A model generated the notes under the pieces. That model worked only from the letters and a program-made list of their open reading frames with translations, searched no databases and was not told the origin of the DNA. Source: Actinomycetes bacterium (GTDB taxonomy: Bacteria > Actinomycetota > Acidimicrobiia > Acidimicrobiales > JAJZXF01). Taken from it: a DNA stretch of 61,964 nucleotides. Made by a program: the position numbers and the translations under genes. Where the stretch lies: the NCBI GenBank assembly GCA_021802485.1, contig JAJZXF010000006.1:1-61964 (forward strand). Direction: 5' to 3'. Numbering within the stretch: position 1 is the stretch's first letter; the number at the start of each line of letters is the position of its first letter. Shown here piece after piece: positions 1 to 61,964 of this stretch.

Positions 1-2
1 TG

Positions 3-698
3 TCGAATCTCACACTCGCTTGTGAGGGTTGCAACAATGCCAAGGACAACCTCTCTATTGAGGTGTTCCTCGCCAAAGACCCGAAGCGGTTGGCGAAGAT
101 ACTCGCTCAAGCGAAGGCCCCACTCAAAGATGCTGCTGCTGCTGTCAACGCTATCCGCTGGGCGCTGTGGCGGGAGTGGGTGACCACGGGGCTTGCGGTA
201 AGGACCGGATCGGGCGGGCGTACCAAGTGGAACCGCAGCCGGTTCTCCACACCGAAGTCCCACACACTTGACGCACTGTGTGTAGGAGACGCCAACCGCG
301 TTGGCTCGTATCCGCTTGGAACGATTACAGCTAAGTCAACAGGTCGTGGGTCCTACGCGCGCACTCGAAGCGACAAGTACGGTTTCCCTCATCTTCGCCT
401 GCCTCACACGAAGATGCACCACGGTTTTGTCACTGGGGATCATGTACAGGCAGTTGTGTCAAGAGGCAAACACGCGGGAACTCATATTGGCAGGGTAGCC
501 GTGCGTTCAAGTGGGAGTTTCAATATCAGAACGAAAGGAGAAATTGTGCAAGGAATCAACTACCGCTACTGCGCTCTCTTACAGCGCGGTGACGGTTGGG
601 AATACGAACGGGATAACGAGGTCGGGTCTCTGGCCCGAATGGGACTATCCCTCCCTACGGCTAGAGCCGCGGGTTTCTCGTCCCACACCCATTTCTGA
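3..698 (+). CDS. iscB: RNA-guided endonuclease IscB (HNH/RuvC), 5'-truncated by the window edge
   Basis: The frame is open from position 3: SNLTLACEGCNNAKDN (end of HNH, CxxCN), then LKDAAAAVNAIRWAL, TGSGGRTKWNR, KSHTLDALCVG (RuvC-III) and GRVAVRSSGSFNI...LLQRGDGW, all typical IscB C-terminal motifs. Confidence 0.9.
   Translation, partial: SNLTLACEGCNNAKDNLSIEVFLAKDPKRLAKILAQAKAPLKDAAAAVNAIRWALWREWVTTGLAVRTGSGGRTKWNRSRFSTPKSHTLDALCVGDANRVGSYPLGTITAKSTGRGSYARTRSDKYGFPHLRLPHTKMHHGFVTGDHVQAVVSRGKHAGTHIGRVAVRSSGSFNIRTKGEIVQGINYRYCALLQRGDGWEYERDNEVGSLARMGLSLPTARAAGFSSHTHF
641..697 (+). mobile_element. Right end of IS200/IS605-type IscB element (subterminal hairpin)
   Basis: gggac...cctacggc-taga-gccgcggg...gtccc nested imperfect hairpin at the 3' end of iscB, followed directly by ATGA at 698-701. 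Confidence 0.7.
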
Positions 699-1321
699 TG
701 ACGGCAGCAAGACAAGCTGGGACGGAACAACCTTCGCACCAGGGCGTCAAGGCACCAAGGCCCGAAAAGGCTGCGGTGGTTGAGGAGGTTAAGCAGGGTT
801 TCGCCGGTGCGCAGGCGGCTGTCCTCACCGAGTACCGGGGACTCGGCGTTTCCGAGATGGCTGAGCTCAGGCGATCTCTGGGTGAGGCGGGGGGAAAGTA
901 CAAGGTCTTCAAGAACACGCTCGTGCGCCGTGCCCTAAGGGACATGGATCTCGACGGAATCGACTCCCTGCTCGCTGGCCCTACCGCGATCGCGTTTGCA
1001 AGCGACGACGTCACCGCAGTTGTGAGGGTGCTTAGGGACTTTTCGAGGCAAAATCATGCGCTTGTGATCAAGGGCGGGGTGTTGGGAGACAGCGTTCTGG
1101 CGGGTCCAGAGACCTTGAAACTAGCTGATCTTCCGTCGCGTGACGTAGTCTTGTCTCAACTCGCTGGTGCTTTCACTGCACCGATTCAGCAGGTTGCAGG
1201 GCTTTTTGCTGCGCTGCCGCGGTCGATCGCCTATGGGGTCACTGCTCTTGTATCAAGCCTGGAACAGGACGCATCCAACCCAACAGCTGGGTCCGAGCAA
1301 AGCGGTGAGGGTGAAGGCTAG
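698..1321 (+). CDS. rplJ: 50S ribosomal protein L10
   Basis: PRPEKAAVVEEV, TEYRGL, YKVFKNTL, LADLPSR motifs; lies upstream of rplL. Confidence 0.96.
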   Translation: MTAARQAGTEQPSHQGVKAPRPEKAAVVEEVKQGFAGAQAAVLTEYRGLGVSEMAELRRSLGEAGGKYKVFKNTLVRRALRDMDLDGIDSLLAGPTAIAFASDDVTAVVRVLRDFSRQNHALVIKGGVLGDSVLAGPETLKLADLPSRDVVLSQLAGAFTAPIQQVAGLFAALPRSIAYGVTALVSSLEQDASNPTAGSEQSGEGEG

Positions 1322-1418
1322 CGTCAAGCATTTAAACCCATAAGTCAGCTAACAAGCTGGAAAAGACCTAATCCCAGCAATTTCGAGAACCGAGAAGACA
1401 AGAAGGAGTAACACAACA

Positions 1419-1841
1419 ATGCCAACGAAGACGACATCAGATGCGAGCCTCTCCAGCGAACAGCTCTTGGATGCGTTTGCGAACATGACCCTGATCGAGC
1501 TGTGTGAGTTTCGCGACGCCTTCGAAGAGCGATTTGGCGTGACCGCGGCCGCTCCGGTAGTTCTTGGCGCAGGCGTTGCGGGAGGGCCCGGCGGCTCCGG
1601 CGAACAAGCGCAGGCCGAGGTCGAGGAGCAGACAGAGTTCGACGTGATGCTAGTCGGGGCCGGAGAGAAGAAGATCCAGGTCATCAAGGAGGTACGTACG
1701 CTTACTGGCCTCGGCCTGAAGGAAGCCAAGGATCTCGTCGAGAGTGCGCCCAAGGCGGTTCTCGAGAAGGCTTCGAAGGATGATGCCGAGAAGGCGAAGG
1801 CAAAGCTGGAGGAGGCTGGGGCCGCCGTCGAACTGAAGTGA
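1419..1841 (+). CDS. rplL: 50S ribosomal protein L7/L12
   Basis: [41 protein letters not shown]; AAGGAG RBS upstream. Confidence 0.98.
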
Positions 1842-1990
1842 AGCACCCTGTTGGAGGCGGTGGTCTGTGGGCGCAAGCTTGGCCGCTGGCCTTTAGCGGA
1901 CCAGCCGCGACATCGCTGCGGCGATACGTGCCCGGCAAGCAGCTCTCTGCTTCTTGCACAGAGCTGTACACACCCGCCGGAGAAGTCGCA

Positions 1991-2019
1991 TTGCGCGCCT
2001 GATGATTACAGGCTAGAAT
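1991..2019 (+). promoter_or_regulatory. Candidate sigma70-type promoter for rpoBC
   Basis: TTGCGC-17 nt-TAGAAT in the rplL-rpoB spacer. Confidence 0.5.
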
Positions 2020-2157
2020 AACTATTTGCCGTGGTCACGTGTGATTCTGTCGCGATATCAAACAGATAGTTGTCGCGCGCCCTTGCTTATGCCCGTCCGA
2101 CCGTGAGGTCGGGCAAAGATCTCGCTCTCAAGCGATAGCCATCCCACCTCGAGGAGT

Positions 2158-5100
2158 ATGTCGTTGCCTTCACGTTTCATGAGCCCCGAACGCTTTTCAT
2201 TTGCCAACCTCGACGAGGTGCTGCCTCTGCCTGATCTCGTATCGGTTCAGCGTTCGTCGTTTGCATGGTTCCTCGAAAGAGGCCTTGCGGACGCGTTCGC
2301 AAGTCTGAGCCCGATAGAGGACTATAGCGGGCAGCTCCGACTGGAGTTGGATTTCGATCCGACTGATCCAGATCTGAGGCCTGAGCCTAAGTTCAGCGTA
2401 GAAGAGTGCCGGGAAAAGGACATGACCTACGCGGCGTCCATCTTTGTTCGAGCGCGCTTCATGAATTCCCAGACCGGAGAGATCAAGGAACAGACGGTCT
2501 TCATGGGCGACTTTCCCATGATGACGTCCAAGGGTACCTTCGTTATCAACGGTACCGAGCGGGTCGTCGTGAGCCAGCTGGTGCGGTCTCCTGGAGTGTT
2601 GTTCCAGCCTGGGCGGGATGTGAAGACGGTCGCGACGGGGACGATTCATCCCTACAGAGGTGAATGGATCGAGTTCGACGTTGAGGCAAAGCCCGGGAAG
2701 GACGTCACGGCAGGTGCGCGGGTCGCACGCAAGCGCCGCTTGTCGATCTTCATGCTCTTGAAAGCGCTCGGCTTCGAGGACGATGCGTTCTTCGAGCGTT
2801 TCGTGGGACACTTTGATTTCCTTGAGGCGCAGTGGAGGAAGGAGGCCGAGGGTCTTCCTGACCGCGACGGCGCTTTGATGGAGATTTACAGGCGTGCGCG
2901 GCCAGGCGAGCCGCTCGCCCTCGAGGCAGCACGCGGCTACTTCGAAGGTTCCTTCTTCAATCCGAAGCGTTACGACCTCACGCGGGTTGGCCGTTACAAG
3001 CTCACTCGCAAGCTGGCGCCTGAAATAGCAAAGATCTCGGAGATCTTGGGGGTAGAACTTCCGCTTCCCGATCCGGCTCAGAGCGTCCTTTCATCCAGCG
3101 AGATCCTTGCTGCGGCTACTTACCTATTGCACCTAGCGAAGGGTGAGCCAGGATATCGTCTCGACGACCAGGACCACTTTGCCAACCGGCGAGTGCGCAG
3201 TGTCGGCGAGCTGATTCAGAACCAGGTGAAGCTGGGTCTCTCTCGGATGGAAAGGGTCGTCAGGGAGCGGATGACGACTCAGGATGTCGAGACAATCACC
3301 CCTCAGGCGCTCATCAACATCCGCCCTGTGGTGGCTGCGATGAAGGAGTTCTTTGGCACCAGCCAGTTGAGCCAGTTCATGGACCAGAACAACCCCCTGT
3401 CCGGTCTTGCGCACAAGCGTCGCCTATCTGCACTTGGACCGGGTGGCCTCTCAAGGGAGAGGGCTGGCTTTGAGGTACGTGACGTGCACACGTCTCACTA
3501 CGGTCGCATGTGCCCGATCGAGACACCAGAGGGGCCGAACATTGGGCTCATAGGCGCGCTGGCAACATATGCGCGGGTTAACGAGTACGGCTTTATCGAG
3601 ACTCCATATCGCAAGGTGGTCGACGGCGTTGCGGTCGATGAGATCGTCTATCTGGCTGCAGACGAGGAGGAGGAGCACGTCATAGCTCAGGCCAACGCGG
3701 CGATTGACGCAACGGGTCGCTTCATCGAGGATCGCGTGCTTGTTCGAAGGGGTCCTCAGGGTGCGAGCGTCAGGGTGGGCGCGACTTCGACATCGTACGG
3801 TACGACTAGCGAGGTGGATTACGTCCCGCCGAGCGAGGTTGACCTCATGGACGTATCGCCGAAGCAGATCGTGTCGGTCTCGACGAGCCTCATCCCCTTT
3901 ATTGAACACGACGACGCGAACCGTGCACTCATGGGGGCCAACATGCAAAAGCAGGCGGTCCCGCTTCTTGTGCCGGAGTCGCCGTTCATCGGCACGGGTG
4001 TAGAGGCCTCTGTCGCGCGGTATGCGGGCGAGGTCATCATGGCAGAGGGGAATGGAACTGCGGTCGAGGTGTCAGGCGACCGGATAGTGGTGGAGTACGA
4101 ACCTTCCCAGCGCGACGGGAACGGTGTAGAGCTTGGACGCCGTAGCTACAAGTTGGAAAAGTTCCGACGTTCGAACCAGAACACCTGCATCAATCAGAAG
4201 GTGGTGGTTCAAGAGGGCCAGAAGGTTACAAGCGACACTGTTCTCGCCGATGGGCCAGCGACCTACCAGGGGGAGCTTTCTCTCGGTAAGAACCTCCTGG
4301 TGGCCTTCATGCCCTGGGAGGGGTATAACTTCGAGGACGCGATCATACTTTCCGAACGCCTTGTGAAAGACGACGTGTTGACGTCGATCCATATCGAGGA
4401 GCATGAGGTGGATGCGCGCGACACAAAGCTCGGAGCAGAGGAGATCACCCGTGACATCCCGAATCTCTCCGAGGAGGCGCTCGCGGACCTTGACGATCGG
4501 GGGATCATTCGCATCGGAGCCGAAGTTGGGCCGGGCGACGTCCTGGTGGGCAAGGTAACGCCAAAGGGTGAGACTGAGCAGACTCCTGAGGAGCGACTAC
4601 TCAGGGCGATCTTCGGCGAAAAGGCGAGGGAGGTCCGCGACACCAGCTTGAAGGTTCCCCACGGAGAGTCCGGAAAGGTGATAGACGTTCGCGTCTTTTC
4701 CCGCGAGGACTCCCATGAGCTCTCGCCGGGAGTGAACCAACTTGTAAGAGTTTACGTGGCTCAGCGGCGCAAGATTTCTGAGGGAGACAAGCTGGCTGGG
4801 CGCCACGGAAACAAGGGCGTGATCTCAAAGATCCTGCCGGTCGAGGACATGCCTTTCATGGCTGACGGCACTCCGGTGGACATCATCTTGAACCCGCTCG
4901 GTGTTCCGAGCCGGATGAACGTGGGTCAGGTCCTCGAGTCGCATCTTGGTTACGCGGCACGATGGGGCTGGGACGGCGCGGTGGGTACTCGCGGATCGAG
5001 CGCTGAGGACCCGAAGGTGAGGACAGCTCCTCGCACCGATCCCGCTGTGTGGGTCTCCACTCCGGTGTTCGACGGTGCGCACTGGGATGAAGAGGACAAG

Positions 5101-5727
5101 GCAGGCCGGCACCCAACCATCAAGAAGATCTTCGGCCGACTGAACCCGGACGGCCGTGATGGTGGGAAGATGATCCAGGATGACGGCAAGGCCATTCTTT
5201 ACAACGGAAGGACGGGGATTCCCTACGACAACCCGATCAGCGTCGGGTACGTCTACATACTCAAGCTCGCCCACCTGGTCGATGACAAGATCCACGCTCG
5301 CTCGACAGGCCCGTACTCGATGATCACCCAGCAGCCGCTCGGCGGGAAGGCACAGTTCGGAGGGCAGCGGTTTGGCGAGATGGAGGTCTGGGCGCTTGAG
5401 GCCTACGGCGCGGCCTATGCGCTCCAGGAACTGCTCACGATCAAGTCTGACGACGTGCTCGGACGAGTGAAGGTCTACGAGGCGATCGTGAAGGGGGAGA
5501 ACATCCCTGAGCCAGGCATACCAGAGAGCTTCAAGGTCCTGATCAAGGAGATGCAGTCGCTTTGCCTGAACGTCGAGGTGCTCTCGCGTACCGGTGAGGA
5601 GATCGAGATGCGTGAGCTTGACGAGGACGCATACCGGATGGCAGAGGAGCTTGGCATTGATATCAGCCGTCCCGAGCGCGGCTCGGATGAAGAGGACGAC
5701 ATGCGTGCAGTGGAGAGGAACTTCTAA
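2158..5727 (+). CDS. rpoB: RNA polymerase beta subunit
   Basis: [45 protein letters not shown] motifs; the true start may be TTG 2164. Confidence 0.99.
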
Positions 5728-8700
5728 GTGCTCGACGTGAACGAATTTGACAGGCTAAGAATCGGGCTTGCGACCGCTGACTCCATCCGGAGCTGGTCCA
5801 AGGGTGAGGTGAAGAAGCCCGAGACGATCAACTACAGGACGTTGCGTCCAGAAAAGGACGGCCTGTTCTGCGAGAAGATCTTCGGACCCACGAAGGACTG
5901 GGAGTGCTACTGCGGTAAGTACAAGCGGGTTCGTTTCAAGGGAATTATCTGCGAGCGCTGCGGCGTCGAGGTCACGCGTTCGAAGGTGCGAAGGGAGCGC
6001 ACGGGCCACATCGAACTTGCTGCTCCGGTGGTGCATATATGGTACCTGAAGGGAACCCGGTCCTGGCTCGCATACCTTCTAATGGGCACCGACGCGAGGG
6101 AAGAGCTGAAGGCCAAGCAGCTGGAGAAGGTTATCTACTTCGCCGCGTATCTTGTTACGCACGTCGACGAGGAACGACTTCACGTTGACCTCCCAACAAT
6201 CGAAGAAGATGTCGAGCGCGAGATAGCAGAGATCAATCAGCTTGCTGAGCGCGATGCGAACAAGAAGCTGGAACAGCTGGAGCAGGAGCTCGCAGAGATC
6301 GAGCGCTCCGGTGCGAAGGAGGCTGAGATCCGCGTCCGCGACAAGAACGTGCGTCGCGAGATCGAAACTCTGCATGAAAGAGCTCAGGAAGAGATCAACG
6401 AGCTGCAGCGGGCCTTCGAAGCGCTCAAGGGGCTTCACTCGCGCAAGATCATCGAAGATGAGCTGCTTTGGAGGGAACTCAAGGTCCGCTACGGTGATTA
6501 CTTCGAAGGTGGGATGGGCGCAGAGGCAATAGCCCAGTTGATCGATCGGATTGACTTGAACGCTGAGGAGGTCAAACTCCGCCAGGCGATCGACGGCAGC
6601 GATGGACGCAAGCCCCTTCCGGTTCAAAGGCGCCAAAAGGCGATCAAGCGCCTGAAGATCGTATCCGCTTTCAACTGCACCGATCAACAGGGGAGGCGGC
6701 TCAACGACCCGCGGGCGATGATCCTGGAGGCTGTGCCTGTGATCCCTCCCGATCTGCGGCCAATGGTGCAACTGGATGGCGGCCGCTTCGCTACTTCGGA
6801 CCTGAATGATCTCTACCGGAGGGTGATCAACAGGAACAACCGTTTGCAGCGTCTACTGGATCTCGAAGCCCCGGAGATCATAATCAACAACGAAAAGAGA
6901 ATGCTCCAAGAGGCAGTGGACGCGTTGTTCGACAACGGACGTCGCGGCCGGCCAGTGAGCGGTCCGGGAAATCGTCCTCTGAAGAGCCTGTCCGACATGC
7001 TGAAGGGAAAGCAAGGGCGTTTCCGCCAGAATCTCCTTGGCAAGCGCGTCGATTACTCAGGGCGATCTGTGATCGTCGTTGGGCCTACGCTGAAGCTACA
7101 TCAGTGTGGACTCCCGAAGCAGATGGCCCTCGAGCTCTTCAAGCCCTTTGTTATGAAGCGTCTCGTGGACGTAGAGCTCGCGCAGAACATCAAGTCAGCG
7201 AAGCGCATGGTGGAGCGCCAGCGGATCCAGGTGTGGAACGTGCTGGAAGAGGTGATCAGAGAGCACCCAGTTCTGTTGAACCGCGCTCCAACCCTGCACC
7301 GGCTTGGGATCCAGGCCTTCGAGCCCGTCCTAGTGGAGGGCAAGGCAATTCAGATCCACCCGCTGGTCTGCACCGCGTTCAATGCGGACTTCGACGGAGA
7401 CCAGATGGCTGTGCACCTGCCGTTGTCTGCTGAGGCACAGGCAGAAGCGCGGGTGCTGATGCTGAGCGCCAATAACGTGCTCTCGCCAGCGACCGGTAGG
7501 CCTATAACCGTTCCCACCCAGGACATGGTGTTCGGCACGTACTACCTGACCGTGGAGGCGAAGGGCGCAAAGGGCGAAGGGCGGGTGTTCCGCCGCCTTG
7601 CCGAGGTTGAGGCGGCCTACGATGCGGGCGATGTGGATCTTCACGCGAAGATCACGTTCCGCCCGCCAGCATCCGCTGGTGTTGGTGTAAGTGCGACCGA
7701 CCCCGATCTGCAAGCACTCTTGGACGCGGATAGGAGTGGGGTGTCCGCTCCAGGAATGGACAGCCCACTTGGCGGCGACACAAAGGCGGTCGAGTTAGCG
7801 GCTGCAGCGGCCGCTAGCGCGGCGGGTGCGCGGGAGATCGAAACGACGCCAGGCAGGCTGTTCTTTAATGCAGCGCTACCTTATGGGTTTCGATTCATCA
7901 ACGACATCATTGGGCGCAAGAATACGAGCATTACGAGCATCGTCGAGGAGATCACGTCCAAGTACCCGCGCATAGTTGTAGCCCAGAGCCTGGATCGGAT
8001 CAAGGAGCTTGGCTTCAAGTACTCTACGAGATCTGGCCTCACAATCTCGATAGACGATGTCCGCACGCCACCCGAAAAGGCAGCGATCCTTGATCGTTAC
8101 GAGAAGGAGGCTGAGAAGGCGGAGATGCAGTTCAAGCGCGGCATCATCACAGACGATGAGCGGCGCCAGAAGGAGATCGAGATCTGGACCTCGGCTAACT
8201 CCGAGGTTGGTCGGGCTATGGAGACCACGCTGTCCGCGATGAGCTTCAATCCTCTGGACATGATGGTGGGCTCAGGCGCACGAGGAAATCCCCAGCAGGT
8301 TCGCCAGATCGCAGGAATGAAGGGCTTGGTCTCCAACCCGCGCGGTGAGATGATTCCGCGTCCGATCAAGTCGTCATTTCGTGAGGGCCTTTCGGTTCTG
8401 GAGTACTTCATCTCTACCCATGGCGCTCGCAAGGGGCTTGCGGATACGGCCCTCAGGACCGCGGACTCCGGCTACCTGACCCGACGTCTGGTTGACGTTG
8501 CTCAAGAGATGATTGTGAGGGAGCTCGACTGCGAGACGGCGCGGGGCATCTGGATCGACGGTGTGGTGCCAGATGAGCCGGGTAAGCGGCGCTACCTTGA
8601 GACGCGCGTCTACGGGCGGGTTCTCCTGGAGGAGGTTGTGCTCCAAGATGGTTCGCGCATTGCTCCGGGGACGCTTCTTGGTGATGATCACGTCGCTTTG

Positions 8701-9909
8701 ATGCGTGAGGACCCGGTTGTTGACCGGGTACGGGTGCGTTCCGTGCTGACGTGTGAGTCCAAGCACGGGGTCTGTGCAACCTGTTACGGGCAGTCGCTCG
8801 CAACCGGGCGCATCATTGAGATGGGCGAGGCGGTCGGCGTCATAGCTGCTCAGTCGATCGGTGAGCCAGGAACGCAGCTCACTATGCGGACGTTCCATAC
8901 CGGCGGCATCGTTGGAGAGGACATCACGCACGGTCTTCCAAGAGTGGTCGAGCTCTTCGAGGCTCGTACCCCCAAAGGTGCTGCGATTCTCGCGCACACG
9001 TCGGGTGTCGTTAGGGTATCGACCGACGATACTTCCCGCCAGGTGACTGTCATCGGTGATGACGGGACGGAGACCGAGTATGCGATAGCGCCGAGAGCTC
9101 ACCTTGAGGTGGCCGATGGCGCAGAGGTTGTCGCTGGCGACCAGCTGGTCGAGGGTCCGAAGGACCCGAAGGAACTTCTAGAGGTGAAGGGCATCCGAGA
9201 TACCCAGCAGTACCTAGTGGGGGAGGTGCAGAAGGTCTACAGAGACCAGGGTGTGTCGATCCACGACAAGCACATCGAGTTGATCGTACGTCAGATGCTT
9301 CGCAGAGTCTCGGTTGCAGAACCTGGTGACTCGCCGTTCCTGCCGGGGGAGCGAGTGGACACGCAAGTGTATGCCGAGCAAAATCGCCAGCTTGTCCAGG
9401 ATGGTAAGCGTCCAGCAGAGGGACGGCCTGAGCTTATGGGGATCACCAAGGCTTCGCTGGCAACCGACTCGTGGCTCTCAGCAGCGAGCTTCCAGGAGAC
9501 CACGAGGGTCCTTACCGAGGCTGCAATCGAAGGTCGCTCCGACCAGTTGATTGGCTTGAAGGAGAACATCATCATCGGCAAGCTGATACCAGCTGGCTCC
9601 GGGATGACCAGCTACCGGTCGATTAACGTCGAGATGCCAGATGCCGAACCTATGCAGTTCTGGTCCTCGGAGATGGACGGGGAGGTGGACCCAGCTGCCT
9701 GGCTGCGTGACATCGGAGTGGACCGCGGCAATGGGGCCGACCCGCCAGACAGCCACGCTCTGTCCGAGGACACCGACGGGGTCGTAGGGAGTTCTGGGGT
9801 GCAAGCGGGTGAGGCGGGGATCTCTCCTCGCGGCGCGGATGCCGCTGAGGAAGGCGACGCGAGCGAGCCAGACCCCGAGCTGAATCGCGATCGTAAGCCC
9901 CTTCCGTAA
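5728..9909 (+). CDS. rpoC: RNA polymerase beta' subunit
   Basis: N-terminal Zn finger (CYCGKYK...CERC), catalytic [16 protein letters not shown]. Confidence 0.99.
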
Positions 9910-9917
9910 GGGAGGGG
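9898..9917 (+). terminator. Terminator-like hairpin overlapping the rpoC stop codon
   Basis: ccccttcc-GTAA-gggagggg: 8-bp stem with one G-U pair and a GNRA loop; no U-tract. Confidence 0.45.
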
Positions 9918-9988
9918 TCGAGGCCGCGGATAAGACAAGTACACACCAATCCGAGGAACTGTTGCACCCCTGGAGTAGTATCGATCAT

Positions 9989-10267
9989 ATGGTCGCAATA
10001 CCGGGTAGTCTGCCAGCAAGGTGTGAGCCCGTACGCACAGCGATCGTCCCGGTCATGTTATCGGGAGCCGACTACGGGCGAGCCCACGACGCTCACCACA
10101 TTGCAGCTGGTCTCTGGGGCGAGGCGGTCGACTGGGTGCATGCGGAATGGAAAGCGAAGCACAACCCAGGCAAGTACGGCATTCGAGCATTCCTCAGCTC
10201 GCTCCCACGCGAACAGCGCCTGCTTCATGTTCACACGACCGAGGCGATCGGATACGGCCTCTACGAG
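9989..10267 (+). pseudogene. Possible N-terminal fragment of a TnpB-like protein
   Basis: RTAIVPVMLSGADY..AHDAHH.AAGLWGEAVDW...LHVHTTEAI resembles TnpB N-terminal segments (LWNxxV...LHxHxxQA); no RuvC part present. Confidence 0.4.
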
Positions 10268-10298
10268 CCGAAGGACCGTTCTGTGATCCACTCGCCCT

Positions 10299-10481
10299 CT
10301 CGGCGCCCGGCGCTTTGCTTTCAACTGGGCACGCAGGCAGGTGACAGCCGACATGGACGCTAAGTTGGCAGACCCCGAGCACTCCTCGGTACCCTGGACC
10401 CTCGACGCCTTGCGCAAGAAGGCAAATGAGGTGAAGGACGAAGTCGCTCCGTGGTGGGCCGAGAACTCGCAGGGGTGCTAC
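10299..10481 (+). pseudogene. tnpB: IS607-family TnpB N-terminal fragment
   Basis: LGARRFAFNWARRQVTADMDAK...VPWTLDALRKKANEVKDEVAPWWAENSQGCY matches the actinobacterial IS607 TnpB motifs GARRFAFNW and KDEVAPWWAENSKEAY. Confidence 0.75.
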
Positions 10482-10919
10482 TTGGCTGTGATCGCTGACG
10501 TCGTCATGGGCCAGGAGCTCAAGAAGACCGGCGCAGGTAACCTCTTCACGGTCTTCGGTGAGGCCGATGTCGTGATCAAGGACGAAGATGATCAACTCAC
10601 TGTGATCCTCAACGGCGTCGACGTCTACGATCCGGACACCGGCGACATCCGAAGCAACCACGCCAGCCAAATTGCGCTGTGGATGATCGACACCGCCTAT
10701 AACGGCGAGTCGCACTTCGTGCGCCACTGCTACGTCACGGGTGGCCAGGACCTATACGCCCGACTGAAGAAGGCACTCAAGGCAGGCATCGACGAAGACG
10801 TCTGGCCATCACTCAATCGGACGGAGTCCCGACCGTTCCCCAAGCCCGACACCGGCAAGATCGCGGTCAAGGTCATCAACGACTACGGCCACGAGGTCGT
10901 CAAGGTCTTCCCCGTGTAA
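10482..10919 (+). pseudogene. C-terminal fragment of a type III R-M-like site-specific DNA methyltransferase (Mod)
   Basis: ELKKTGAGNLFTVFGE, GVDVYDP.TG, WMIDTAYNGESHFVRH, KIAVKVINDYGHEV are the conserved C-terminus of this Mod family; the catalytic DPPY/FxGxG region is absent. Confidence 0.75.
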
Positions 10920-10923
10920 GCCC

Positions 10924-13900
10924 ATGACTGAGTTCCAAACCCTGTCTAGGGGCTGGGATCATCTCGGCAACATCGAGCGGACGCTCGGAGACCTGCAGGG
11001 CGCCCGCACGGCGATCCACGAGCTGATTCAGAACGCCGACGACGCGCCGAGTGCGACGCGTATGCGTTTCCGTGTTGAGGGTGACCGGCTGGAAGTTTGG
11101 AACGACGGCGTCTTCGAACGCTGCGGCGACGTCGCATCGCCCGAGTGTGAGTGGCTCACTACACGAAGTCACCGGTGTGACTTTCACAGCTTCCGAAAGA
11201 TGGCCAGCGGCAACAAGCGCAACCGTCCGGGTACCACGGGTGCGTTCGGCGTGGGGTTCACTGCTGTCTACCAGTTCACGGATCGGCCTGAGCTGTTGTC
11301 GAACGGCGAGCACTGGATCGTCGACGAGATGGCAAGCGAGGACCGGCGCATCAGCCGGTTCGAAGGCCCGACAGTAGGCGAGGGCACGACGTTCAGGCTG
11401 CCTTGGGCACGCGAGCAATCCCTCTTCCGCGAAGCCGTACGGCAGGAGCCCATCACCGAGGCATTCGTCTCGACCTTCATGGACGAGCTCGTGACCACGG
11501 TTCCGGCCGCCATGCCCTTTCTAAAGAAGCTTCGCTCCATCGAGCTCGTCGACTCGAATCAGGCACGAACATTCACGCGGTCGGCGACTTCGGGTCGGGT
11601 GTCCGTTGTGGGTGATCAAAAGGAGCGGTTCGAGTGGGTCCTCCTCGAAGATGACTTTGAGGAGGAGGCAAGACGTTTGAAGAGTGCCCATCCCGGCGTC
11701 ATCGAGGAGGGGCGCTCTTCGCGCGTAAGTGTGGCGGTTCCGATGGGCGAGGGCGAGGCGCCTGGTCTGCTGTACGCGACGCTGCCAACAGAGGAGCCGT
11801 CGCACCTTCCGGTCTTGATTAACGCAGACTTCGTGTCGGCCTCTGACCGGAAGCGCGTCCGGTTTGACGATTCACCCGTGAGCCAATGGAACCGGCAGGC
11901 CGTGCGGACCGGAGCGCATCTCGTCGCACACAACCTGGTCCGATTAGCCGAGGCCGTAGGTGACGCCAAGTTCGTCGCGGTCGTGACCGTCGCTCGCGAT
12001 CTCGCTGGGCGGAGCGATAGCGAACGCATCGACCCGGTATTCGAGGAGTTCTGGAATCAGATCAAAATAACGATCCCAGGAGCGGCGGTGGTGCCCGCCG
12101 AAACTGGCGGGCGCGCGACCACTCTCTTCGCTCATTTAATGCCTCTTCATTCCAAAGCGGTGGTGCCCGCCGAAACTGGCTGGCGCGCGACCCCCAATGC
12201 TGTGCGACTCTGGGCCCGTGATGCTGAGGTCGCAGCTGTCGACCTTCTCGGGGAGCTTGGTGTCCGGCTTGTCGACCGCAGCGTTAGGGCCAACTGGTAC
12301 GGGCTGCTTGGAGACGTGGCTGGACTTCGCAACCTGACAGTAGGCGACCTCGTCATGGCGCTACGGCAACGCGGTCTCACCGAGCGGTGGATGCAGACTG
12401 GCGCGACCGACAGCTTGAGCGATGACCGGGATCTCGCGTTGCTTTGGGGCCTCCTCGACTTCCTCCTCTCGGTCCCCGACCGGTCGAACCAAGACAACAG
12501 GCAGGCGCTCCTCGATTGTGCGGTGGCGCCAGGCTGGGACGGAGCGATCTGGCCGCTTCGACAAGTGGTCCGCTCGGATCAGGCGACGCAAGACCTTTTC
12601 GCCGATCTGGGCGTCGCCGCGGTCTTCTTGGACGAGAGTCGCCTCGAGCGTGCCGGCAGCCTTCTCGCAGACCACATCGCCGAAGCCACGACGGACCAGG
12701 CGCTCGGATGGGCGGAAGAGATCTTTGCTGCGAACGAGAGCGACATCTCTGCAGCAGACCGGCGTCGGCTCTTGTTGTGGTTCTTCGACAAGCACAAGAG
12801 CCTGAATGACGACGAGCTGCGTCGACTCGCGCACCTACCGATTTTCCCGACTGCTGCTGGCCCAAGAGCGCTCGTCGGCCTGGCCCTTCCCGGCGACTTC
12901 ACAGACGAACTTGGACTTGCCCAGCTCGTCGATGTCGAAGCCGCGCCAGAGATGGGCCCGTTTCTGGCGAAGCTCGGGGCGAAGACGCTCGACTTCTCCC
13001 ACTACTGCACGGACTTCGTTCCAGACGCCATCTCCAGAGGAGACATCCCCGAAGACACTCGTCTCCGACTTCTCGGCCTCCTTGCCCGGAAGTTCTCGGA
13101 GGTGCAGGACAACAGCGCCGTGTGTGACACACTCGGCCCGCTCCCCCTGGTGCCTTGCCGTGATCGCCAGTGGCGCACGGGCGACGAGGTCTACCTAGAC
13201 GACGACGTGCGGGTGATCGTCGGCGACGACATCAACGTGGCTACCACTCCGTCAGTCAACCCCACTGCCCACCGAGACCTCTTCGCCTGGCTCGGCGCGG
13301 CAAGCGCGCCACGTTCGCGGGACATCGAGGCCCGCTGTCAACAGTTGAGGTCCGGAGCCCGGAATCACCGATCAATTGCCGAGGCGATTGTGTCCCACGT
13401 CGGACATCGCTACGCCGCCGACTCCGATGCGGTCGTCGTTCAGTTTGCGCGCCTTCGCGAGATCCCATGGCTTCCGGCCGAAGGCGACACCGCTTTGAGA
13501 GGCCACCCCCCGAGCTCCTTGTTCGCCGCCTTCAGCAAGTACCTATTCGCGAGCCAAGCCCGATTCGTGGACCTCGCCCTCAAGGTTCAGCAGGACAACA
13601 GCGACTTCCTGAAGTGGCTCGGAGTCGTCGACCAACCCTCGCCGCAGCAGGTAGTCGACCATCTCTTGTGGTGTGTCGAGCGGGGTCGGCCCGTCAGTGA
13701 GGGGACGTGGATCTACCTTAACCAGCGAGCAGACGACCCCGCTCTCGACGCGCTGGAGGACCGTCCGTGCCTGCTCATCGCGGAGACCGGAACGTACGTA
13801 AAGCCCTGTCAGGTGTACTGGGGAGGACACCCCTTCGGGAGGTTCCGGTACCAGCTCGGGCCGAAGTTTGCCGAGTACAGGGCGCTGCTCAAGCGCCTTC

Positions 13901-16011
13901 GGGTGCGTCAGAACCCGGACCCAGCCGATGCCGTCGATGTCCTCCTCGATGTCGCAGCCCATCATGGTGGAGAGCAAGCCCCACTATTGGAGGAGGACAG
14001 GCGGGTCGTCAACGCGTGCTGGCGGCTCTTGTCCGCTGGCCTTGAGTCAGAAGACCTCATGGGAACACAGCTTCGGGACCTCACGTCCGCAGAGGTTGTC
14101 CTCGATGGTCGCGGTTGGTTGAGCAAGCCGACCGGGGTCTTCTTTCGCGACGTCCAAACGCTGGCCGAGCGGTTCGGACCCGCGGTACAGGGCCAGCTCA
14201 TCGATCGCCCGGATGGTCAGTGGCGAGCTCTCGCTGCTGCTGGCGTTCGGGACCTCAGTGACGCTGTCGAGACGCGAATCCTCGAAGAGGAAGACGCCGA
14301 TGACGGCGGCGTCGTCGTCGCTCGGCTGACCGATCGCAGGCGCCTGATTTTAAGGGTCCTGGCCGCTGATGACGTCGAGGCTGCCGAGAAGCTCAACGAG
14401 TTCGAGGCCCGCGTTCGCCTCGTTCGCTTGACCAGGCTTGTCATCGATCAGGCCATCGATCTCGGTGGATCAGTTCACCGCACGCAGCCGTTCGACCGAG
14501 GGGCGCTCTACCGCCCCGAAGTAGGCGCTCTCTGTTACGTCGAGTCAAGCCAGCCCGCGAGTTGGGTGGAGGTGGCCCGCGAGCTGACCCGAGCGATCAA
14601 GGTCGACGGATCGCGAGCGCCCCACGTTGCCGGGGCGCTACGAGGTGTACTTGCGGCTGCAAGCGATGAGGAAGCTCGGCGTGAACTCGACGAGCTCGGC
14701 TACCGAGCCGTGGACGAGGCAAGTGCCGCGGAAGCCGAACCGACTGTCGCGTCTGGATTCGGTGGCGGGCCGTCACCGGACGACCAGGATCAAGACTCAA
14801 AGGCCTCCAATGCCGCGGACGCGGACGGCGAGCCGGACCGCGAGGGCTTACCCGCTCAGGCAGCGTGCGGCTCCGACGGGACAGAGGAGCCTTCAGCAGA
14901 GGGTGCTGGTGGCACCAGGGCGATCGGACGTACCGGGAGCTCGCGGGGCGGCGACGCCGGAAACGGCACGGCGGAGACCGTGGCTGGAACGGCCAGCTCG
15001 GACGCGACCGGAGGCTCCGCTACGGCGGGGACTTCTAGCAAGGCGGGCACGGCGGACTCAAGCAACCGGCGTCACGCGTCGGCGACGTCGACCCAGACCC
15101 GTCTGCGGTCCTACGTCAGCCCGAAGGGTCCTGCCAGCCAGTCTCCGTACGACGGGTCCGATGAGGACGAAGAGGTTGAACGCGCTGGTGTCGCAGCGGT
15201 GCTGGACTACGAGCGGATGCAGGGTCGAGTACCGAAGGAGATGCCACCCCTCAACCCCGGCTTCGACGTCCGAAGCGTCGACGCAGATGAGCGGGTCCGG
15301 TTTATCGAGGTCAAGTCCAGCGCGGCCGTCTGGGGCGAGCGTGGTGTCGCGATGTCAAGCATGCAGTTCGACACAGCCCTCAAGAAGCGAGAGGACTTTT
15401 GGCTCTACGTTGTTGATCGGGCGCTGTCGAAGCCTACCGTCCACCCCATCAACGACCCCGCATCGAAGGTTGATCAATACTTCTTCGACGATGGCTGGCA
15501 GGCCGTTGTCGAATTCGAACACCTCGAGCGCCCACCCTTCGAACCGATCGACCTGTTCCCCGCTCCGAGCGCCCCAACCGGCGCAGTGCCATTCTTCGAC
15601 GCGCACAATGATGAGATGGGGGATCCGTCGGCCGCCGATGGGTGGGTCATGTGGGACGGCTACCACTCGGGCCGTGCCGACTTTTTCGCAGTTCGGATCG
15701 CTGGCTACGGTCTCGGTCTACCCTTTTACGGAGGTGCGGCTCTCGTCGAGCCGCTCGACCGCGAGCCCGAGGACGACGAACTGGTCTGCGTCATGCTCCA
15801 CAACCAGATTGATCCAGACTCGAGGTCCGCTCGCTCACTGAGGCGCTGGACCCCAGAGCGGGACCTGAACGGCAAGCACCTAGGCCTGCGGCTCACGACC
15901 GACGGCAGCGTCGAGCCACTAACCGTCACCGCTCCTGGGGATCTGGTGGTCCTTGGTGCCGTGCGGGCGAAGGCGCGACCAACGGACCTCCGAGCGTCAG
16001 AGGACCAATGA
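10924..16011 (+). CDS. Sacsin-like GHKL ATPase / DUF3883 (NOV_C) nuclease multidomain protein, Tiamat-like candidate defence protein
   Basis: GHKL motifs ELIQNADDA, WNDG, GAFGVGF, GTTFRLP; sacsin-like internal P-x3-G repeats; DUF3883 motif NPGFDVRS...FIEVKS near the C-terminus; terminal S24-like domain. Confidence 0.85.
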   Translation: MTEFQTLSRGWDHLGNIERTLGDLQGARTAIHELIQNADDAPSATRMRFRVEGDRLEVWNDGVFERCGDVASPECEWLTTRSHRCDFHSFRKMASGNKRNRPGTTGAFGVGFTAVYQFTDRPELLSNGEHWIVDEMASEDRRISRFEGPTVGEGTTFRLPWAREQSLFREAVRQEPITEAFVSTFMDELVTTVPAAMPFLKKLRSIELVDSNQARTFTRSATSGRVSVVGDQKERFEWVLLEDDFEEEARRLKSAHPGVIEEGRSSRVSVAVPMGEGEAPGLLYATLPTEEPSHLPVLINADFVSASDRKRVRFDDSPVSQWNRQAVRTGAHLVAHNLVRLAEAVGDAKFVAVVTVARDLAGRSDSERIDPVFEEFWNQIKITIPGAAVVPAETGGRATTLFAHLMPLHSKAVVPAETGWRATPNAVRLWARDAEVAAVDLLGELGVRLVDRSVRANWYGLLGDVAGLRNLTVGDLVMALRQRGLTERWMQTGATDSLSDDRDLALLWGLLDFLLSVPDRSNQDNRQALLDCAVAPGWDGAIWPLRQVVRSDQATQDLFADLGVAAVFLDESRLERAGSLLADHIAEATTDQALGWAEEIFAANESDISAADRRRLLLWFFDKHKSLNDDELRRLAHLPIFPTAAGPRALVGLALPGDFTDELGLAQLVDVEAAPEMGPFLAKLGAKTLDFSHYCTDFVPDAISRGDIPEDTRLRLLGLLARKFSEVQDNSAVCDTLGPLPLVPCRDRQWRTGDEVYLDDDVRVIVGDDINVATTPSVNPTAHRDLFAWLGAASAPRSRDIEARCQQLRSGARNHRSIAEAIVSHVGHRYAADSDAVVVQFARLREIPWLPAEGDTALRGHPPSSLFAAFSKYLFASQARFVDLALKVQQDNSDFLKWLGVVDQPSPQQVVDHLLWCVERGRPVSEGTWIYLNQRADDPALDALEDRPCLLIAETGTYVKPCQVYWGGHPFGRFRYQLGPKFAEYRALLKRLRVRQNPDPADAVDVLLDVAAHHGGEQAPLLEEDRRVVNACWRLLSAGLESEDLMGTQLRDLTSAEVVLDGRGWLSKPTGVFFRDVQTLAERFGPAVQGQLIDRPDGQWRALAAAGVRDLSDAVETRILEEEDADDGGVVVARLTDRRRLILRVLAADDVEAAEKLNEFEARVRLVRLTRLVIDQAIDLGGSVHRTQPFDRGALYRPEVGALCYVESSQPASWVEVARELTRAIKVDGSRAPHVAGALRGVLAAASDEEARRELDELGYRAVDEASAAEAEPTVASGFGGGPSPDDQDQDSKASNAADADGEPDREGLPAQAACGSDGTEEPSAEGAGGTRAIGRTGSSRGGDAGNGTAETVAGTASSDATGGSATAGTSSKAGTADSSNRRHASATSTQTRLRSYVSPKGPASQSPYDGSDEDEEVERAGVAAVLDYERMQGRVPKEMPPLNPGFDVRSVDADERVRFIEVKSSAAVWGERGVAMSSMQFDTALKKREDFWLYVVDRALSKPTVHPINDPASKVDQYFFDDGWQAVVEFEHLERPPFEPIDLFPAPSAPTGAVPFFDAHNDEMGDPSAADGWVMWDGYHSGRADFFAVRIAGYGLGLPFYGGAALVEPLDREPEDDELVCVMLHNQIDPDSRSARSLRRWTPERDLNGKHLGLRLTTDGSVEPLTVTAPGDLVVLGAVRAKARPTDLRASEDQ
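12085..12192 (+). repeat. 36-bp direct repeat / 36-bp unique AT-rich spacer / 36-bp repeat (CRISPR-like single unit, in frame within a CDS)
   Basis: gcggtggtgcccgccgaaactggc(g/t)ggcgcgcgacc at 12085-12120 and 12157-12192 (1 mismatch); spacer 12121-12156 has 14/36 G+C; repeat 1 contains the hairpin gcccgcc-gaaact-ggcgggc. Confidence 0.9.
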
Positions 16012-16018
16012 TGCCGAT

Positions 16019-18766
16019 ATGACCGTCGGTGGACTGTCAGCGCCCGTGCTCGAGGGTGACGCACTTGCAGCAGTGCGCCATCGAGGTACGCATATACAGA
16101 TCATCGCCGCTGCCGGGTCCGGCAAGACGGAGGTGGTTAGCCAACGAGTCGTCGACCTTCTGGCGGAGGGCGTTGCAGCTCGCGGGATCGTCGCGTTCAC
16201 GTTCACCCAACGCGCGGCGGAGGAGCTGAAGAGTCGTGTCAACCGACGCGTCGAGGAGCGTCTCGGACGAACCGCACTCGATCTTCTCGGCGGACTCTTC
16301 GTCGGCACCATCCACGCCTACTGCTTCAGGCTCCTTCAGCAGCATGTACCCCGCTTCGAGACCTACGACATCCTCGACGACAACCAGCTCACGGCCTTTC
16401 TAACGAGGGAGGCGAATCGCCTCGCGATCCGCCAGCTCGATCCGGCGGGCCGCGATCGACTCTTCGTTGCGATTAAAGCCTTCCTGAAGAGCGTCGATGT
16501 TGTCGAGAACGAACTCCTCGATCCAACCGCTATGCCCGAGCCGTTCCAGACCGTGCTGACCGACTACCTCGCAGCGCTGGAGCGGTATCGCTTGCTTACG
16601 TACGGACAGCAGATCGTCAGCGCTGTCCGGGAGCTCGAGCGACCAGAAGTAGCCGCCACTGTTCGCGCCGAGCTGCGGCACCTGATCGTCGACGAATATC
16701 AAGACGTCAATCCTTCACAGGAGCGCCTAATTGAGCTCCTCGCCGGCCCCGCTGTCCACCTGTGCGTCGTGGGCGACGACGACCAGGCGATCTATCAGTG
16801 GCGGGGCTCGGACGTTGCGAACATCGTGAGCTTCACCGACCGATACCCAGACGTCACTACGTTCACCATTGCGAAGAACCGGCGGAGCAGACCCGACATC
16901 ATCCGGCGGGCAAACCAGTTCGCGGCCACCATTCCCGGTCGGCTCGACAAGACAATGGAGACCTATCGCCCAGCGGGCGGCGGGCCCGAGATCGTGGTGT
17001 GGAATTCGCCGACCGAGCTCGACGAGGCCGGCTGGATCGCGCAGCTCATCCTCGACCTCGCGAACGAGGGCGTCCCTTATCGCGACATCGCCATCCTCGT
17101 CCGCACCAGCGCGGCGTACCCACGGCTCGTCGATCAGCTCGCGACCTTCGACATCCCAGTCCAGCCCGGAGGAAGGACGGGGCTGTTCGAACAACGAGAG
17201 GCTGAAGTACTCGGCAAGGCCGTTGTCTGGCTGACAGGGCTCGACTGGCGCTCCGGATTCGCACGAGGCACGCCGGTCACCGACGACAGTCTGCTCGACG
17301 ACTTCCAACGCGTCTTTCAGCTCGACCTCGCAGGGCGCACCCGGGTCGGCCGCTTCCTTCGGCAGTGGAAGGCTGTCGTCCCACGAACCGATCGTCGAGC
17401 TGACCTCGTGGGTGAGTTCTACGAGCTCTTGGCCGAGCTCGAAGTCCGGGAGTGGGACCTTGCCGACGCACGCCAGGTGAACCGCCTGGGCACGTTGGCA
17501 CGCTTCTCATCGCTGCTCACCGACTACGAGTCGGTTCGACGTCGTGCCCGTCCGGACGCGGACATTGCCGGCGAGCAAGTCGGCGGCGAGGATCGCGGCA
17601 CGTGGTATTACAAGAACCTCGGCCTCCACATCATCAACTACGCGGGCGGCGCCTACGAAGGCTTTGACGGCGAACCCGACTTTGCACTGAACGCCGTCGA
17701 TCTCACGACCGTCCACCGGGCCAAGGGCCTCGAATGGCCTGTCGTGTTCGTGCCGTCGCTGACAGCGAACCGCTTTCCGACGACGAAGGCGGGACAGCGC
17801 CAACAGTGGCTCGTGCCACGAGAATGGTTTGCTGCAGCCCGGTACGAGGGCGGCGACGCCGACGAACGCAGGCTCTTCTACGTCGCCACGACCCGCGCTC
17901 GGGACTTGCTGTCCCTCTCGCGGCACGGCCGCGTCAACGTCCAGGCTGCCGCACCGAGCCCCTACTGGCTCGAACACAGAGACCTTGAAGTCGACCCCGG
18001 CAACATTGCCGCGTCCAACATCGAAGCCGTCCACGTGTCCGATGAGGACCCGATCTCGGTCAGCTACAACGAGATGGCCTCGTTCCTCGACTGTGCGCAG
18101 GCCTACCGGCTCCGCGCCCTCCTCGGTTTCGAGCCTCGCCTCGCCCCGGAACTCGGCTACGGGAAGGCTGTTCACCACGTGCTCCGGACGGTGGCCGAAG
18201 CGACGAAGGAAACAGGAGCCGTGCCGACACCCTCGGACGTCGACGCGATTCTCGCCTCAAGCTTCTTCTTGCCCACCGCTAACAAGCCAGCCCATCGCCA
18301 GCTGAAGGAGGCCGCCCGGCGCCTCGTCAACGAGTACACGGCCTCGCACGGCGACGACCTTTTCCGAATCTGGGAGACCGAGCGACCCTTCGAGCTCCAT
18401 CTCGACGGCGTCACCATCAACGGCCGGGCCGACGTGATCCTCGACCGCGAGGGGGGCGTTGACACCGCGCTCGCCATCCTCGACTACAAGACTTCCACCA
18501 GCGCGATGTCAGAGCACGAGCTGCAGCTCCAAGTCTATGCCGACGCGGGTCGACGCGAGGGCCTTGACGTCCGGGCTGCCTACGTTCACGATCTCAAAGC
18601 CGGCGTTCGCTGCACAGTGCCGGTCGACCCAGCGGCGATCGATCAGGTAGAGCGTACGGTTACCGAGGCCGCGGTGCGGCTGCGCCAGCGCGACTACCAG
18701 CCGAACCCTGGGCCCCGCTGCCGACGTTGTGAAGTCCGCTTGGTCTGCCGTGCAGCCGTGCCGTAG
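16019..18766 (+). CDS. UvrD/REP-family SF1 helicase fused to a PD-(D/E)XK (AddB/Cas4-like, Fe-S) nuclease
   Basis: AAAGSGKT, VDEYQD, GDDDQAIYQWRG, TVHRAKGLEW, ERRLFYVATTRA; C-terminal GRAD..ILDYKT..QLQVYA with Cys set C...CxxC-x5-C. ATG 16019 preferred over 15953. Confidence 0.92.
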   Translation: MTVGGLSAPVLEGDALAAVRHRGTHIQIIAAAGSGKTEVVSQRVVDLLAEGVAARGIVAFTFTQRAAEELKSRVNRRVEERLGRTALDLLGGLFVGTIHAYCFRLLQQHVPRFETYDILDDNQLTAFLTREANRLAIRQLDPAGRDRLFVAIKAFLKSVDVVENELLDPTAMPEPFQTVLTDYLAALERYRLLTYGQQIVSAVRELERPEVAATVRAELRHLIVDEYQDVNPSQERLIELLAGPAVHLCVVGDDDQAIYQWRGSDVANIVSFTDRYPDVTTFTIAKNRRSRPDIIRRANQFAATIPGRLDKTMETYRPAGGGPEIVVWNSPTELDEAGWIAQLILDLANEGVPYRDIAILVRTSAAYPRLVDQLATFDIPVQPGGRTGLFEQREAEVLGKAVVWLTGLDWRSGFARGTPVTDDSLLDDFQRVFQLDLAGRTRVGRFLRQWKAVVPRTDRRADLVGEFYELLAELEVREWDLADARQVNRLGTLARFSSLLTDYESVRRRARPDADIAGEQVGGEDRGTWYYKNLGLHIINYAGGAYEGFDGEPDFALNAVDLTTVHRAKGLEWPVVFVPSLTANRFPTTKAGQRQQWLVPREWFAAARYEGGDADERRLFYVATTRARDLLSLSRHGRVNVQAAAPSPYWLEHRDLEVDPGNIAASNIEAVHVSDEDPISVSYNEMASFLDCAQAYRLRALLGFEPRLAPELGYGKAVHHVLRTVAEATKETGAVPTPSDVDAILASSFFLPTANKPAHRQLKEAARRLVNEYTASHGDDLFRIWETERPFELHLDGVTINGRADVILDREGGVDTALAILDYKTSTSAMSEHELQLQVYADAGRREGLDVRAAYVHDLKAGVRCTVPVDPAAIDQVERTVTEAAVRLRQRDYQPNPGPRCRRCEVRLVCRAAVP

Positions 18767-18858
18767 CCATCGCGAGAGACCCGAGTCACTCGGTGCGCGA
18801 GCAGGAGCTCCGGATTTCCGCGGGACGCCCATTGCCGCGGGCGATGCTGCCGTTCGCA

Positions 18859-19095
18859 TGTCGACCGCCACGCTAAATGAGCACGGGGAGACATTCAACG
18901 TGAGCACGGCCGGCACCAACGCCATGGCCACATTGTGCGTCGCCTCTCGTTCCTGTCAAGGCCGAAAGTCCAGCACGTGAGGGTCGTCTGCGGCCTTGAC
19001 AGTTTCCTCGTCGGCGACGATGTAGGCGTCCATGCGATGGATTCCATCCTCGCGCTCTGTGTCGTTGTCGTGATCAAATGACCTGTCGCCCAACA
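18859..19095. mobile_element. 237-bp non-autonomous IS21-like element (MITE), copy 1
   Basis: Near-identical to 53228-53464; TGT...ACA termini with imperfect ~28-bp inverted repeats; subterminal direct repeat tgagcacgg at 18878 and 18901. Confidence 0.75.
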
Positions 19096-19348
19096 CCGCA
19101 CGGCAAGGAACTACCTCAAGCGATGGGGGCGGGCTGCGCCGGGTTTGGACCGCGCGGCGCTCGGTATCGGCTGCGATCATTGCCTCGCGCTCGGCGTCGG
19201 CCAAGGGTGCCCGCCCGTCGCTGGGTGGCTGAGCCGATGACCGACGCAAGGAACGGCGCGATCGGTCGGCTGAGCTCTGGCGAGAACGGGCTGTGCTGGG
19301 CCAACAGCAAGCAGCGGAGCCAGCGCCCACGGGTCGCCACCGAGGAGC

Positions 19349-19582
19349 CCTGACGAGGTATCGGAGACTCTGCCAAGCGCAGTCCGCTTCGTCGAGGAGT
19401 CGGCGACGGCTCCCGGAGTTCGAACCCCACAGCTGGGCGCGTCGCAAGCGATCTTGGCGCAGCGGTCTATGGAGACGGCAGAGCCCATCACGATCGTGAT
19501 GCCAACGGGCACGGGGAAGACGGAGACCATGGTAGCGACATTCTGCCACTCGTCAGAGAGTCGACTTTCGCTGTCTAGCTGA
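19349..19582 (+). pseudogene. Truncated SF2 (DEAD/DEAH, ResIII-like) helicase N-terminal fragment
   Basis: Manual translation gives PGVRTPQLGASQAILA...PITIVMPTGTGKTETM (Q motif plus Walker A at 19499-19522), then a stop; not in the ORF track. Confidence 0.7.
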
Positions 19583-20431
19583 GGATGCTCAAGATCGAGC
19601 GTAGTCCCTACGGAGCTACAGCGAGCGCTTCGACCAATAGATCAACTGTTTGCTCGTTGACAGCCAGTACACCCGAGTCATCAGTAATTCGCTCCACCCT
19701 AGACCGAACTTACGAGGCCTTGCCGGAAGGGATCGGGCTCCGAGCTGGGCAGATATTGCCTTAGAGCCTGTAGGAAGTAGTTGGTGTCTCACTACAGCTT
19801 CAATGCGAGCGGGATGGGAGCACCAAGCAGTTCGAACACTCGGCGCTGTACAGGTGTTGGTACGGTCAGCTTTTCGGCTCAAGTTTGATGGCCGTGAATT
19901 TATCGTGGAACAGCGATAACCTGGTTCTTGTGGCTGAAGGCGGAAGCGCTAGGCATGGGGCGGCGTGCGCAAACTCCTGTTCGGCAACTACAAAGCGCAC
20001 TACCGAGTTGACGGCGTGTGGTACAAGGCGTCAACGACGTATCGAACCAAGCGCGACGCCGACATCTTCCTCGCATCGACTCGCGCTGACGTCGAGCGGG
20101 GTGCATGGTTGAAGCCTCCAGGTCCGGAATGAGCGAGCGCTTCGCCAGAGCTGTCATTCTCAGCACGCACGAGGGCCATCGAGAAATGATTCGAGGTAGC
20201 TGGAGTGTGGGAGTTGTGCCGGGAAATGCTTGGAAAAAGCCTGTTTGGTACAGGGGATTTGCATGAGCGTGGTTCTCGCGGTGTAGAGTAACATATCGGC
20301 AGGTCCTGGTCGGGCCTGTGAGTCTGCGTGTAACGGTCCTGTGCCGCACTCTGCGGCGTGGCGCTGAAGCGCAGTGTCCATGGGAACCCCTCGCGCTGAA
20401 AATGCTTTAGAGTTCTAGAGAAGGTCTTGCG

Positions 20432-20803
20432 GTGCCTACTATCAACCAACTTGTTCGTAAAGGCCGGTCGTCCAGGCAGGCCAAGACTAAGACGCCCGCG
20501 CTCAGGGGAGCCCCACAGCGGCGGGGCACATGCACGCGTGTCTATACTCACACTCCGAAGAAGCCAAACTCTGCGCTGCGAAAGGTAGCCAGAGTTCGCC
20601 TGACCAATGGAATTGAGATAACGGCGTATATCCCGGGTGAAGGCCATAATCTGCAGGAACACTCCAGCGTGTTGGTTCGTGGAGGTCGCGTGAAGGATCT
20701 TCCTGGTGTTCGTTACAAGGTGATCCGGGGCGCGCTAGACGCATCCGGCGTCAACCAGCGCGCGCAGGCTCGCAGCCGCTACGGCGCGAAGAAGGAGTCC
20801 TGA
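20432..20803 (+). CDS. rpsL: 30S ribosomal protein S12
   Basis: [40 protein letters not shown]. Confidence 0.99.
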
Positions 20804-20804
20804 G

Positions 20805-21275
20805 GTGGCGCGCAGCGGCCCAGCACGTGTGCAGGAGCTTACCCCGGACCCGCTCTACGGGTCCGTGCTCATCACGCAGTTGGTGAACAAGGTTCTTGAG
20901 AGAGGAAAGCGGACACTGGCCGAGAGACTTGTGTATTCGGCCCTTGACACAGTGAAGAGCCGGTCGGGAGCCGATCCGCTACTCGTGTTGAGACGGGCGA
21001 TGGACAACACGCGCCCAGAGCTTGAGGTGAGATCGCGTAGGGTTGGTGGAGCGACATATCAAGTGCCAGTTGACGTAAGACCTCGTCGGGCAACTACACT
21101 TTCGATACGCTGGATAGTGCTTCATGCGCGCCAGCGTCGTGAAAAGACGATGGCAGCGCGCTTGGCGGGGGAAATTCTCGATGCCTCCAATGGCGTCGGG
21201 GCCGCGGTGAAGCGCAAGGAGGATCTGCACCGGATGGCCGAATCGAACAAGGCCTTCGCGCACTACCGCTGGTAG
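20805..21275 (+). CDS. rpsG: 30S ribosomal protein S7
   Basis: [28 protein letters not shown]. Confidence 0.99.
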
Positions 21276-21650
21276 TGGTAGCGAGCACCGGCGCTAGTGC
21301 TCTAGCGGTGCTGGCAGGTCCTGGTCATAACCGGCTGCAGTCGGTCATGCTGAGCATGTCGGAGGACTCATGCAGTACTGCTGGTGCGGAGAACTACCAT
21401 GTGGAAAAGACGGGAGTTCCGGGCACTCGCAATTGCGCAACTCAAGAGCAGGTAAGGCGCACGGGCAACCCCATTCGGGGGAACAAGACCCGAAGCGGCA
21501 AGGTTGGACCGTGGGGGGCGAGGTCAGCGAAGGTCGAACGTGTCGGCCCGTCAGACATAGATCGGCTCAGGCTGATAGACGTTGACGTTTTAGGAACGGT
21601 AGTTGGGCCTCGTGCAATCGAGGCCGCACGCATGAAGAGGTTGTACGTAA

Positions 21651-23747
21651 ATGGCTGAGAGCCGTCCCATCAGAGAGTTTCCATTAGCCAGGACCCGCAA
21701 TATTGGGATCATGGCTCATATCGACGCGGGCAAGACCACGACCACCGAACGCGTCTTGTACTACACCGGCAGGAACTACAAGATGGGGGAGGTCCATGAG
21801 GGTGCAGCCACGATGGACTGGATGGTCCAGGAGCAAGAGCGGGGCATCACGATCACGTCTGCGGCAACTACATGCAGGTGGAGGGAGTGCTGGATCAATA
21901 TCATCGACACTCCTGGCCATGTTGACTTTACGGTTGAGGTGGAGAGATCCCTCAGGGTCCTCGATGGAGCAGTAGCGGTCTTTGACGCGGTTGCTGGGGT
22001 GGAGCCCCAGACCGAGACCGTCTGGCGCCAGGCGAACAAGTACGGCGTGCCACGGATTTGCTTTGTCAACAAAATGGACCGGATTGGCGCGGACTTCAAC
22101 CGCACGGTCGAGATGATTGCGGATCGTCTGGATGCCCGGCCGGTGGTGATTCAGCTCCCGATAGGCGCGGAGGGTGGATTCAAGGGGTGCGTTGACCTTC
22201 TCGCGCAGCGTAGCCTCATCTGGGAAGAGGGCATGGGTGAGACCTGGACCGATGGTGATGTCCCTGCCGAGATGGCGGGTGACGCTGCAAAGGCTCACCA
22301 CGAGCTGATTGACGTACTGTCGAACTTCGACGATGTCGTGATGGAGAAGTTCGTCTCTGATGAGGAGATAACCCCAGACGATCTAAGGCGCGCAGTGCGT
22401 AGGGCGACCCTTTCTGGCGACGTGGTTCCTATCTTGTGTGGCTCGGCCTTCAGGAACAAGGGCGTCCAGCCCTTGCTCGACGCGGTCGTTGACTACTTGC
22501 CGAGTCCCCTTGATGTACCGGCGGCTGCCGGGAGCCTTCGAGGCTCTGAAGAGGAGCTGGTGCGCAGGTCAGACGACTCGGAGCCGTTCTCTGCCCTCGC
22601 GTTTAAGATCATGAGCGACCCGTACGTCGGCAAGCTGACCTACTTGCGGGTTTATTCTGGAACGCTGGAAAAGGGTGCGGGCGTGCTCAACTCCACCAAG
22701 GGCCGCAAGGAGCGGATCGGTCGTATCCTTCAGATGCACGCGAACCACCGAGAGGATAAGGACGTGATCTTCTCGGGTGACATAGTTGCAGTCGTGGGGT
22801 TGAAGACCACCACCACAGGCGACACGCTCTGCGATCCTGCGCACCCGATCCTCTTGGAGGCGCTCGACTTTCCCGAACCGGTGGTTCACGTAGCAGTGGA
22901 GCCGAAGACCAAGGCTGACCAGGACAAACTGAGCAGAGCCTTGACGTCGCTTTCAGAGGAGGATCCCACGTTTAGGGTCCATGGTGATCCCGAGACCGGC
23001 CAGACCGTGATCTCGGGAATGGGAGAGCTGCACCTCGAGGTACTGGTCGACAGGATGCTGAGGGAATTCAATGTGGACGCGAATGTCGGTCGTCCCCAGG
23101 TTGCTTACCGGGAGACGATCCGAAAAGCGGCCCGAAAGGTCGAGGGCCGCTACGTCCGCCAGACCGGCGGACGCGGTCAGTACGGCCATGTGGTTGTGGA
23201 CCTTGAGCCCACCGGCCCCGGTGGGGGGTATGAGTTTGTGGACAAGATCACAGGGGGCACGGTGCCCAAAGAGTATATTTCCTCGGTCGATGCGGGTATT
23301 CAGGAGGCGCTTGCATCAGGTGTTCTCGCTGGTTATCCAATGGTCGACGTGAGGGCAACGCTGGTCGATGGCTCCTATCACGATGTCGACTCGTCTGAAA
23401 TGGCGTTCAAGATCGCGGGCTCGATGGCATTGAAGGAAGCTGCGCGAAGGGGCTCACCGGTGCTTCTAGAGCCGATTATGTCCGTGGAGGTCGTCGCGGC
23501 AGAGGAGTACCTCGGGGACGTGATAGGAGATCTATCATCTAGGCGAGGCCGGGTTGAAGGAATGGAACAACGTGGAACATCCCAGGTGGTACAGGCCCAG
23601 GTTCCATTGGCCGACATGTTCGGCTACGCTACCGACTTACGGTCTCGCACACAGGGCCGCGCCACCTACACAATGCAGTTCAACTCCTATCAAGAAGTGC
23701 CTGAGGCACTTGGCAAGGAGCTGGTTGCGCGCGCCAGGGGCGAATGA
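21651..23747 (+). CDS. fusA: Elongation factor G
   Basis: [34 protein letters not shown]. Confidence 0.99.
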
Positions 23748-23853
23748 ACACAGCCAGGGGGAGAGCAAGATTAAGGGAAGCAAGAAGAACAACCGGTAAG
23801 TGAGGTGGCGGGACCAAGGGGTTCTGCCCTGAGACGACAGGGAGTCTTTATCG

Positions 23854-25041
23854 ATGGCCAAACAGAAGTTCGAGCGCAATAAACCCCATATCAACATTGG
23901 GACGATGGGGCACATCGACCATGGCAAGACAACGCTTACGGCTGCTATTACCAAGGTGCTCGCGAAGCGGAACCCGAAGGTTCAGTTCACCCCGTTCGAT
24001 CAGATCGACAAGGCTCCCGAGGAAAAGGCACGCGGCATCACGATCTCGATCGCTCACGTGGAGTACGAGACAGATGCGCGCCACTACGCGCACGTCGACA
24101 TGCCTGGGCACGCTGACTACATAAAGAACATGATCACCGGCGCCGCTCAGGTTGACGGTGCCATTCTCGTGGTGTCTGCTGCAGACGGCCCGATGCCCCA
24201 GACGCGTGAGCACGTTCTGCTGGCTCGTCAGGTGGGCGTTCCGTCGATCATCGTCGCTCTCAACAAGGCAGATATGGTCGATGACGAGGAGTTGCTGGAT
24301 CTTGTGGAGCTCGAGGTGCGAGAGCTGCTCAACCAGTACGAGTTCCCCGGCGATGACACCCCGATTGTGAGGGTCTCAGCGCTCAAGGCCCTCGAAGGCG
24401 ATTCAGCGTGGGAGGACAAGATCGTGGAGTTGATGGACGCGGTCGATGCCTCCGTGCCCGAGCCCCAGCGAGTGATTGACAAGCCCTTCTTGATGTCGGT
24501 GGAGGATGTGATGACAATCACCGGTCGGGGTACCGTAGTTACCGGCCGAGTGGAACAGGGAATTGTAAAGGTGGGCGAGGAGGTTGAGATAGTCGGCCTT
24601 CGCCCAACCCAGAAGACGGTCTGCACTGGTGTCGAGATGTTCAGGAAGATTCTTGACGAAGGCAGGGCAGGCGACAACATCGGGGCTCTCCTGCGAGGCA
24701 CAAAGAAGGAAGACGTGGAAAGGGGCCAGGTTCTGTGTAAGCCAGGCACGATCACGCCTCATACGAATTTCGAGGCGAACGTCTACGTTCTCACGAAGGA
24801 CGAAGGCGGGCGTCATAAGCCTTTCTTTACCAATTACCGCCCGCAGTTTTACTTCCGCACTACTGATGTCACCGGCTCGATTGCTCTCCCCGAAGGAACG
24901 GAGATGGTAATGCCGGGTGACAACACTACGATGACGGTAGAACTCCAGAAGCCGATCGCTATGGAGGAGGGCCTTCGTTTTGCCATCCGTGAAGGTGGTC
25001 GGACCGTTGGCGCGGGTCGCGTGACGAAGATACTGAAGTAG
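23854..25041 (+). CDS. tuf: Elongation factor Tu
   Basis: [37 protein letters not shown]. Confidence 0.99.
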
Positions 25042-25081
25042 TCGGTCAGAGGCGACCGGAGAGAGAACGGTAGGCGAAGAG

Positions 25082-25408
25082 GTGGCAGAAGGCCAGCGCC
25101 AGAGGATCCGCATACGCTTGAAGGCGTATGATCACGAGATCCTGGATCAATCAACAGAGAAGATCGTCCAGACGGTTCTGAGGACGCACGCGAAAGTGCG
25201 CGGACCGGTTCCGTTGCCAACGGAGAAACACCGTTACACTGTCATCCGGTCGCCGCACAAGTACAAGGATAGTCGTGAGCATTTCGAGATGCGGGTTCAT
25301 AAGCGGTTGCTCGACATAGTCGATCACACGCCAAAGACCGTTGACTCGCTGCAGCGACTTGATCTTCCCGCGGGAGTTGATATCGAGATCAAGATACAAG
25401 CGTCCTGA
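25082..25408 (+). CDS. rpsJ: 30S ribosomal protein S10
   Basis: [31 protein letters not shown]. Confidence 0.99.
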
Positions 25409-25870
25409 TCTCTCGATTGTTTTCGCTCTGTGGCAAGCACTGAGATGAGCGGTGCGCTTTCAGAGCGCCCGGCCGATCGGCGGTAGCGGAGAGCTTGTTG
25501 TCCTCGCACACTCCGGTTGGCATGGCCTACGTCTGTTGTGTAAGATAAGCCTCCGAAGTTAGGTACTCGTCGAGGTGTCGGCATTTTGTCGGCTTTCGGG
25601 CGGGTCATCGGGATACTTGCGCAAGCCCTGTCGGTACAAGGCGGGGGACTGTGTGAGGAAGCGCTGTTGCGCTCCGCTCGTATGAAAACGGGCGGAGCGT
25701 CTGCATGATTCCAGCAGTGGCTAGCCGCTTGGCGATGCCGTGCTGGCGCTAGTGAACTCGAAGTGCTGCAGCCAGAGACGGTCTGGCCGGGCGAGATAAG
25801 TGTGTACACGTTGAGTGGCGATGTCCATCGTCGCGCGAGCAGATTGTCGGTATTGGAAGGCCCCTCGTAG

Positions 25871-26524
25871 ATGTTCAGCAAAGCGATTGTTGGCGAAAAG
25901 GTTGGCATGACCCAAGTATGGGATGACCAGGACCGAGCTGTGCCGGTTACGGTCCTGAAGGTCGTGCCCGTGAGAGTTGTTCAGGTGAAGACTCCGGAGA
26001 AGGAAGGGTACTCAGCAGTTCAGGTAACCTATGGGTACCGGAATCCAGCGAAGCTCACCAGGCCGGAGAACGGCCACTACGTAAGTGCGGACGTCGACGC
26101 AGGCAAGAAGTTGGTAGAGATACGCCTCGAGAATGCAGCCAGTTACGAAGTCGGCCAGGAGATCCGCGCTGACGTGCTCGCGCCAGGAGATCAGGTTGAC
26201 GTCACCGCGGTGAGCAAGGGAAAAGGCTTTGCAGGCGCGATGAAGCGGCACAACTTCCGTGGGCAGGGGGCCTCGCACGGTAACCACAAGAAGCACCGGG
26301 CACCGGGATCGGTAGGCGCATGCGCTACACCGTCACGGGTCTTCAAAGGGACGCGTATGGCGGGGCGCATGGGCGCACAAAAGGTGACGACCCTGAACTT
26401 GACCGTCGTGCAAGCAGACCCGGACCGTGAGGTCATCCTCGTGAAGGGGGCGGTACCTGGGCCGCGTGGTGGCATGGTCTTCCTCAGGCAGGCAGTCAAG
26501 GCGCCAAAGGGGACCAGGTCGTAG
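25871..26524 (+). CDS. rplC: 50S ribosomal protein L3
   Basis: GEKVGMTQ, SKGKGFAGAMKRH, KGAVPG. Confidence 0.99.
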   Translation: MFSKAIVGEKVGMTQVWDDQDRAVPVTVLKVVPVRVVQVKTPEKEGYSAVQVTYGYRNPAKLTRPENGHYVSADVDAGKKLVEIRLENAASYEVGQEIRADVLAPGDQVDVTAVSKGKGFAGAMKRHNFRGQGASHGNHKKHRAPGSVGACATPSRVFKGTRMAGRMGAQKVTTLNLTVVQADPDREVILVKGAVPGPRGGMVFLRQAVKAPKGTRS

Positions 26525-26526
26525 TC

Positions 26527-27264
26527 GTGAGTGCTGCCGGACTCAAGGTGAATTGCCGTTCGATCGACGGTTCAGAGGTTTCAGAGGTCGATCTCGATCC
26601 GGAGATCTTTGGGATGGTGCCGAATGTGGCACTCATGCACCAGGTTGTAACCGCTCAGGCTGCTGGGGCGCGTGCTGGGACGCAGTCCACCCGCACACGT
26701 GCCGAGGTCCGTGGCGGTGGGGCGAAGCCACTGCGCCAGAAGGGGACGGGGCGTGCTAGGCAAGGCTCGACCCGGGCACCGCAATGGGCCGGTGGTGGTG
26801 TTGCACTTGGCCCGAAGCCTCGCAGCTACAAACAGCGCACTCCTCGGAAAATGCTACGGGCAGCACTGCGCTCAGCGCTATCAGATCGTGCACTGGGTCA
26901 AAGGGTGTGCGTCGTGGACGCTTGGACGTTCCCAGCGCCAAGGACGAAGGACGCTGTCGCGGCCCTTGACGCTCTTGGAGTGCACGGTAGGTTGCTGGTC
27001 GTCATCGATGCAACAGACGAGGTCGCGGCGCGGTCGTTTGCCAACTTGCGATACGTGAAGGTGGTCTCGCCTGCCCAGCTGAGCACCTACGACGTCTTGC
27101 GCAGCGATTGGGTGATCTTCACCTCATCTACCCTGCCGACTGCTCTTTTGAATGAGGAGCCCGGAGCGGATGTAACCCAGGCCGAGGACCCAGGCCCTCA
27201 GGCGGGCAACGCAGACGCTTCGAAGGAAACTACCCGGGCGCGAGATGAGGAGAACAGGTCATGA
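26527..27264 (+). CDS. rplD: 50S ribosomal protein L4 (acidic C-terminal extension)
   Basis: TRAEVRGGGAKPLRQKGTGRARQGS. Confidence 0.98.
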   Translation: MSAAGLKVNCRSIDGSEVSEVDLDPEIFGMVPNVALMHQVVTAQAAGARAGTQSTRTRAEVRGGGAKPLRQKGTGRARQGSTRAPQWAGGGVALGPKPRSYKQRTPRKMLRAALRSALSDRALGQRVCVVDAWTFPAPRTKDAVAALDALGVHGRLLVVIDATDEVAARSFANLRYVKVVSPAQLSTYDVLRSDWVIFTSSTLPTALLNEEPGADVTQAEDPGPQAGNADASKETTRARDEENRS

Positions 27265-27551
27265 ACGACACCTCCTCTGTATTAGTCCGTCCGGTCGTGT
27301 CAGAGAAGACCTACGCGATGATGGAGACGGGAACCTACGTGTTTGTCGTGGATCCGCGTGCAAGCAAGGTGGAGATTCGCCGCGCGGTCGAGGACATGTT
27401 CAATGTCCATGTTACGCGAGTGAACACCCTCACCCGTAAGGGCAAGAAGCGTCTTGATCGCAAGACAAGGCGCGTTGGCTACCGGCCGGATGTGAAGCGT
27501 GCGCTCGTCACGCTGGTCGAGGGTGACCGAATAGATGTGTTCGAGAACTGA
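27261..27551 (+). CDS. rplW: 50S ribosomal protein L23
   Basis: RPVVSEK, KVEIRRAVE.MFNV.V..VNT. Confidence 0.98.
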   Translation: MNDTSSVLVRPVVSEKTYAMMETGTYVFVVDPRASKVEIRRAVEDMFNVHVTRVNTLTRKGKKRLDRKTRRVGYRPDVKRALVTLVEGDRIDVFEN

Positions 27552-27566
27552 GGAGCTCTAGGTCTG

Positions 27567-28403
27567 ATGGTTCTACGAAAGCGTAAGCCAACCAGCGCCG
27601 GACGGCGTTTCCAGACGGTCGCGGACTTTGCTGAGTTGACGCGTTCCAAGCCCGAGCGGTCGCTGGTGGAGCCGAAGCCAAGCTCTGGTGGTCGTAATAG
27701 CTATGGTCGCAAGACCGCTCGTCACCGGGGTGGTGGCCACAAGCGTCGCTATCGCGTGATCGACTTCAAACGCGACAAAGATGGAGTGCCCGCGAAGGTC
27801 GCAGCAATTGAGTACGACCCAAACCGCAACGCGCGGATTGCCTTGCTCCACTACCTCGACGGTGAGAAACGCTATATTCTTGCTCCGGCCCGGGTCGTGG
27901 TGGGAGATATGCTCCAGAGTGGTCAAGGCGCTGAGATACGACCGGGAAACGCTATGCAGCTGCGCTACGTGCCGGTGGGATCGCTGGTTCACAACATCGA
28001 ACTGCGTCCCGGCGGTGGCGGGAAGCTTGCTCGCGGTGCCGGCATGAACGCCCAGGTGGTTGCGAAGGAAGGATCGTTTGCGACCCTGCGGCTCCCCTCA
28101 AGTGAGATGCGAAGGATCTCACTTGATTGCAGGTGCACGCTCGGAGAGGTGGGCAATGCTACAGCTGAGCTGATCTCGATAGGCAAAGCTGGTCGCAACA
28201 GGTGGCGCGGCGTACGGCCACAGACGAGAGGAGTGGCAATGAACCCCGTGGATCACCCGCTGGGTGGTGGTGAGGGGAAGTCTTCTGGTGGTCGCCATCC
28301 GGTCTCCCCATGGGGACAGAAAGAGGGAAGGACCAGGTCGCGAAGCAAAGACTCCGATCGTTTGATAGTTCGTCGGCGCCGCACCCGGGGAGCGCGGAGA
28401 TAG
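27567..28403 (+). CDS. rplB: 50S ribosomal protein L2
   Basis: [31 protein letters not shown]. Confidence 0.99.
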
Positions 28404-28421
28404 TGATGTCCGGAGGTTTCA

Positions 28422-28700
28422 ATGCCGCGTAGTTTGAAGAAGGGGCCGTTCGTGGACGACCACCTGTTGAAGAAGGTGGAGGTGCTGAACGCCGCGAACG
28501 AAAAGCGTGTGATCAAGACGTGGTCTCGACGCTCAACAATCATCCCCGAGATGGTGGGACACACTATTGCTGTTCATGACGGCCGTAAGCACGTGCCGGT
28601 CTACATCACGGAATCGATGGTCGGGCACAAGCTGGGAGAGTTTGCGCCAACGCGCACCTTCCGCTATCACGCCGGCCAGGAACGCGCTGCGAGGCGATAG
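28422..28700 (+). CDS. rpsS: 30S ribosomal protein S19
   Basis: [23 protein letters not shown]. Confidence 0.99.
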
Positions 28701-28702
28701 GG

Positions 28703-29383
28703 ATGTCGGTCAATACTATCGATGGCTCACCTGGTACAAGGGCCGTGCTGCGCTTCTCCAGGATGTCCGCTTTCAAGGCGCGCCAGGTCCTAGACCTGAT
28801 TCGTGGTGAGGAAGCAGACCGTGCGCTCGAGATACTGAGCGGCTGTGACCGGGGAGCGGCGCGCGTGGTTGCAAAGGTACTCGCTTCGGCTCTCGCAAAT
28901 GCTGAGAACAATGATGGCCAGAGCAAGGACGATCTATATGTCGCTGAGTGCTATGCAGACGAGGCGGCCACCCTCAAGCGCTGGCGTCCCAGAGCACGCG
29001 GCAGGGCAACCCGGATCAGGAAGCGTTCGTGTCATATTACGGTGATCGTCGCGAGGATGTCCGACGAACGCCTGCGACGCAGTAGAGCTGCAAGGTCGGA
29101 TCGCGCAAGCACGCATCGTTCCCGAAGGGTCGCGGGAGCTCGCAGGGCAGCTGCGATGGCGGCATCCGCGACCGGGCTGGCGCCACCGGCCCCGGAAGGC
29201 CTCGCTGAGGTTCCTTCCAGTGAAGGTGTGAGTCGATCCGACGAAGCTAGCGGGACCACATCGAGCCTTGGGGACAATGAGGTGAAGGACAGCTCCGATG
29301 TTGAAAAGGGCGCGGACGATGACGGAGCAGAAGTCGTCGTGAACGACGACGCAGGTGAGGCTAAGGACGCGGAGGAACTCTGA
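28703..29383 (+). CDS. rplV: 50S ribosomal protein L22 with a long C-terminal extension
   Basis: [39 protein letters not shown]; ~100 extra aa. Confidence 0.97.
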
Positions 29384-29385
29384 GC

Positions 29386-30453
29386 GTGGGTCAAAAAGTC
29401 AATCCATACGGCTTCAGGCTGGGCGTCACCACTGACTGGAAGTCGCGGTGGTTCATGGAGCGCGGCTATCAAAAATGTGTGATCGAAGACTGGAAGATCC
29501 GCAACTATCTGATGCTTCAACTTGAATCTGCAGCAGTTAGCAGGATCGAGGTGGAGCGTACGCGGGATCGCATCAGGATCGATGTGCACACCGCTCGACC
29601 CGGGATCGTGATCGGCCGCAGGGGCTCCGAAGCCGAGCGTCTCAAGAAGGAGATCGAGGCGATTACGGGCTTTTCCAGCAAGATCACGTTGAATGTCCAG
29701 GAGATCAAGCAGCCCGAGCTTGACGCGGCTCTAATGGCACAGGGGATAGCGGATCAGCTCGCACGCAGGGTCAGTTTCCGGCGGGCGATGAAGCGGACCA
29801 TCCAGACCGTTCAAAAGGCGGGCGGGCAGGGTGTGCGCGTGCAATGCTCCGGCAGGCTCGGCGGCTCGGAGATGGCCCGCAAGGAGGCCTACCGGGAAGG
29901 CCGGGTGCCGTTGCATACGATTCGGGCGGACATCGATTACGGCTTCAGGGAAGCGCGGACCATCTCTGGACGGATCGGGGTGAAGGTCTGGATCTACAAG
30001 GGTGATATTCTGCCCTACCACATCTCCTCGGAGGAGAAGATCACAAAGGAAGCGGCGATGGCCGCCGGTGAGACCTCCGGACAGGGCGGTCTGCCCCGAA
30101 GGTTGATCTCTGCTGGTGGCGGCCGGCGAGGGGCAGGAATCGCGGCCCAACCCGGCTCGTCGATCGAGGCACCGCAGTCCAAGATCGATGTGAGTGCGGA
30201 GCCCGCGGTTGCAGCGAATGACGTCGCGCCTGACTCTGTGGCAAAGGTTGGGGAGGAGGGCGAGGAAGTAGCAGCTGAGGTTCGAGACTCACAGGTTCCT
30301 CGCGTTGTGGAATCGCGCTCTATGCCCACAGGAACGCCCTCGTCGAAGGAGGCCGACGATCTCGAGAAGATGCTGGAGGAAGAGGAGGAGATCGAGCGCC
30401 GTGCTCGCACTGAGCACCACGAGGCTCCTCATTTCCGCAAGGAGAGCGACTGA
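29386..30453 (+). CDS. rpsC: 30S ribosomal protein S3 with a long C-terminal extension
   Basis: [36 protein letters not shown]. Confidence 0.98.
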
Positions 30454-30455
30454 TC

Positions 30456-30893
30456 GTGTTGATGCCCCGTAAGGTCAAGCATAGGAAGCAGCATCGCGGA
30501 CGCCTCACTGGCTTGGCGAAGGGCGCGACTACTGTGGCGTTCGGCGACTACGGTATTCAGGCGCTGGAGCCCGGTTGGTTGACCTCAAGGCAGATTGAGG
30601 CGGCCCGTATCGCTATGACCAGGCATATTCGCCGAGGTGGAAAGGTATGGATTCGGGTGTTTCCCGACAAGCCTGTGACCCAGAAGCCGGCAGAAACTCG
30701 CATGGGCTCTGGTAAGGGGAACCCAGAGCACTGGGTGGCGGTGGTGAGGCCTGGACGGATCCTTTTCGAGCTTTCGGGGGTCGATGAGGACCTGGCTCGC
30801 GCGGCGATGGAACGGGCTATCCAGAAGCTCCCATTTGAGGCGCGTTTCATCACACGGACCTCGGTGGGTGATATAGGTCGGATGGATGCCTGA
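30456..30893 (+). CDS. rplP: 50S ribosomal protein L16
   Basis: [25 protein letters not shown]. Confidence 0.99.
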
Positions 30894-30934
30894 ATGCCGA
30901 TTTTTCCAGTCCCGTTCAGATCACGGAGGGCGCG

Positions 30935-31444
30935 ATGATCAAGAGCGCTGAGCTTGCAGAGCTCGACGACGACGAGCTTGACAATCGATTGGCGCAGTCG
31001 CGCCATGAGCTATTCAACCTGCGCTTCCAGCTTGCAACCGGCCGCCTGGACAACTCAGCTCGGATATCTGAGGTGAAGCGTGATGTCGCGCGGATATTGA
31101 CCGAGATGCGTGCCAGGGAACTCAGCTACTTCGCGGAGCCAGATGCTATCCCGCAACGGTCCGAGCAGCGTCAAGATCGCACAGCGGCTTTGGCCGTAGA
31201 GAGCGGCCAAGATCAAGCGGGTTCTGAGAAGAGCGGCTCAATCGAGAAACGAGGGGGGGCCGGGGATGAGAGCGCAAAGGCCGCTGGAAGCAGTCCTCGT
31301 GAGGAGTATGGCGAGCTGGCTGCAGGTGGGGATAGTGCAACCTCTGTTGTAGGCGAGCCAATCGATGACGACGTTACAGGCGATGCGGAAACTGGAGATG
31401 AATCAGGTGCCGGTGAGGCCGGCTTGGAGGTCGTCGATGACTGA
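30935..31444 (+). CDS. rpmC: 50S ribosomal protein L29 with a ~100-aa acidic tail
   Basis: [30 protein letters not shown] in the first ~63 aa. Confidence 0.95.
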
Positions 31445-31739
31445 AGGAGATGACGTGGCTGCTGAGGCCTCGCTATTGGATCGTGAGCGGGCTTCGCGTC
31501 GCAAGGTGCGTGAGGGCGTGGTCGTTTCGGACGCTATGGACTCCACCGTTGTGGTTGCCGTTCAGGATCGCGTTCGCCATCCTCGTTACCAGAAGACCGT
31601 GAGCAGGACTAAGAAGCTCTACGCAGATGATGCGGGCAACGAGGCGAGGACCGGCGACAGGGTTCTTGTGGTCGAGACAAGGCCCTTGTCGAAGTCCAAA
31701 CGCTGGAGAGTGGTCGAGATTCTGGAGCGAATGCGATGA
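31437..31739 (+). CDS. rpsQ: 30S ribosomal protein S17
   Basis: [25 protein letters not shown]; ATG 31437 follows a GGAGG RBS. Confidence 0.97.
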
Positions 31740-32104
31740 TCCAGCAAGAGTCGCGATTGAGGGTTGCCGACAACTCCGGTGCAAGAGAGGTGCTCTGCAT
31801 CAGGGTTCTAGGCGGCTCAGGTCGCAGATATGCGGGAATAGGCGATGAGTTTGTGGCTACGGTGAAGGACGCATTGCCCGGTGTAGCAGTGAAGAAGGGC
31901 GACGTCGTCCGTTGCGTGGTTGTCCGCACGAAGAAGGAGAGCCGCCGTGCAGACGGGAGTTATATTCGCTTCGATGAGAATGCAGCAGTGCTCATCAACG
32001 ACCAGCGCCTACCCCGCGGGACCCGAATCTTCGGACCGGTTGGCCGCGAGCTTCGCGACAAGCGGTTCATGCGAATAGTCTCGCTGGCGCCGGAGGTCAT
32101 ATAG
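31736..32104 (+). CDS. rplN: 50S ribosomal protein L14
   Basis: [25 protein letters not shown]. Confidence 0.99.
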
Positions 32105-32409
32105 TGCGCATTCGAAAGGGAGACCGCGTGCGGGTACTGACCGGCAAGGAGGCCGGGCGCGAGGGTGAGGTCATGAGGGCCATCCCGCGCAAGCACAAGG
32201 TGCTCGTAGCGGGTGTCAATATGGCCAAGCGACACGTACGGCCGAGTGGGAGCACAATGCAAGGTGGCATAATTGACAAGGACATGCCGCTGCAGGTGTC
32301 AGCCATTGCGATCATCTGCCATAGCTGCGGGCCTACCCGCATTGGTGTGCGTATCGACGAACAGGGTCGCAAGGTGCGCGTGTGTCGTAAGTGCGGTGGC
32401 GATCTGTGA
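32104..32409 (+). CDS. rplX: 50S ribosomal protein L24
   Basis: [16 protein letters not shown] (KOW motif), QGGII. Confidence 0.98.
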
Positions 32410-33101
32410 GCGCGGCCAAGACCACAGCCAAGACAGCGGTATCCGATGTCACAGAACCAAGCAAAGTGCCTTCCGCGTCCAAGACGAAGGAGAAGCAGCC
32501 GCGAGGTGTAAAGAAGGCCGCTGCAACGGCGAAAGGCCGAGCGCCCTCCTCACTACCTCGATTGAAGGCCCGTTATGAGGATCAAGTGCGCGGTTCGCTG
32601 CGCGAGCAGCTCGGGCTTCAGAACATCATGGAGGTCCCGCGGTTGGACAAGATCGTGGTCAATATGGGAGTGGGTCGCGCCACCCAGCAGCAGTCGTTGA
32701 TTGAGGGCGCTGTTCGGGACCTTCAGATCATTGCTGGCCAGCGCCCGGTTGTGACAAAGGCACGTCGATCCATAGCAGCGTTCAAGTTGCGCGAGGGCAA
32801 TGCGATCGGTGTCAAGGTGACGGTCCGGGGCGACCGGGCATGGGAGCTGTTCGATCGGCTTATCAGTATTGCTATACCCCGAATAAGGGACTTCCGCGGT
32901 CTTTCCCCAAAGTCCTTCGACGGGAGAGGGAACTACACGTTCGGGGTCGCTGAGCAGATCGTGTTCCCTGAAATTGATTACGACAAAGTCGATGCGGTGA
33001 GAGGAATGGACATAACTATTGTGACAACTGCGCGTGATGACCAAGGCGGCCGTGCATTTCTAGCTGCTTTTGGGTTTCCACTGCGCCCAGAGGCGTCATA
33101 A
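32406..33101 (+). CDS. rplE: 50S ribosomal protein L5 (N-terminal extension)
   Basis: [28 protein letters not shown]; GTG 32406 overlaps the rplX stop. Confidence 0.97.
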
Positions 33102-33120
33102 GGGCCTGGAGGAGAGTCGA

Positions 33121-33306
33121 ATGGCGAAGAAGGCGCTGGTTGAAAAGCAGCAGCGGAAACCGAAGTTTAAGGTGCGAGGATACACACGCTGCCTGCGTTG
33201 CGGGCGACCGAAGGCTGTCTACCGTAAGTTCGGTCTATGCCGCATCTGCTTGCGGCAAATGGTCCACAACGGTGAGATACCCGGCGTCACGAAGGCAAGT
33301 TGGTGA
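33121..33306 (+). CDS. rpsN: 30S ribosomal protein S14 type Z (Zn-binding)
   Basis: MAKKAL...YTRCLRCGR...GLCRICLR...PGVTKASW; GGAGGAG RBS. Confidence 0.98.
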
Positions 33307-33412
33307 CGGGCATGGGACCGCGTTTGCCGGGAGTGTTCAGTGCGAGAGATATGTCGGCGAGCAGTGTATCTCCGCGGGGGTTAGGGGAGATCGCAGTGGG
33401 TGGTGACGTTAT

Positions 33413-33817
33413 ATGACCATGACAGATTCCATCGCTGATATGCTCACGCGTATCCGCAACGCTAACGTCGCGATGCACGACACCGTACGGATGCCAGCCT
33501 CCAAGCTGAAGGAGGCACTTGCTGTGATTCTCGAGCAAGAGGGCTACATAGCAAGTTTCAGGGTCGACGCACAGGATCAGGCGCCGTTTAACGTCTTGGA
33601 GATTGAGCTCAAGTACACCGTGGACCGGCGTAGAGTGATCGGCGGGCTGCGCAGGGTGTCAAAGCCAGGCCTGCGGGTCTATGCTCGCTCGGACAAGTTG
33701 CCGCGGGTTCTCGGTGGTATGGGCATAGCCGTGTTGTCTACGAGCCGCGGTCTCATGACTGATCGGGAGGCGCGCAAGAGCAAGGTCGGTGGGGAGGTCC
33801 TCTGCTATGTGTGGTGA
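33413..33817 (+). CDS. rpsH: 30S ribosomal protein S8
   Basis: [31 protein letters not shown]. Confidence 0.99.
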
Positions 33818-33889
33818 CGGCTACAGGCGTGGTGACCGCTATTTCAGCGTTCAGGTGCAAGCACGAGCAGAACAGCTAGGAGCGCGAGA

Positions 33890-34429
33890 GTGTCAAGGAT
33901 AGGCAGTGCCCCGATACCGGTACCATCCGGTGTGGTGGTTGATCTTTCCAGCGATTCAGTGTCGGTGAGGGGGCCACTCGGCGTGCTAGAGAGAACGGTG
34001 CCGTTCGGGATCACGGTGAGCGTCGAAGACCAAGTGCTGGTGGTGAAGAGGGCAGACGACGAGCGTCGGACCAGAGCTCTCCACGGGCTCACGCGCGCGC
34101 TAGTGAACAATATGGTGTTGGGTGTGACCGAGGGCTTCTCCAAGCATCTCGAACTGGTGGGGGTCGGCTACAGGGCGATCCCCAAGGGCCAGCACCAGCT
34201 GGAGTTGGCCCTTGGCTTCTCACATCCGGTCGTGGTGGACGCTCCCGAGGGAGTGACCTTCGAGGTGCCTGCGCCCAACCGGGTGAAGGTCACCGGTATT
34301 GATAAGGAGGCGGTGGGCCAAGTGGCTGCTGATATCCGTAAGCTTCGCAAGCCAGAGCCGTACAAGGGCAAGGGAGTGCGCTACGCAGGAGAGACGATAC
34401 TCAGAAAAGCTGGGAAGGCGGCTAAGTGA
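33890..34429 (+). CDS. rplF: 50S ribosomal protein L6
   Basis: [20 protein letters not shown]. Confidence 0.99.
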
Positions 34430-34791
34430 TGAGTGACACGAGGCGGGAGGCGGTGCTGAGAGGACGTCGTCATGCACGCATCAGGCGACGTCTATCCGGT
34501 ACGACGGAGCGGCCGAGGCTGTCTGTTTACCGTTCAAACCGGCACATTTTCGCGCAGGTCATCGACGACTCGCAGGGCCATACACTTGCCGCAGCCTCGA
34601 GCGTCGAGCCAGCACTGAGAGCGGACGGCACGGGAAATACAGCTGGCGCTGATCGTGTTGGTCGCCTTGTTGCTGAGCGGGCCCGCAAAGCTGGGGTGAA
34701 GGTCGTGGTATTCGACCGGGGCGGGTTTCGCTTCCACGGTCGTGTTGCAGCACTCGCGCAGGCCGCGAGGAACGCTGGGTTGGAGTTCTAA
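34426..34791 (+). CDS. rplR: 50S ribosomal protein L18
   Basis: [31 protein letters not shown]. Confidence 0.98.
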
Positions 34792-35349
34792 GTGGTGGAT
34801 CCGCAGTTCGAAGAACGTACAATTAGGGTCAACAGGGTTGCAAAGGTTGTCAAGGGCGGCCGCCGCTTCTCATTCACGGCTCTTATGGTTGTTGGGGATG
34901 TCAATGGCAGGGTTGGCCTCGGGTATGGCAAGGCAAAAGAGGCTGGTCTCGCAGTGCAAAAGGGTCTGGAAGATGCCCGCAAGAACATGTTCGATGTTCC
35001 CTTGGCTGGCGGCACAATCACGCATCCGGTAATCGGAACCAGCGGGGCCGGCAGGGTGCTGCTGAAGCCCGCGGCGCCTGGGACAGGGGTCATAGCTGGC
35101 GGCGCAGCGAGAGCAATCCTGGAGATGGCGGGTGTGCGCGACGTCTTGACGAAGTCACTTGGCTCATCCAATGGGATCAATGTCGCTCATGCGACGGTCG
35201 CGGGGCTCAAGGCGCTTACCGATCCTGACAGCGTGGGGTTGCTGCGTGGAAGGCCTGCGAGTGAGATCGTTCCAGCGGGCGTCCTGCGAGCTTGGAGGGC
35301 GGGAAAGGAACGTAGTGCAGGCGGCACCGAGGATGGTGCACAGGCATGA
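34792..35349 (+). CDS. rpsE: 30S ribosomal protein S5
   Basis: [24 protein letters not shown]. Confidence 0.99.
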
Positions 35350-35714
35350 GTACCGGTAGTGTTGTGAGCAGGACCAGCGTCCCCGCTGGAGGCGCTGGTG
35401 ATCGGGGCCCCTCAGAGCTAAAGCGATCGCGTTCACGGGCAAAGACCTCGACGCGAGAAGTAGCTAGCGGCCCAGACGTCACCTCATTGGACCCGAGGAT
35501 CCAGGTGACGATGGTGCGCTCGTCAATTGGAGCGCGCCCGAAGCACCGTGGTGGCCTGCGGGCTTTGGGGCTTCGCAGGATTGGCCACACGAGGAACCTT
35601 CCCGACCGCCCGGAGATTCGCGGCATGATAGCGAGAGTGTCGCACCTGGTCGAAGTGAAAGAGATTCCTGGAGCTGGCGAGGACAGGACCCATAGCAAGC
35701 GAAGGGACACGTGA
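35346..35714 (+). CDS. rpmD: 50S ribosomal protein L30 with an N-terminal extension
   Basis: [34 protein letters not shown]. Confidence 0.93.
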
Positions 35715-36250
35715 TGGGAGCCGTGATTAAGCTTCATGACCTGAAGCCCGCACCAGGGTCGAAACGTGCCGGCAGGAGGGTTGCCCGTGGGATCGGGGGC
35801 AAGGGTGGCAAGACAGCCGGTAGAGGCACGAAGGGCCAGAAGGCCCGAGGAACGGTGAGAGCGGGTTTTGAGGGCGGCCAGCTCCCGCTGGTCCAGCGCG
35901 TCCCGAAGTTGAAGGGGTTCAAGAACCCATTTCGTGTCGAATATCGGGTGATCAATCTCGACGCGCTTGACACCCTCGATCTGGCAAGGATCGCCGTTCG
36001 TCCAAGTGATGGAGCGGTCCCGGTGGTTTCGCCGGAGACACTTGCCTCGCTCGGCCTGGTCCGCAAGGGGTCTTTGGTCAAGGTTCTCGGCAGGGGAGAG
36101 GTCCACCGTGCGATGCATGTGAAGGCGCATCGCTTTTCAGGATCAGCAGAGAGGGCGATTGTCCAAGCTGGTGGCAGCATCGAGGTGTTGGCGCTCCCAT
36201 TTGGCCATGGTCGTCCACCTGCTCGTGGCAATGCACTGACTAATCGTTAG
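35711..36250 (+). CDS. rplO: 50S ribosomal protein L15
   Basis: LHDLKPAPGS, GKTAGRGTKGQKAR, GFEGGQLPL; the start may be GTG 35723. Confidence 0.98.
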   Translation: MMGAVIKLHDLKPAPGSKRAGRRVARGIGGKGGKTAGRGTKGQKARGTVRAGFEGGQLPLVQRVPKLKGFKNPFRVEYRVINLDALDTLDLARIAVRPSDGAVPVVSPETLASLGLVRKGSLVKVLGRGEVHRAMHVKAHRFSGSAERAIVQAGGSIEVLALPFGHGRPPARGNALTNR

Positions 36251-36276
36251 GTCGGCCGGGGAAGGATATCGGAACG

Positions 36277-37572
36277 ATGCTTTCAAATCTGAAAAACATC
36301 CTGAAGGTTCCCGACCTACGGAACAAGATCATATTCACGCTTGTGGTCATAGCGATCTACCAGCTCGGGACCTACGCTCCGGTACCTGGTGTCAGCTTTG
36401 CCGCGGTCCAGAAACTTGTGAACGCATCTAAGAGCAGCGGGATACTTGGCTTTTTGGATCTTTTCTCGGGTGGAGCTCTTACGCGGATGTCGGTGTTTGG
36501 GCTTGGCATCATGCCCTATATCACGAGCTCCATCATCATTCAGCTACTCGCGACTGTGATACCGAAGTTTGAAGAGTGGCGTGATCAGGGAGCCGCTGGG
36601 CAGAAGAAGCTCACGCAGGTGACCCGGTATCTTACGGTGACGCTGGCGTTGATGCAGTCGACGGGGCTTGCATATGCCTTCCATCATGGCGGCGCAGGCT
36701 TTTTCACCTCATCAGCGTCGATCGATCTTTTCCCCCACTTCGATCTGGGACATGTCGCCTTCTTCGTGATGACGATGACTGCTGGCACGGCGTTTGTGAT
36801 GTGGCTTGGCGAGCTGATCACTCAAAGGGGCATAGGGCAAGGGATGTCGATCCTAATCTTCGCGAATGTGGTCGCGTTCATCGTTCCAGGCGGCCACGGC
36901 ATCCTTGCTGAAGGCGGTGACGTAAAGTTCATAGCGTTCATCCTCCTCGCGGTTGCATTAATAGTCGCGATCGTCTTCATGGAGCTAGGTCAGCGTCGTA
37001 TCCCGGTGACATTCGCGAAACGTGTCGTCGGCCGCCAGATTTACGGAGGCCAGAGCACTTACCTCCCGTTGAAGGTGAACCAAGCGGGTGTCATACCAAT
37101 CATCTTTGCGACCTCGATCCTGTACTTCCCGATCCTTTTGTCGAACATCATTCCTTCGGTGGGGATGCGGTCATGGATCAACAGCAACCTGACGCCTACG
37201 AGCCTTGTCTACATCGGCATCTATTCTGTGCTCATATTTGGTTTTACCTTCTTTTATGCCACGGTGGCCTTTGATCCGTACCAGAATGCGGATGTGATCC
37301 GCAAGCAAGGTGGCTACATACCCGGGATACGTCCCGGTCCACCCACGGAGCGATATCTCGCGCGGACTCTCAATCGCATCACGTTTCCCGGTGCACTGTT
37401 CCTTGTGGTTGTGGCGGTGACCCCGTCGCTGCTCCTTGTGGTTTGGAACATCAACACCTTCCCATTTGCCGGTACTACACTGTTGATTGCCGCTGGCGTT
37501 GCACTAGAGACCATGAAGCAGGTAGACAGCCAGCTCATGATGCGCAACTATGACGGCTTTCTGAAACAGTGA
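36277..37572 (+). CDS. secY: Preprotein translocase subunit SecY
   Basis: LGIMPYITSSII.QLL, WLGELITQRGIG.G.S, GVIPIIFA, IPGIRPG. Confidence 0.99.
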   Translation: MLSNLKNILKVPDLRNKIIFTLVVIAIYQLGTYAPVPGVSFAAVQKLVNASKSSGILGFLDLFSGGALTRMSVFGLGIMPYITSSIIIQLLATVIPKFEEWRDQGAAGQKKLTQVTRYLTVTLALMQSTGLAYAFHHGGAGFFTSSASIDLFPHFDLGHVAFFVMTMTAGTAFVMWLGELITQRGIGQGMSILIFANVVAFIVPGGHGILAEGGDVKFIAFILLAVALIVAIVFMELGQRRIPVTFAKRVVGRQIYGGQSTYLPLKVNQAGVIPIIFATSILYFPILLSNIIPSVGMRSWINSNLTPTSLVYIGIYSVLIFGFTFFYATVAFDPYQNADVIRKQGGYIPGIRPGPPTERYLARTLNRITFPGALFLVVVAVTPSLLLVVWNINTFPFAGTTLLIAAGVALETMKQVDSQLMMRNYDGFLKQ

Positions 37573-37655
37573 CCGCTACAGTCGTTGCTTGCGACCGAAC
37601 GTCGTCTCTTGCCGGAGACCGTTGCAGCCTGTGTACCGAGGACTTGCTGAGCTAA

Positions 37656-38339
37656 GTGGCGCCAGGGCTGAGGCTTGTGATGCTTGGCAAGCAGGGAGCG
37701 GGGAAAGGGACGCAGTGCGTAAGGCTCTCGCATCACTACGTTATTCCACACATATCGACTGGAGACATGCTGCGAGCGGCGCTGAAGGCCGGTCGCAGCC
37801 TCGGCAATAAGGTCGGCGATGCGATCGCATCCGGCGAGCTACTCGCGGATGAGCTGGTGGTGTCGATGGTTGCTGAGCGTTTGGAGCAGGACGACACAAG
37901 GCGTAGGGGGTTCGTGCTCGACGGCTTTCCGAGAACTATCGAACAGGCGAAGGCTCTGCGGAGCCTTCTTGCGCCAGCGGATGTAGATATGGCCGTCAAC
38001 CTCACCATCCCCACAGCACAAGTGCTGAAGCGCCTTGCTGGTCGCAGGGTATGCGCGGACTGTGGTGCGAACTACCATGTCACCGCCTTGCCTAAGGTGG
38101 ACTGGACCTGTGACGTGTGTGGCGGCGAAGTGGTCCAGCGTGAGGATGATACTGAAGACGCGATTCGTCGGAGGTTGGGCCTTTACGAGCGCGAGACTGC
38201 GCCTCTCATAGCGTGGTATGAAGAGCATTCGCGGGTTATGTCAATAAGCGGGGTGGGGAGCCAGGATACGGTCGGTGCGCGCGTGATCCGGGCAGTCGAC
38301 AGCTACCTGCGTCGGCGAGACCGGAGTGTTCGAAAGTGA
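37656..38339 (+). CDS. adk: Adenylate kinase (Zn-lid type)
   Basis: GKQGAGKGTQ, HISTGDMLR, LDGFPRT, CxxC...CxxC lid. Confidence 0.98.
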   Translation: MAPGLRLVMLGKQGAGKGTQCVRLSHHYVIPHISTGDMLRAALKAGRSLGNKVGDAIASGELLADELVVSMVAERLEQDDTRRRGFVLDGFPRTIEQAKALRSLLAPADVDMAVNLTIPTAQVLKRLAGRRVCADCGANYHVTALPKVDWTCDVCGGEVVQREDDTEDAIRRRLGLYERETAPLIAWYEEHSRVMSISGVGSQDTVGARVIRAVDSYLRRRDRSVRK

Positions 38340-39076
38340 CCCGCAGCGAGTCTGAGATAGCCAAGATGCGCCTCGCTGGTCGGGTGGTCGCGGAGATGCA
38401 CGAGAAGCTGCGTGAGGCGATCCGCCCTGGGGTTACAACTAGCGAGCTGAACAAGGTCGCGGCTGGTGTCCTCGAAAAAAGGGGTGCCCGCTCGAATTTC
38501 CTTGGCTACCACGGCTATCCGGCGGTCATATGCACATCTCCGAACAACGTCATCGTTCACGGAATTCCGGGAGAACGGCGGGTGGTCGATGGAGATATCA
38601 TCTCGCTCGATTGTGGCGCGATCGTCGAGGGATATCACGGCGATGCGGCTTTTACCGCGCCAGTCGGGAGCGTGAGCGCTGAGGCGCTCCGCCTGATCGA
38701 AGTGACCGAGCACAGCTTATGGGCCGGTATAGATGCCATGTGGCCCGGTAGGCGACTTCACGAGATCGGCAAGGCTGTCCAGGAGGTTGCCGAGCAGGCT
38801 GGCTTCTCCGTGGTGCGCGAGTACGTCGGGCATGCGATTGGCACCGAGATGCACGAGGATCCCCAGGTTCCAAACTACTGGCCTGGCGCTCCGGGCCCAA
38901 TGCTCAAGATTGGAAATGTCTTCGCAGTGGAGCCTATGGTGAACTTGGGAACCCCAGCGACACGGTTGCTGAAGGACGGTTGGACAGTGGTCACAGCCGA
39001 CGGTAAACTCTCTGCGCACTTCGAGCACACGATTGCCGTGACTGAAGAGGGCCCGGTGGTGCTGACCGTTGCCTGA
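38336..39076 (+). CDS. map: Type I methionine aminopeptidase
   Basis: HGIP, GDIISLD, GHAIG..MHEDP, AVEPM, SAHFEHT. Confidence 0.98.
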   Translation: MTRSESEIAKMRLAGRVVAEMHEKLREAIRPGVTTSELNKVAAGVLEKRGARSNFLGYHGYPAVICTSPNNVIVHGIPGERRVVDGDIISLDCGAIVEGYHGDAAFTAPVGSVSAEALRLIEVTEHSLWAGIDAMWPGRRLHEIGKAVQEVAEQAGFSVVREYVGHAIGTEMHEDPQVPNYWPGAPGPMLKIGNVFAVEPMVNLGTPATRLLKDGWTVVTADGKLSAHFEHTIAVTEEGPVVLTVA

Positions 39077-39325
39077 GCTGCTAAGCTATTATGCACGCCT
39101 TCAGCACTGTTGCCGGATGCGGTGTTTTAGGCCGCCTCGGGCATGTGGGGCGTCTTGAGCGCCCCCGTCAGAGGGTGTTGCCTAGGCGAACAGGAATGGC
39201 GCAAGTGACGTGCTGGTGCTCTGGCCAGCTTATTGAAGTAACTCAGAGGCAGCGCAGCTGGTCAAAATGGCGCGCATCATTGTACAGGGACGGATTATGC
39301 AGGGACAACGACAAGGAGGAAGGTT

Positions 39326-39565
39326 CTGCCTAAGACCAAAGAGCTAAAGACCAAGGAGGAGGCGATCGTCCTGGAGGGCACGGTTGTCGAACCCCTTCCG
39401 AACGCCATGTTCCGGGTCGAGCTCGAGAACGGCCATAAGATCCTTGCACACAGTTCCGGTAAGATGCGCATGCACAGGATCCGGATCCTTCCCGGTGATC
39501 GAGTCCAGGTCGAGATCACTCCGTATGACCTGACTAGGGGACGGGTCACATACCGCTACAAGTGA
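39326..39565 (+). CDS. infA: Translation initiation factor IF-1 (probable CTG start)
   Basis: Manual translation (L/M)[78 protein letters not shown]; AAGGAGG lies 6 nt upstream of the CTG; absent from the ORF track. Confidence 0.95.
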
Positions 39566-39653
39566 CACCCCAGGAGTCACTTCCGAACAACCAGCTAATG
39601 CCCCACGAGGCCCGCATGGGACGGACCGCGGTGGCAATGATCAGAAAGCAGTC

Positions 39654-39767
39654 ATGAAGGTACGACCAAGCGTGAAGCCGATATGTGAGAAGTGCAAGGT
39701 GATCCGACGTCACCGGCGCGTTATGGTGATCTGCACGAATCCGCGGCACAAGCAGCGCCAAGGCTGA
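39654..39767 (+). CDS. rpmJ: 50S ribosomal protein L36
   Basis: Manual translation [37 protein letters not shown]. Confidence 0.98.
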
Positions 39768-39783
39768 GGGTAGAGACAAAGGT

Positions 39784-40164
39784 ATGGCACGTATAGCCGG
39801 AGTTGATGTTCCTCGCGACAAGCGTCTGGAGATAGCGCTCACCTATGTGCACGGTATAGGTGCTCCGTCGTCAAGGCGCATCTGCGCGGAAACCGGTCTC
39901 AGCGCAGATACGAGGGTGCGCGATCTCACTGATGAAGAGGTTGGCCGTCTCCGAAGCTGGATCGACGCGAACCTCAGGGTCGAGGGGGATCTGCGTCGCG
40001 AGGTTGCCCAAGATATCAAGCGAAAGATGGAGATCAACTGTTATCAGGGGATCCGTCACCGAAGGGGGCTTCCCGTACACGGGCAACGCACCCATACAAA
40101 TGCCCGTACACGCAAAGGTCCGAAGAAGACAGTGGCCGGTAAGAAGAAAGTTCGAAAGCACTGA
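39784..40164 (+). CDS. rpsM: 30S ribosomal protein S13
   Basis: [31 protein letters not shown]. Confidence 0.99.
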
Positions 40165-40568
40165 TGCCAAAGGGAAAGCCATCAAGCGGGCCACGGCGTG
40201 TCCGAAAGCGCGAGCGCAAGAATGTTACCTACGGGGTCGCGCACATCAAGAGTTCCTTCAACAACACGATCGTCTCCATCACGGACCCGGATGGCAACGT
40301 CCTATCCTGGGCCTCCGCAGGGAACGTCGGGTTCAAGGGCTCCAGGAAGTCAACTCCGTATGCTGCGCAGACTGCAGCTGAGGTATGTGCAAAGCGCGCA
40401 ATGGAACATGGGATAAAGAAGGTTGATGTCCAGGCGCGAGGGCCGGGCTCGGGACGCGAGATGGCGATCCGCTCGCTCGCTAACGCTGGCATAGAGGTTG
40501 CGGGCATCAAGGACGTGACTCCCATCCCGCACAATGGGTGCCGTCCGAAGAAAAGGCGCCGGGTGTGA
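40164..40568 (+). CDS. rpsK: 30S ribosomal protein S11
   Basis: [35 protein letters not shown]. Confidence 0.99.
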
Positions 40569-40663
40569 TGGCGGCGCTGTTCTGGAAAGGTACTGATGGT
40601 GTTGACGATGAACTGCGCGGTAGCGCGACGCTGCACGCGCTCTGCGAGGAGCTGCACAGCTAG

Positions 40664-41311
40664 ATGGCACGATATACAGGACCGGTTTGCAGGTTGTGCC
40701 GGCGAGAGAGGACCAAGTTATTCCTAAAGGGGCAGCGTTGCGACACGTCCAAGTGCCCCGTGAGCGGGGATCCTAACGACAGGGGTAAGCGCGCTTTCCC
40801 GCCGGGAGAGCATGGTAGGGACAGGATGCGCCAGGGCTCGGAGTACCTTGCCCAGTTGCGGGAGAAGCAAAAGGCACGCCGGATTTACGGGGTGCTTGAG
40901 CGTCAGTTTGTCAACCTCTACGAAGAAGCGACACGGCAGCCTGGCATCACGGGCGAGAACCTCTTGCGCATGTTAGAGCTGCGGCTGGACAACGTGGCAT
41001 TCCGCGCGAGCTGGGGTGCCAGCCGCTCCCAAGCCCGCCAGCTGGTGAACCACGGCCACATCCGGGTCAACGGGAAGCGGGTAACAATAGCTAGTTATCG
41101 CTTGCGCGTTGGCGACGCGGTGTCGTTGTCGGATGCCGCGGGCGAGCTCGTTGTGTTGCGCCATAATCTCGACACACTCGACAGGCAGCCACCGTCATGG
41201 CTCGAATGGCACGAAAACCGGCGGTCAGTTACCGTTCTTCGTGTTCCAGAGCGGGCGGACATGGACGAGTCCATCAGGGAGCAGCTCATCGTTGAGCTGT
41301 ACTCGAAGTGA
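40664..41311 (+). CDS. rpsD: 30S ribosomal protein S4
   Basis: MARYTGPVCRLCRRE, QLREKQK, LELRLDN, LIVELYSK. Confidence 0.99.
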   Translation: MARYTGPVCRLCRRERTKLFLKGQRCDTSKCPVSGDPNDRGKRAFPPGEHGRDRMRQGSEYLAQLREKQKARRIYGVLERQFVNLYEEATRQPGITGENLLRMLELRLDNVAFRASWGASRSQARQLVNHGHIRVNGKRVTIASYRLRVGDAVSLSDAAGELVVLRHNLDTLDRQPPSWLEWHENRRSVTVLRVPERADMDESIREQLIVELYSK

Positions 41312-41399
41312 TCCCCAGGCTAGTTATGGCAACCCAGGACATCACCAGACCCCAGAACCCCGACCCTAATACCACGACGATTCAGGAGTTACGATTTAC

Positions 41400-42347
41400 A
41401 TGCTCATGATCCAGCGCCCCAGCGTTGAAACGCTCGGCGAGGAAACCGAAAATCGGCAACGGTTCGCCGTTGGGCCGCTTGACCCTGGTTTTGGGCATAC
41501 GCTGGGCAACTCGTTGAGGCGAGCTCTGCTGTCGTCGATTCCAGGGGCAGCGGTGACCCAGGTGCGCTTCGATGACGCACTGCACGAGTTCACAACCCTT
41601 CCAGGGGTGACGGAGGACGTGACCGACATTATCCTCGCGCTGAAGGACCTGGTGTTGCGGATCGACTCGGATGGGCCGGTCATGCTCCGCTGTGATGTTC
41701 ACGGCCCTGGTGAGGTGACGGCTGGCGATCTGCAGGTTCCGGCTGACGTCGAGATCCTGAACCCCGAGCTGCACCTAGCGTCCTTGAATGCAAAGGGTCG
41801 CCTTGCGATGGACGTCATGGCGGACCGGGGGAAGGGATACGTATCTGCTGACCGGAACAAGCGTACCCCTGAGATCGGGGTCATACCAGTGGATTCGATC
41901 TTTTCGCCCGTTCGTAGGGTTGCCTACAGCGTGGAGCCGGCGCGAGTAGAGCAGTCGACGAACTACGACCGGCTGATCCTGGATGTCGAGACTGACGGCT
42001 CAATTGCCGCCAGGGACGCGGTTGCCTCAGCTGCGGGGACGCTGGTGTCGCTCGTGTCGCTGGTCGCCGATGTCAGTGAGAATCAAGGCGGATTGGAGCT
42101 TGGTGATGTTGGTGTTACCGTCGGCAGGTCTCCTGAGCTGGAGTTGCTCATCGAGGATCTTGACCTATCGGAGAGGCCTCGCAACTGTCTAAAGAGAGCG
42201 CAGGTGAACACGATCGGCGAGTTGCTCACCAAGACGCCGGAGGACCTGCTTGCAATTACCAACTTCGGCCAGAAGTCACTTGATGAGGTCATCCAGCGAC
42301 TTGACGAGCGAGGTCTGTCGCTGCAAGAGGGCGAGTCCTCGTCGTGA
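41400..42347 (+). CDS. rpoA: RNA polymerase alpha subunit
   Basis: GFGHTLGNSLRR.LLSSIPG, DSIFSPV, NFGQKSLDEV. Confidence 0.99.
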   Translation: MLMIQRPSVETLGEETENRQRFAVGPLDPGFGHTLGNSLRRALLSSIPGAAVTQVRFDDALHEFTTLPGVTEDVTDIILALKDLVLRIDSDGPVMLRCDVHGPGEVTAGDLQVPADVEILNPELHLASLNAKGRLAMDVMADRGKGYVSADRNKRTPEIGVIPVDSIFSPVRRVAYSVEPARVEQSTNYDRLILDVETDGSIAARDAVASAAGTLVSLVSLVADVSENQGGLELGDVGVTVGRSPELELLIEDLDLSERPRNCLKRAQVNTIGELLTKTPEDLLAITNFGQKSLDEVIQRLDERGLSLQEGESSS

Positions 42348-42697
42348 GAGGTACCCCTCGAAAGGGCCGCCGCTTTGGCGGGAGCGCGTCCCACCAGAAG
42401 GCAATGATGGGCAACCTGGTCGCTTCCTTAGTGGCCGCGGAGTACGTGGTTACTACTGAGGCGAAGGCGAAGGCCCTGAGGCCGGTCGCCGAGAAGGTGG
42501 TCACAGCAGCACGCGATGGCAGCCTTCACCGGCATCGCCAGGTGGTCGCACTCATCCGGGACAAGGACATGGCACATAAGCTTTTTGAGGAGATTGGACC
42601 TCGTTATGCTGACCGTCCGGGAGGGTATACGCGGATTCTCAAGCTGGGGACACGTCAGGGTGACGGCGCTCCAATGGCCCGCATCGAGTTCGTATAG
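42344..42697 (+). CDS. rplQ: 50S ribosomal protein L17
   Basis: TTEAKAKALRP, RPGGYTRILK...R.GDGAPMA.IE. Confidence 0.98.
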   Translation: MRGTPRKGRRFGGSASHQKAMMGNLVASLVAAEYVVTTEAKAKALRPVAEKVVTAARDGSLHRHRQVVALIRDKDMAHKLFEEIGPRYADRPGGYTRILKLGTRQGDGAPMARIEFV

Positions 42698-42710
42698 ATC
42701 TGGTTCGTAG

Positions 42711-43727
42711 TTGCCGGGCGAGACCCGAGAACCCGGCCATGCAGCGTCTGCGCAAGGCAACCAGGTGCGATCCGGGCCTCATGGGTCTGAAGTTCCTCGT
42801 CACAGAGCGGGAGATGGCGGTGAAGCAAGACCCCGGGCCGACGGAGTATCGAGCGATGGTCGCTCTGAAACGTCGACTGCTGGCTCCTTTGGTTCTGCGG
42901 ACGTTCGTCTCAAGCTGATTCTTGCCTACGATGGCACCGGGTTCCACGGGTTTGCTGCCCAACCCGGCCAGAGGACGGTGGCTGGCGTGCTCGCTGAGGC
43001 GATCGAGGCTCTGGTGCGAAGGAGGGTGACGATCGTCTGTGCTGGCCGCACCGATGCGGGCGTTCATGCATGGGGGCAAGTAATCCATCTTGATGTCCCG
43101 GCTACGATTGAGCCGCATTCTCTTCTGCGCTCATGCAATAAGATGCTTTCGCCGGAGGTGGTCGTCAGGTCAGCGGTCGTAGCGCCTTGGGGATTTGATG
43201 CGAGGGGATGTGCGGTGTCGCGGCTTTACAAGTACCTGATCAGCGATGATCTTGTTCCGAGCCCTTTCGCAGTGAGACGAGCGTGGCACGTGGGTTCTCC
43301 CCTTGACCTAAGGGCAATGGAGCAGGCGACCTACCCGCTTCTTGGCGAGCACGACTTCGCGTCGTTTTGCAGGCGGCCGAAGAGAGCTGGCGATGCTCCT
43401 GAAGCCTCCCTCGTTCGTCGGGTACTCAGGGCTCGATGGAGCCGCGTGTCGCCTGGGGAAGGGTTCTCGACTGATGTTGGGTCATCAGTAGTCCTGCCGG
43501 GTGCGCTGGGTGAGGCTACGACGCTCTGTTTTGAAATTGAAGCTTCGTCGTTCTGTCATCAGATGGTCCGTTCGGTAGTTGCGACGCTGGTGGAGGTGGG
43601 AACTCACAAGCGGAAGGCGCAGGCGGTTATGTCGGTGCTTGCCGGTCGCGACAGGTCGCTTGCGGCGTCGCCAGCGCCGCCTCACGGTCTTTACCTTTGG
43701 CGGGTGTCCTACGGGCCATTGGGTTGA
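42711..43727 (+). CDS. truA: tRNA pseudouridine(38-40) synthase; start uncertain
   Basis: AYDGTGFHGF, AGRTDAGVHA.GQV, GEHDF, FCHQMVR, APPHGLYL. Confidence 0.96.
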   Translation: MPGETREPGHAASAQGNQVRSGPHGSEVPRHRAGDGGEARPRADGVSSDGRSETSTAGSFGSADVRLKLILAYDGTGFHGFAAQPGQRTVAGVLAEAIEALVRRRVTIVCAGRTDAGVHAWGQVIHLDVPATIEPHSLLRSCNKMLSPEVVVRSAVVAPWGFDARGCAVSRLYKYLISDDLVPSPFAVRRAWHVGSPLDLRAMEQATYPLLGEHDFASFCRRPKRAGDAPEASLVRRVLRARWSRVSPGEGFSTDVGSSVVLPGALGEATTLCFEIEASSFCHQMVRSVVATLVEVGTHKRKAQAVMSVLAGRDRSLAASPAPPHGLYLWRVSYGPLG

Positions 43728-43763
43728 GGCTGCGCGAATGCGTTGTTTCAGATTCCAACTCAG

Positions 43764-44669
43764 CTATGGGTTGCAGATCTGGCACTCTGCGGGGTCAGCG
43801 CGTGCTTCGAGGGCGACGACCGACCGGATCTCTTGGTGCTTACAGGCCTCACAGCCGTCGACCTCTGCTCGGGGACGGCGGACCTCGGAGCCGCACCACG
43901 CGCAGGGGATGCCAAAGAGGACATCCACGACTCCCCAACCAGGAGAACCGCATGAAGGGCAGAGCGCAGCCAGGCGCTGAGCAAGGCGTTCCGCGGCGGC
44001 GGTGATGATTGCTTGGCGGGAAGGACAGGCATGAGCCCGCAGGTCGGTCTCGATACAGGCAAACCCATCACTGGACGCTTGAGCGCACTCTGAAACGCTT
44101 GCAGTCAGGTCTTCGACGTTCGCAATGCCCTTGCGGATCGGGTGAATGCTTCCGGCGTTTGGTCGGGCTATTAGTTGGTGGGTGGGGAAATCCGCGGCGG
44201 TGAGCAGGGCATCCAGGTCATTGCCGGGCGCGACGGCTGCGGTAGCGGTGACGATGTCGCTGCTCGTGTAGGAGCCCGAGACGACCGTGCGCCTGTCGTC
44301 ATCCACCAATACGACGAGTTCCCGGTCTGTGATGACCAATGGCATCGTGGGGTCGGGGCCGATGCTGCCTTCGGAGGCGATTCCAAGCGTTTGGCCGGTG
44401 GCGCTCATCCCGAGGCGTGCCTTTGCAATTGCGGTCTCAAGTGGTGTTCCGCGACGGGCAATGTCGCTAGTGAAGGTCCCGAGCGAATCGGTGTCCACGG
44501 CCACTGCTTCGACCTGTAGCCCAACAGCGCGCTCGAGCGGAGGTCCGATGAGACCAAGCTTGTCATGCTTGGTGGCGAGTGTCGCTGTCTTGCCGGCGTA
44601 GGGATGCGACGCGGGGTCGCCAGTAACACGGTGGCCTTTGATGCTGGTCGTCAGCTTGCCTGGCAACAT
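43764..44669 (-). CDS. DUF6671-family protein (ITPase-like N-terminal part, Cys-rich C-terminus)
   Basis: LATKHDK, DTDSLGTFT.DIAR, ASEGSIGP, ETDLRAH.CPSR, CPSC..PGWG, GIPCAWC, CEAC, CQICNP. ATG 44669 preferred over TTG 44687. Confidence 0.8.
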   Translation of the reverse strand: MLPGKLTTSIKGHRVTGDPASHPYAGKTATLATKHDKLGLIGPPLERAVGLQVEAVAVDTDSLGTFTSDIARRGTPLETAIAKARLGMSATGQTLGIASEGSIGPDPTMPLVITDRELVVLVDDDRRTVVSGSYTSSDIVTATAAVAPGNDLDALLTAADFPTHQLIARPNAGSIHPIRKGIANVEDLTASVSECAQASSDGFACIETDLRAHACPSRQAIITAAAERLAQRLAALCPSCGSPGWGVVDVLFGIPCAWCGSEVRRPRAEVDGCEACKHQEIRSVVALEARADPAECQICNP

Positions 44670-44838
44670 ACTCACACAGTACCGCAAGCCGAAGAAGACT
44701 TCGTGTAATATGATTCGTAAGCGAATAGCCGGGGCGTGGCAGCAAGTCCTGTCTACGCCAGCTGACCAGGTGTTTTAGGTTGAGCTGAGACCATAGTCCT
44801 GGGTCACCAAGAAAGATGCCAGAGAGGAGACATCTCGA

Positions 44839-45624
44839 GTGTTGAAAGGCAAACGCCTTCTCATCAGTGGAGTCGCGACCGGGGACAGCATTGCTGCAGC
44901 GGTGGCCCAGCGAGCAGTACTCGCGGGTGCGCAAGTAGTGCTAACTGCGTACCCGAGAGATGTTGCAGCCGCAGAGGCGGTGGCAGCCCGCCTGACAGCA
45001 CCGCCGGTGGCGGTGCTGTCGCTCGATGCTACCGACGAAGACGATCTGCTCGCAATCGAAGACGATCTGCGTGAGAGGTGGGGCCTACTGGATGGGGTGC
45101 TGCACGCGATTGCCTTTGCACCCAAGCCAGCGCTGCACGGGATAATGGACGTTGCGTCCTGCGACGTCGAGACTGCAATGCGGACAAGCGTCTGGACATA
45201 CGCGGCATTCGGGCGGTTAGTCGGGCGACTGGCACCCTCGGGCGGTGCCAGCCTTGTTGGCCTGGACTTTGATAGCGAGCGAGCATGGCCCGTTTACAAC
45301 TGGATGGGTCCGTGCAAAGCGGCACTGCGTTCCCTGAACGGCTACCTAGCGCGGGATCTTGGCGCGATGGGTGTGCGCGCCAACCTAGTTTCTGCTGGAC
45401 CGCTAAGCACCCGGGCTGCGTCGGGGATCCCCGACTTCCAGGTACTTCTAGACGCCTGGCAACAGCAGGCGCCATTGGACTGGAACCCTGCGGATCCGTC
45501 TGGCGTAGCCGATGCAGTCTGCTTTTTGTTATCAGATCTTGCCAGGGCGATCACGGGGGAGGTGCTCCATGTGGACGCAGGGTTTCACGCTATGGCAACC
45601 CATCTTAAGAAGCCAGAGTGTTGA
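44839..45624 (+). CDS. fabI: Enoyl-ACP reductase (FabI/InhA type)
   Basis: LKGKRLLISGV, HAIAFAP, YNWMGPCKAAL, NLVSAGP, ITGEVLHVDAG. Confidence 0.92.
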   Translation: MLKGKRLLISGVATGDSIAAAVAQRAVLAGAQVVLTAYPRDVAAAEAVAARLTAPPVAVLSLDATDEDDLLAIEDDLRERWGLLDGVLHAIAFAPKPALHGIMDVASCDVETAMRTSVWTYAAFGRLVGRLAPSGGASLVGLDFDSERAWPVYNWMGPCKAALRSLNGYLARDLGAMGVRANLVSAGPLSTRAASGIPDFQVLLDAWQQQAPLDWNPADPSGVADAVCFLLSDLARAITGEVLHVDAGFHAMATHLKKPEC

Positions 45625-45668
45625 TCGCGTGGCATGCGGAGATCGCTTCGAGGCCTCGCACCTTTGGA

Positions 45669-46013
45669 TCAGGATGAAACGTCGTTAGCGTGAAGAGCTG
45701 GCTGGAGGCCAGCTACGAGTTGGAGAAGCTCTCCGATACTGTGAGGCCGTTCGACCGGATGGCGCAACGGACGATCGGAGTTGATCTCGTAATGGTTTCG
45801 GCGTCCGATCTTGGTTCGCTTCACGTAGCCGCCTTCTACAAGATCGGCGATGATTGCCTGAGCGGCCCGCTCGGTAATCCCAACTCGAACAGCTATATCC
45901 CGACCGCGGATCCCCGGGTCGCATGCGATACAGACCAGTACGTGACCGTGGTTGGTTAGGAACGTCCAGCCCGGCCTCGTCGCATCCCCGGGCGTGCGAT
46001 CGGAATGAGGCAC
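45669..46013 (-). CDS. Winged helix-turn-helix transcriptional regulator (WTFLTNH family), divergent from dabB
   Basis: WTFLTNHGHVL, RDIA.RVGITERA.Q.II.DL.EGGY, GRRNHY, PLRHP. Confidence 0.88.
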   Translation of the reverse strand: MPHSDRTPGDATRPGWTFLTNHGHVLVCIACDPGIRGRDIAVRVGITERAAQAIIADLVEGGYVKRTKIGRRNHYEINSDRPLRHPVERPHSIGELLQLVAGLQPALHANDVSS

Positions 46014-46209
46014 ATTGCAAATGGTAGTCGGCTTCGTGAACCACCGGGTGGATTCACAGCGTTATTGCCCTTCCATACGAGTTGCATCACACGAGAAGGC
46101 GGGCTATGATTCACGAGATGAACTTCGTAGATGCTCTTCGACCGGTTCCTATGGAACCGCAACGGCTCCAACCAGAGGCGCTACCTCGCTGTAGTGCTCC
46201 GCTGAGCAG

Positions 46210-47838
46210 GTGATGAACGCAATTGGGCGGCTCTGCCTGGTCGGAGCGGTCATAGCTCCCCTGGTGGCTGCAGGAACATCGTTCTCGAGCCGAACGCCGC
46301 TGGGACGTCGTTCGAGGACCGCAGCTGGCCTTGGATGGTTGTCAGCAACGTTGGCTGTGATCTCTGCGACAATGGTTGGGCTTGTGGGTCCGTTTTCTGT
46401 AAGGCTCGGCGGTGCTCACGCTACTCTGATGCTCGGCTTGTGGGCAGATCAACTCACGGTCACCTTGCTGGTGCTTGTCTGTGTGGTGGGAGCGGTGGTC
46501 CAAAGCTTCTCCGTTAGGTACTTGCAGGCAGACCGATCAGCGGGCCGGTTCTTTGGGGCAGCAAACCTTACGGTGGCGATGATGGCTATCGTGTGCACCT
46601 CCGAAACACTGCCGCTGCTGGTCCTGGCCTGGGTAGGCGCGGGCTTGGCGTTCGTGGCTGTACTGGGAACCCGGCCGGAGCTTCCCGGGGTGCGGATGTC
46701 ATCGCGGCGTACCTTGAGGATGTTCCTCCTCGGTGACCTGGGTCTGGTGGTGGCTCTCGCCATAATCTGGCTGCGAGCAGGAAACGTCGATCTCGTCTCT
46801 GCTGGCGCGCTCCAAACCGCAGTGAGACAACTTGGCAGCTTGCCGGTCGTTGTCGCGCTATTGGTTTTGGTCGCAGCGCTGACCCGTTCCGGCCAGGGGC
46901 CACTCGGGCGTTGGCTACCTGGAACGGTGTCCGCGCCAACGCCTGCGTCGGCTCTCTTGCACGCCGGTGTGGTCAATGGCGGGGGGATACTGCTAATCCG
47001 CCTTGGTGCTCTCAGCGGAGACTCTGCATTGGCGATGGCCGCGGCGTTCAGCGTAGCAGGACTCACCGCGACCGTCGCGAGCAGGCTTGCAGCCCACAAA
47101 GCGGACGTGAAGGGTTCTTTGGCCTTCTCGACGATGAGCCAGATGGGTTTCATGGTCGCCGAGTGCGCTGTTGGTGCTTACCTGGCAGCGGTGGTGCACC
47201 TGATCGGGCATGCTATGTACAAGGCGTCGCTGTTCTTCGGGTCAGGGTCGCAAGTGCCCAGATCGGGATCCTCTGAGCGCTCGTCTACTGTGCATGCTTC
47301 GTGGCACAAATCTACAATTCCGCTCGCGGCCCGTGTCGCTGCAACGTTGGTTGCCACTGGTGCGACCGTGACGGCGATGGTGCTCGTTCCCGGGACGCTT
47401 GCTCACCGTGGGGGTCCGGTACTGCTTGTCTTTGCAGCCTTTAGCGTTGCGGCAGCGGGGTGGTCCTGGTGGGGCCGGTGCCCGGCGTCAGGCCGACTTA
47501 GTGTTTTGTGGACTTTTATCACAGTGAGTGTTGGTGCCCTGTACGGCCTGGTACTCAGCGGCCTGGGACATTGGATCGCGCCAGCGCTACCGTTTGTGGG
47601 CAATCAGGTGCTGAGCCCTTGGTGGTTGGTCGCGGTGCTGGCGGCGGGCATCGCGCTTGCGGCCCTGGAAAGGGTGCCCATCGTAGAGAGATGGCTTCTG
47701 CCGAACTTGTGCAGCATTGGTGCGCCACCGCTGGATCGCGAGCCGGCCGACAGCTCTCAAGTGAGGCACAGCCCGTTGGCGGGTATTGCGACCGATGGGT
47801 CGCAACCGATGAGAACAAATGTTAGGAGCGCAGCATGA
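46210..47838 (+). CDS. dabB: DabB-like proton-conducting membrane subunit (NuoL/ND5 family)
   Basis: Highly hydrophobic; WLP..VSAPTPASALLHAGVVN, STMSQMGFM..E, HLIGHAMYKA.LF; overlaps the dabA start. Confidence 0.88.
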   Translation: MMNAIGRLCLVGAVIAPLVAAGTSFSSRTPLGRRSRTAAGLGWLSATLAVISATMVGLVGPFSVRLGGAHATLMLGLWADQLTVTLLVLVCVVGAVVQSFSVRYLQADRSAGRFFGAANLTVAMMAIVCTSETLPLLVLAWVGAGLAFVAVLGTRPELPGVRMSSRRTLRMFLLGDLGLVVALAIIWLRAGNVDLVSAGALQTAVRQLGSLPVVVALLVLVAALTRSGQGPLGRWLPGTVSAPTPASALLHAGVVNGGGILLIRLGALSGDSALAMAAAFSVAGLTATVASRLAAHKADVKGSLAFSTMSQMGFMVAECAVGAYLAAVVHLIGHAMYKASLFFGSGSQVPRSGSSERSSTVHASWHKSTIPLAARVAATLVATGATVTAMVLVPGTLAHRGGPVLLVFAAFSVAAAGWSWWGRCPASGRLSVLWTFITVSVGALYGLVLSGLGHWIAPALPFVGNQVLSPWWLVAVLAAGIALAALERVPIVERWLLPNLCSIGAPPLDREPADSSQVRHSPLAGIATDGSQPMRTNVRSAA

Positions 47839-50459
47839 GCAACCCAGATCTACCCGCGGCGCGTGCACGATTGCTTGCCCAGGTCGAGGAAGCGGCGCGG
47901 GTGATTGCGCCGCTGTGGCCGCTCGCAACTTTCGTCGCGGTGAACCCGCTGTGGGACCTACGGCACCTGTCCTTTGACGACGCAATAGCTAACGCAGCAC
48001 GGGTGCTTGACATCGACGGATACCCGTCAGAAATCCTGTTCGCGCAAGCCTACGCAGACCGGAGAATCACAGATGCCGACCTGCGAGCCGCTCTCGGCGA
48101 GCTTTCCGCGATCACCGCAGATTCCCCAAGGCGATTGCGAGGGGGTGATTGTGAGCAGGAGAACCCCGAGAATACGGCGGGTGCTCGGGATGGTACTTGC
48201 AAGGAGTCCTGCAGCTCAGGGAAGGTCATGACGCCCACTGAACGCCATGATTACGTCTTCGACTCTGCACTCGCGGCGAGCGTCGACCGGGAGGTCGCTA
48301 AGTGGTGCGGAGCCTACCTAGCGTCTATCTTGCCGGAAAGAGGAACCGGTGGCTTCTACGCGGCGTGGCGAAGTATGGTTGTCCGGGATCCGTCAGCGCG
48401 AGGTCTGGTCGGAAAGGCCGGCCGGGACCGTCTCGGCGGGTACGGCTCTCAACCCGAAGACGCGATTCTCACATGCTTGGATTTACTCGACATCACGGAA
48501 GAAGAGCGCGTGGCGCAGATTGCGCGCCAGTTTGCCCGTATGCCCGGTTGGGCTGGCCATGCCAAGTGGCGGAGTCGCTGGGCAAGCGCTGCAAGCAATG
48601 GTCCAGCACTTCACATGCTTGACTACCTAGCTGTCCGGTATTGCTACGAGGCCGAGCTTCTTCGGGCAGCTAGGACGTGCAAATCCAAGCGATATCGCCT
48701 ACGTGGGTTGGCCCTCGCCAGCCGTTCGGGCTTGCGAGACAAGCGCCCGGAGCGCGGTAAACTACTCCCAGGCCGAAAAGAGTGGTTTGATGTCGTGGAC
48801 GTTCCTGACGATCTACGTGAAGATCTGTCCAGCCTTTCGAGCACGGAGGCTGCTCGGGCCACACTGTCTGCATATGAGACGAACTACCGGGACCAGCTCC
48901 TTGCTGCTCTGAACCGCCCGGCGGCCGGCCCGCCAGCACGATCGGAAGCCTGCTTACAGGCGCAGGCAGTGTTCTGTATCGACGCGCGTTCTGAAGGGTT
49001 GCGCCGTCATCTCGAAAGAGCAGGACCGTACGAGACGTTCGGTTTTGCTGGTTTCTTTGCTCTTCCAATCCGCTACCGTGCCTTTGGGTCTACGGACCTG
49101 ATCGATCTGTGTCCGGTTCTTATTCGCCCGAACTCGGAGTTGGATGAGATGCCCAGTGCAGGGGCGGAGCTTGCTGCGAGTCGCCAGCTTGCAGGTGCCC
49201 AGGGGCTTTCCGCAGCATCTGGCGCGCTTAGAGCGGCCAGGAAGGGAGCCGTCTCGCCCTTCATACTTGCTGAAGCCACTGGGTTCTTCGCTGGACCGAT
49301 TGCAGCTGCAAAGACGCTAGCCCCAGCCCGCTTTGAGGCAGTCCGACGCTGGATACTACGGATGCTTGCCCCGCCAGCACCCACGGTTATCGCAGTTGAC
49401 CTCGGGGACAAAGCGATGAGTGACGAGGAGCAGGCCCTGTTTAGCGAAGCGGCTCTCGTCGCAATGGGCCTCACTCGAAACTTCGCTCCCGTGGTACTTC
49501 TCTGTGGACACGGCAGTACGACCGAGAACAACCCGTATGGCTCCTCGCTTGACTGTGGGGCTTGCGGTGGAAACACGGGCGGCACGAGTGCGCGCGCTGC
49601 TGCTGCGATCTTCAACCGACCGATCGTGCGTCGCTTACTAGCCGACAGAGGTATCTGCATTCCCGAGAGCACCTTTTTCGTCGCTGGCGAGCACGATACC
49701 ACTACCGACAGGGTTACGATCTTCGACCCCCATCTGCTTCCTCCTGCTCATCGCGATGCTATTCGTGAGCTGGAGGTTGCCTTGCGATACGCTGGTAATG
49801 CGCTTGCAGCGGAGCGGGTCTCGCACTTGTCCGGCGCGCGCCACACGGACCCCGTAGCCCAGGTTGTCGCACGGTCTGCTGACTGGGCGCAAGTCCAACC
49901 GGAGTGGGGGCTGGCTCGGAATGCAGCCTTTATCGTCGCTCCTCGGGACGTGACTGCGGGGGTGAACCTGTCAGGCCGCTGTTTCTTGCACTCCTATGAT
50001 GCTGATCTCGACCCGAGCGGCACCGCTCTGGAGATGATTCTCACAGCGCCTATGATTGTTGCCCATTGGATAAGTGCCCAGTATTACTTCTCCAGCGTGG
50101 ACCCGGAGGTGTTTTCCTCCGGCGACAAGACCGTGCACAACATTGTTGCGGGTATCGGCGTTATCCAAGGAGCTGGCGGCGACTTGAAGGTTGGCCTTCC
50201 TCTGCAGTCTCTCTTTGATGCTGGCCTTTGCTATCACGAGCCGATGCGTCTGCTTACAATCGTCCAGGCGCCCCAGCCGCTGCTGGATGCCGTCATCGCT
50301 CGCAACCAGATACTGCGCGAGCTTTTCGACGGGCGGTGGGTTCATCTGGTTGCACGCGATCACGGGTGCGATGCCTGGAAGGTCCGAGACCCTCACGGCG
50401 CCTGGACTAACTGGACGCCTGCATGGTCGAAGGCCAAGGAGCCGATTACCTGTGGATGA
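47835..50459 (+). CDS. dabA: DabA / DUF2309 inorganic carbon transporter subunit (beta-CA-like Zn site)
   Basis: IAPLWPL..FVAVNP, PGWAG, FCIDARSEGLRRHLE, GFAGFF, CGHGS, LDCGACGG, PEWGLA.NA, FLHSYD, HEPMRL. Confidence 0.95.
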   Translation: MSNPDLPAARARLLAQVEEAARVIAPLWPLATFVAVNPLWDLRHLSFDDAIANAARVLDIDGYPSEILFAQAYADRRITDADLRAALGELSAITADSPRRLRGGDCEQENPENTAGARDGTCKESCSSGKVMTPTERHDYVFDSALAASVDREVAKWCGAYLASILPERGTGGFYAAWRSMVVRDPSARGLVGKAGRDRLGGYGSQPEDAILTCLDLLDITEEERVAQIARQFARMPGWAGHAKWRSRWASAASNGPALHMLDYLAVRYCYEAELLRAARTCKSKRYRLRGLALASRSGLRDKRPERGKLLPGRKEWFDVVDVPDDLREDLSSLSSTEAARATLSAYETNYRDQLLAALNRPAAGPPARSEACLQAQAVFCIDARSEGLRRHLERAGPYETFGFAGFFALPIRYRAFGSTDLIDLCPVLIRPNSELDEMPSAGAELAASRQLAGAQGLSAASGALRAARKGAVSPFILAEATGFFAGPIAAAKTLAPARFEAVRRWILRMLAPPAPTVIAVDLGDKAMSDEEQALFSEAALVAMGLTRNFAPVVLLCGHGSTTENNPYGSSLDCGACGGNTGGTSARAAAAIFNRPIVRRLLADRGICIPESTFFVAGEHDTTTDRVTIFDPHLLPPAHRDAIRELEVALRYAGNALAAERVSHLSGARHTDPVAQVVARSADWAQVQPEWGLARNAAFIVAPRDVTAGVNLSGRCFLHSYDADLDPSGTALEMILTAPMIVAHWISAQYYFSSVDPEVFSSGDKTVHNIVAGIGVIQGAGGDLKVGLPLQSLFDAGLCYHEPMRLLTIVQAPQPLLDAVIARNQILRELFDGRWVHLVARDHGCDAWKVRDPHGAWTNWTPAWSKAKEPITCG

Positions 50460-50778
50460 GGCATGGGGGCTGACGCGGATGACGAAGGTGGAGGTCGTAG
50501 TCGGTGGTGAGGATGTGCCGGTAGTAACTGAACTGTTTTCCGAGGTCGGTGCGAGGGGCTACACCGCGATCTCGAACGTGTCGGGCCTTGGCCACAGCGG
50601 CTATCACCAGGGCCGGTTACTGTTCAATGATCGCAGTGTTCTTACCATTCTCACCGTGGTGCTCCCAGCCGAGCGAGCCACCGCTCTTCTCGACGGTCTT
50701 CGTTCATTGCTTGCGAATCGCTCTGGCGTACTTCTCGTCTCTGATACCTGGGTCAGCCGCCCGGAGTACTTCCAGTGA
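50452..50778 (+). CDS. P-II-like signalling protein associated with the DAB locus
   Basis: MTKVEVVV, GARGYTAISNVSGLGHSG, VLLVSD..V.R.EYF; GTG 50452 with an AAGGA RBS, overlapping the dabA stop. Confidence 0.85.
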   Translation: MDEAWGLTRMTKVEVVVGGEDVPVVTELFSEVGARGYTAISNVSGLGHSGYHQGRLLFNDRSVLTILTVVLPAERATALLDGLRSLLANRSGVLLVSDTWVSRPEYFQ

Positions 50779-50928
50779 CGCCGCTGTGTTCGCCTTGCCC
50801 GGCGCCTTGCGGGCTTGGCTCAAAGCTCCGGGAGATCGAAGGTTCCTGTTGTTCGGAATCGAAAGGTTGGCGGTTCTACCCGTTTCACACACCACCCACT
50901 GAGTTCATTCGTGCGCGGTGAGAAAGCA

Positions 50929-51918
50929 GTGATCGTGGATGCTAGCGAGGAGTCGATCACGCTAGCTGCCAGCATGCTGAAGGCTGGGCGCATAGTAGGT
51001 GTCCCCACGGAGACGGTCTACGGCCTTGCAGCAGACGCGTCCAACGCCGAAGCGGTGGCGAGGGTATTCGCGATTAAGGGCCGTCCCGCTGGCCTTCCCT
51101 TGATCGTGCATCTTGATGTAGGGGCGAGTATCGCCGCCTGGGCGCTTGACGTGCCTGATGATGCATTCCGCCTCGCGAGTAGGTTCTGGCCAGGCCCTCT
51201 CACGCTGGTCTTGAGGCGGGATCCGTCGGTTCTAACGGCGGTGACTGGAGGCTTGGACACGGTTGCCCTCCGGATGCCTGCCCATCCGGTCGCACAGCGC
51301 CTCCTTGCGGTCTTCGGCGGTGGCCTTGCGGCGCCGTCGGCCAACCGGTTCGGCCGTGTGAGTCCGACAACTGCTCACGACGTGTTCGCTGACCTTGGTG
51401 GCGAAGTCGACCTCGTTGTCGATGGCGGGCCCTGCGAGGTCGGAATTGAGTCAACTATCGTTGCATTCGACGGTGGTGAGGTTACGATCCTGCGTGCCGG
51501 CGCTACGAGTCCGGGGGAGATCGCAGGGGTGCTTGGGCGCCAGGTGCGTACGGTAACGGGAGGCCTGGTGGAGAGCCCGGTGCGGGCGCCGGGAATGCTG
51601 GAATCGCATTATGCGCCAGATACCCCGCTGGAGTTGTGTGCTCCGCACGAGGCTGAACTCCGCGGAGCTGAACTCACCTCGAGTGGTCTGCGGTTTGGAA
51701 TGCTGTCACTTGGAGGCGTGAGCGCGCAGGGAGCGGCGGTGGTTTGGGACGCGGGTGGCGACATTGCTGTTCTCGCTCGCTCGCTTTATCGGTGGCTTCG
51801 TGAGGCCGATGTCCAAGCCCTGGATCTAGTAGTTGTCGCCTTGCCTCCCGACGAGGGCCTCGGCGTAGCGATCAGGGACCGTCTACAGCGTGCGGCCCGT
51901 CGTTCGAAATCTCCGTAA
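50929..51918 (+). CDS. tsaC: L-threonylcarbamoyladenylate synthase (Sua5/TsaC with C-terminal Sua5 domain)
   Basis: PTETVYGL, KGRP, FWPGPLT, APSANRFG, GIESTIV, APGM..SHYAP, AIRDRL.RAA; start estimated at GTG 50929. Confidence 0.93.
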   Translation: MIVDASEESITLAASMLKAGRIVGVPTETVYGLAADASNAEAVARVFAIKGRPAGLPLIVHLDVGASIAAWALDVPDDAFRLASRFWPGPLTLVLRRDPSVLTAVTGGLDTVALRMPAHPVAQRLLAVFGGGLAAPSANRFGRVSPTTAHDVFADLGGEVDLVVDGGPCEVGIESTIVAFDGGEVTILRAGATSPGEIAGVLGRQVRTVTGGLVESPVRAPGMLESHYAPDTPLELCAPHEAELRGAELTSSGLRFGMLSLGGVSAQGAAVVWDAGGDIAVLARSLYRWLREADVQALDLVVVALPPDEGLGVAIRDRLQRAARRSKSP

Positions 51919-51946
51919 TTGCCAGGCTCGAGAGAGGAGCTGATTC

Positions 51947-52648
51947 ATGTCCACAACGCAACCCTCGGTTCCTAACATTCCCTCCGGTGACCTGGAGATA
52001 GCCCGACCGAGACTCGTGGTCGGTGTGTGTGGTGTTGGGACCGAGGTTGGCAAGACATGGGTTACAGCCCGGGTAGCAGAACGATTGCGACATGCGGGTT
52101 TTGCAGTATCGGCACGCAAACCAGCCCAGTCGCACGAACCAGACGACGTGAACACGGACGCGGCAATCCTTGCTGCTGCGACCGGCGATGCAGCCCAGGC
52201 AGTATGTCCGGAAGTCCGCGACTACGCCGTGGCAATGGCGCCTCCCATGGCTGCCGCGTACCTGGGCCTAGCGCCCTTCAGCGTGGCTGACCTGCTGGCC
52301 GAGCTTCACTGGCCTCGAGGCTGTGACGTGGGGTTCGTTGAGTCAGCCGGGGGGGTTCTCTCACCGATTGCATCCGACGGAGACACGCGCGATCTCATCA
52401 GGCAGACGGATCCCGATCTCGTAGTGCTTGTAGCTGATGCGGGACTCGGTGTCATCAATGCTCTTAGGTTGTCCATAGCCGCCCTTGCGCCGCTTCGTCC
52501 TATAGTCCTGTTGAATCGCTTTGACGACTGCGACGAGCTGCATTGTCGCAATCTGTCCTGGTTGCGCAGCGTGGATAGGCTCGATCCGGTGACCTCGCCC
52601 CAGGGACTTTGTGATCTGATCATCGGCATCCTGGACAGAACAAGATAA
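51947..52648 (+). CDS. bioD: Dethiobiotin synthetase
   Basis: GVGTEVGKT, KPAQS, ESAGG..SP, GLGVIN. Confidence 0.88.
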   Translation: MSTTQPSVPNIPSGDLEIARPRLVVGVCGVGTEVGKTWVTARVAERLRHAGFAVSARKPAQSHEPDDVNTDAAILAAATGDAAQAVCPEVRDYAVAMAPPMAAAYLGLAPFSVADLLAELHWPRGCDVGFVESAGGVLSPIASDGDTRDLIRQTDPDLVVLVADAGLGVINALRLSIAALAPLRPIVLLNRFDDCDELHCRNLSWLRSVDRLDPVTSPQGLCDLIIGILDRTR

Positions 52649-52688
52649 CCAGGTCTCGCCAGCTTGCCCTGATCTCAAGTCAATGACG

Positions 52689-52740
52689 TTGATCTGTTTG
52701 TTTGTGAGCGCTATCTCGGCCTTTCAGGGCCGAGATAGCG
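52689..52740 (+). mobile_element. IS200/IS605 left end (TTGAT target motif plus subterminal hairpin), copy 1
   Basis: TTGAT at 52689-52693; perfect 13-bp stem cgctatctcggcc-tttcag-ggccgagatagcg (52709-52740), just beyond the tnpA 3' end. Confidence 0.65.
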
Positions 52741-52781
52741 AACATCGGACTGGGCTGGTAGGCGGTAGCGACACGTCTTGC

Positions 52782-53212
52782 TTACTGCGGGATTTTCTGG
52801 CGAGCAATGTACTCGGAGATGACCGACAGAGGCGCACCACCACAGGACCCTGCGGAGTACGACGGCGACCAGAGGTGTTCTTTCCACAGGAACTTCGAGA
52901 TGCGACGGGGGAACTCTTTTCTCAGGATGCGGGCCGACACGCGCTTTGGGAGGTTCACGAGGATAGAGATCTGCACAGTGGGTGGATACTAGACAAGCAG
53001 ATGTACGTGGTCCTCCACGACGTTGAACTCAGTGAGGGTTGTGTGACAAGTCCTCGCAGGTTTCCAACATGGGTCTCGTGACAACGAGGAAGGTTCTTCG
53101 CGAAGGCACTACGTCAGTATTTGGTCACAAATGCCAAGTGGACATGAAGATTCGATACCTGAGATCGGCCTGTTGTGTATATGAGGGTCCGGTATCCAGT
53201 GTGGTGATACAT
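52782..53212 (-). pseudogene. tnpA: IS200/IS605 TnpA (Y1 transposase) pseudogene
   Basis: GRSQVSNLHVHLAFVTKY* (premature stop), frameshifts, then LWSPSYSAGSCGGAPLSVISEYIARQK; homologous to 61312-61738. Confidence 0.88.
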
Positions 53213-53227
53213 GCCTATGGGACCATG

Positions 53228-53464
53228 TGTCGACCGCCACGCTAAATGAGCACGGGGAGACATTCAACGTGAGCACGGCCGGCACCAACGCCATGGCCAC
53301 ATTGTGCGTCGCCTCTCGTTCCTGTCAAGGCCGAAAGTCCAGCATGTGAGGGTCGTCTGCGGCCTTGACAGTTTCCTCGTCGGCGACGATGTGGGCGTCC
53401 ATGCGATGGATTCCATCCTCGCGCTCTGTGTCGTTGTCGTGATCAAATGACCTGTCGCCCAACA
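53228..53464. mobile_element. 237-bp non-autonomous IS21-like element (MITE), copy 2
   Basis: Matches 18859-19095 with two substitutions that I could see; same orientation. Confidence 0.75.
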
Positions 53465-53736
53465 CCTCTCAGCGTGTCGCGCCGGTAATCGTCGAGACCA
53501 CCGAAGACGATGTGACTGGTGTCGCGGGCATCGCGCTCTTCGGTGAGCTACTCGATCACCTGGGCCTCGTCGAGGCTGTTGATCGCCGAAACCTCCGCCC
53601 GATCGGACCGGGCGGCTATAGCGGCGGGGAGTGCTACCGAGCGATCGTCGAGCTCCAGTTGGCTGGCGGCGACTTCATCTCCGACGTGTCGCTCTCCAAG
53701 ACGAAGCGCTGTGAAGATGTCAGCGAACCCAAGTAG
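53465..53736 (+). pseudogene. IS1380-family transposase N-terminal fragment
   Basis: DDVTGVAGIALFGELLDHLGLVEAVD...LQLAGGDFISDV resembles IS1380 transposase N-termini; truncated after ~75 aa. Confidence 0.6.
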
Positions 53737-54069
53737 CCAGCGATCAGGGCCTCTACGGCGTTGCGACGCGGCGGCTGGCTCACTCAACTATCTCGTTCAC
53801 CCTTTATTGCGTCGGCGCGGGTGCGAGCGGCCCGTTTGCCGCACACTGCGGGTGATCGCGGTGCCAACGGGCAAGGGTTGCCATCGCGCGTTCCTGCCAC
53901 CGTGCTTCAACCGGAACCGGTCCTCGCCAGTCGTCATCGGCTGCCTCGGCCCATAGGCGCACGATCTGTCGGTCATGTTCGGTAATATGCGGGGAAATCT
54001 GCGCTTCTGCTCCTTTGACGTTCCCCTGTTACCAGGTGCCCCGTCCGCCATGGCGGGGATGTTTACCGG

Positions 54070-55773
54070 TTAACCGTAGAACTGTGCGGTGTTGGAGACC
54101 GAAGGATGCCGCAGTCCCGCAGGACCCTGGCCGAAGACCCGAAGGAGGTTCTCGGTTATCTTTCTCATGAAGGGCGCCCCACAGGAAGCTGAGGGAGCGG
54201 GACACGACATAAGAGAGGGGATCCAAGAGTTGGCCCCGCTTTCGAAGACGCCGGCTTTACTAGACGCCGTGGTGTAGTAGGTAGTGTCCGCGAAGTCACG
54301 CGTTGAGTGGAACTCGACATGGACAGGGGAGTGGGCGAGGATCTGGACGTTCGGAGGGTTGTTTGCCCTGCTCGGGTCATACGCTTGGAAGTCGGTTGTG
54401 AGTACGCCCGGCACCTGCGTTCCAGCAACGGCATGGGTACCCGCGAACAGCCATGAAGATGGGTCGGAGACGACGAGCGGAAAGCTCGCGTAGTTGTTGT
54501 ATCCGATGTATCTTGACCCGACGATGGTGCTTGCTGGCAATCCAGCGGGGGGCTGGCCCCACCAGTTCTGGCTCACCTCGGAATTGTTTACGCCGTAGAG
54601 GGGATCCTTCGCCGGATTACGGTAGTTGACGACCTGCATGTTTGCTCCGAGTGGTGACGCCTGAAGGCGCACCTTGCGCAGGATGGGACTTGCTCCGAAG
54701 AAGATGAGGTTCACGCCTTGGTTGAGAGCGGTCACGACCGCGTTACGCATTCGAAGGGACCACTCTTCATCGTGCCCGGGCGAGATCAGCACTCTGTGGT
54801 TGGCGAGTAGGTTCCCGTGGGTCGCCAGTGTTATGTCAGTCCAGTATGTGACGTCTAGGCCGTGCTTTTCGGCAAGGCGAGTAAGGGGATACATCTCGCC
54901 CAGGTAAGTGCCTGCGCCGTTACCAAAACTGTTTGCATATGGCCGGTCAAACGATACGACCCGGGCCCTGGTGGAGCAGGGGTAGTGGTTCGGTTGACAT
55001 GGGGTCCCACCTTGGTAGAGGTCGTATCCTCCAAACGGATTGAACACCTGATCAGTCAGCGCTGCGGTCATTAGCACGTAGGCAGCATGGCTGGACGGGT
55101 CCCAGATGGTGAGCGGAACGTAGCTCTGCTGGCCACCGCTTCCGATGAGCTTAAGAAGGTACTGTCCTTGGACCCAATGCCTACTCACGGTGAAGGATAG
55201 GGACTCGGTCCATGCACACTGGACCATGTTCACCCCGGCTGTGACGGGACAGGCTGGTTGCACTGCGCCGGTGATCTCGCTCGAGCGCCATATCAGCCGA
55301 GCGCCCTTTCCCTGGTAGTAGCCCATGCGGAACGCATCGACGTGGAAGCTTGGCGCCTGTGTGGAGACGTAGAGGGCTACCTGTTGGCCCGAGCGTGCCT
55401 GGACCCGGCTCGCGTACCCCATGATGCCGTTGGCGGTCTGAGGGCCTGTGATCCTCCAGCGCGTCGTGCCGGGCTTCGCGTTCTCCCGGATGACCCAGTT
55501 CGCCTCGATGCCATAGTGTCCTGTGAACGTGGCGGGTCTGGTCTTTGCTCCGTGTTTCCCATGTCCGTGGACCCCTCCAAGCTTGCCAGCCTTTGGATGT
55601 TGCGATCCTCCTGGGCTCGGGTGTGATGCGGAGTGAGACGACCCGGAGAACGCCACCAGAGCAGCCATGATCACGACCGCGGCGAGCACCGCGAACGATC
55701 CGGCGAGAAGGCCGGCCTGTTTGCGCCTGCGGCGCGTTCGCAATCGGCCGTGGCGGGCGTGGCTTGACGGCAT
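54070..55773 (-). CDS. Membrane-anchored N,N-dimethylformamidase beta-subunit-like (DUF6605) protein
   Basis: Basic N-terminus plus TM helix; ENAKPGT..W, FRMGYY.G.GAR, VSFDRPY, GHDEEWS, GVNLIFFGA. Confidence 0.75.
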   Translation of the reverse strand: MPSSHARHGRLRTRRRRKQAGLLAGSFAVLAAVVIMAALVAFSGSSHSASHPSPGGSQHPKAGKLGGVHGHGKHGAKTRPATFTGHYGIEANWVIRENAKPGTTRWRITGPQTANGIMGYASRVQARSGQQVALYVSTQAPSFHVDAFRMGYYQGKGARLIWRSSEITGAVQPACPVTAGVNMVQCAWTESLSFTVSRHWVQGQYLLKLIGSGGQQSYVPLTIWDPSSHAAYVLMTAALTDQVFNPFGGYDLYQGGTPCQPNHYPCSTRARVVSFDRPYANSFGNGAGTYLGEMYPLTRLAEKHGLDVTYWTDITLATHGNLLANHRVLISPGHDEEWSLRMRNAVVTALNQGVNLIFFGASPILRKVRLQASPLGANMQVVNYRNPAKDPLYGVNNSEVSQNWWGQPPAGLPASTIVGSRYIGYNNYASFPLVVSDPSSWLFAGTHAVAGTQVPGVLTTDFQAYDPSRANNPPNVQILAHSPVHVEFHSTRDFADTTYYTTASSKAGVFESGANSWIPSLMSCPAPSASCGAPFMRKITENLLRVFGQGPAGLRHPSVSNTAQFYG

Positions 55774-56140
55774 GCCTCAGGAGAATACACGCAGGAGAGC
55801 GGTCCCGTGTTGCAGAGTAACTCCAGCAATAACATGGCGAGTTCCACTGGTCGTCGGACTACTCGGTATTGCGATCATATGTTTGATGCTGCTGAACAGG
55901 TGCAACAGTTCCCAGGACAGGTGTGCAGTTGCCTTATTCCGCGGCCTTGACCCCTTACGGAAGGGCTCAAGGCTGTATGCAGCTCAATCTCAGGAACGTC
56001 GCGCGCCATCCGAATTGGAACCTGTCGTAGTACACTACGCAAGTATGTCCTTCGGGCGACAGCGGGGCTGGTCGTTCGGGCCAAGCGGTTATAACCGCGG
56101 CTGAGTGAAGATCAAAGCTATGGAAGGGAAAGGCAAGTAC

Positions 56141-56842
56141 ATGATCAGTAGCCGTTCTATTCGTGTTGGGATCGGTCTTGGGGCGGTAGCGCTCCTGGCA
56201 GCGGCATGCAGTAGCACAAGCACGCCAGCGTCTACAACAAGTACCGTCAAGAAGGTTAGGACGACCGTTGCTGCGCCGGTGCCGGTGCTGAAGACGGCCA
56301 CGGTCACGATCTCTGGCAAACCGACGGTCGTCCTGGTCAACAACCAGGGGTACACCCTTTACTACTTCACGCCCGACACATCCAGCGCGGCAAAGTGCAC
56401 CGCAAGCTTCAAGCTCCCGAACGGCAAGGCATGCACGCTAGTCTGGCCTCCGCTTGTTCTTTCCTCCGGCACCCCAAGCTCGACGGCATCGTTGTCCGGT
56501 ACCTTGAGCACAGTGAGCGACGGCAACGGTCGCCAGGTCGAGTATCAAGGCCATCCCCTGTACCACTTTGCTGGTGACACTGCACCCGGGCAGGCAAACG
56601 GGCAGGGGCTGTTGGGCAAGTGGTGGGTGGCTACCCCGGGCCTTGGAAGTGTTGCGTCGCCAAGTTCGACGTCCAAGTCGACCAACCCTTCGTCGCACAG
56701 CGCGTCTACATACTCCAGCGGCTCGTCTACCAGCCCGTCTGGCGCTTACGGTGGCTCGACCGGCACCCCCTCGTACGGTGGCTCGACCGGTGCGCCTAGC
56801 GTTCCGCCCTCCTACGGTGGCTCGACCGGCTCGTACGGCTGA
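56141..56842 (+). CDS. COG4315-like lipoprotein (secreted Y-x4-D repeats) with Ser/Gly/Tyr tail
   Basis: Lipobox LAAAC; GYTLYYFTPD, C...WPP, QVEYQGHPLYHFAGD..PG..NGQG..W. Confidence 0.85.
   Translation: MISSRSIRVGIGLGAVALLAAACSSTSTPASTTSTVKKVRTTVAAPVPVLKTATVTISGKPTVVLVNNQGYTLYYFTPDTSSAAKCTASFKLPNGKACTLVWPPLVLSSGTPSSTASLSGTLSTVSDGNGRQVEYQGHPLYHFAGDTAPGQANGQGLLGKWWVATPGLGSVASPSSTSKSTNPSSHSASTYSSGSSTSPSGAYGGSTGTPSYGGSTGAPSVPPSYGGSTGSYG
56747..56829 (+). repeat. Three identical 17-bp coding repeats (YGGSTG)
   Basis: tacggtggctcgaccgg at 56747, 56774 and 56813. Confidence 0.85.
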
Positions 56843-57044
56843 GCCTGAGGTCCCAACCACGGTGTTTTGCCATTATGGGTGGGCGCAAGCTCGTCAAGGC
56901 GGCTGATCCCGGTTGGCTTGATGAGCAGGCGCCCGCTGGAGGCGTGAGCGGTTCTTGCTAACAGGAGCGGTGAACACTTTCAGCTGGTTTCAGATGGTTA
57001 CGGATGGTGGCGTTTAAGACCTTTCCGTTAAGGTAAGGTTTTCC

Positions 57045-58814
57045 ATGCCCGTGTTACGTACTCGAGGAAGTGATGAGCGCCAGTTAGATGCGCGAAGCGA
57101 TCACTACAAGTGGATCGCGCTGTCGAACACTACGCTCGGCGTCCTCATGGCGGTGCTGAACCAGTCGATCATCTTGATCGCTCTCCCCGACATCTTTCGT
57201 GGCATTAGCATTAATCCACTCTTGCCTGCCAACACTGGATACCTGCTGTGGATGCTCATGGGTTTCATGGTGGTCATGGCGGTGCTCGTGGTAAGCCTTG
57301 GGCGTCTGGGCGATATATTTGGCCGCGTCAGGATGTACAACCTTGGCTTTGCTGTTTTCACCCTTTTCTCCATACTGCTCTCAGTCACCTGGATGCATGG
57401 AACCGGTGCGGCGATGTACTTGATCATCTTGAGGGTTGGCCAGGGCGTTGGCGGCGCACTGCTGATGGCGAACTCTAGCGCGATCCTGACCGATGCGTTC
57501 CCGCCCGACCAGCGGGGCCTTGCTATGGGGATCAACAATGTCGCGATGATCGCTGGATCCTTCATCGGTCTTGTCCTTGGTGGCCTGCTTGCCCCTGTCG
57601 AGTGGCGGCTCGTGTTCCTTGTATCGGTGCCTTTCGGGCTCTTCGGGACCGTCTGGGCGTACTTGAAGCTTCGCGACCACGGCGAGCGCGCCAAGGCGCA
57701 TATTGACTGGTGGGGCAACATCACGTTTGCTTCGGGTCTTGTGATGATTCTGGTGGGAATCACATATGGCCTCTTACCCTATGGCGGCCACACTATGGGA
57801 TGGACCAGCCCATTTGTTCTGTCGATGGTTCTTGGCGGCACGATCGTGCTCGTTGTGTTTTGTTTCTTGGAGATGCGTGCCAAGGAGCCGATGTTCCGCC
57901 TCGGGCTGTTCCGCATCAAGGCATTTGCTGCTGGTAACTTCGCGAATTTGTTGGCAGCGCTGAGCCGTGGCGGGATGATGTTCATCATCATCATCTGGTT
58001 GCAGGGGATCTGGCTGCCCCAGCATGGTTTCAGCTTCAGTCAGACGCCTCTATGGGCGGGGATATACATGCTGCCACTTACGGCCGGTTTCCTTATCGCG
58101 GGCCCGACCTGTGGTGTTCTGGCGGATCGTTACGGTGCAAGGCCGTTTGCCACGGTCGGGCTCTTAGTCTCCGCGGGTACGTTTGTGGCATTGCAAGCGC
58201 TGCCGGTTGACTTCTCCTACGTTGGCTTCGGTTTTATCCTCTTCGCGAATGGTCTAGGCATGGGTGCGTTTGGCGCGCCAAACCAGACTGGGATCATGAA
58301 CAGCCTACCGCCAGCTCAGCGTGGCGTCGGAGCCGGCATGACGGCGACGTTCATGGCCTCGGCTCAGGTGCTCTCAATCGGGATCTTCTTCACCTTGATG
58401 ATCCTTGGCCTCTCTGCGAGCCTCCCCTCGGCGCTCTTTCACGGACTCACCGTCAACGGGGTCGGTGTCCATACGGCACGCAGAGTGTCCGCGCTACCTC
58501 CGGTGGGCAGCTTGTTCGCCGCGTTCCTCGGTTACAATCCGCTGCGTGAACTGCTCGGGCCAGCTCTTTCGCACCTGAGCGCGCATTCCGCTGCTCATCT
58601 CACGAGCCGTTCGTTCTTTCCGCGCCTCATTGCCCCGCCGTTCGGTAAGGGGTTGCATGAGGCGTTTGATTTCGCGTTTGCCGCTTGCCTGTTAGGAGCG
58701 GTGGCGTCCTTCCTGCGGGGTGGCAAGTACCACCACGGCCAGGACGAGCTGGCGCTCGCGCACGAACCAGCGAGCCAGGCAATGGCGGAGACTACAGCGG
58801 GGGTGGTCGATTGA
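57045..58814 (+). CDS. MFS transporter (DHA2/EmrB-like), paralogue 1
   Basis: YKWIALSNTTLG, GRLGDIFGR, RVGQGVG, many TM helices. Confidence 0.92.
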   Translation: MPVLRTRGSDERQLDARSDHYKWIALSNTTLGVLMAVLNQSIILIALPDIFRGISINPLLPANTGYLLWMLMGFMVVMAVLVVSLGRLGDIFGRVRMYNLGFAVFTLFSILLSVTWMHGTGAAMYLIILRVGQGVGGALLMANSSAILTDAFPPDQRGLAMGINNVAMIAGSFIGLVLGGLLAPVEWRLVFLVSVPFGLFGTVWAYLKLRDHGERAKAHIDWWGNITFASGLVMILVGITYGLLPYGGHTMGWTSPFVLSMVLGGTIVLVVFCFLEMRAKEPMFRLGLFRIKAFAAGNFANLLAALSRGGMMFIIIIWLQGIWLPQHGFSFSQTPLWAGIYMLPLTAGFLIAGPTCGVLADRYGARPFATVGLLVSAGTFVALQALPVDFSYVGFGFILFANGLGMGAFGAPNQTGIMNSLPPAQRGVGAGMTATFMASAQVLSIGIFFTLMILGLSASLPSALFHGLTVNGVGVHTARRVSALPPVGSLFAAFLGYNPLRELLGPALSHLSAHSAAHLTSRSFFPRLIAPPFGKGLHEAFDFAFAACLLGAVASFLRGGKYHHGQDELALAHEPASQAMAETTAGVVD

Positions 58815-60688
58815 ACAGTTCCGAGCGACCAGGCGGAGAGGCCGTCGACCAGCGACCTCGGGGATCCCACGACGATGGCCGCTACAAGTGGATCGTTCTT
58901 TCGAACACCACCCTTGGCGTGCTCATGGCGATGATCGACCTGTCGATCATGCTGATCGCACTCCCGGATATCTTTCGTGGGATCCATATCGACCCGTTGG
59001 CGCCAGGGAACTCCTTCTACTTGTTGTGGATGATCCTTGGCTTCATGGTTGTGACCAGTGTGCTGGTGGTAAGTCTCGGTCGCCTTGGTGACATGTATGG
59101 CCGCGTTCGCATGTACAACCTCGGCTTTGCGGTTTATACCGTGTTCTCGTTGTTTCTCAGCGTAACCTGGATGAGTGGGACTGCGGGCGCGATCTGGCTG
59201 GTGATCATGCGGATCTTTCAAGGGGTTGGTGCGGCTCTCCTGATTGCGAACTCGGCGGCCATCCTGACAGACGCGTTCCCCGAGGACCAGAGGGGTATGG
59301 CTCTTGGCATCAACCAGGTGGCTGGCATCAGTGGCTCCTTTATCGGGCTTGTACTCGGTGGTCTGCTGGCACCGATCCAGTGGCGTCTCATATTCCTGGT
59401 CTCGGTGCCTGTTGGGATCTTTGGTACTATTTGGGCCTACCGTAAGCTCCGGGAGGTCCCAAGGCGGCGTACGGTGCAACTGGACTGGTGGGGAAACCTG
59501 ACGTTTGCCCTTGGGCTGATCGGGATCATGGTTGGGATCACCTACGGGATCCAGCCCTATGGGCATTCCGATATGGGATGGACGAGCCCCTTCGTTCTCG
59601 GATGCGTCAGTGCTGGGGTGGCAATGCTGATGGCCTTTGTGGTGATCGAGAAGCGGGCAACAGTACCGATGTTCCGCCTCTCGCTCTTTCGTATACGGGC
59701 GTTCACTGCTGGCAGCATTTCGACCCTGCTGGCAAGCATCGGTCGCGGTGGGCTCATGTTCATGTTGATCATTTGGTTGCAAGGGATCTGGTTGCCAGAG
59801 CATGGCTACAGCTTCGCTCGGACTCCTTTGTGGGCAGGCATCTACATGTTGCCGCTCACGATGGGGTTTCTGGTTGCAGGGCCGGTGTCTGGGTACCTGT
59901 CCGATCGCTATGGATCGCGACCGTTTGCGTCCGGAGGGATGGTGGTCGCCGCGGGATCGTTCTTTCTCCTGGAACTTCTTCCCGTGAACTTCCCGTACTG
60001 GGCATTTGGCCTCATCTTGTTGCTAAACGGCTTGGCTATGGGCGCCTTTGCTGCACCGAACCGCGCTGGCGTGATGAACAGCCTGCCAGCGGAGCACCGC
60101 GGTGTCGGTTCCGGGATGAACGCTACGTTCCAGAACGCAGCGCAGGTGCTTTCGATCGGAGTGTTCTTTACTCTAATGATCGTCGGTCTTTCGGCCAGGC
60201 TGCCGACGACCCTTTATCGCGGCCTTATGGCCCACGGTGTGCCAACGCACGTTGCCGAGCGGGTTGCGCATATACCGCCGGTGTCCACCCTATTCGCTGC
60301 CTTCCTTGGCTACAGCCCGGTAAAACACCTCATTGGAGCGAAGGTGCTGGCGAGCCTGCCGGCCCACCAGGCCAAGCTGCTGACGGGCCGTTCGTTCTTT
60401 CCGTTGTTGATCTCAGCACCGTTCTCCGACGGATTGCACGCTGCTTTTGACTTCTCGGTCATCGCGTGCCTTGTAGCAGCTGGAGCTTCCTGGCTGCGTG
60501 GCGGGAAGTACCATTACAGCGATGAGGCTTCCCTGGGAGAACAGGCAACAGAGGCGCTCGTCGAGCCTGATGGCGCCCAGGTACTAAGGGGTGGTTCTTT
60601 GGGCATTTTGGAGCCGCGCGTCTCGCAGAGATCCAGCGTCACGCGGCGTGGCGGTGATGGAATACCAGGGTCAGGCGGAATCGGCTGA
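58811..60688 (+). CDS. MFS transporter (DHA2/EmrB-like), paralogue 2
   Basis: YKWIVLSNTTLG, GRLGDMYGR; TTG 58811 overlaps the previous stop; collinear with paralogue 1. Confidence 0.92.
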   Translation: MNSSERPGGEAVDQRPRGSHDDGRYKWIVLSNTTLGVLMAMIDLSIMLIALPDIFRGIHIDPLAPGNSFYLLWMILGFMVVTSVLVVSLGRLGDMYGRVRMYNLGFAVYTVFSLFLSVTWMSGTAGAIWLVIMRIFQGVGAALLIANSAAILTDAFPEDQRGMALGINQVAGISGSFIGLVLGGLLAPIQWRLIFLVSVPVGIFGTIWAYRKLREVPRRRTVQLDWWGNLTFALGLIGIMVGITYGIQPYGHSDMGWTSPFVLGCVSAGVAMLMAFVVIEKRATVPMFRLSLFRIRAFTAGSISTLLASIGRGGLMFMLIIWLQGIWLPEHGYSFARTPLWAGIYMLPLTMGFLVAGPVSGYLSDRYGSRPFASGGMVVAAGSFFLLELLPVNFPYWAFGLILLLNGLAMGAFAAPNRAGVMNSLPAEHRGVGSGMNATFQNAAQVLSIGVFFTLMIVGLSARLPTTLYRGLMAHGVPTHVAERVAHIPPVSTLFAAFLGYSPVKHLIGAKVLASLPAHQAKLLTGRSFFPLLISAPFSDGLHAAFDFSVIACLVAAGASWLRGGKYHYSDEASLGEQATEALVEPDGAQVLRGGSLGILEPRVSQRSSVTRRGGDGIPGSGGIG

Positions 60689-60689
60689 T

Positions 60690-61253
60690 ATGTTTGCGAA
60701 GATGTCCAATGCCGATCGAGACACCGATCGCGATGCTGAACTAGATGGAGGATCGCAAGCGCTCTGCCGGGAGACCACGACCGGTCCAACTGGTGCAACA
60801 GCGGGGATCAGGATCGGCGATGTAGCAGCTCGGGCTGGCGTGTCAACACGGACGCTGCGGTACTACGAAGAGCTGGGGCTCCTTGCGCCGTCTGGCCACA
60901 CCGCTGGCGGAGAGCGGCGCTACGAGCCTCAGGACCTCGCTAGGTTGGAGCGGATCATGGAACTCAAGGAACTTCTGGGGATGAACCTGGAAGAGATCCG
61001 GAGTTTCCTGTCCTCGCAGACGCGTCTGGATGAATTGCGAGTTGCCTACCAGGCCCAAGAGCACGACACCGGCGAGACTGCGAGGCAGCAACGGCGCGCG
61101 ATTCTTGAGGAGGCGTTTGATCTCCAGGCGCTGTTTATCGAGCGATTGGATGCGAAGCTCGAACGGATGGTGGAATTTCGTTCGCAGATGAACGATGACA
61201 TCGAACGCTGCCGGAGCCTACTGGTCGAGTTGATGGAGGCGGTTGAGAGTTGA
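60690..61253 (+). CDS. MerR-family transcriptional regulator
   Basis: RIGDVAARAGVSTRTLRYYEELGLL.P...GGERRY; start estimated at ATG 60690. Confidence 0.92.
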   Translation: MFAKMSNADRDTDRDAELDGGSQALCRETTTGPTGATAGIRIGDVAARAGVSTRTLRYYEELGLLAPSGHTAGGERRYEPQDLARLERIMELKELLGMNLEEIRSFLSSQTRLDELRVAYQAQEHDTGETARQQRRAILEEAFDLQALFIERLDAKLERMVEFRSQMNDDIERCRSLLVELMEAVES

Positions 61254-61302
61254 TCCGGCTATTTCGGGCGCAAACTCGGCCCTTCAGGGCTGGGAAAGCC
61301 CG
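61250..61302 (+). mobile_element. IS200/IS605 left end, copy 2
   Basis: TTGAT at 61250-61254 (includes the merR stop), then the hairpin ctcggcccttcagggctggg, at about the same distance as in copy 1. Confidence 0.6.
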
Positions 61303-61311
61303 TCGTAACGT

Positions 61312-61738
61312 TCACAACGGGCCCTTCTGCTGGTCTATGTACTGGGCAATAACCGAAAGAGGCACCACCACAGGACCCGGCGAAGTACGACGGCGACCAG
61401 AGGTGTCCTCCCTATAGGAACTTGGAGATGTGACGGGGGACCTCCTTGCGCAGGATTCGCGACGATACTCCCTTCAGCGAGTTCACGAGGGTAGAAAGTC
61501 TGACGGTTGGCGGATAATGAACCAGCAGGTGAACGTGGTCCTCCTCGCCGTTGAACTCGACCATTCTGGCACCGGAATCCTCGCAGGTATCGGCCATGAG
61601 CTGGTGGCAGCGGGTAAGGATTGGCCCGGTCAGCGCTCCTCGCCGGTACTTGGTCACAAAGACCAAGTGGACATGAAGGTTTGAAACCTGGGAACGACCT
61701 CTACGGATATTAGGGTCCGGTACCCAACGCGGTGACAC
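61312..61738 (-). pseudogene. tnpA: IS200/IS605 TnpA pseudogene
   Basis: LHVHLVFVTKYRR, EEDHVHLL (HUH), NSLKGVSSR; TAG at 61412-61414 replaces Trp; the downstream HLWSPSYFAGSCGGA and frameshifted QYIDQQ (catalytic Tyr) are cut off. Confidence 0.9.
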
Positions 61739-61964
61739 AGACCTATACCACTATGTGGGAAGCAAGCAAGCGTCCTGACACGATGGCTATTAGGCGTAAG
61801 CGGAAGCCGCACCCCCGCAAGGTCAAGCGAGGCGAACTGCAGATGTCTGGACATGGACCTGTGACCTGGACCTGAGTGCACCTGGTTTTATGTGAATTTA
61901 TAGGGCATTTCCCCTGGACTTCGGGGCTCAGACCGACTACACTTGAGGTATGGCTGACGAGGGA

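Follow-up and report, generated by a model that had tools for sequence, protein, structure and literature searches.

The window analysed here, a stretch of 61,964 nucleotides, is the entire contig C74 of a genome bin (2.86 Mb in 152 contigs, 97% complete, 61% G+C), and all of the features described within it lie on the forward strand. At its left end, from position 3 to position 698, a reading frame stays open for 231 codons and terminates at the TGA at 696–698; it corresponds to the 3′ portion of iscB and comprises the second half of the HNH motif, the RuvC-III motif and the C-terminal domain. The gene rplJ for ribosomal protein L10 (698–1321, 207 codons; Pfam Ribosomal_L10, 2.7e-26) begins at the last base of the iscB stop codon and is followed by rplL for L7/L12 (1419–1841, assigned by Pfam), which has an SD-like AAGGAG 10 nt upstream of its ATG, and then by rpoB and rpoC. 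Together with rplA, which lies upstream on another contig of the bin (C97), the genes follow the order of the rplKAJL-rpoBC cluster, and rplA and rplJ each give a single match across the whole genome, the rplJ of the window being its sole copy.

As the preliminary description had stated, the stop codon of iscB overlaps the start codon of rplJ: the TGA at 696–698 shares one base with the ATG at 698–700, and the ATG together with the following base forms an ATGA (698–701), the target site and presumed TAM of the element to which iscB belongs. The same description had found neither an alternative start codon ahead of the conserved P-R-P-E-K of L10 nor an SD sequence ahead of the ATG, and both statements hold, with the 19 in-frame codons from ATG 698 to P-R-P-E-K containing no ATG, GTG or TTG and the 20 nt preceding the ATG, a stretch almost free of purines, containing no purine run. 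The next canonical in-frame start codon after 698 is the GTG at 776–778, which lies within the conserved part of L10. In 23 of the 29 relatives of the order that were compared, rplJ starts three codons before P-R-P-E-K, and an N-terminal extension of L10 occurs among them only in this genus and a few others. No Rfam family was matched in positions 1–3000 of the window, and no sigma-70-like promoter or intrinsic terminator was found in positions 1–1500; a leaderless start or an internal promoter for rplJ was considered and rejected, as no promoter-like site was found.

The 231-amino-acid fragment encoded in the window matches by itself no Pfam family and no PDB chain. It aligns with the intact IscB proteins of two other genomes, namely that of locus L057, to which it is 71% identical, and that of G064, and the alignment has 98 invariant columns, including the C..C..N of the HNH motif and the H..D of RuvC-III. 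A sibling copy on contig C22 of the same genome matches Pfam RRXRR (3.5e-45), the arginine-rich helix that IscB proteins have alongside a split RuvC, an inserted HNH and a C-terminal TAM-interacting domain, and also the IscB chains TbaIscB (8.6e-31) and OgeuIscB (1.5e-7) in the PDB. Complete sibling copies of the element are about 1.8–2.1 kb long. This type of IscB was found in two of the 401 genomes of a class scan, including the genome described here, and a scan of genome contigs gave only one related locus.

The rplA side of the locus and the uninterrupted site

The only rplA of the genome ends on contig C97 (stop codon C97:565–563) and is followed by a leader of 266 nt with GAGGAGAC at its end; right behind this leader, from C97:296 to the end of the contig, runs the 5′ end of the element. 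The Rfam family HEARO (RF02033) matches C97:296–38 over all 211 model positions with a score of 93.6 bits, the gathering score being 83, and the match begins at the first base of the element; no difference from the family was found. The genome contains nine HEARO matches, only two of which are above the gathering score, and ten copies of the element 5′ end, eight of which start with GTCAAC and two with CCCAAC, each with a different flank. The upstream flank that had been anticipated from the window, an rplA/rplJ leader together with the omegaRNA and the left end of the element, is therefore found on C97.

The uninterrupted counterpart of this site is seen in G001, a genome of the same genus, in which rplK, rplA, the leader, GGAGGAGG, a spacer of 6 nt and an rplJ initiated by ATGA are contiguous and the element is absent; the IscB described here was not found in G001, the sole match being weak (1.3e-4). 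Alignment shows the C97 flank to be collinear with the leader of G001; it extends 30 nt past the last aligned block, the corresponding distance in G001 being 35 nt before the ATGA, and on the other side rplJ aligns with that of G001 from codon 15 onward. When the two flanks are joined, the reconstructed spacing from GAGGAG to the ATG is only 2 nt, compared with 6 nt in G001. The L10 leader family of Rfam was matched in neither C97 nor G001; a conserved leader segment is common to C97, G001 and a further genome, G011.

Taken together, the two flanks make it very probable that the element lies between the SD and the start codon of rplJ, with its 3′ end abutting the ATG at 698 and its 5′ end abutting the SD region of the leader. 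An insertion between the rplJ leader with its ribosome-binding site and the start codon had been proposed from the 3′ side, and it is now borne out by the leader–SD–HEARO junction on C97 and by the uninterrupted site in G001, a comparison in which leader, SD and ATGA-initiated rplJ are all present without the element. Since the SD region of the rplJ leader adjoins the omegaRNA scaffold directly on its 5′ side, an element in this position would have the former ribosome-binding region as the guide of its omegaRNA, in agreement with the earlier proposal that the guide is the rplJ 5′ UTR.

The pairing of C97 with C74 rests on the conserved rplA–rplJ gene order, because the middle of the element (about IscB residues 1–370) is unassembled. 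The assembly of this metagenome bin breaks at the element repeats, with eight left and five right element ends lying at contig ends, and no contig end overlaps C74 or C97 in a way that would close the gap. An internally deleted copy on contig C102 ends about 25 codons before the start of the window, and identity levels do not tie it to the rplJ locus; the copies may have recombined with one another, or the rplJ locus may hold an element that is nested or carries a deletion.

Element ends, target site and neighbouring genes

The genome carries ten copies of the 3′ end of the element, comprising its last 70–170 bases, and in all of them the similarity breaks off precisely behind the position corresponding to 697 of the window, which is taken as the end of the element. 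The bases that follow are ATGA in nine copies and ATGC in one, and beyond the ATGA the flanks of the ten copies have no common sequence. In the two other genomes the targets are ATGA for L057 and for two of the G064 copies, and GTGA for one G064 copy.

An RNAalifold model of ten aligned copies, an alignment of ends from this genome and one end from another genome, contains two conserved hairpins at 622–638 and 639–686 with 28 base pairs, six of which have compensatory changes. Hairpin A (622–638) consists of a 7-bp stem and a 3-nt loop, and one of its pairs is changed on both sides in two copies, whereas hairpin B (639–686), a subterminal hairpin of the type found at IS200/IS605 ends, is composed of an outer stem (GTGGGAC/GTCCCAC) and an inner stem-loop, with covariation in the inner stem. 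The inner stem-loop of hairpin B resembles a near-identical hairpin at the element 5′ ends. The hairpin that had been reported at 641–684 is thus the core of hairpin B; the ATGA, which had been placed directly next to it, is separated from it by the last 11 bases of the element (687–697). Subterminal hairpins are present at both ends of the element, with no terminal inverted repeats and no target duplication. When folded as a single sequence, the end is unexceptional both as DNA (z −1.81, with 8 of 200 shuffles as good) and as RNA (z 0.00, no better than shuffles), so that the hairpins are supported by conservation and covariation across related copies. The genome contains 27 Y1_Tnp matches, of which 26 are over the cut-off and several are without stops.

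With regard to the target, ATGA is presumed to be the TAM of this element. The preliminary description had called it a characterised IscB TAM, which stands in so far as insertion between N and ATGA is the published behaviour of ISC/IscB elements (PMC4810608) and ATGA is cut by IsrB (PMC9581776), but in the parts of the sources available no measured ATGA TAM was found for IscB proper.

Three of the ten 3′ ends in the genome abut the first codon of a long ORF on the same strand, these ORFs being rplJ, purD and an ORF of 393 codons. The assignment of purD is based on Pfam GARS_N, with residues 1–95 aligning to profile positions 1–100, and purD of G001 starts at the same residue with a GTGA; the G001 homologue of the 393-codon ORF begins at an ATGA, and the element end preceding this ORF, at C97:29475, is a 110-nt remnant without iscB. 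All four elements in the two other genomes are likewise located at start codons. L057, from another bin, is an intact element between an AddB-like gene and a UvrD-type helicase gene, with its iscB stop codon inside the ATGA of the helicase gene, and the three copies in G064 are located on the starts of genes for an aminotransferase, a Wzy_C protein (GTGA) and a small RHH protein.

More distant relatives were collected as 65 metagenomic loci, from which seven without a C-terminus, two with almost no flank and seven duplicates were dropped, followed by a further 16 with an end that could not be placed or a flank shorter than 300 nt, and 33 loci were kept after curation by eye. An ORF of at least 70 codons begins exactly at the target ATG or GTG in 13 of these 33 loci; the other 20 have no such ORF at the target, three of them lying 14–44 nt upstream of a start. 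The 13 downstream genes include those for YidD, DnaA and a LytTR response regulator, all N-terminally complete against Pfam, as well as those for an rpoD-like sigma factor and a solute-binding protein, and five match no family. As a control, [AG]TG[AG] sites across the downstream flanks were scored for ORFs of at least 70 codons, and 35% of them (313/891) open one; measured by ORF length, the 13 of 33 are therefore not enriched (binomial p 0.36), and the N-terminal completeness of the encoded proteins against Pfam profiles is relied upon instead. In the genome itself, 1.8% of the ATGA sites (312/17,444) provide the first start codon of an ORF with 200 or more codons, compared with three of the ten element ends (p about 6e-4), a value for which the null ignores the purging of insertions inside genes, so that the excess over non-disruptive sites is probably modest. 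What can safely be said is that these elements often come to rest, and are tolerated, at start codons, which is to be expected when the target includes an ATG or GTG.

Translation of L10 behind the element

The genes rplJ and rplL are essential, and in studied bacteria they are controlled through the leader. At the present locus a 2-kb transposon appears to separate the rplJ leader and its SD from the start codon, and the organism, with a 97% complete bin and a single rplJ, evidently lives with it. The best overall explanation, to which we assign a probability of roughly 0.55, combines an insertion at the rplJ start with coupled translation of L10. According to this explanation, a non-autonomous IscB–omegaRNA (HEARO) element of the IS200/IS605 or ISC type would have inserted between N and the ATGA that forms the rplJ start codon. 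On the basis of the published mechanism of the family, the guide of the omegaRNA would be derived from the last roughly 16–20 nt of the leader, with ATGA as the TAM; after excision by a Y1 transposase, IscB would cut exactly the restored SD–ATG junction and thereby drive re-copying of the element, and the omegaRNA, iscB and rplJ–rplL would be transcribed from the native promoter upstream in the operon. Ribosomes on the iscB frame would unwind the two terminal hairpins, terminate at the UGA at 696–698 and restart at the AUG at 698–700 in a UGAUG overlap. UGAUG and AUGA are the classical overlaps of translational coupling. Having lost its own SD, rplJ would need such reinitiation, and with no promoter, terminator or SD between the two genes termination–reinitiation is the simplest route; with the element between the SD and the start codon, rplJ may well receive its ribosomes from the iscB frame. 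For the coupling of L10 synthesis to the iscB frame, taken as a separate proposition, we infer evenly balanced odds.

The behaviour of the frame in other copies bears on this proposition. All ten copies of the genome keep the frame that runs up to the boundary open, over 40–231 codons, with a stop that is a TGA overlapping the host ATG in six copies and a TGA inside the ATGA in four; the intact IscB ORFs of L057 and G064 (copies in L059 and L060) also stop within the TGA of the target, and the closest metagenomic group has the same frame-to-target ending. In comparison with L057, the iscB core is under purifying selection, and it argues for coupling that the iscB part at the rplJ locus is open with a dN/dS of 0.13, whereas the full-length siblings C22 and C73 are both frameshifted. 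The tail of the frame shows no constraint at the protein level (dN/dS about 0.8 across 26 codons), and its openness in related copies could partly be due to chance or descent. It counts against coupling that cells require L10 at the level of ribosomes, more than translation coupled to a transposon nuclease gene may provide. Furthermore, in many of the wider relatives IscB stops 0–20 codons past its last motif and far from the host start (e.g. at dnaA in L104), with the stop codon frequently in the hairpin loop, and these elements are still located on dnaA or yidD starts; the host genes of such early-stop relatives are presumably still expressed, and coupling therefore cannot be a general solution.

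The same relatives lend weight to a tentative alternative, in which the insertion is as described and L10 is made by fresh initiation, be it from a bridged SD, through a mini-ORF that feeds ribosomes to rplJ or by initiation without an SD on the last 11 bases, which are unstructured and rich in pyrimidines. Fresh initiation would serve the dnaA and yidD genes behind elements with an early IscB stop, as well as the 393-codon ORF behind the remnant that has no iscB. In a bridged ribosome-binding site, the hairpins of the folded transposon end would carry an SD-like purine motif at its 5′ foot close to the host ATG. In most relatives the end structure is immediately preceded by purines of the AAAGGAG(G) type, and by sequence reading the 3′ foot of this structure lies 7–11 nt from the host start in L080, L087, L107, L115 and L122; minimum free-energy folds close the end structure in L087, L115 and L122 and pair the foot differently in L080 and L107. 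The consensus of the copies in the genome itself carries GGGAGGAGG before hairpin A. However, the motif in the rplJ copy is weak (ACGAGGT) and is paired in the fold with DNA parameters, the RNA fold of the window scores no better than shuffled sequences (z 0.00), and the purine motif may instead serve the transposase or encode IscB residues. The mini-ORF is a speculative reading of the sequence, with 19 codons in the iscB frame (639–698) that start at the ATG at 639–641, behind the GAGGT at 617–621 and hairpin A, and end at the same TGA; the other copies of the element have GTG at the position of this ATG.

It is unlikely that the inserted allele is one of several in the population, or that the element is often excised, with L10 being made from an intact SD–ATG site. 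This account draws on the nature of the assembly, a metagenome bin in 152 contigs with breaks at these repeats, and on the 27 Y1 transposase matches as a source of excision, but the genome has a single rplJ and a single leader, both joined to element ends, and an IscB with a leader-derived guide should cut the empty site. Public runs were compared with the locus in the form of assembled Logan contigs. An independent contig of the DNA run X1 reads 672–926 without a difference, which speaks for the junction as assembled, with 26 bases on the element side, which is under the 31-base rule; its depth is 4.3 compared with 8.2 over the 3′ part of rplJ, although such depths are not comparable. No loose end before 698 is present among the matches listed (18 of 31), and the copy-specific element sequence (218–700, with one difference) also occurs in the runs of two other studies, and thus in runs of three studies. 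Parts of 706–893 are uncovered in runs X4 and X6, gaps from which no inference was drawn, and one RNA-library contig covers only 1000–1150.

Finally, a start of rplJ moved to the GTG at 776–778, which would shorten L10 by 26 residues and make the overlap with iscB irrelevant, is highly improbable, for although this GTG is the next canonical start and has an AAGG 5 nt upstream, such a start would lose the conserved P-R-P-E-K-A-A that is kept in all relatives listed, in which the GTG and the purine stretch are ordinary coding sequence, and rplJ of G001 starts at the matching ATGA behind a strong SD.

Relation to known systems

As read here, the element is an ordinary member of the ISC/IscB group with the published target. 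ISC transposons have 5′-GTCA ends and subterminal hairpins, lack inverted repeats and target duplications, and insert between N and ATGA (Kapitonov, Makarova & Koonin, 2016; PMC4810608). The elements ISC1-1_MA, ISC2-1_HM and ISC2-1_MS resemble the present one in the 5′ GTCA end, the hairpins, the insertion directly 5′ of ATGA, the single iscB gene and mobilization by Y1 in trans. Unlike in these published elements, the target here is the rplJ start codon and the iscB frame reaches the last bases of the element; start codons do not occur in the main text of PMC4810608. The position on the rplJ start codon and the frame running into the target are the points worth experiment.

IscB–omegaRNA systems are reportedly the OMEGA systems of Altae-Tran and colleagues (2021). 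The locus has in common with OMEGA homing an omegaRNA upstream of iscB that is bounded by the transposon end, a guide derived from the flank and a TAM at the other end, and it differs in that the guide would be the ribosome-binding region of an essential operon. In the report of Meers et al. (bioRxiv 10.1101/2023.03.14.532601) the omegaRNA is placed at the transposon end upstream of iscB and the elements are preferentially co-oriented with the upstream gene, and Hirano et al. (PMC9581776) give NTGA/ATGA as IsrB TAMs. Among the main texts searched, none deals with IscB elements at start codons or coupled to host genes, and HEARO is not mentioned in the main text of Weinberg et al. (2010; PMC2864571).

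Known coupled gene pairs have the same overlaps, UGAUG and AUGA, as those between iscB and the host gene, but at the present locus, where coupling is predicted, the overlap was created by a transposon insertion, with the stop codon at the target site or supplied by it. If coupling is real, it would explain the frequent occupancy of start codons by ATGA-targeting IscB/IsrB elements, supply a reason why selection would keep iscB open and provide a simple, testable system. A more speculative extension, which we regard as doubtful, is that the subclade of IscB to which this element belongs has extended its frame through the transposon end so that the stop codon lies on the target/TAM or is supplied by it; such elements could settle at the SD–ATG junctions of even essential genes, such as rplJ here and dnaA and an rpoD-like gene among the wider relatives, without silencing them, and the dependence of host translation on an open iscB would act as an 'addiction' against decay of the nuclease, in addition to RNA-guided re-homing. 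For annotation, genes behind such element ends would lack an SD for a known reason, and the guides of omegaRNAs could be read as former ribosome-binding sites.

A mobile insert at a gene junction with a reading frame kept up to the next start codon also recalls the MIRU of mycobacteria, which Supply et al. (1997) are said to have described as small intergenic mobile repeats with short ORFs overlapping the stop and start codons of their neighbours; unlike the present element, these are repeats of 40–100 bp without a nuclease or guide RNA.

The rplJ leader and elements short of a host start

Many genomes of the order carry a segment of the type GCCCGCC(T/C)GACGAGGCG ahead of rplJ, and it is common to the source genome G000, the same-genus genome G001 and G011. 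In G000 this conserved leader segment belongs to the stretch at positions 297-562 of contig C97 (minus strand); the other instances come from rplJ upstream regions among the relatives L024-L047. Rfam, run on the loci of G000 C97 and G001, gave no match to an L10 leader. In four metagenome relatives (L096, L101, L121 and L133), in which the host genes are a galE-like gene, an unnamed ORF, clpP and a 242-codon ORF, the element is positioned 14-44 nt upstream of the likely host start, and the target ATGA/GTGA overlaps the host SD or stands just before it.

Reduced copies of the element in G000

Two miniature derivatives, in which the 5' end is joined to the 3' end without iscB, are found on contigs C8 (21464-21781) and C107 (8937-9137). 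They retain about 140 nt of the 5' end and about 170 nt of the 3' end, and the boundary frame, which ends at the element 3' boundary, is still open in both (75 and 124 codons). A third, internally deleted copy (C102:1-350, minus strand) has the first ~33 bases of the 5' end directly joined to the middle of iscB, and is cut by the contig end ~25 codons short of the iscB point at which the window begins. There is also a 3'-end remnant of ~110 nt that lacks both iscB and omegaRNA (C97:29367-29478, corresponding to L055:568-679). It is preceded by the TGA of one gene and followed by a 393-codon ORF that starts at an ATGA and matches no Pfam family; the frame of the remnant is in phase with the TGA of the preceding gene.

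The IscB frame and Y1 transposases

In L057 (1957-2232), as well as in the G000 C22 and G064 C9 copies, the IscB frame extends upstream without a stop codon across most of the omegaRNA region. This stretch starts at a GTG/ATG behind AAGGAGGTG and adds ~90 codons, giving IscB ORFs of 585 codons in L057 and of 534 and 545 codons elsewhere. These codons may genuinely lengthen the IscB N-terminus, belong to an upstream ORF or be open by chance.

The window also contains two matches to Y1 (TnpA-type) transposases, at 52797-53057 and 61358-61687, both on the minus strand and each with one in-frame TAG; both belong to a genome-wide set of 27.

What the first reader, a model, noticed from the sequence alone, without database searches (positions are those of the whole stretch)
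12085..12192. CRISPR-like repeat-spacer-repeat (36/36/36 bp) inside a protein-coding gene: probable natural ectopic spacer acquisition
Seen: a palindromic 36-bp sequence (hairpin gcccgcc-gaaact-ggcgggc) is duplicated with one mismatch around a 36-bp insert, actctcttcgctcatttaatgcctcttcattccaaa. The insert has 14/36 G+C in a strongly GC-rich gene. The net gain of 72 bp keeps the frame (AVVPAETGGRAT-TLFAHLMPLHSK-AVVPAETGWRAT). Removing one repeat plus the insert leaves AVVPAETG(G/W)RATPNAV, which fits the protein's own recurring P-x3-G motif, so the repeat looks like native coding sequence. The insert's reverse strand reads WNEEALNERRE in one frame, compatible with foreign coding DNA. Known: Cas1-Cas2 integration duplicates a repeat-length target around a spacer-length fragment and can occur off-target at repeat-like hairpins. 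Inference: a fixed off-target integration (a nascent neo-array) that added a foreign 12-aa peptide to a defence protein, or else a cryptic mini-array yielding one guide RNA. No cas genes are in this window.
Basis: partly seen in the sequence, partly recalled or inferred. Interest (0 to 1): 0.85.

Follow-up and report, generated by a model that had tools for sequence, protein, structure and literature searches.

The report
Spacer-like 72-bp insertion in defence gene
A defence gene of an uncultured mine-drainage bacterium carries a recent in-frame 72-bp insertion built exactly like one CRISPR repeat-spacer-repeat unit, and the same genome holds several more such units, which suggests that CRISPR spacer-integration machinery sometimes inserts DNA into ordinary genes in nature.

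Summary
The window has a 36-nt repeat at 12085-12120, a 36-nt insert at 12121-12156 (39% GC), and the repeat again at 12157-12192 with one mismatch. The unit lies in frame in a 1695-aa Tiamat TmtA-like gene. All 17 aligned homologues lack exactly these 24 residues. Three separately assembled runs carry the unit unchanged.

It is not unique. The genome has four more near-perfect units with spacing 74-76, and six decayed candidates with spacing 66-77. None was found outside a true CRISPR array in 2 x 0.79 Mb of two related genomes. One unit, in an MFS transporter gene, has an empty-site allele in public data. Its insert is an exact 38-nt copy of another contig. A second insert matches 33/36 nt elsewhere, next to TTA.

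The geometry equals type I-G CRISPR arrays of related Acidimicrobiales (36-37-nt repeats, 35-38-nt spacers). However, this genome bin holds only a type I-E system (29-nt repeat) and no I-G genes. No protospacer was found for the window's insert, and the duplicated targets do not resemble I-G repeats.

Best reading (about 0.55): off-target integration by an I-G-type Cas4/1-Cas2 integrase. The enzyme is inferred, not shown.

The parts
10924..16011 (+). Host gene: Tiamat TmtA-like defence protein, 1695 aa, intact ORF
   Evidence: ORF and translation. Pfam SACS (residues 28-134, 72.2 bits) and NOV_C/DUF3883 (1418-1508, 57 bits). PADLOC TmtA PDLC03969, 1213.9 bits, with the alignment split into two stretches and the listed best stretch starting at residue 410, just after the insertion.
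12085..12120 (+). Copy 1 of the duplicated 36-bp target (codons AVVPAETGGRAT)
12093..12112 (+). Palindrome GCCCGCC-GAAACT-GGCGGGC inside copy 1. The same place in copy 2 (12165-12184) is weakened by the G-to-T mismatch at 12181.
   Evidence: -12.6 kcal/mol, z -2.17. Mismatch position read.
12121..12156 (+). 36-bp insert, 39% GC, source unknown (codons TLFAHLMPLHSK)
   Evidence: Absent from 17 of 17 aligned homologues. No donor found.
12157..12192 (+). Copy 2 of the duplicated target (AVVPAETGWRAT), one mismatch to copy 1
15953..18766 (+). Context only: neighbouring UvrD-type helicase fused to a PD-(D/E)XK nuclease
   Evidence: Pfam. PADLOC GajB/RTasHel-like helicase hits.
5728..9909 (+). Context only: rpoC (RNA polymerase beta-prime) directly upstream
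   Evidence: Pfam RNA_pol_Rpb1 domains 1-5.

Best explanation
The unit is the scar of an integrase-type insertion. The two strands of tmtA were joined to a preformed 36-bp DNA fragment at points 36 bp apart. Gap repair then copied the 36-bp target on both sides. Because 72 bp is 24 codons and the insert has no stop in that frame, the gene stayed open and gained 12 duplicated and 12 new residues.

The enzyme that best fits is a type I-G (Cas4/Cas1-Cas2) CRISPR adaptation complex acting off-target. It would be present in some cells of this population, or on a mobile element, but is not in the genome bin.

Shown: the structure, its derived state, its support by separate assemblies, its recurrence in this genome, self-derived inserts in two other units, and polymorphism of one unit.

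Inferred: the enzyme, and the order of chemical steps, which follow established knowledge of Cas1-Cas2 integration.
For: 1. Derived insertion. 17 of 17 aligned homologues (41-77% identity) lack exactly one repeat plus the insert.

2. Real DNA. Logan contigs of three runs from one study, each assembled alone, span 11400-12900 with 0 differences.

3. Recurrence. A genome-wide scan found further non-tandem repeat-insert-repeat units. C61:4623 has repeat/insert lengths of 39/37, C25:24985 has 37/38, C140:75945 has 35/40 and C149:15835 has 50/24, with spacings 74-76. Six decayed candidates have spacings 66-77, among them C19:14764 at 36/36 and C101:21104 at 36/41. There were 14 raw hits at spacing 66-77, of which I dropped 3 as coding or low-complexity repeats (C146, C79, C97).

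4. Control. The same scan on the first 792 kb of G014 and of G037 gave 0 such units outside G014's true CRISPR array, which gave 28 hits at spacing 72-77.

5. Copy-paste of spacer-sized pieces. The C25 insert is an exact 38-nt copy of C130:76-113 with unrelated flanks. The C101 insert matches C140:78679-78714 at 33/36 with sharp borders and a 5' TTA.

6. Polymorphism. P0039 equals the filled MFS allele P0034 with 0 mismatches but lacks exactly the 25 residues, and 11 of 11 further homologues lack them too.

7. Geometry. Type I-G arrays of related genomes have 36-37-nt repeats and 35-38-nt spacers, period 71-74. Cas4g/Cas1g scored 778 bits against a cut-off of 560. Geobacter I-U/I-G Cas4/1-Cas2 integrates mostly 36-bp spacers with a TTN PAM (PMC6547450, passages read).

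8. Junctions. The C25 unit shows 1 nt and 0 nt of microhomology, as expected for ligation of a preformed piece.
Against: - The bin (97% complete) has one Cas1, of type I-E, with a 29-nt repeat.
- None of the five cas ORFs of at least 200 aa of the G039 I-G operon has a tblastn hit at E <= 1e-5. No I-G array was found.
- The same-genus genome G001 (89% complete) has no Cas1.
- No protospacer was found for the window's insert in any collection.
- 0 of 5 duplicated targets score against a covariance model of six I-G repeats, with filters off and E <= 10. Only this unit has a significant hairpin.
- The C25 donor has no TTN on either side, so 1 of 2 known donors has the PAM.
- C149 (50/24) does not fit a 36-37-bp ruler. 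In C140 the first 15 nt of the insert match the downstream flank at 10/15, which a preformed foreign piece does not explain.
- The control genomes are near-complete assemblies, whereas G000 is a fragmented bin.
Confidence: 0.55

Rival explanations
1. A Cas1-independent process made these units. Candidates are replication template switching (the nascent strand copies about 36 nt elsewhere and re-primes about 36 nt upstream) or an unrecognised integrase with its own ruler.
For: No I-G genes are in the bin. The targets do not resemble I-G repeats. The total added length (72-76) is tighter than either part, with C149 at 50/24 and C140 showing partial homology of insert and flank. Both known donors are chromosomal self DNA.
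Against: No known template-switch process gives a constant duplication of about 36 bp. The C25 junctions show 1 and 0 nt of microhomology. The donor matches are 36 and 38 nt with sharp ends, which is the modal I-G spacer length. One donor has TTN. Two related genomes show none of these units in 1.58 Mb.
Confidence: 0.25
2. The resident type I-E Cas1-Cas2 made the insertion with aberrant geometry at a site that lacks its repeat anchors.
For: It is the only adaptation module seen in the genome. The target here has a GC-rich hairpin, as I-E repeats do.
Against: The I-E unit is 29 + about 32 nt, a period of 61 in relative G037. The scan found no non-tandem unit at spacing 58-64 other than coding repeats. 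Spacer length in I-E is fixed by the complex at 32-33 nt (recalled, not from a call).
Confidence: 0.06
3. The unit is an assembly or binning artefact.
For: The genome is a fragmented metagenome bin with clear assembler artefacts elsewhere: exact 127-nt repeats 10 nt apart, and a poly-C stretch next to a run of N on C53.
Against: Three runs assembled separately with another assembler give the identical sequence. The one mismatch leaves shared stretches of 24 and 11 nt, too short to create a loop at k = 31 (my reasoning). For the sister unit in C25, both alleles exist as distinct proteins in public data.
Confidence: 0.03
4. The unit is a working one-spacer mini-array that yields a guide RNA.
For: It has repeat-spacer-repeat form, and copy 1 has a hairpin.
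Against: It lies inside sense-strand coding sequence, with no leader. There is no Rfam CRISPR repeat family match. The only Cas6 present is Cas6e, whose repeat is different. The mismatch weakens the hairpin in copy 2.
Confidence: 0.03

Closest known systems
Off-target (non-canonical) Cas1-Cas2 spacer integration, 'neo-CRISPR' units (Nivala, Shipman and Church 2018, Nat Microbiol 3:310)
   Same: A spacer-sized fragment is inserted outside an array and flanked by a duplication of repeat length. Such a unit is proposed as a seed of new arrays.
   Different: I saw that work only as cited (PMC7054753, PMC6698737, bioRxiv 10.1101/148544). It used E. coli overproducing type I-E Cas1-Cas2 and, per the bioRxiv paper, gave circumstantial evidence in two other species. 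Here the units are natural and have type I-G geometry. They lie in frame in protein genes, number five or more in one genome, and one is polymorphic. No cognate cas genes are in the bin.
Type I-G (formerly I-U) CRISPR adaptation by Cas4/Cas1-Cas2 (Almendros et al. 2019, PMC6547450)
   Same: Predominant spacer length of 36 bp and a TTN PAM. Related genomes have 36-37-nt repeats and 35-38-nt spacers. The window unit is 36/36, and one donor here is preceded by TTA.
   Different: The repeats here are ordinary coding sequence that does not match I-G repeats. There are only two copies, and no leader or cas genes nearby.
Target-site duplications of transposons and casposons
   Same: Staggered joining followed by fill-in duplicates the target.
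   Different: Known duplications are 2-15 bp (recalled, not from a call), and the inserted element carries conserved ends. Here the duplications are 35-39 bp, and the inserts are unrelated to each other.
Templated short insertions by replication template switching (MMBIR, short-patch double illegitimate recombination; names recalled)
   Same: Short ectopic stretches of self DNA are copied into a new site.
   Different: Those depend on microhomology and give variable sizes without a fixed flanking duplication. The C25 junctions have 1 and 0 nt of microhomology.
Tiamat defence system, TmtA
   Same: Full-length match to the PADLOC TmtA model, with a sacsin-like ATPase N-terminus and a NOV_C/DUF3883 C-terminus.
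   Different: It carries a 24-residue insertion at residues 388-411 that no aligned homologue has.

Membership tests
Cas1-Cas2 off-target integration product | Repeat-length direct duplication flanking a spacer-length insert | tested here: met
   36/36/36 with one mismatch. This equals the modal 36-nt repeat plus 36-nt spacer of I-G arrays in relatives.
Cas1-Cas2 off-target integration product | Derived state: the empty site exists in relatives | tested here: met
   17 of 17 aligned homologues have one copy and no insert. No near-identical empty allele of this gene was found; the closest homologue is 75% identical over residues 200-700.
Cas1-Cas2 off-target integration product | A Cas1-Cas2 module with matching ruler in the same genome | tested here: not met
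   Only type I-E with a 29-nt repeat is present. No I-G gene is in the bin. The feature is met only at order level: type I-G arrays lie next to a fused or strong Cas1 in 6 of 40 relatives.
Cas1-Cas2 off-target integration product | Insert traceable to a protospacer with the system's PAM | tested here: inconclusive
   Window insert: 0 hits in viral, metagenome and genome contigs, phages, plasmids and 400 genomes of the order. Sister units: two donors were found, one with TTN.
Cas1-Cas2 off-target integration product | Target resembles the cognate repeat or leader | tested here: not met
   0 of 5 targets hit the I-G repeat model. Only the window unit has a significant hairpin. No shared leader motif was seen by eye.
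Bona fide CRISPR array | Three or more conserved repeats with a leader and adjacent or cognate cas genes | tested here: not met
Two copies only, inside an ORF. No Rfam CRISPR repeat family match.
Tiamat TmtA | Full-length match to the TmtA profile with ATPase N-terminus and DUF3883 C-terminus | tested here: met
   PDLC03969, 1213.9 bits. Pfam SACS and NOV_C. Defence activity itself cannot be tested with these tools.
Transposable-element footprint | Short target duplication and inserts that share element termini | tested here: not met
   The duplications are 35-50 bp. The five inserts share no ends and have no further copies, except for the C25 donor.
Coding tandem repeat | The whole period is repeated, so the insert is similar to the next or previous segment | tested here: not met
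   The insert is 33% and 17% identical to the adjacent segments.

The most novel reading that the evidence does not exclude
A wild bacterial population is undergoing ongoing copy-paste mutagenesis. Spacer-sized (36-40 bp) pieces of self and foreign DNA are inserted genome-wide with 36-bp target duplications, creating in-frame protein insertions, including one in a defence gene. The genome lacks the cognate CRISPR adaptation genes. The agent would therefore be either an unrecognised integrase or an I-G module acting in trans from a mobile element.
Probability: 0.2. Interest if true: 0.85.

Novelty: new variant of a known kind. Interest (0 to 1): 0.68.

Why it matters
Off-target spacer integration has been shown in over-expressing E. 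coli. The literature I could read treats it mostly as a laboratory hazard or as a possible origin of new arrays.

If the reading here is right, this genome gives a natural record of the process. There are several independent events, and one is still polymorphic. Two have identifiable self donors, and two of the five near-perfect units are fixed in frame inside working genes.

That would make CRISPR adaptation machinery a source of protein-coding insertions and of autoimmune-type self spacers in wild populations. It would also provide concrete sites at which target choice by Cas4/1-Cas2 can be tested.

If the enzyme is not Cas1-Cas2, the constant 36-bp ruler points to an unknown integration activity.

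Tried and rejected
**Donor searches for the window insert.** All were negative.
- Central 24-mer in viral, metagenome and genome contigs.
- Left and right 20-mers in viral contigs.
- blastn against phages and plasmids gave only chance matches, E >= 4.
- 400 genomes of the same order at up to 3 mismatches gave nothing but the window itself.
- Central 24-mers of the C61 and C140 inserts in viral contigs gave 0 hits.
- The collections may leave out records near the window's own genome, as the tool states.

**Other negative or uninformative steps.**
- Run X4 had low depth and uncovered stretches over the unit, so I draw no conclusion from it.
- The same-genus genome G001 is only 75-78% identical in DNA. 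Its intergenic regions do not align, so it gave no empty sites.
- The 60 relatives have no close TmtA homologue.
- A profile search with five Cas4g/Cas1g proteins listed only the top 120 of at least 8000 hits. None was marked as near the window's genome, so the search was uninformative.
- The covariance model of I-G repeats gave one borderline solitary hit, C104:9740-9774 (E 0.012). I did not follow it up, and it could be a terminator.
- C19 unit: the homologues are 35-47% identical and the ORF here is N-terminally shorter. 0 of 10 homologues show a second WEYV copy, but the upstream region does not align, so the result is inconclusive.
- C139:9169 contains a promoter-like TTGACA...TATACG between its repeats and may be a regulatory duplication rather than an insertion.
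- By eye I found no shared leader-like motif between I-G leaders and the flanks of the units.
- I made no structure prediction of the insertion site.
- Nivala et al. 2018 is not held. Its natural examples and its duplication lengths are cited from other papers or recalled. Supplements were not consulted.
Full report
**The observation.** Searches show a 36-nt sequence at 12085-12120 that recurs at 12157-12192 with a single mismatch (G at 12109, T at 12181). Exactly 36 nt lie between the copies. Neither copy can be extended by one base on either side. The insert has 39% G+C in a region of 63%. The unit lies in frame in ORF 10924-16011 (+) and reads AVVPAETGGRAT-TLFAHLMPLHSK-AVVPAETGWRAT. Repeat and insert are unique in the 2.86-Mb genome (G000, 152 contigs, 97% complete). 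Copy 1 contains a 7-bp GC palindrome with a 6-nt loop (-12.6 kcal/mol as DNA, z -2.17). The mismatch falls in the stem of copy 2.

**The unit is a derived insertion and it is real DNA.**
- A word-indexed search with residues 200-700 gave 32 homologues.
- I aligned the 17 with at least 36% identity and full coverage: P0002-P0017 and P0019. I left out P0018 (69% coverage) and P0020-P0033 (31% identity or less).
- All 17 have a single AVVPxxxGxRAT segment and a gap of exactly 24 residues.
- Four runs of one study, labelled mine drainage metagenome, hold the stretch. In three of them a contig assembled from that run alone spans 11400-12900 with no difference. These runs may include the source of the bin, so they test the assembly, not the biology.

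**The host gene.** The protein matches the PADLOC TmtA (Tiamat) model over its length (1213.9 bits). The alignment is split in two, and the listed best stretch starts at residue 410, just after the insertion. Pfam finds a sacsin-type N-terminus and a NOV_C/DUF3883 C-terminus. The gene lies between rpoC and a UvrD helicase fused to a PD-(D/E)XK nuclease.

**The unit is not alone.** A scan of G000 for direct repeats at fixed offsets found four more near-perfect, non-tandem units.

| Unit | Repeat / insert (nt) | Spacing | Context |
|---|---|---|---|
| C61:4623 | 39 / 37 | 76 | nine codons before the stop of an IS1634-like transposase frame (family name is my recollection from the printed translation, no family search) |
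| C25:24985 | 37 / 38 | 75 | in frame in a DHA2-type MFS transporter |
| C140:75945 | 35 / 40 | 75 | apparently intergenic |
| C149:15835 | 50 / 24 | 74 | starts at the last three codons and the stop of an enoyl-CoA hydratase gene |

- With a looser threshold (26 of 30) there were 14 hits at spacing 66-77. I dropped three as parts of coding or low-complexity repeats (C146, C79, C97). That leaves these five and six decayed candidates, among them C19:14764 at 36/36 and C101:21104 at 36/41.
- Outside spacing 66-77, the range 40-130 held mainly coding repeats (periods 123 and 126), a few isolated pairs, and a poly-C/N artefact.
- As a control, the same scan on the first 792 kb of two related genomes gave no such unit. 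In G014, 28 hits at spacing 72-77 were all its true CRISPR array and 2 were low-complexity. In G037 there was 1 low-complexity hit.
- At G000's density about six units would be expected in 1.58 Mb (my arithmetic). The caveat is that the controls are near-complete assemblies and G000 is a fragmented bin.

**Two sister units show where inserts come from, and one is polymorphic.**
- The C25 insert is an exact 38-nt copy of C130:76-113. Nothing beyond those 38 nt matches.
- C130 is ordinary chromosome, carrying amtB and a P-II gene.
- The junctions show 1 and 0 nt of microhomology plus one unmatched T.
- The insert of the decayed unit C101:21104 matches C140:78679-78714 at 33 of 36 with sharp borders (E 2.7e-7). 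That donor is preceded by TTA.
- For the MFS gene I aligned 13 of the 120 listed hits (758 in all). P0034 carries the unit. P0039 is identical to it, with 0 mismatches, but lacks exactly the 25 residues. The other 11 homologues lack them too.
- P0039 is not encoded in G000. It may be the ancestral allele or a precise deletion between the repeats. Either way the site is polymorphic.

**CRISPR-Cas content.**
- G000 has one Cas1. NCBIfam types the locus as I-E: Cas1e 336.7 bits, plus Cas2e, Cas6e and Cas5e.
- One 29-nt repeat follows at the end of contig C98. No other array was found.
- Among 40 genomes of the same order, 10 have Cas1. Eight of these have strong matches, seven of them in open frames of 458-645 aa and G027 in one of 343 aa.
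- Arrays beside six of these loci have 36- or 37-nt repeats. In G038, G039, G030 and G009 the spacers are 35-38 nt and the period is 71-74. The G027 array has a period of about 74, and the G014:C2 array has spacers of 20-37 nt.
- The published Geobacter I-U/I-G module integrates mostly 36-bp spacers with a TTN PAM (PMC6547450, passages read).
- The window's 36/36 unit and the 72-76 spacing class therefore match this system, not I-E (period 61).

**What does not fit.**
- None of the five cas ORFs of at least 200 aa of the G039 operon has a tblastn hit in G000.
- A covariance model of six I-G repeats finds only a borderline solitary hit in G000. It scores none of the five duplicated targets.
- Only the window unit has a significant hairpin.
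- No protospacer for the window insert was found anywhere (see Tried and rejected).
- One of the two known donors lacks TTN.
- C149 (50/24) does not fit a 36-nt ruler, and C140 shows partial insert-flank similarity.
- Rfam has no match for the repeat.

**Interpretation.**
- A constant duplication of about 36 bp around preformed pieces of 36-40 bp, at unrelated sites and with almost no microhomology, is the signature of staggered transesterification followed by gap repair.
- The only known enzyme with this ruler is a Cas1-Cas2 complex of a 36-nt-repeat system, and type I-G is the common one in this order.
- I therefore rate off-target I-G-type integration at about 0.55. The module would lie outside the bin, either strain-variable, on a mobile element, or since lost.
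- An unknown Cas1-independent process is the main rival (0.25).
- The positions of the five near-perfect units (a variable segment of TmtA, an MFS gene, two gene ends, one apparently intergenic stretch) look like random insertion filtered by selection.

**Novelty.**
- Off-target integration is known from E. coli over-producing I-E Cas1-Cas2 (Nivala et al. 2018). I saw that paper only through citing papers.
- Three literature searches turned up no report of natural, polymorphic, in-frame units of I-G geometry in protein genes. That is only as strong as those searches and the held library.
- I class the finding as a new variant of a known kind.

Noticed in passing
G000 contigs C61:4623-4737, C25:24985-25096, C140:75945-76054, C149:15835-15958: Four more near-perfect repeat-insert-repeat units with spacing 74-76. 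The C25 unit is in frame in an MFS transporter gene, its insert is an exact copy of C130:76-113, and an empty-site allele (P0039) exists.
   Followed up: yes
G000 C19:14764, C101:21104, C101:28490, C70:25369, C140:38569, C139:9169: Six decayed candidate units (2-4 mismatches between repeats, spacing 66-77). The C101:21104 insert matches C140:78679-78714 at 33/36 next to TTA. C139 may be a regulatory duplication around a promoter-like site. C140:38569 abuts what looks by eye like the end of a tRNA gene.
   Followed up: partly
G000 C104:9740-9774: A solitary sequence with a GC hairpin followed by TTCATTGC, the best genome-wide hit of the I-G repeat model (22.3 bits, E 0.012). It could be a relic repeat or simply a terminator.
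   Followed up: no
G000 C98:48232-49533 (L004 1402-2703): A type I-E cas locus (cas5e, cas6e, cas1e, cas2e) ends in one 29-nt repeat 17 nt before the contig end, so the array itself is unassembled.
   Followed up: partly
window 12121-12156, reverse strand: The reverse complement of the insert reads like a ribosome-binding site and gene start (AAGAGG, 6 nt, then ATG AGC GAA GAG AGT). This is compatible with a fragment of a low-GC foreign gene start, but it was seen by eye only.
   Followed up: no
window 5728-18766: The TmtA-like gene and a UvrD helicase-PD-(D/E)XK nuclease gene sit directly downstream of rpoC. No close TmtA homologue was found in 60 genomes of the same order, which suggests an acquired defence pair.
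   Followed up: partly
G000 C113:5717, C73:4851, C66:13183, C56:69192 and others; C53:13550: Exact 127-nt repeats, two of them (C113:5717, C73:4851) only 10 nt apart, and a poly-C stretch next to a run of N. These look like assembler or scaffolding artefacts of the bin and are unrelated to the 72-76 class.
   Followed up: partly
G000, many contigs (e.g. C41:1721, C34:1742, C113:23270): A large family of coding repeats with a 126-bp (42-codon) period is spread over dozens of contigs and often lies at contig ends.
   Followed up: no
P0034 and P0039 against G000 C25:25303-25629: Both short-contig MFS alleles share an N-terminus (first 12 residues) that is not in C25. This points to another structural difference or a contig break just upstream of the aligned part.
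   Followed up: no
G014:C1:56-2250 (L037): A type I-G-like array of 30 repeats of 37 nt sits at the very start of the contig. About 30 nt after the last full repeat there is what looks by eye like one degenerate repeat.
   Followed up: no
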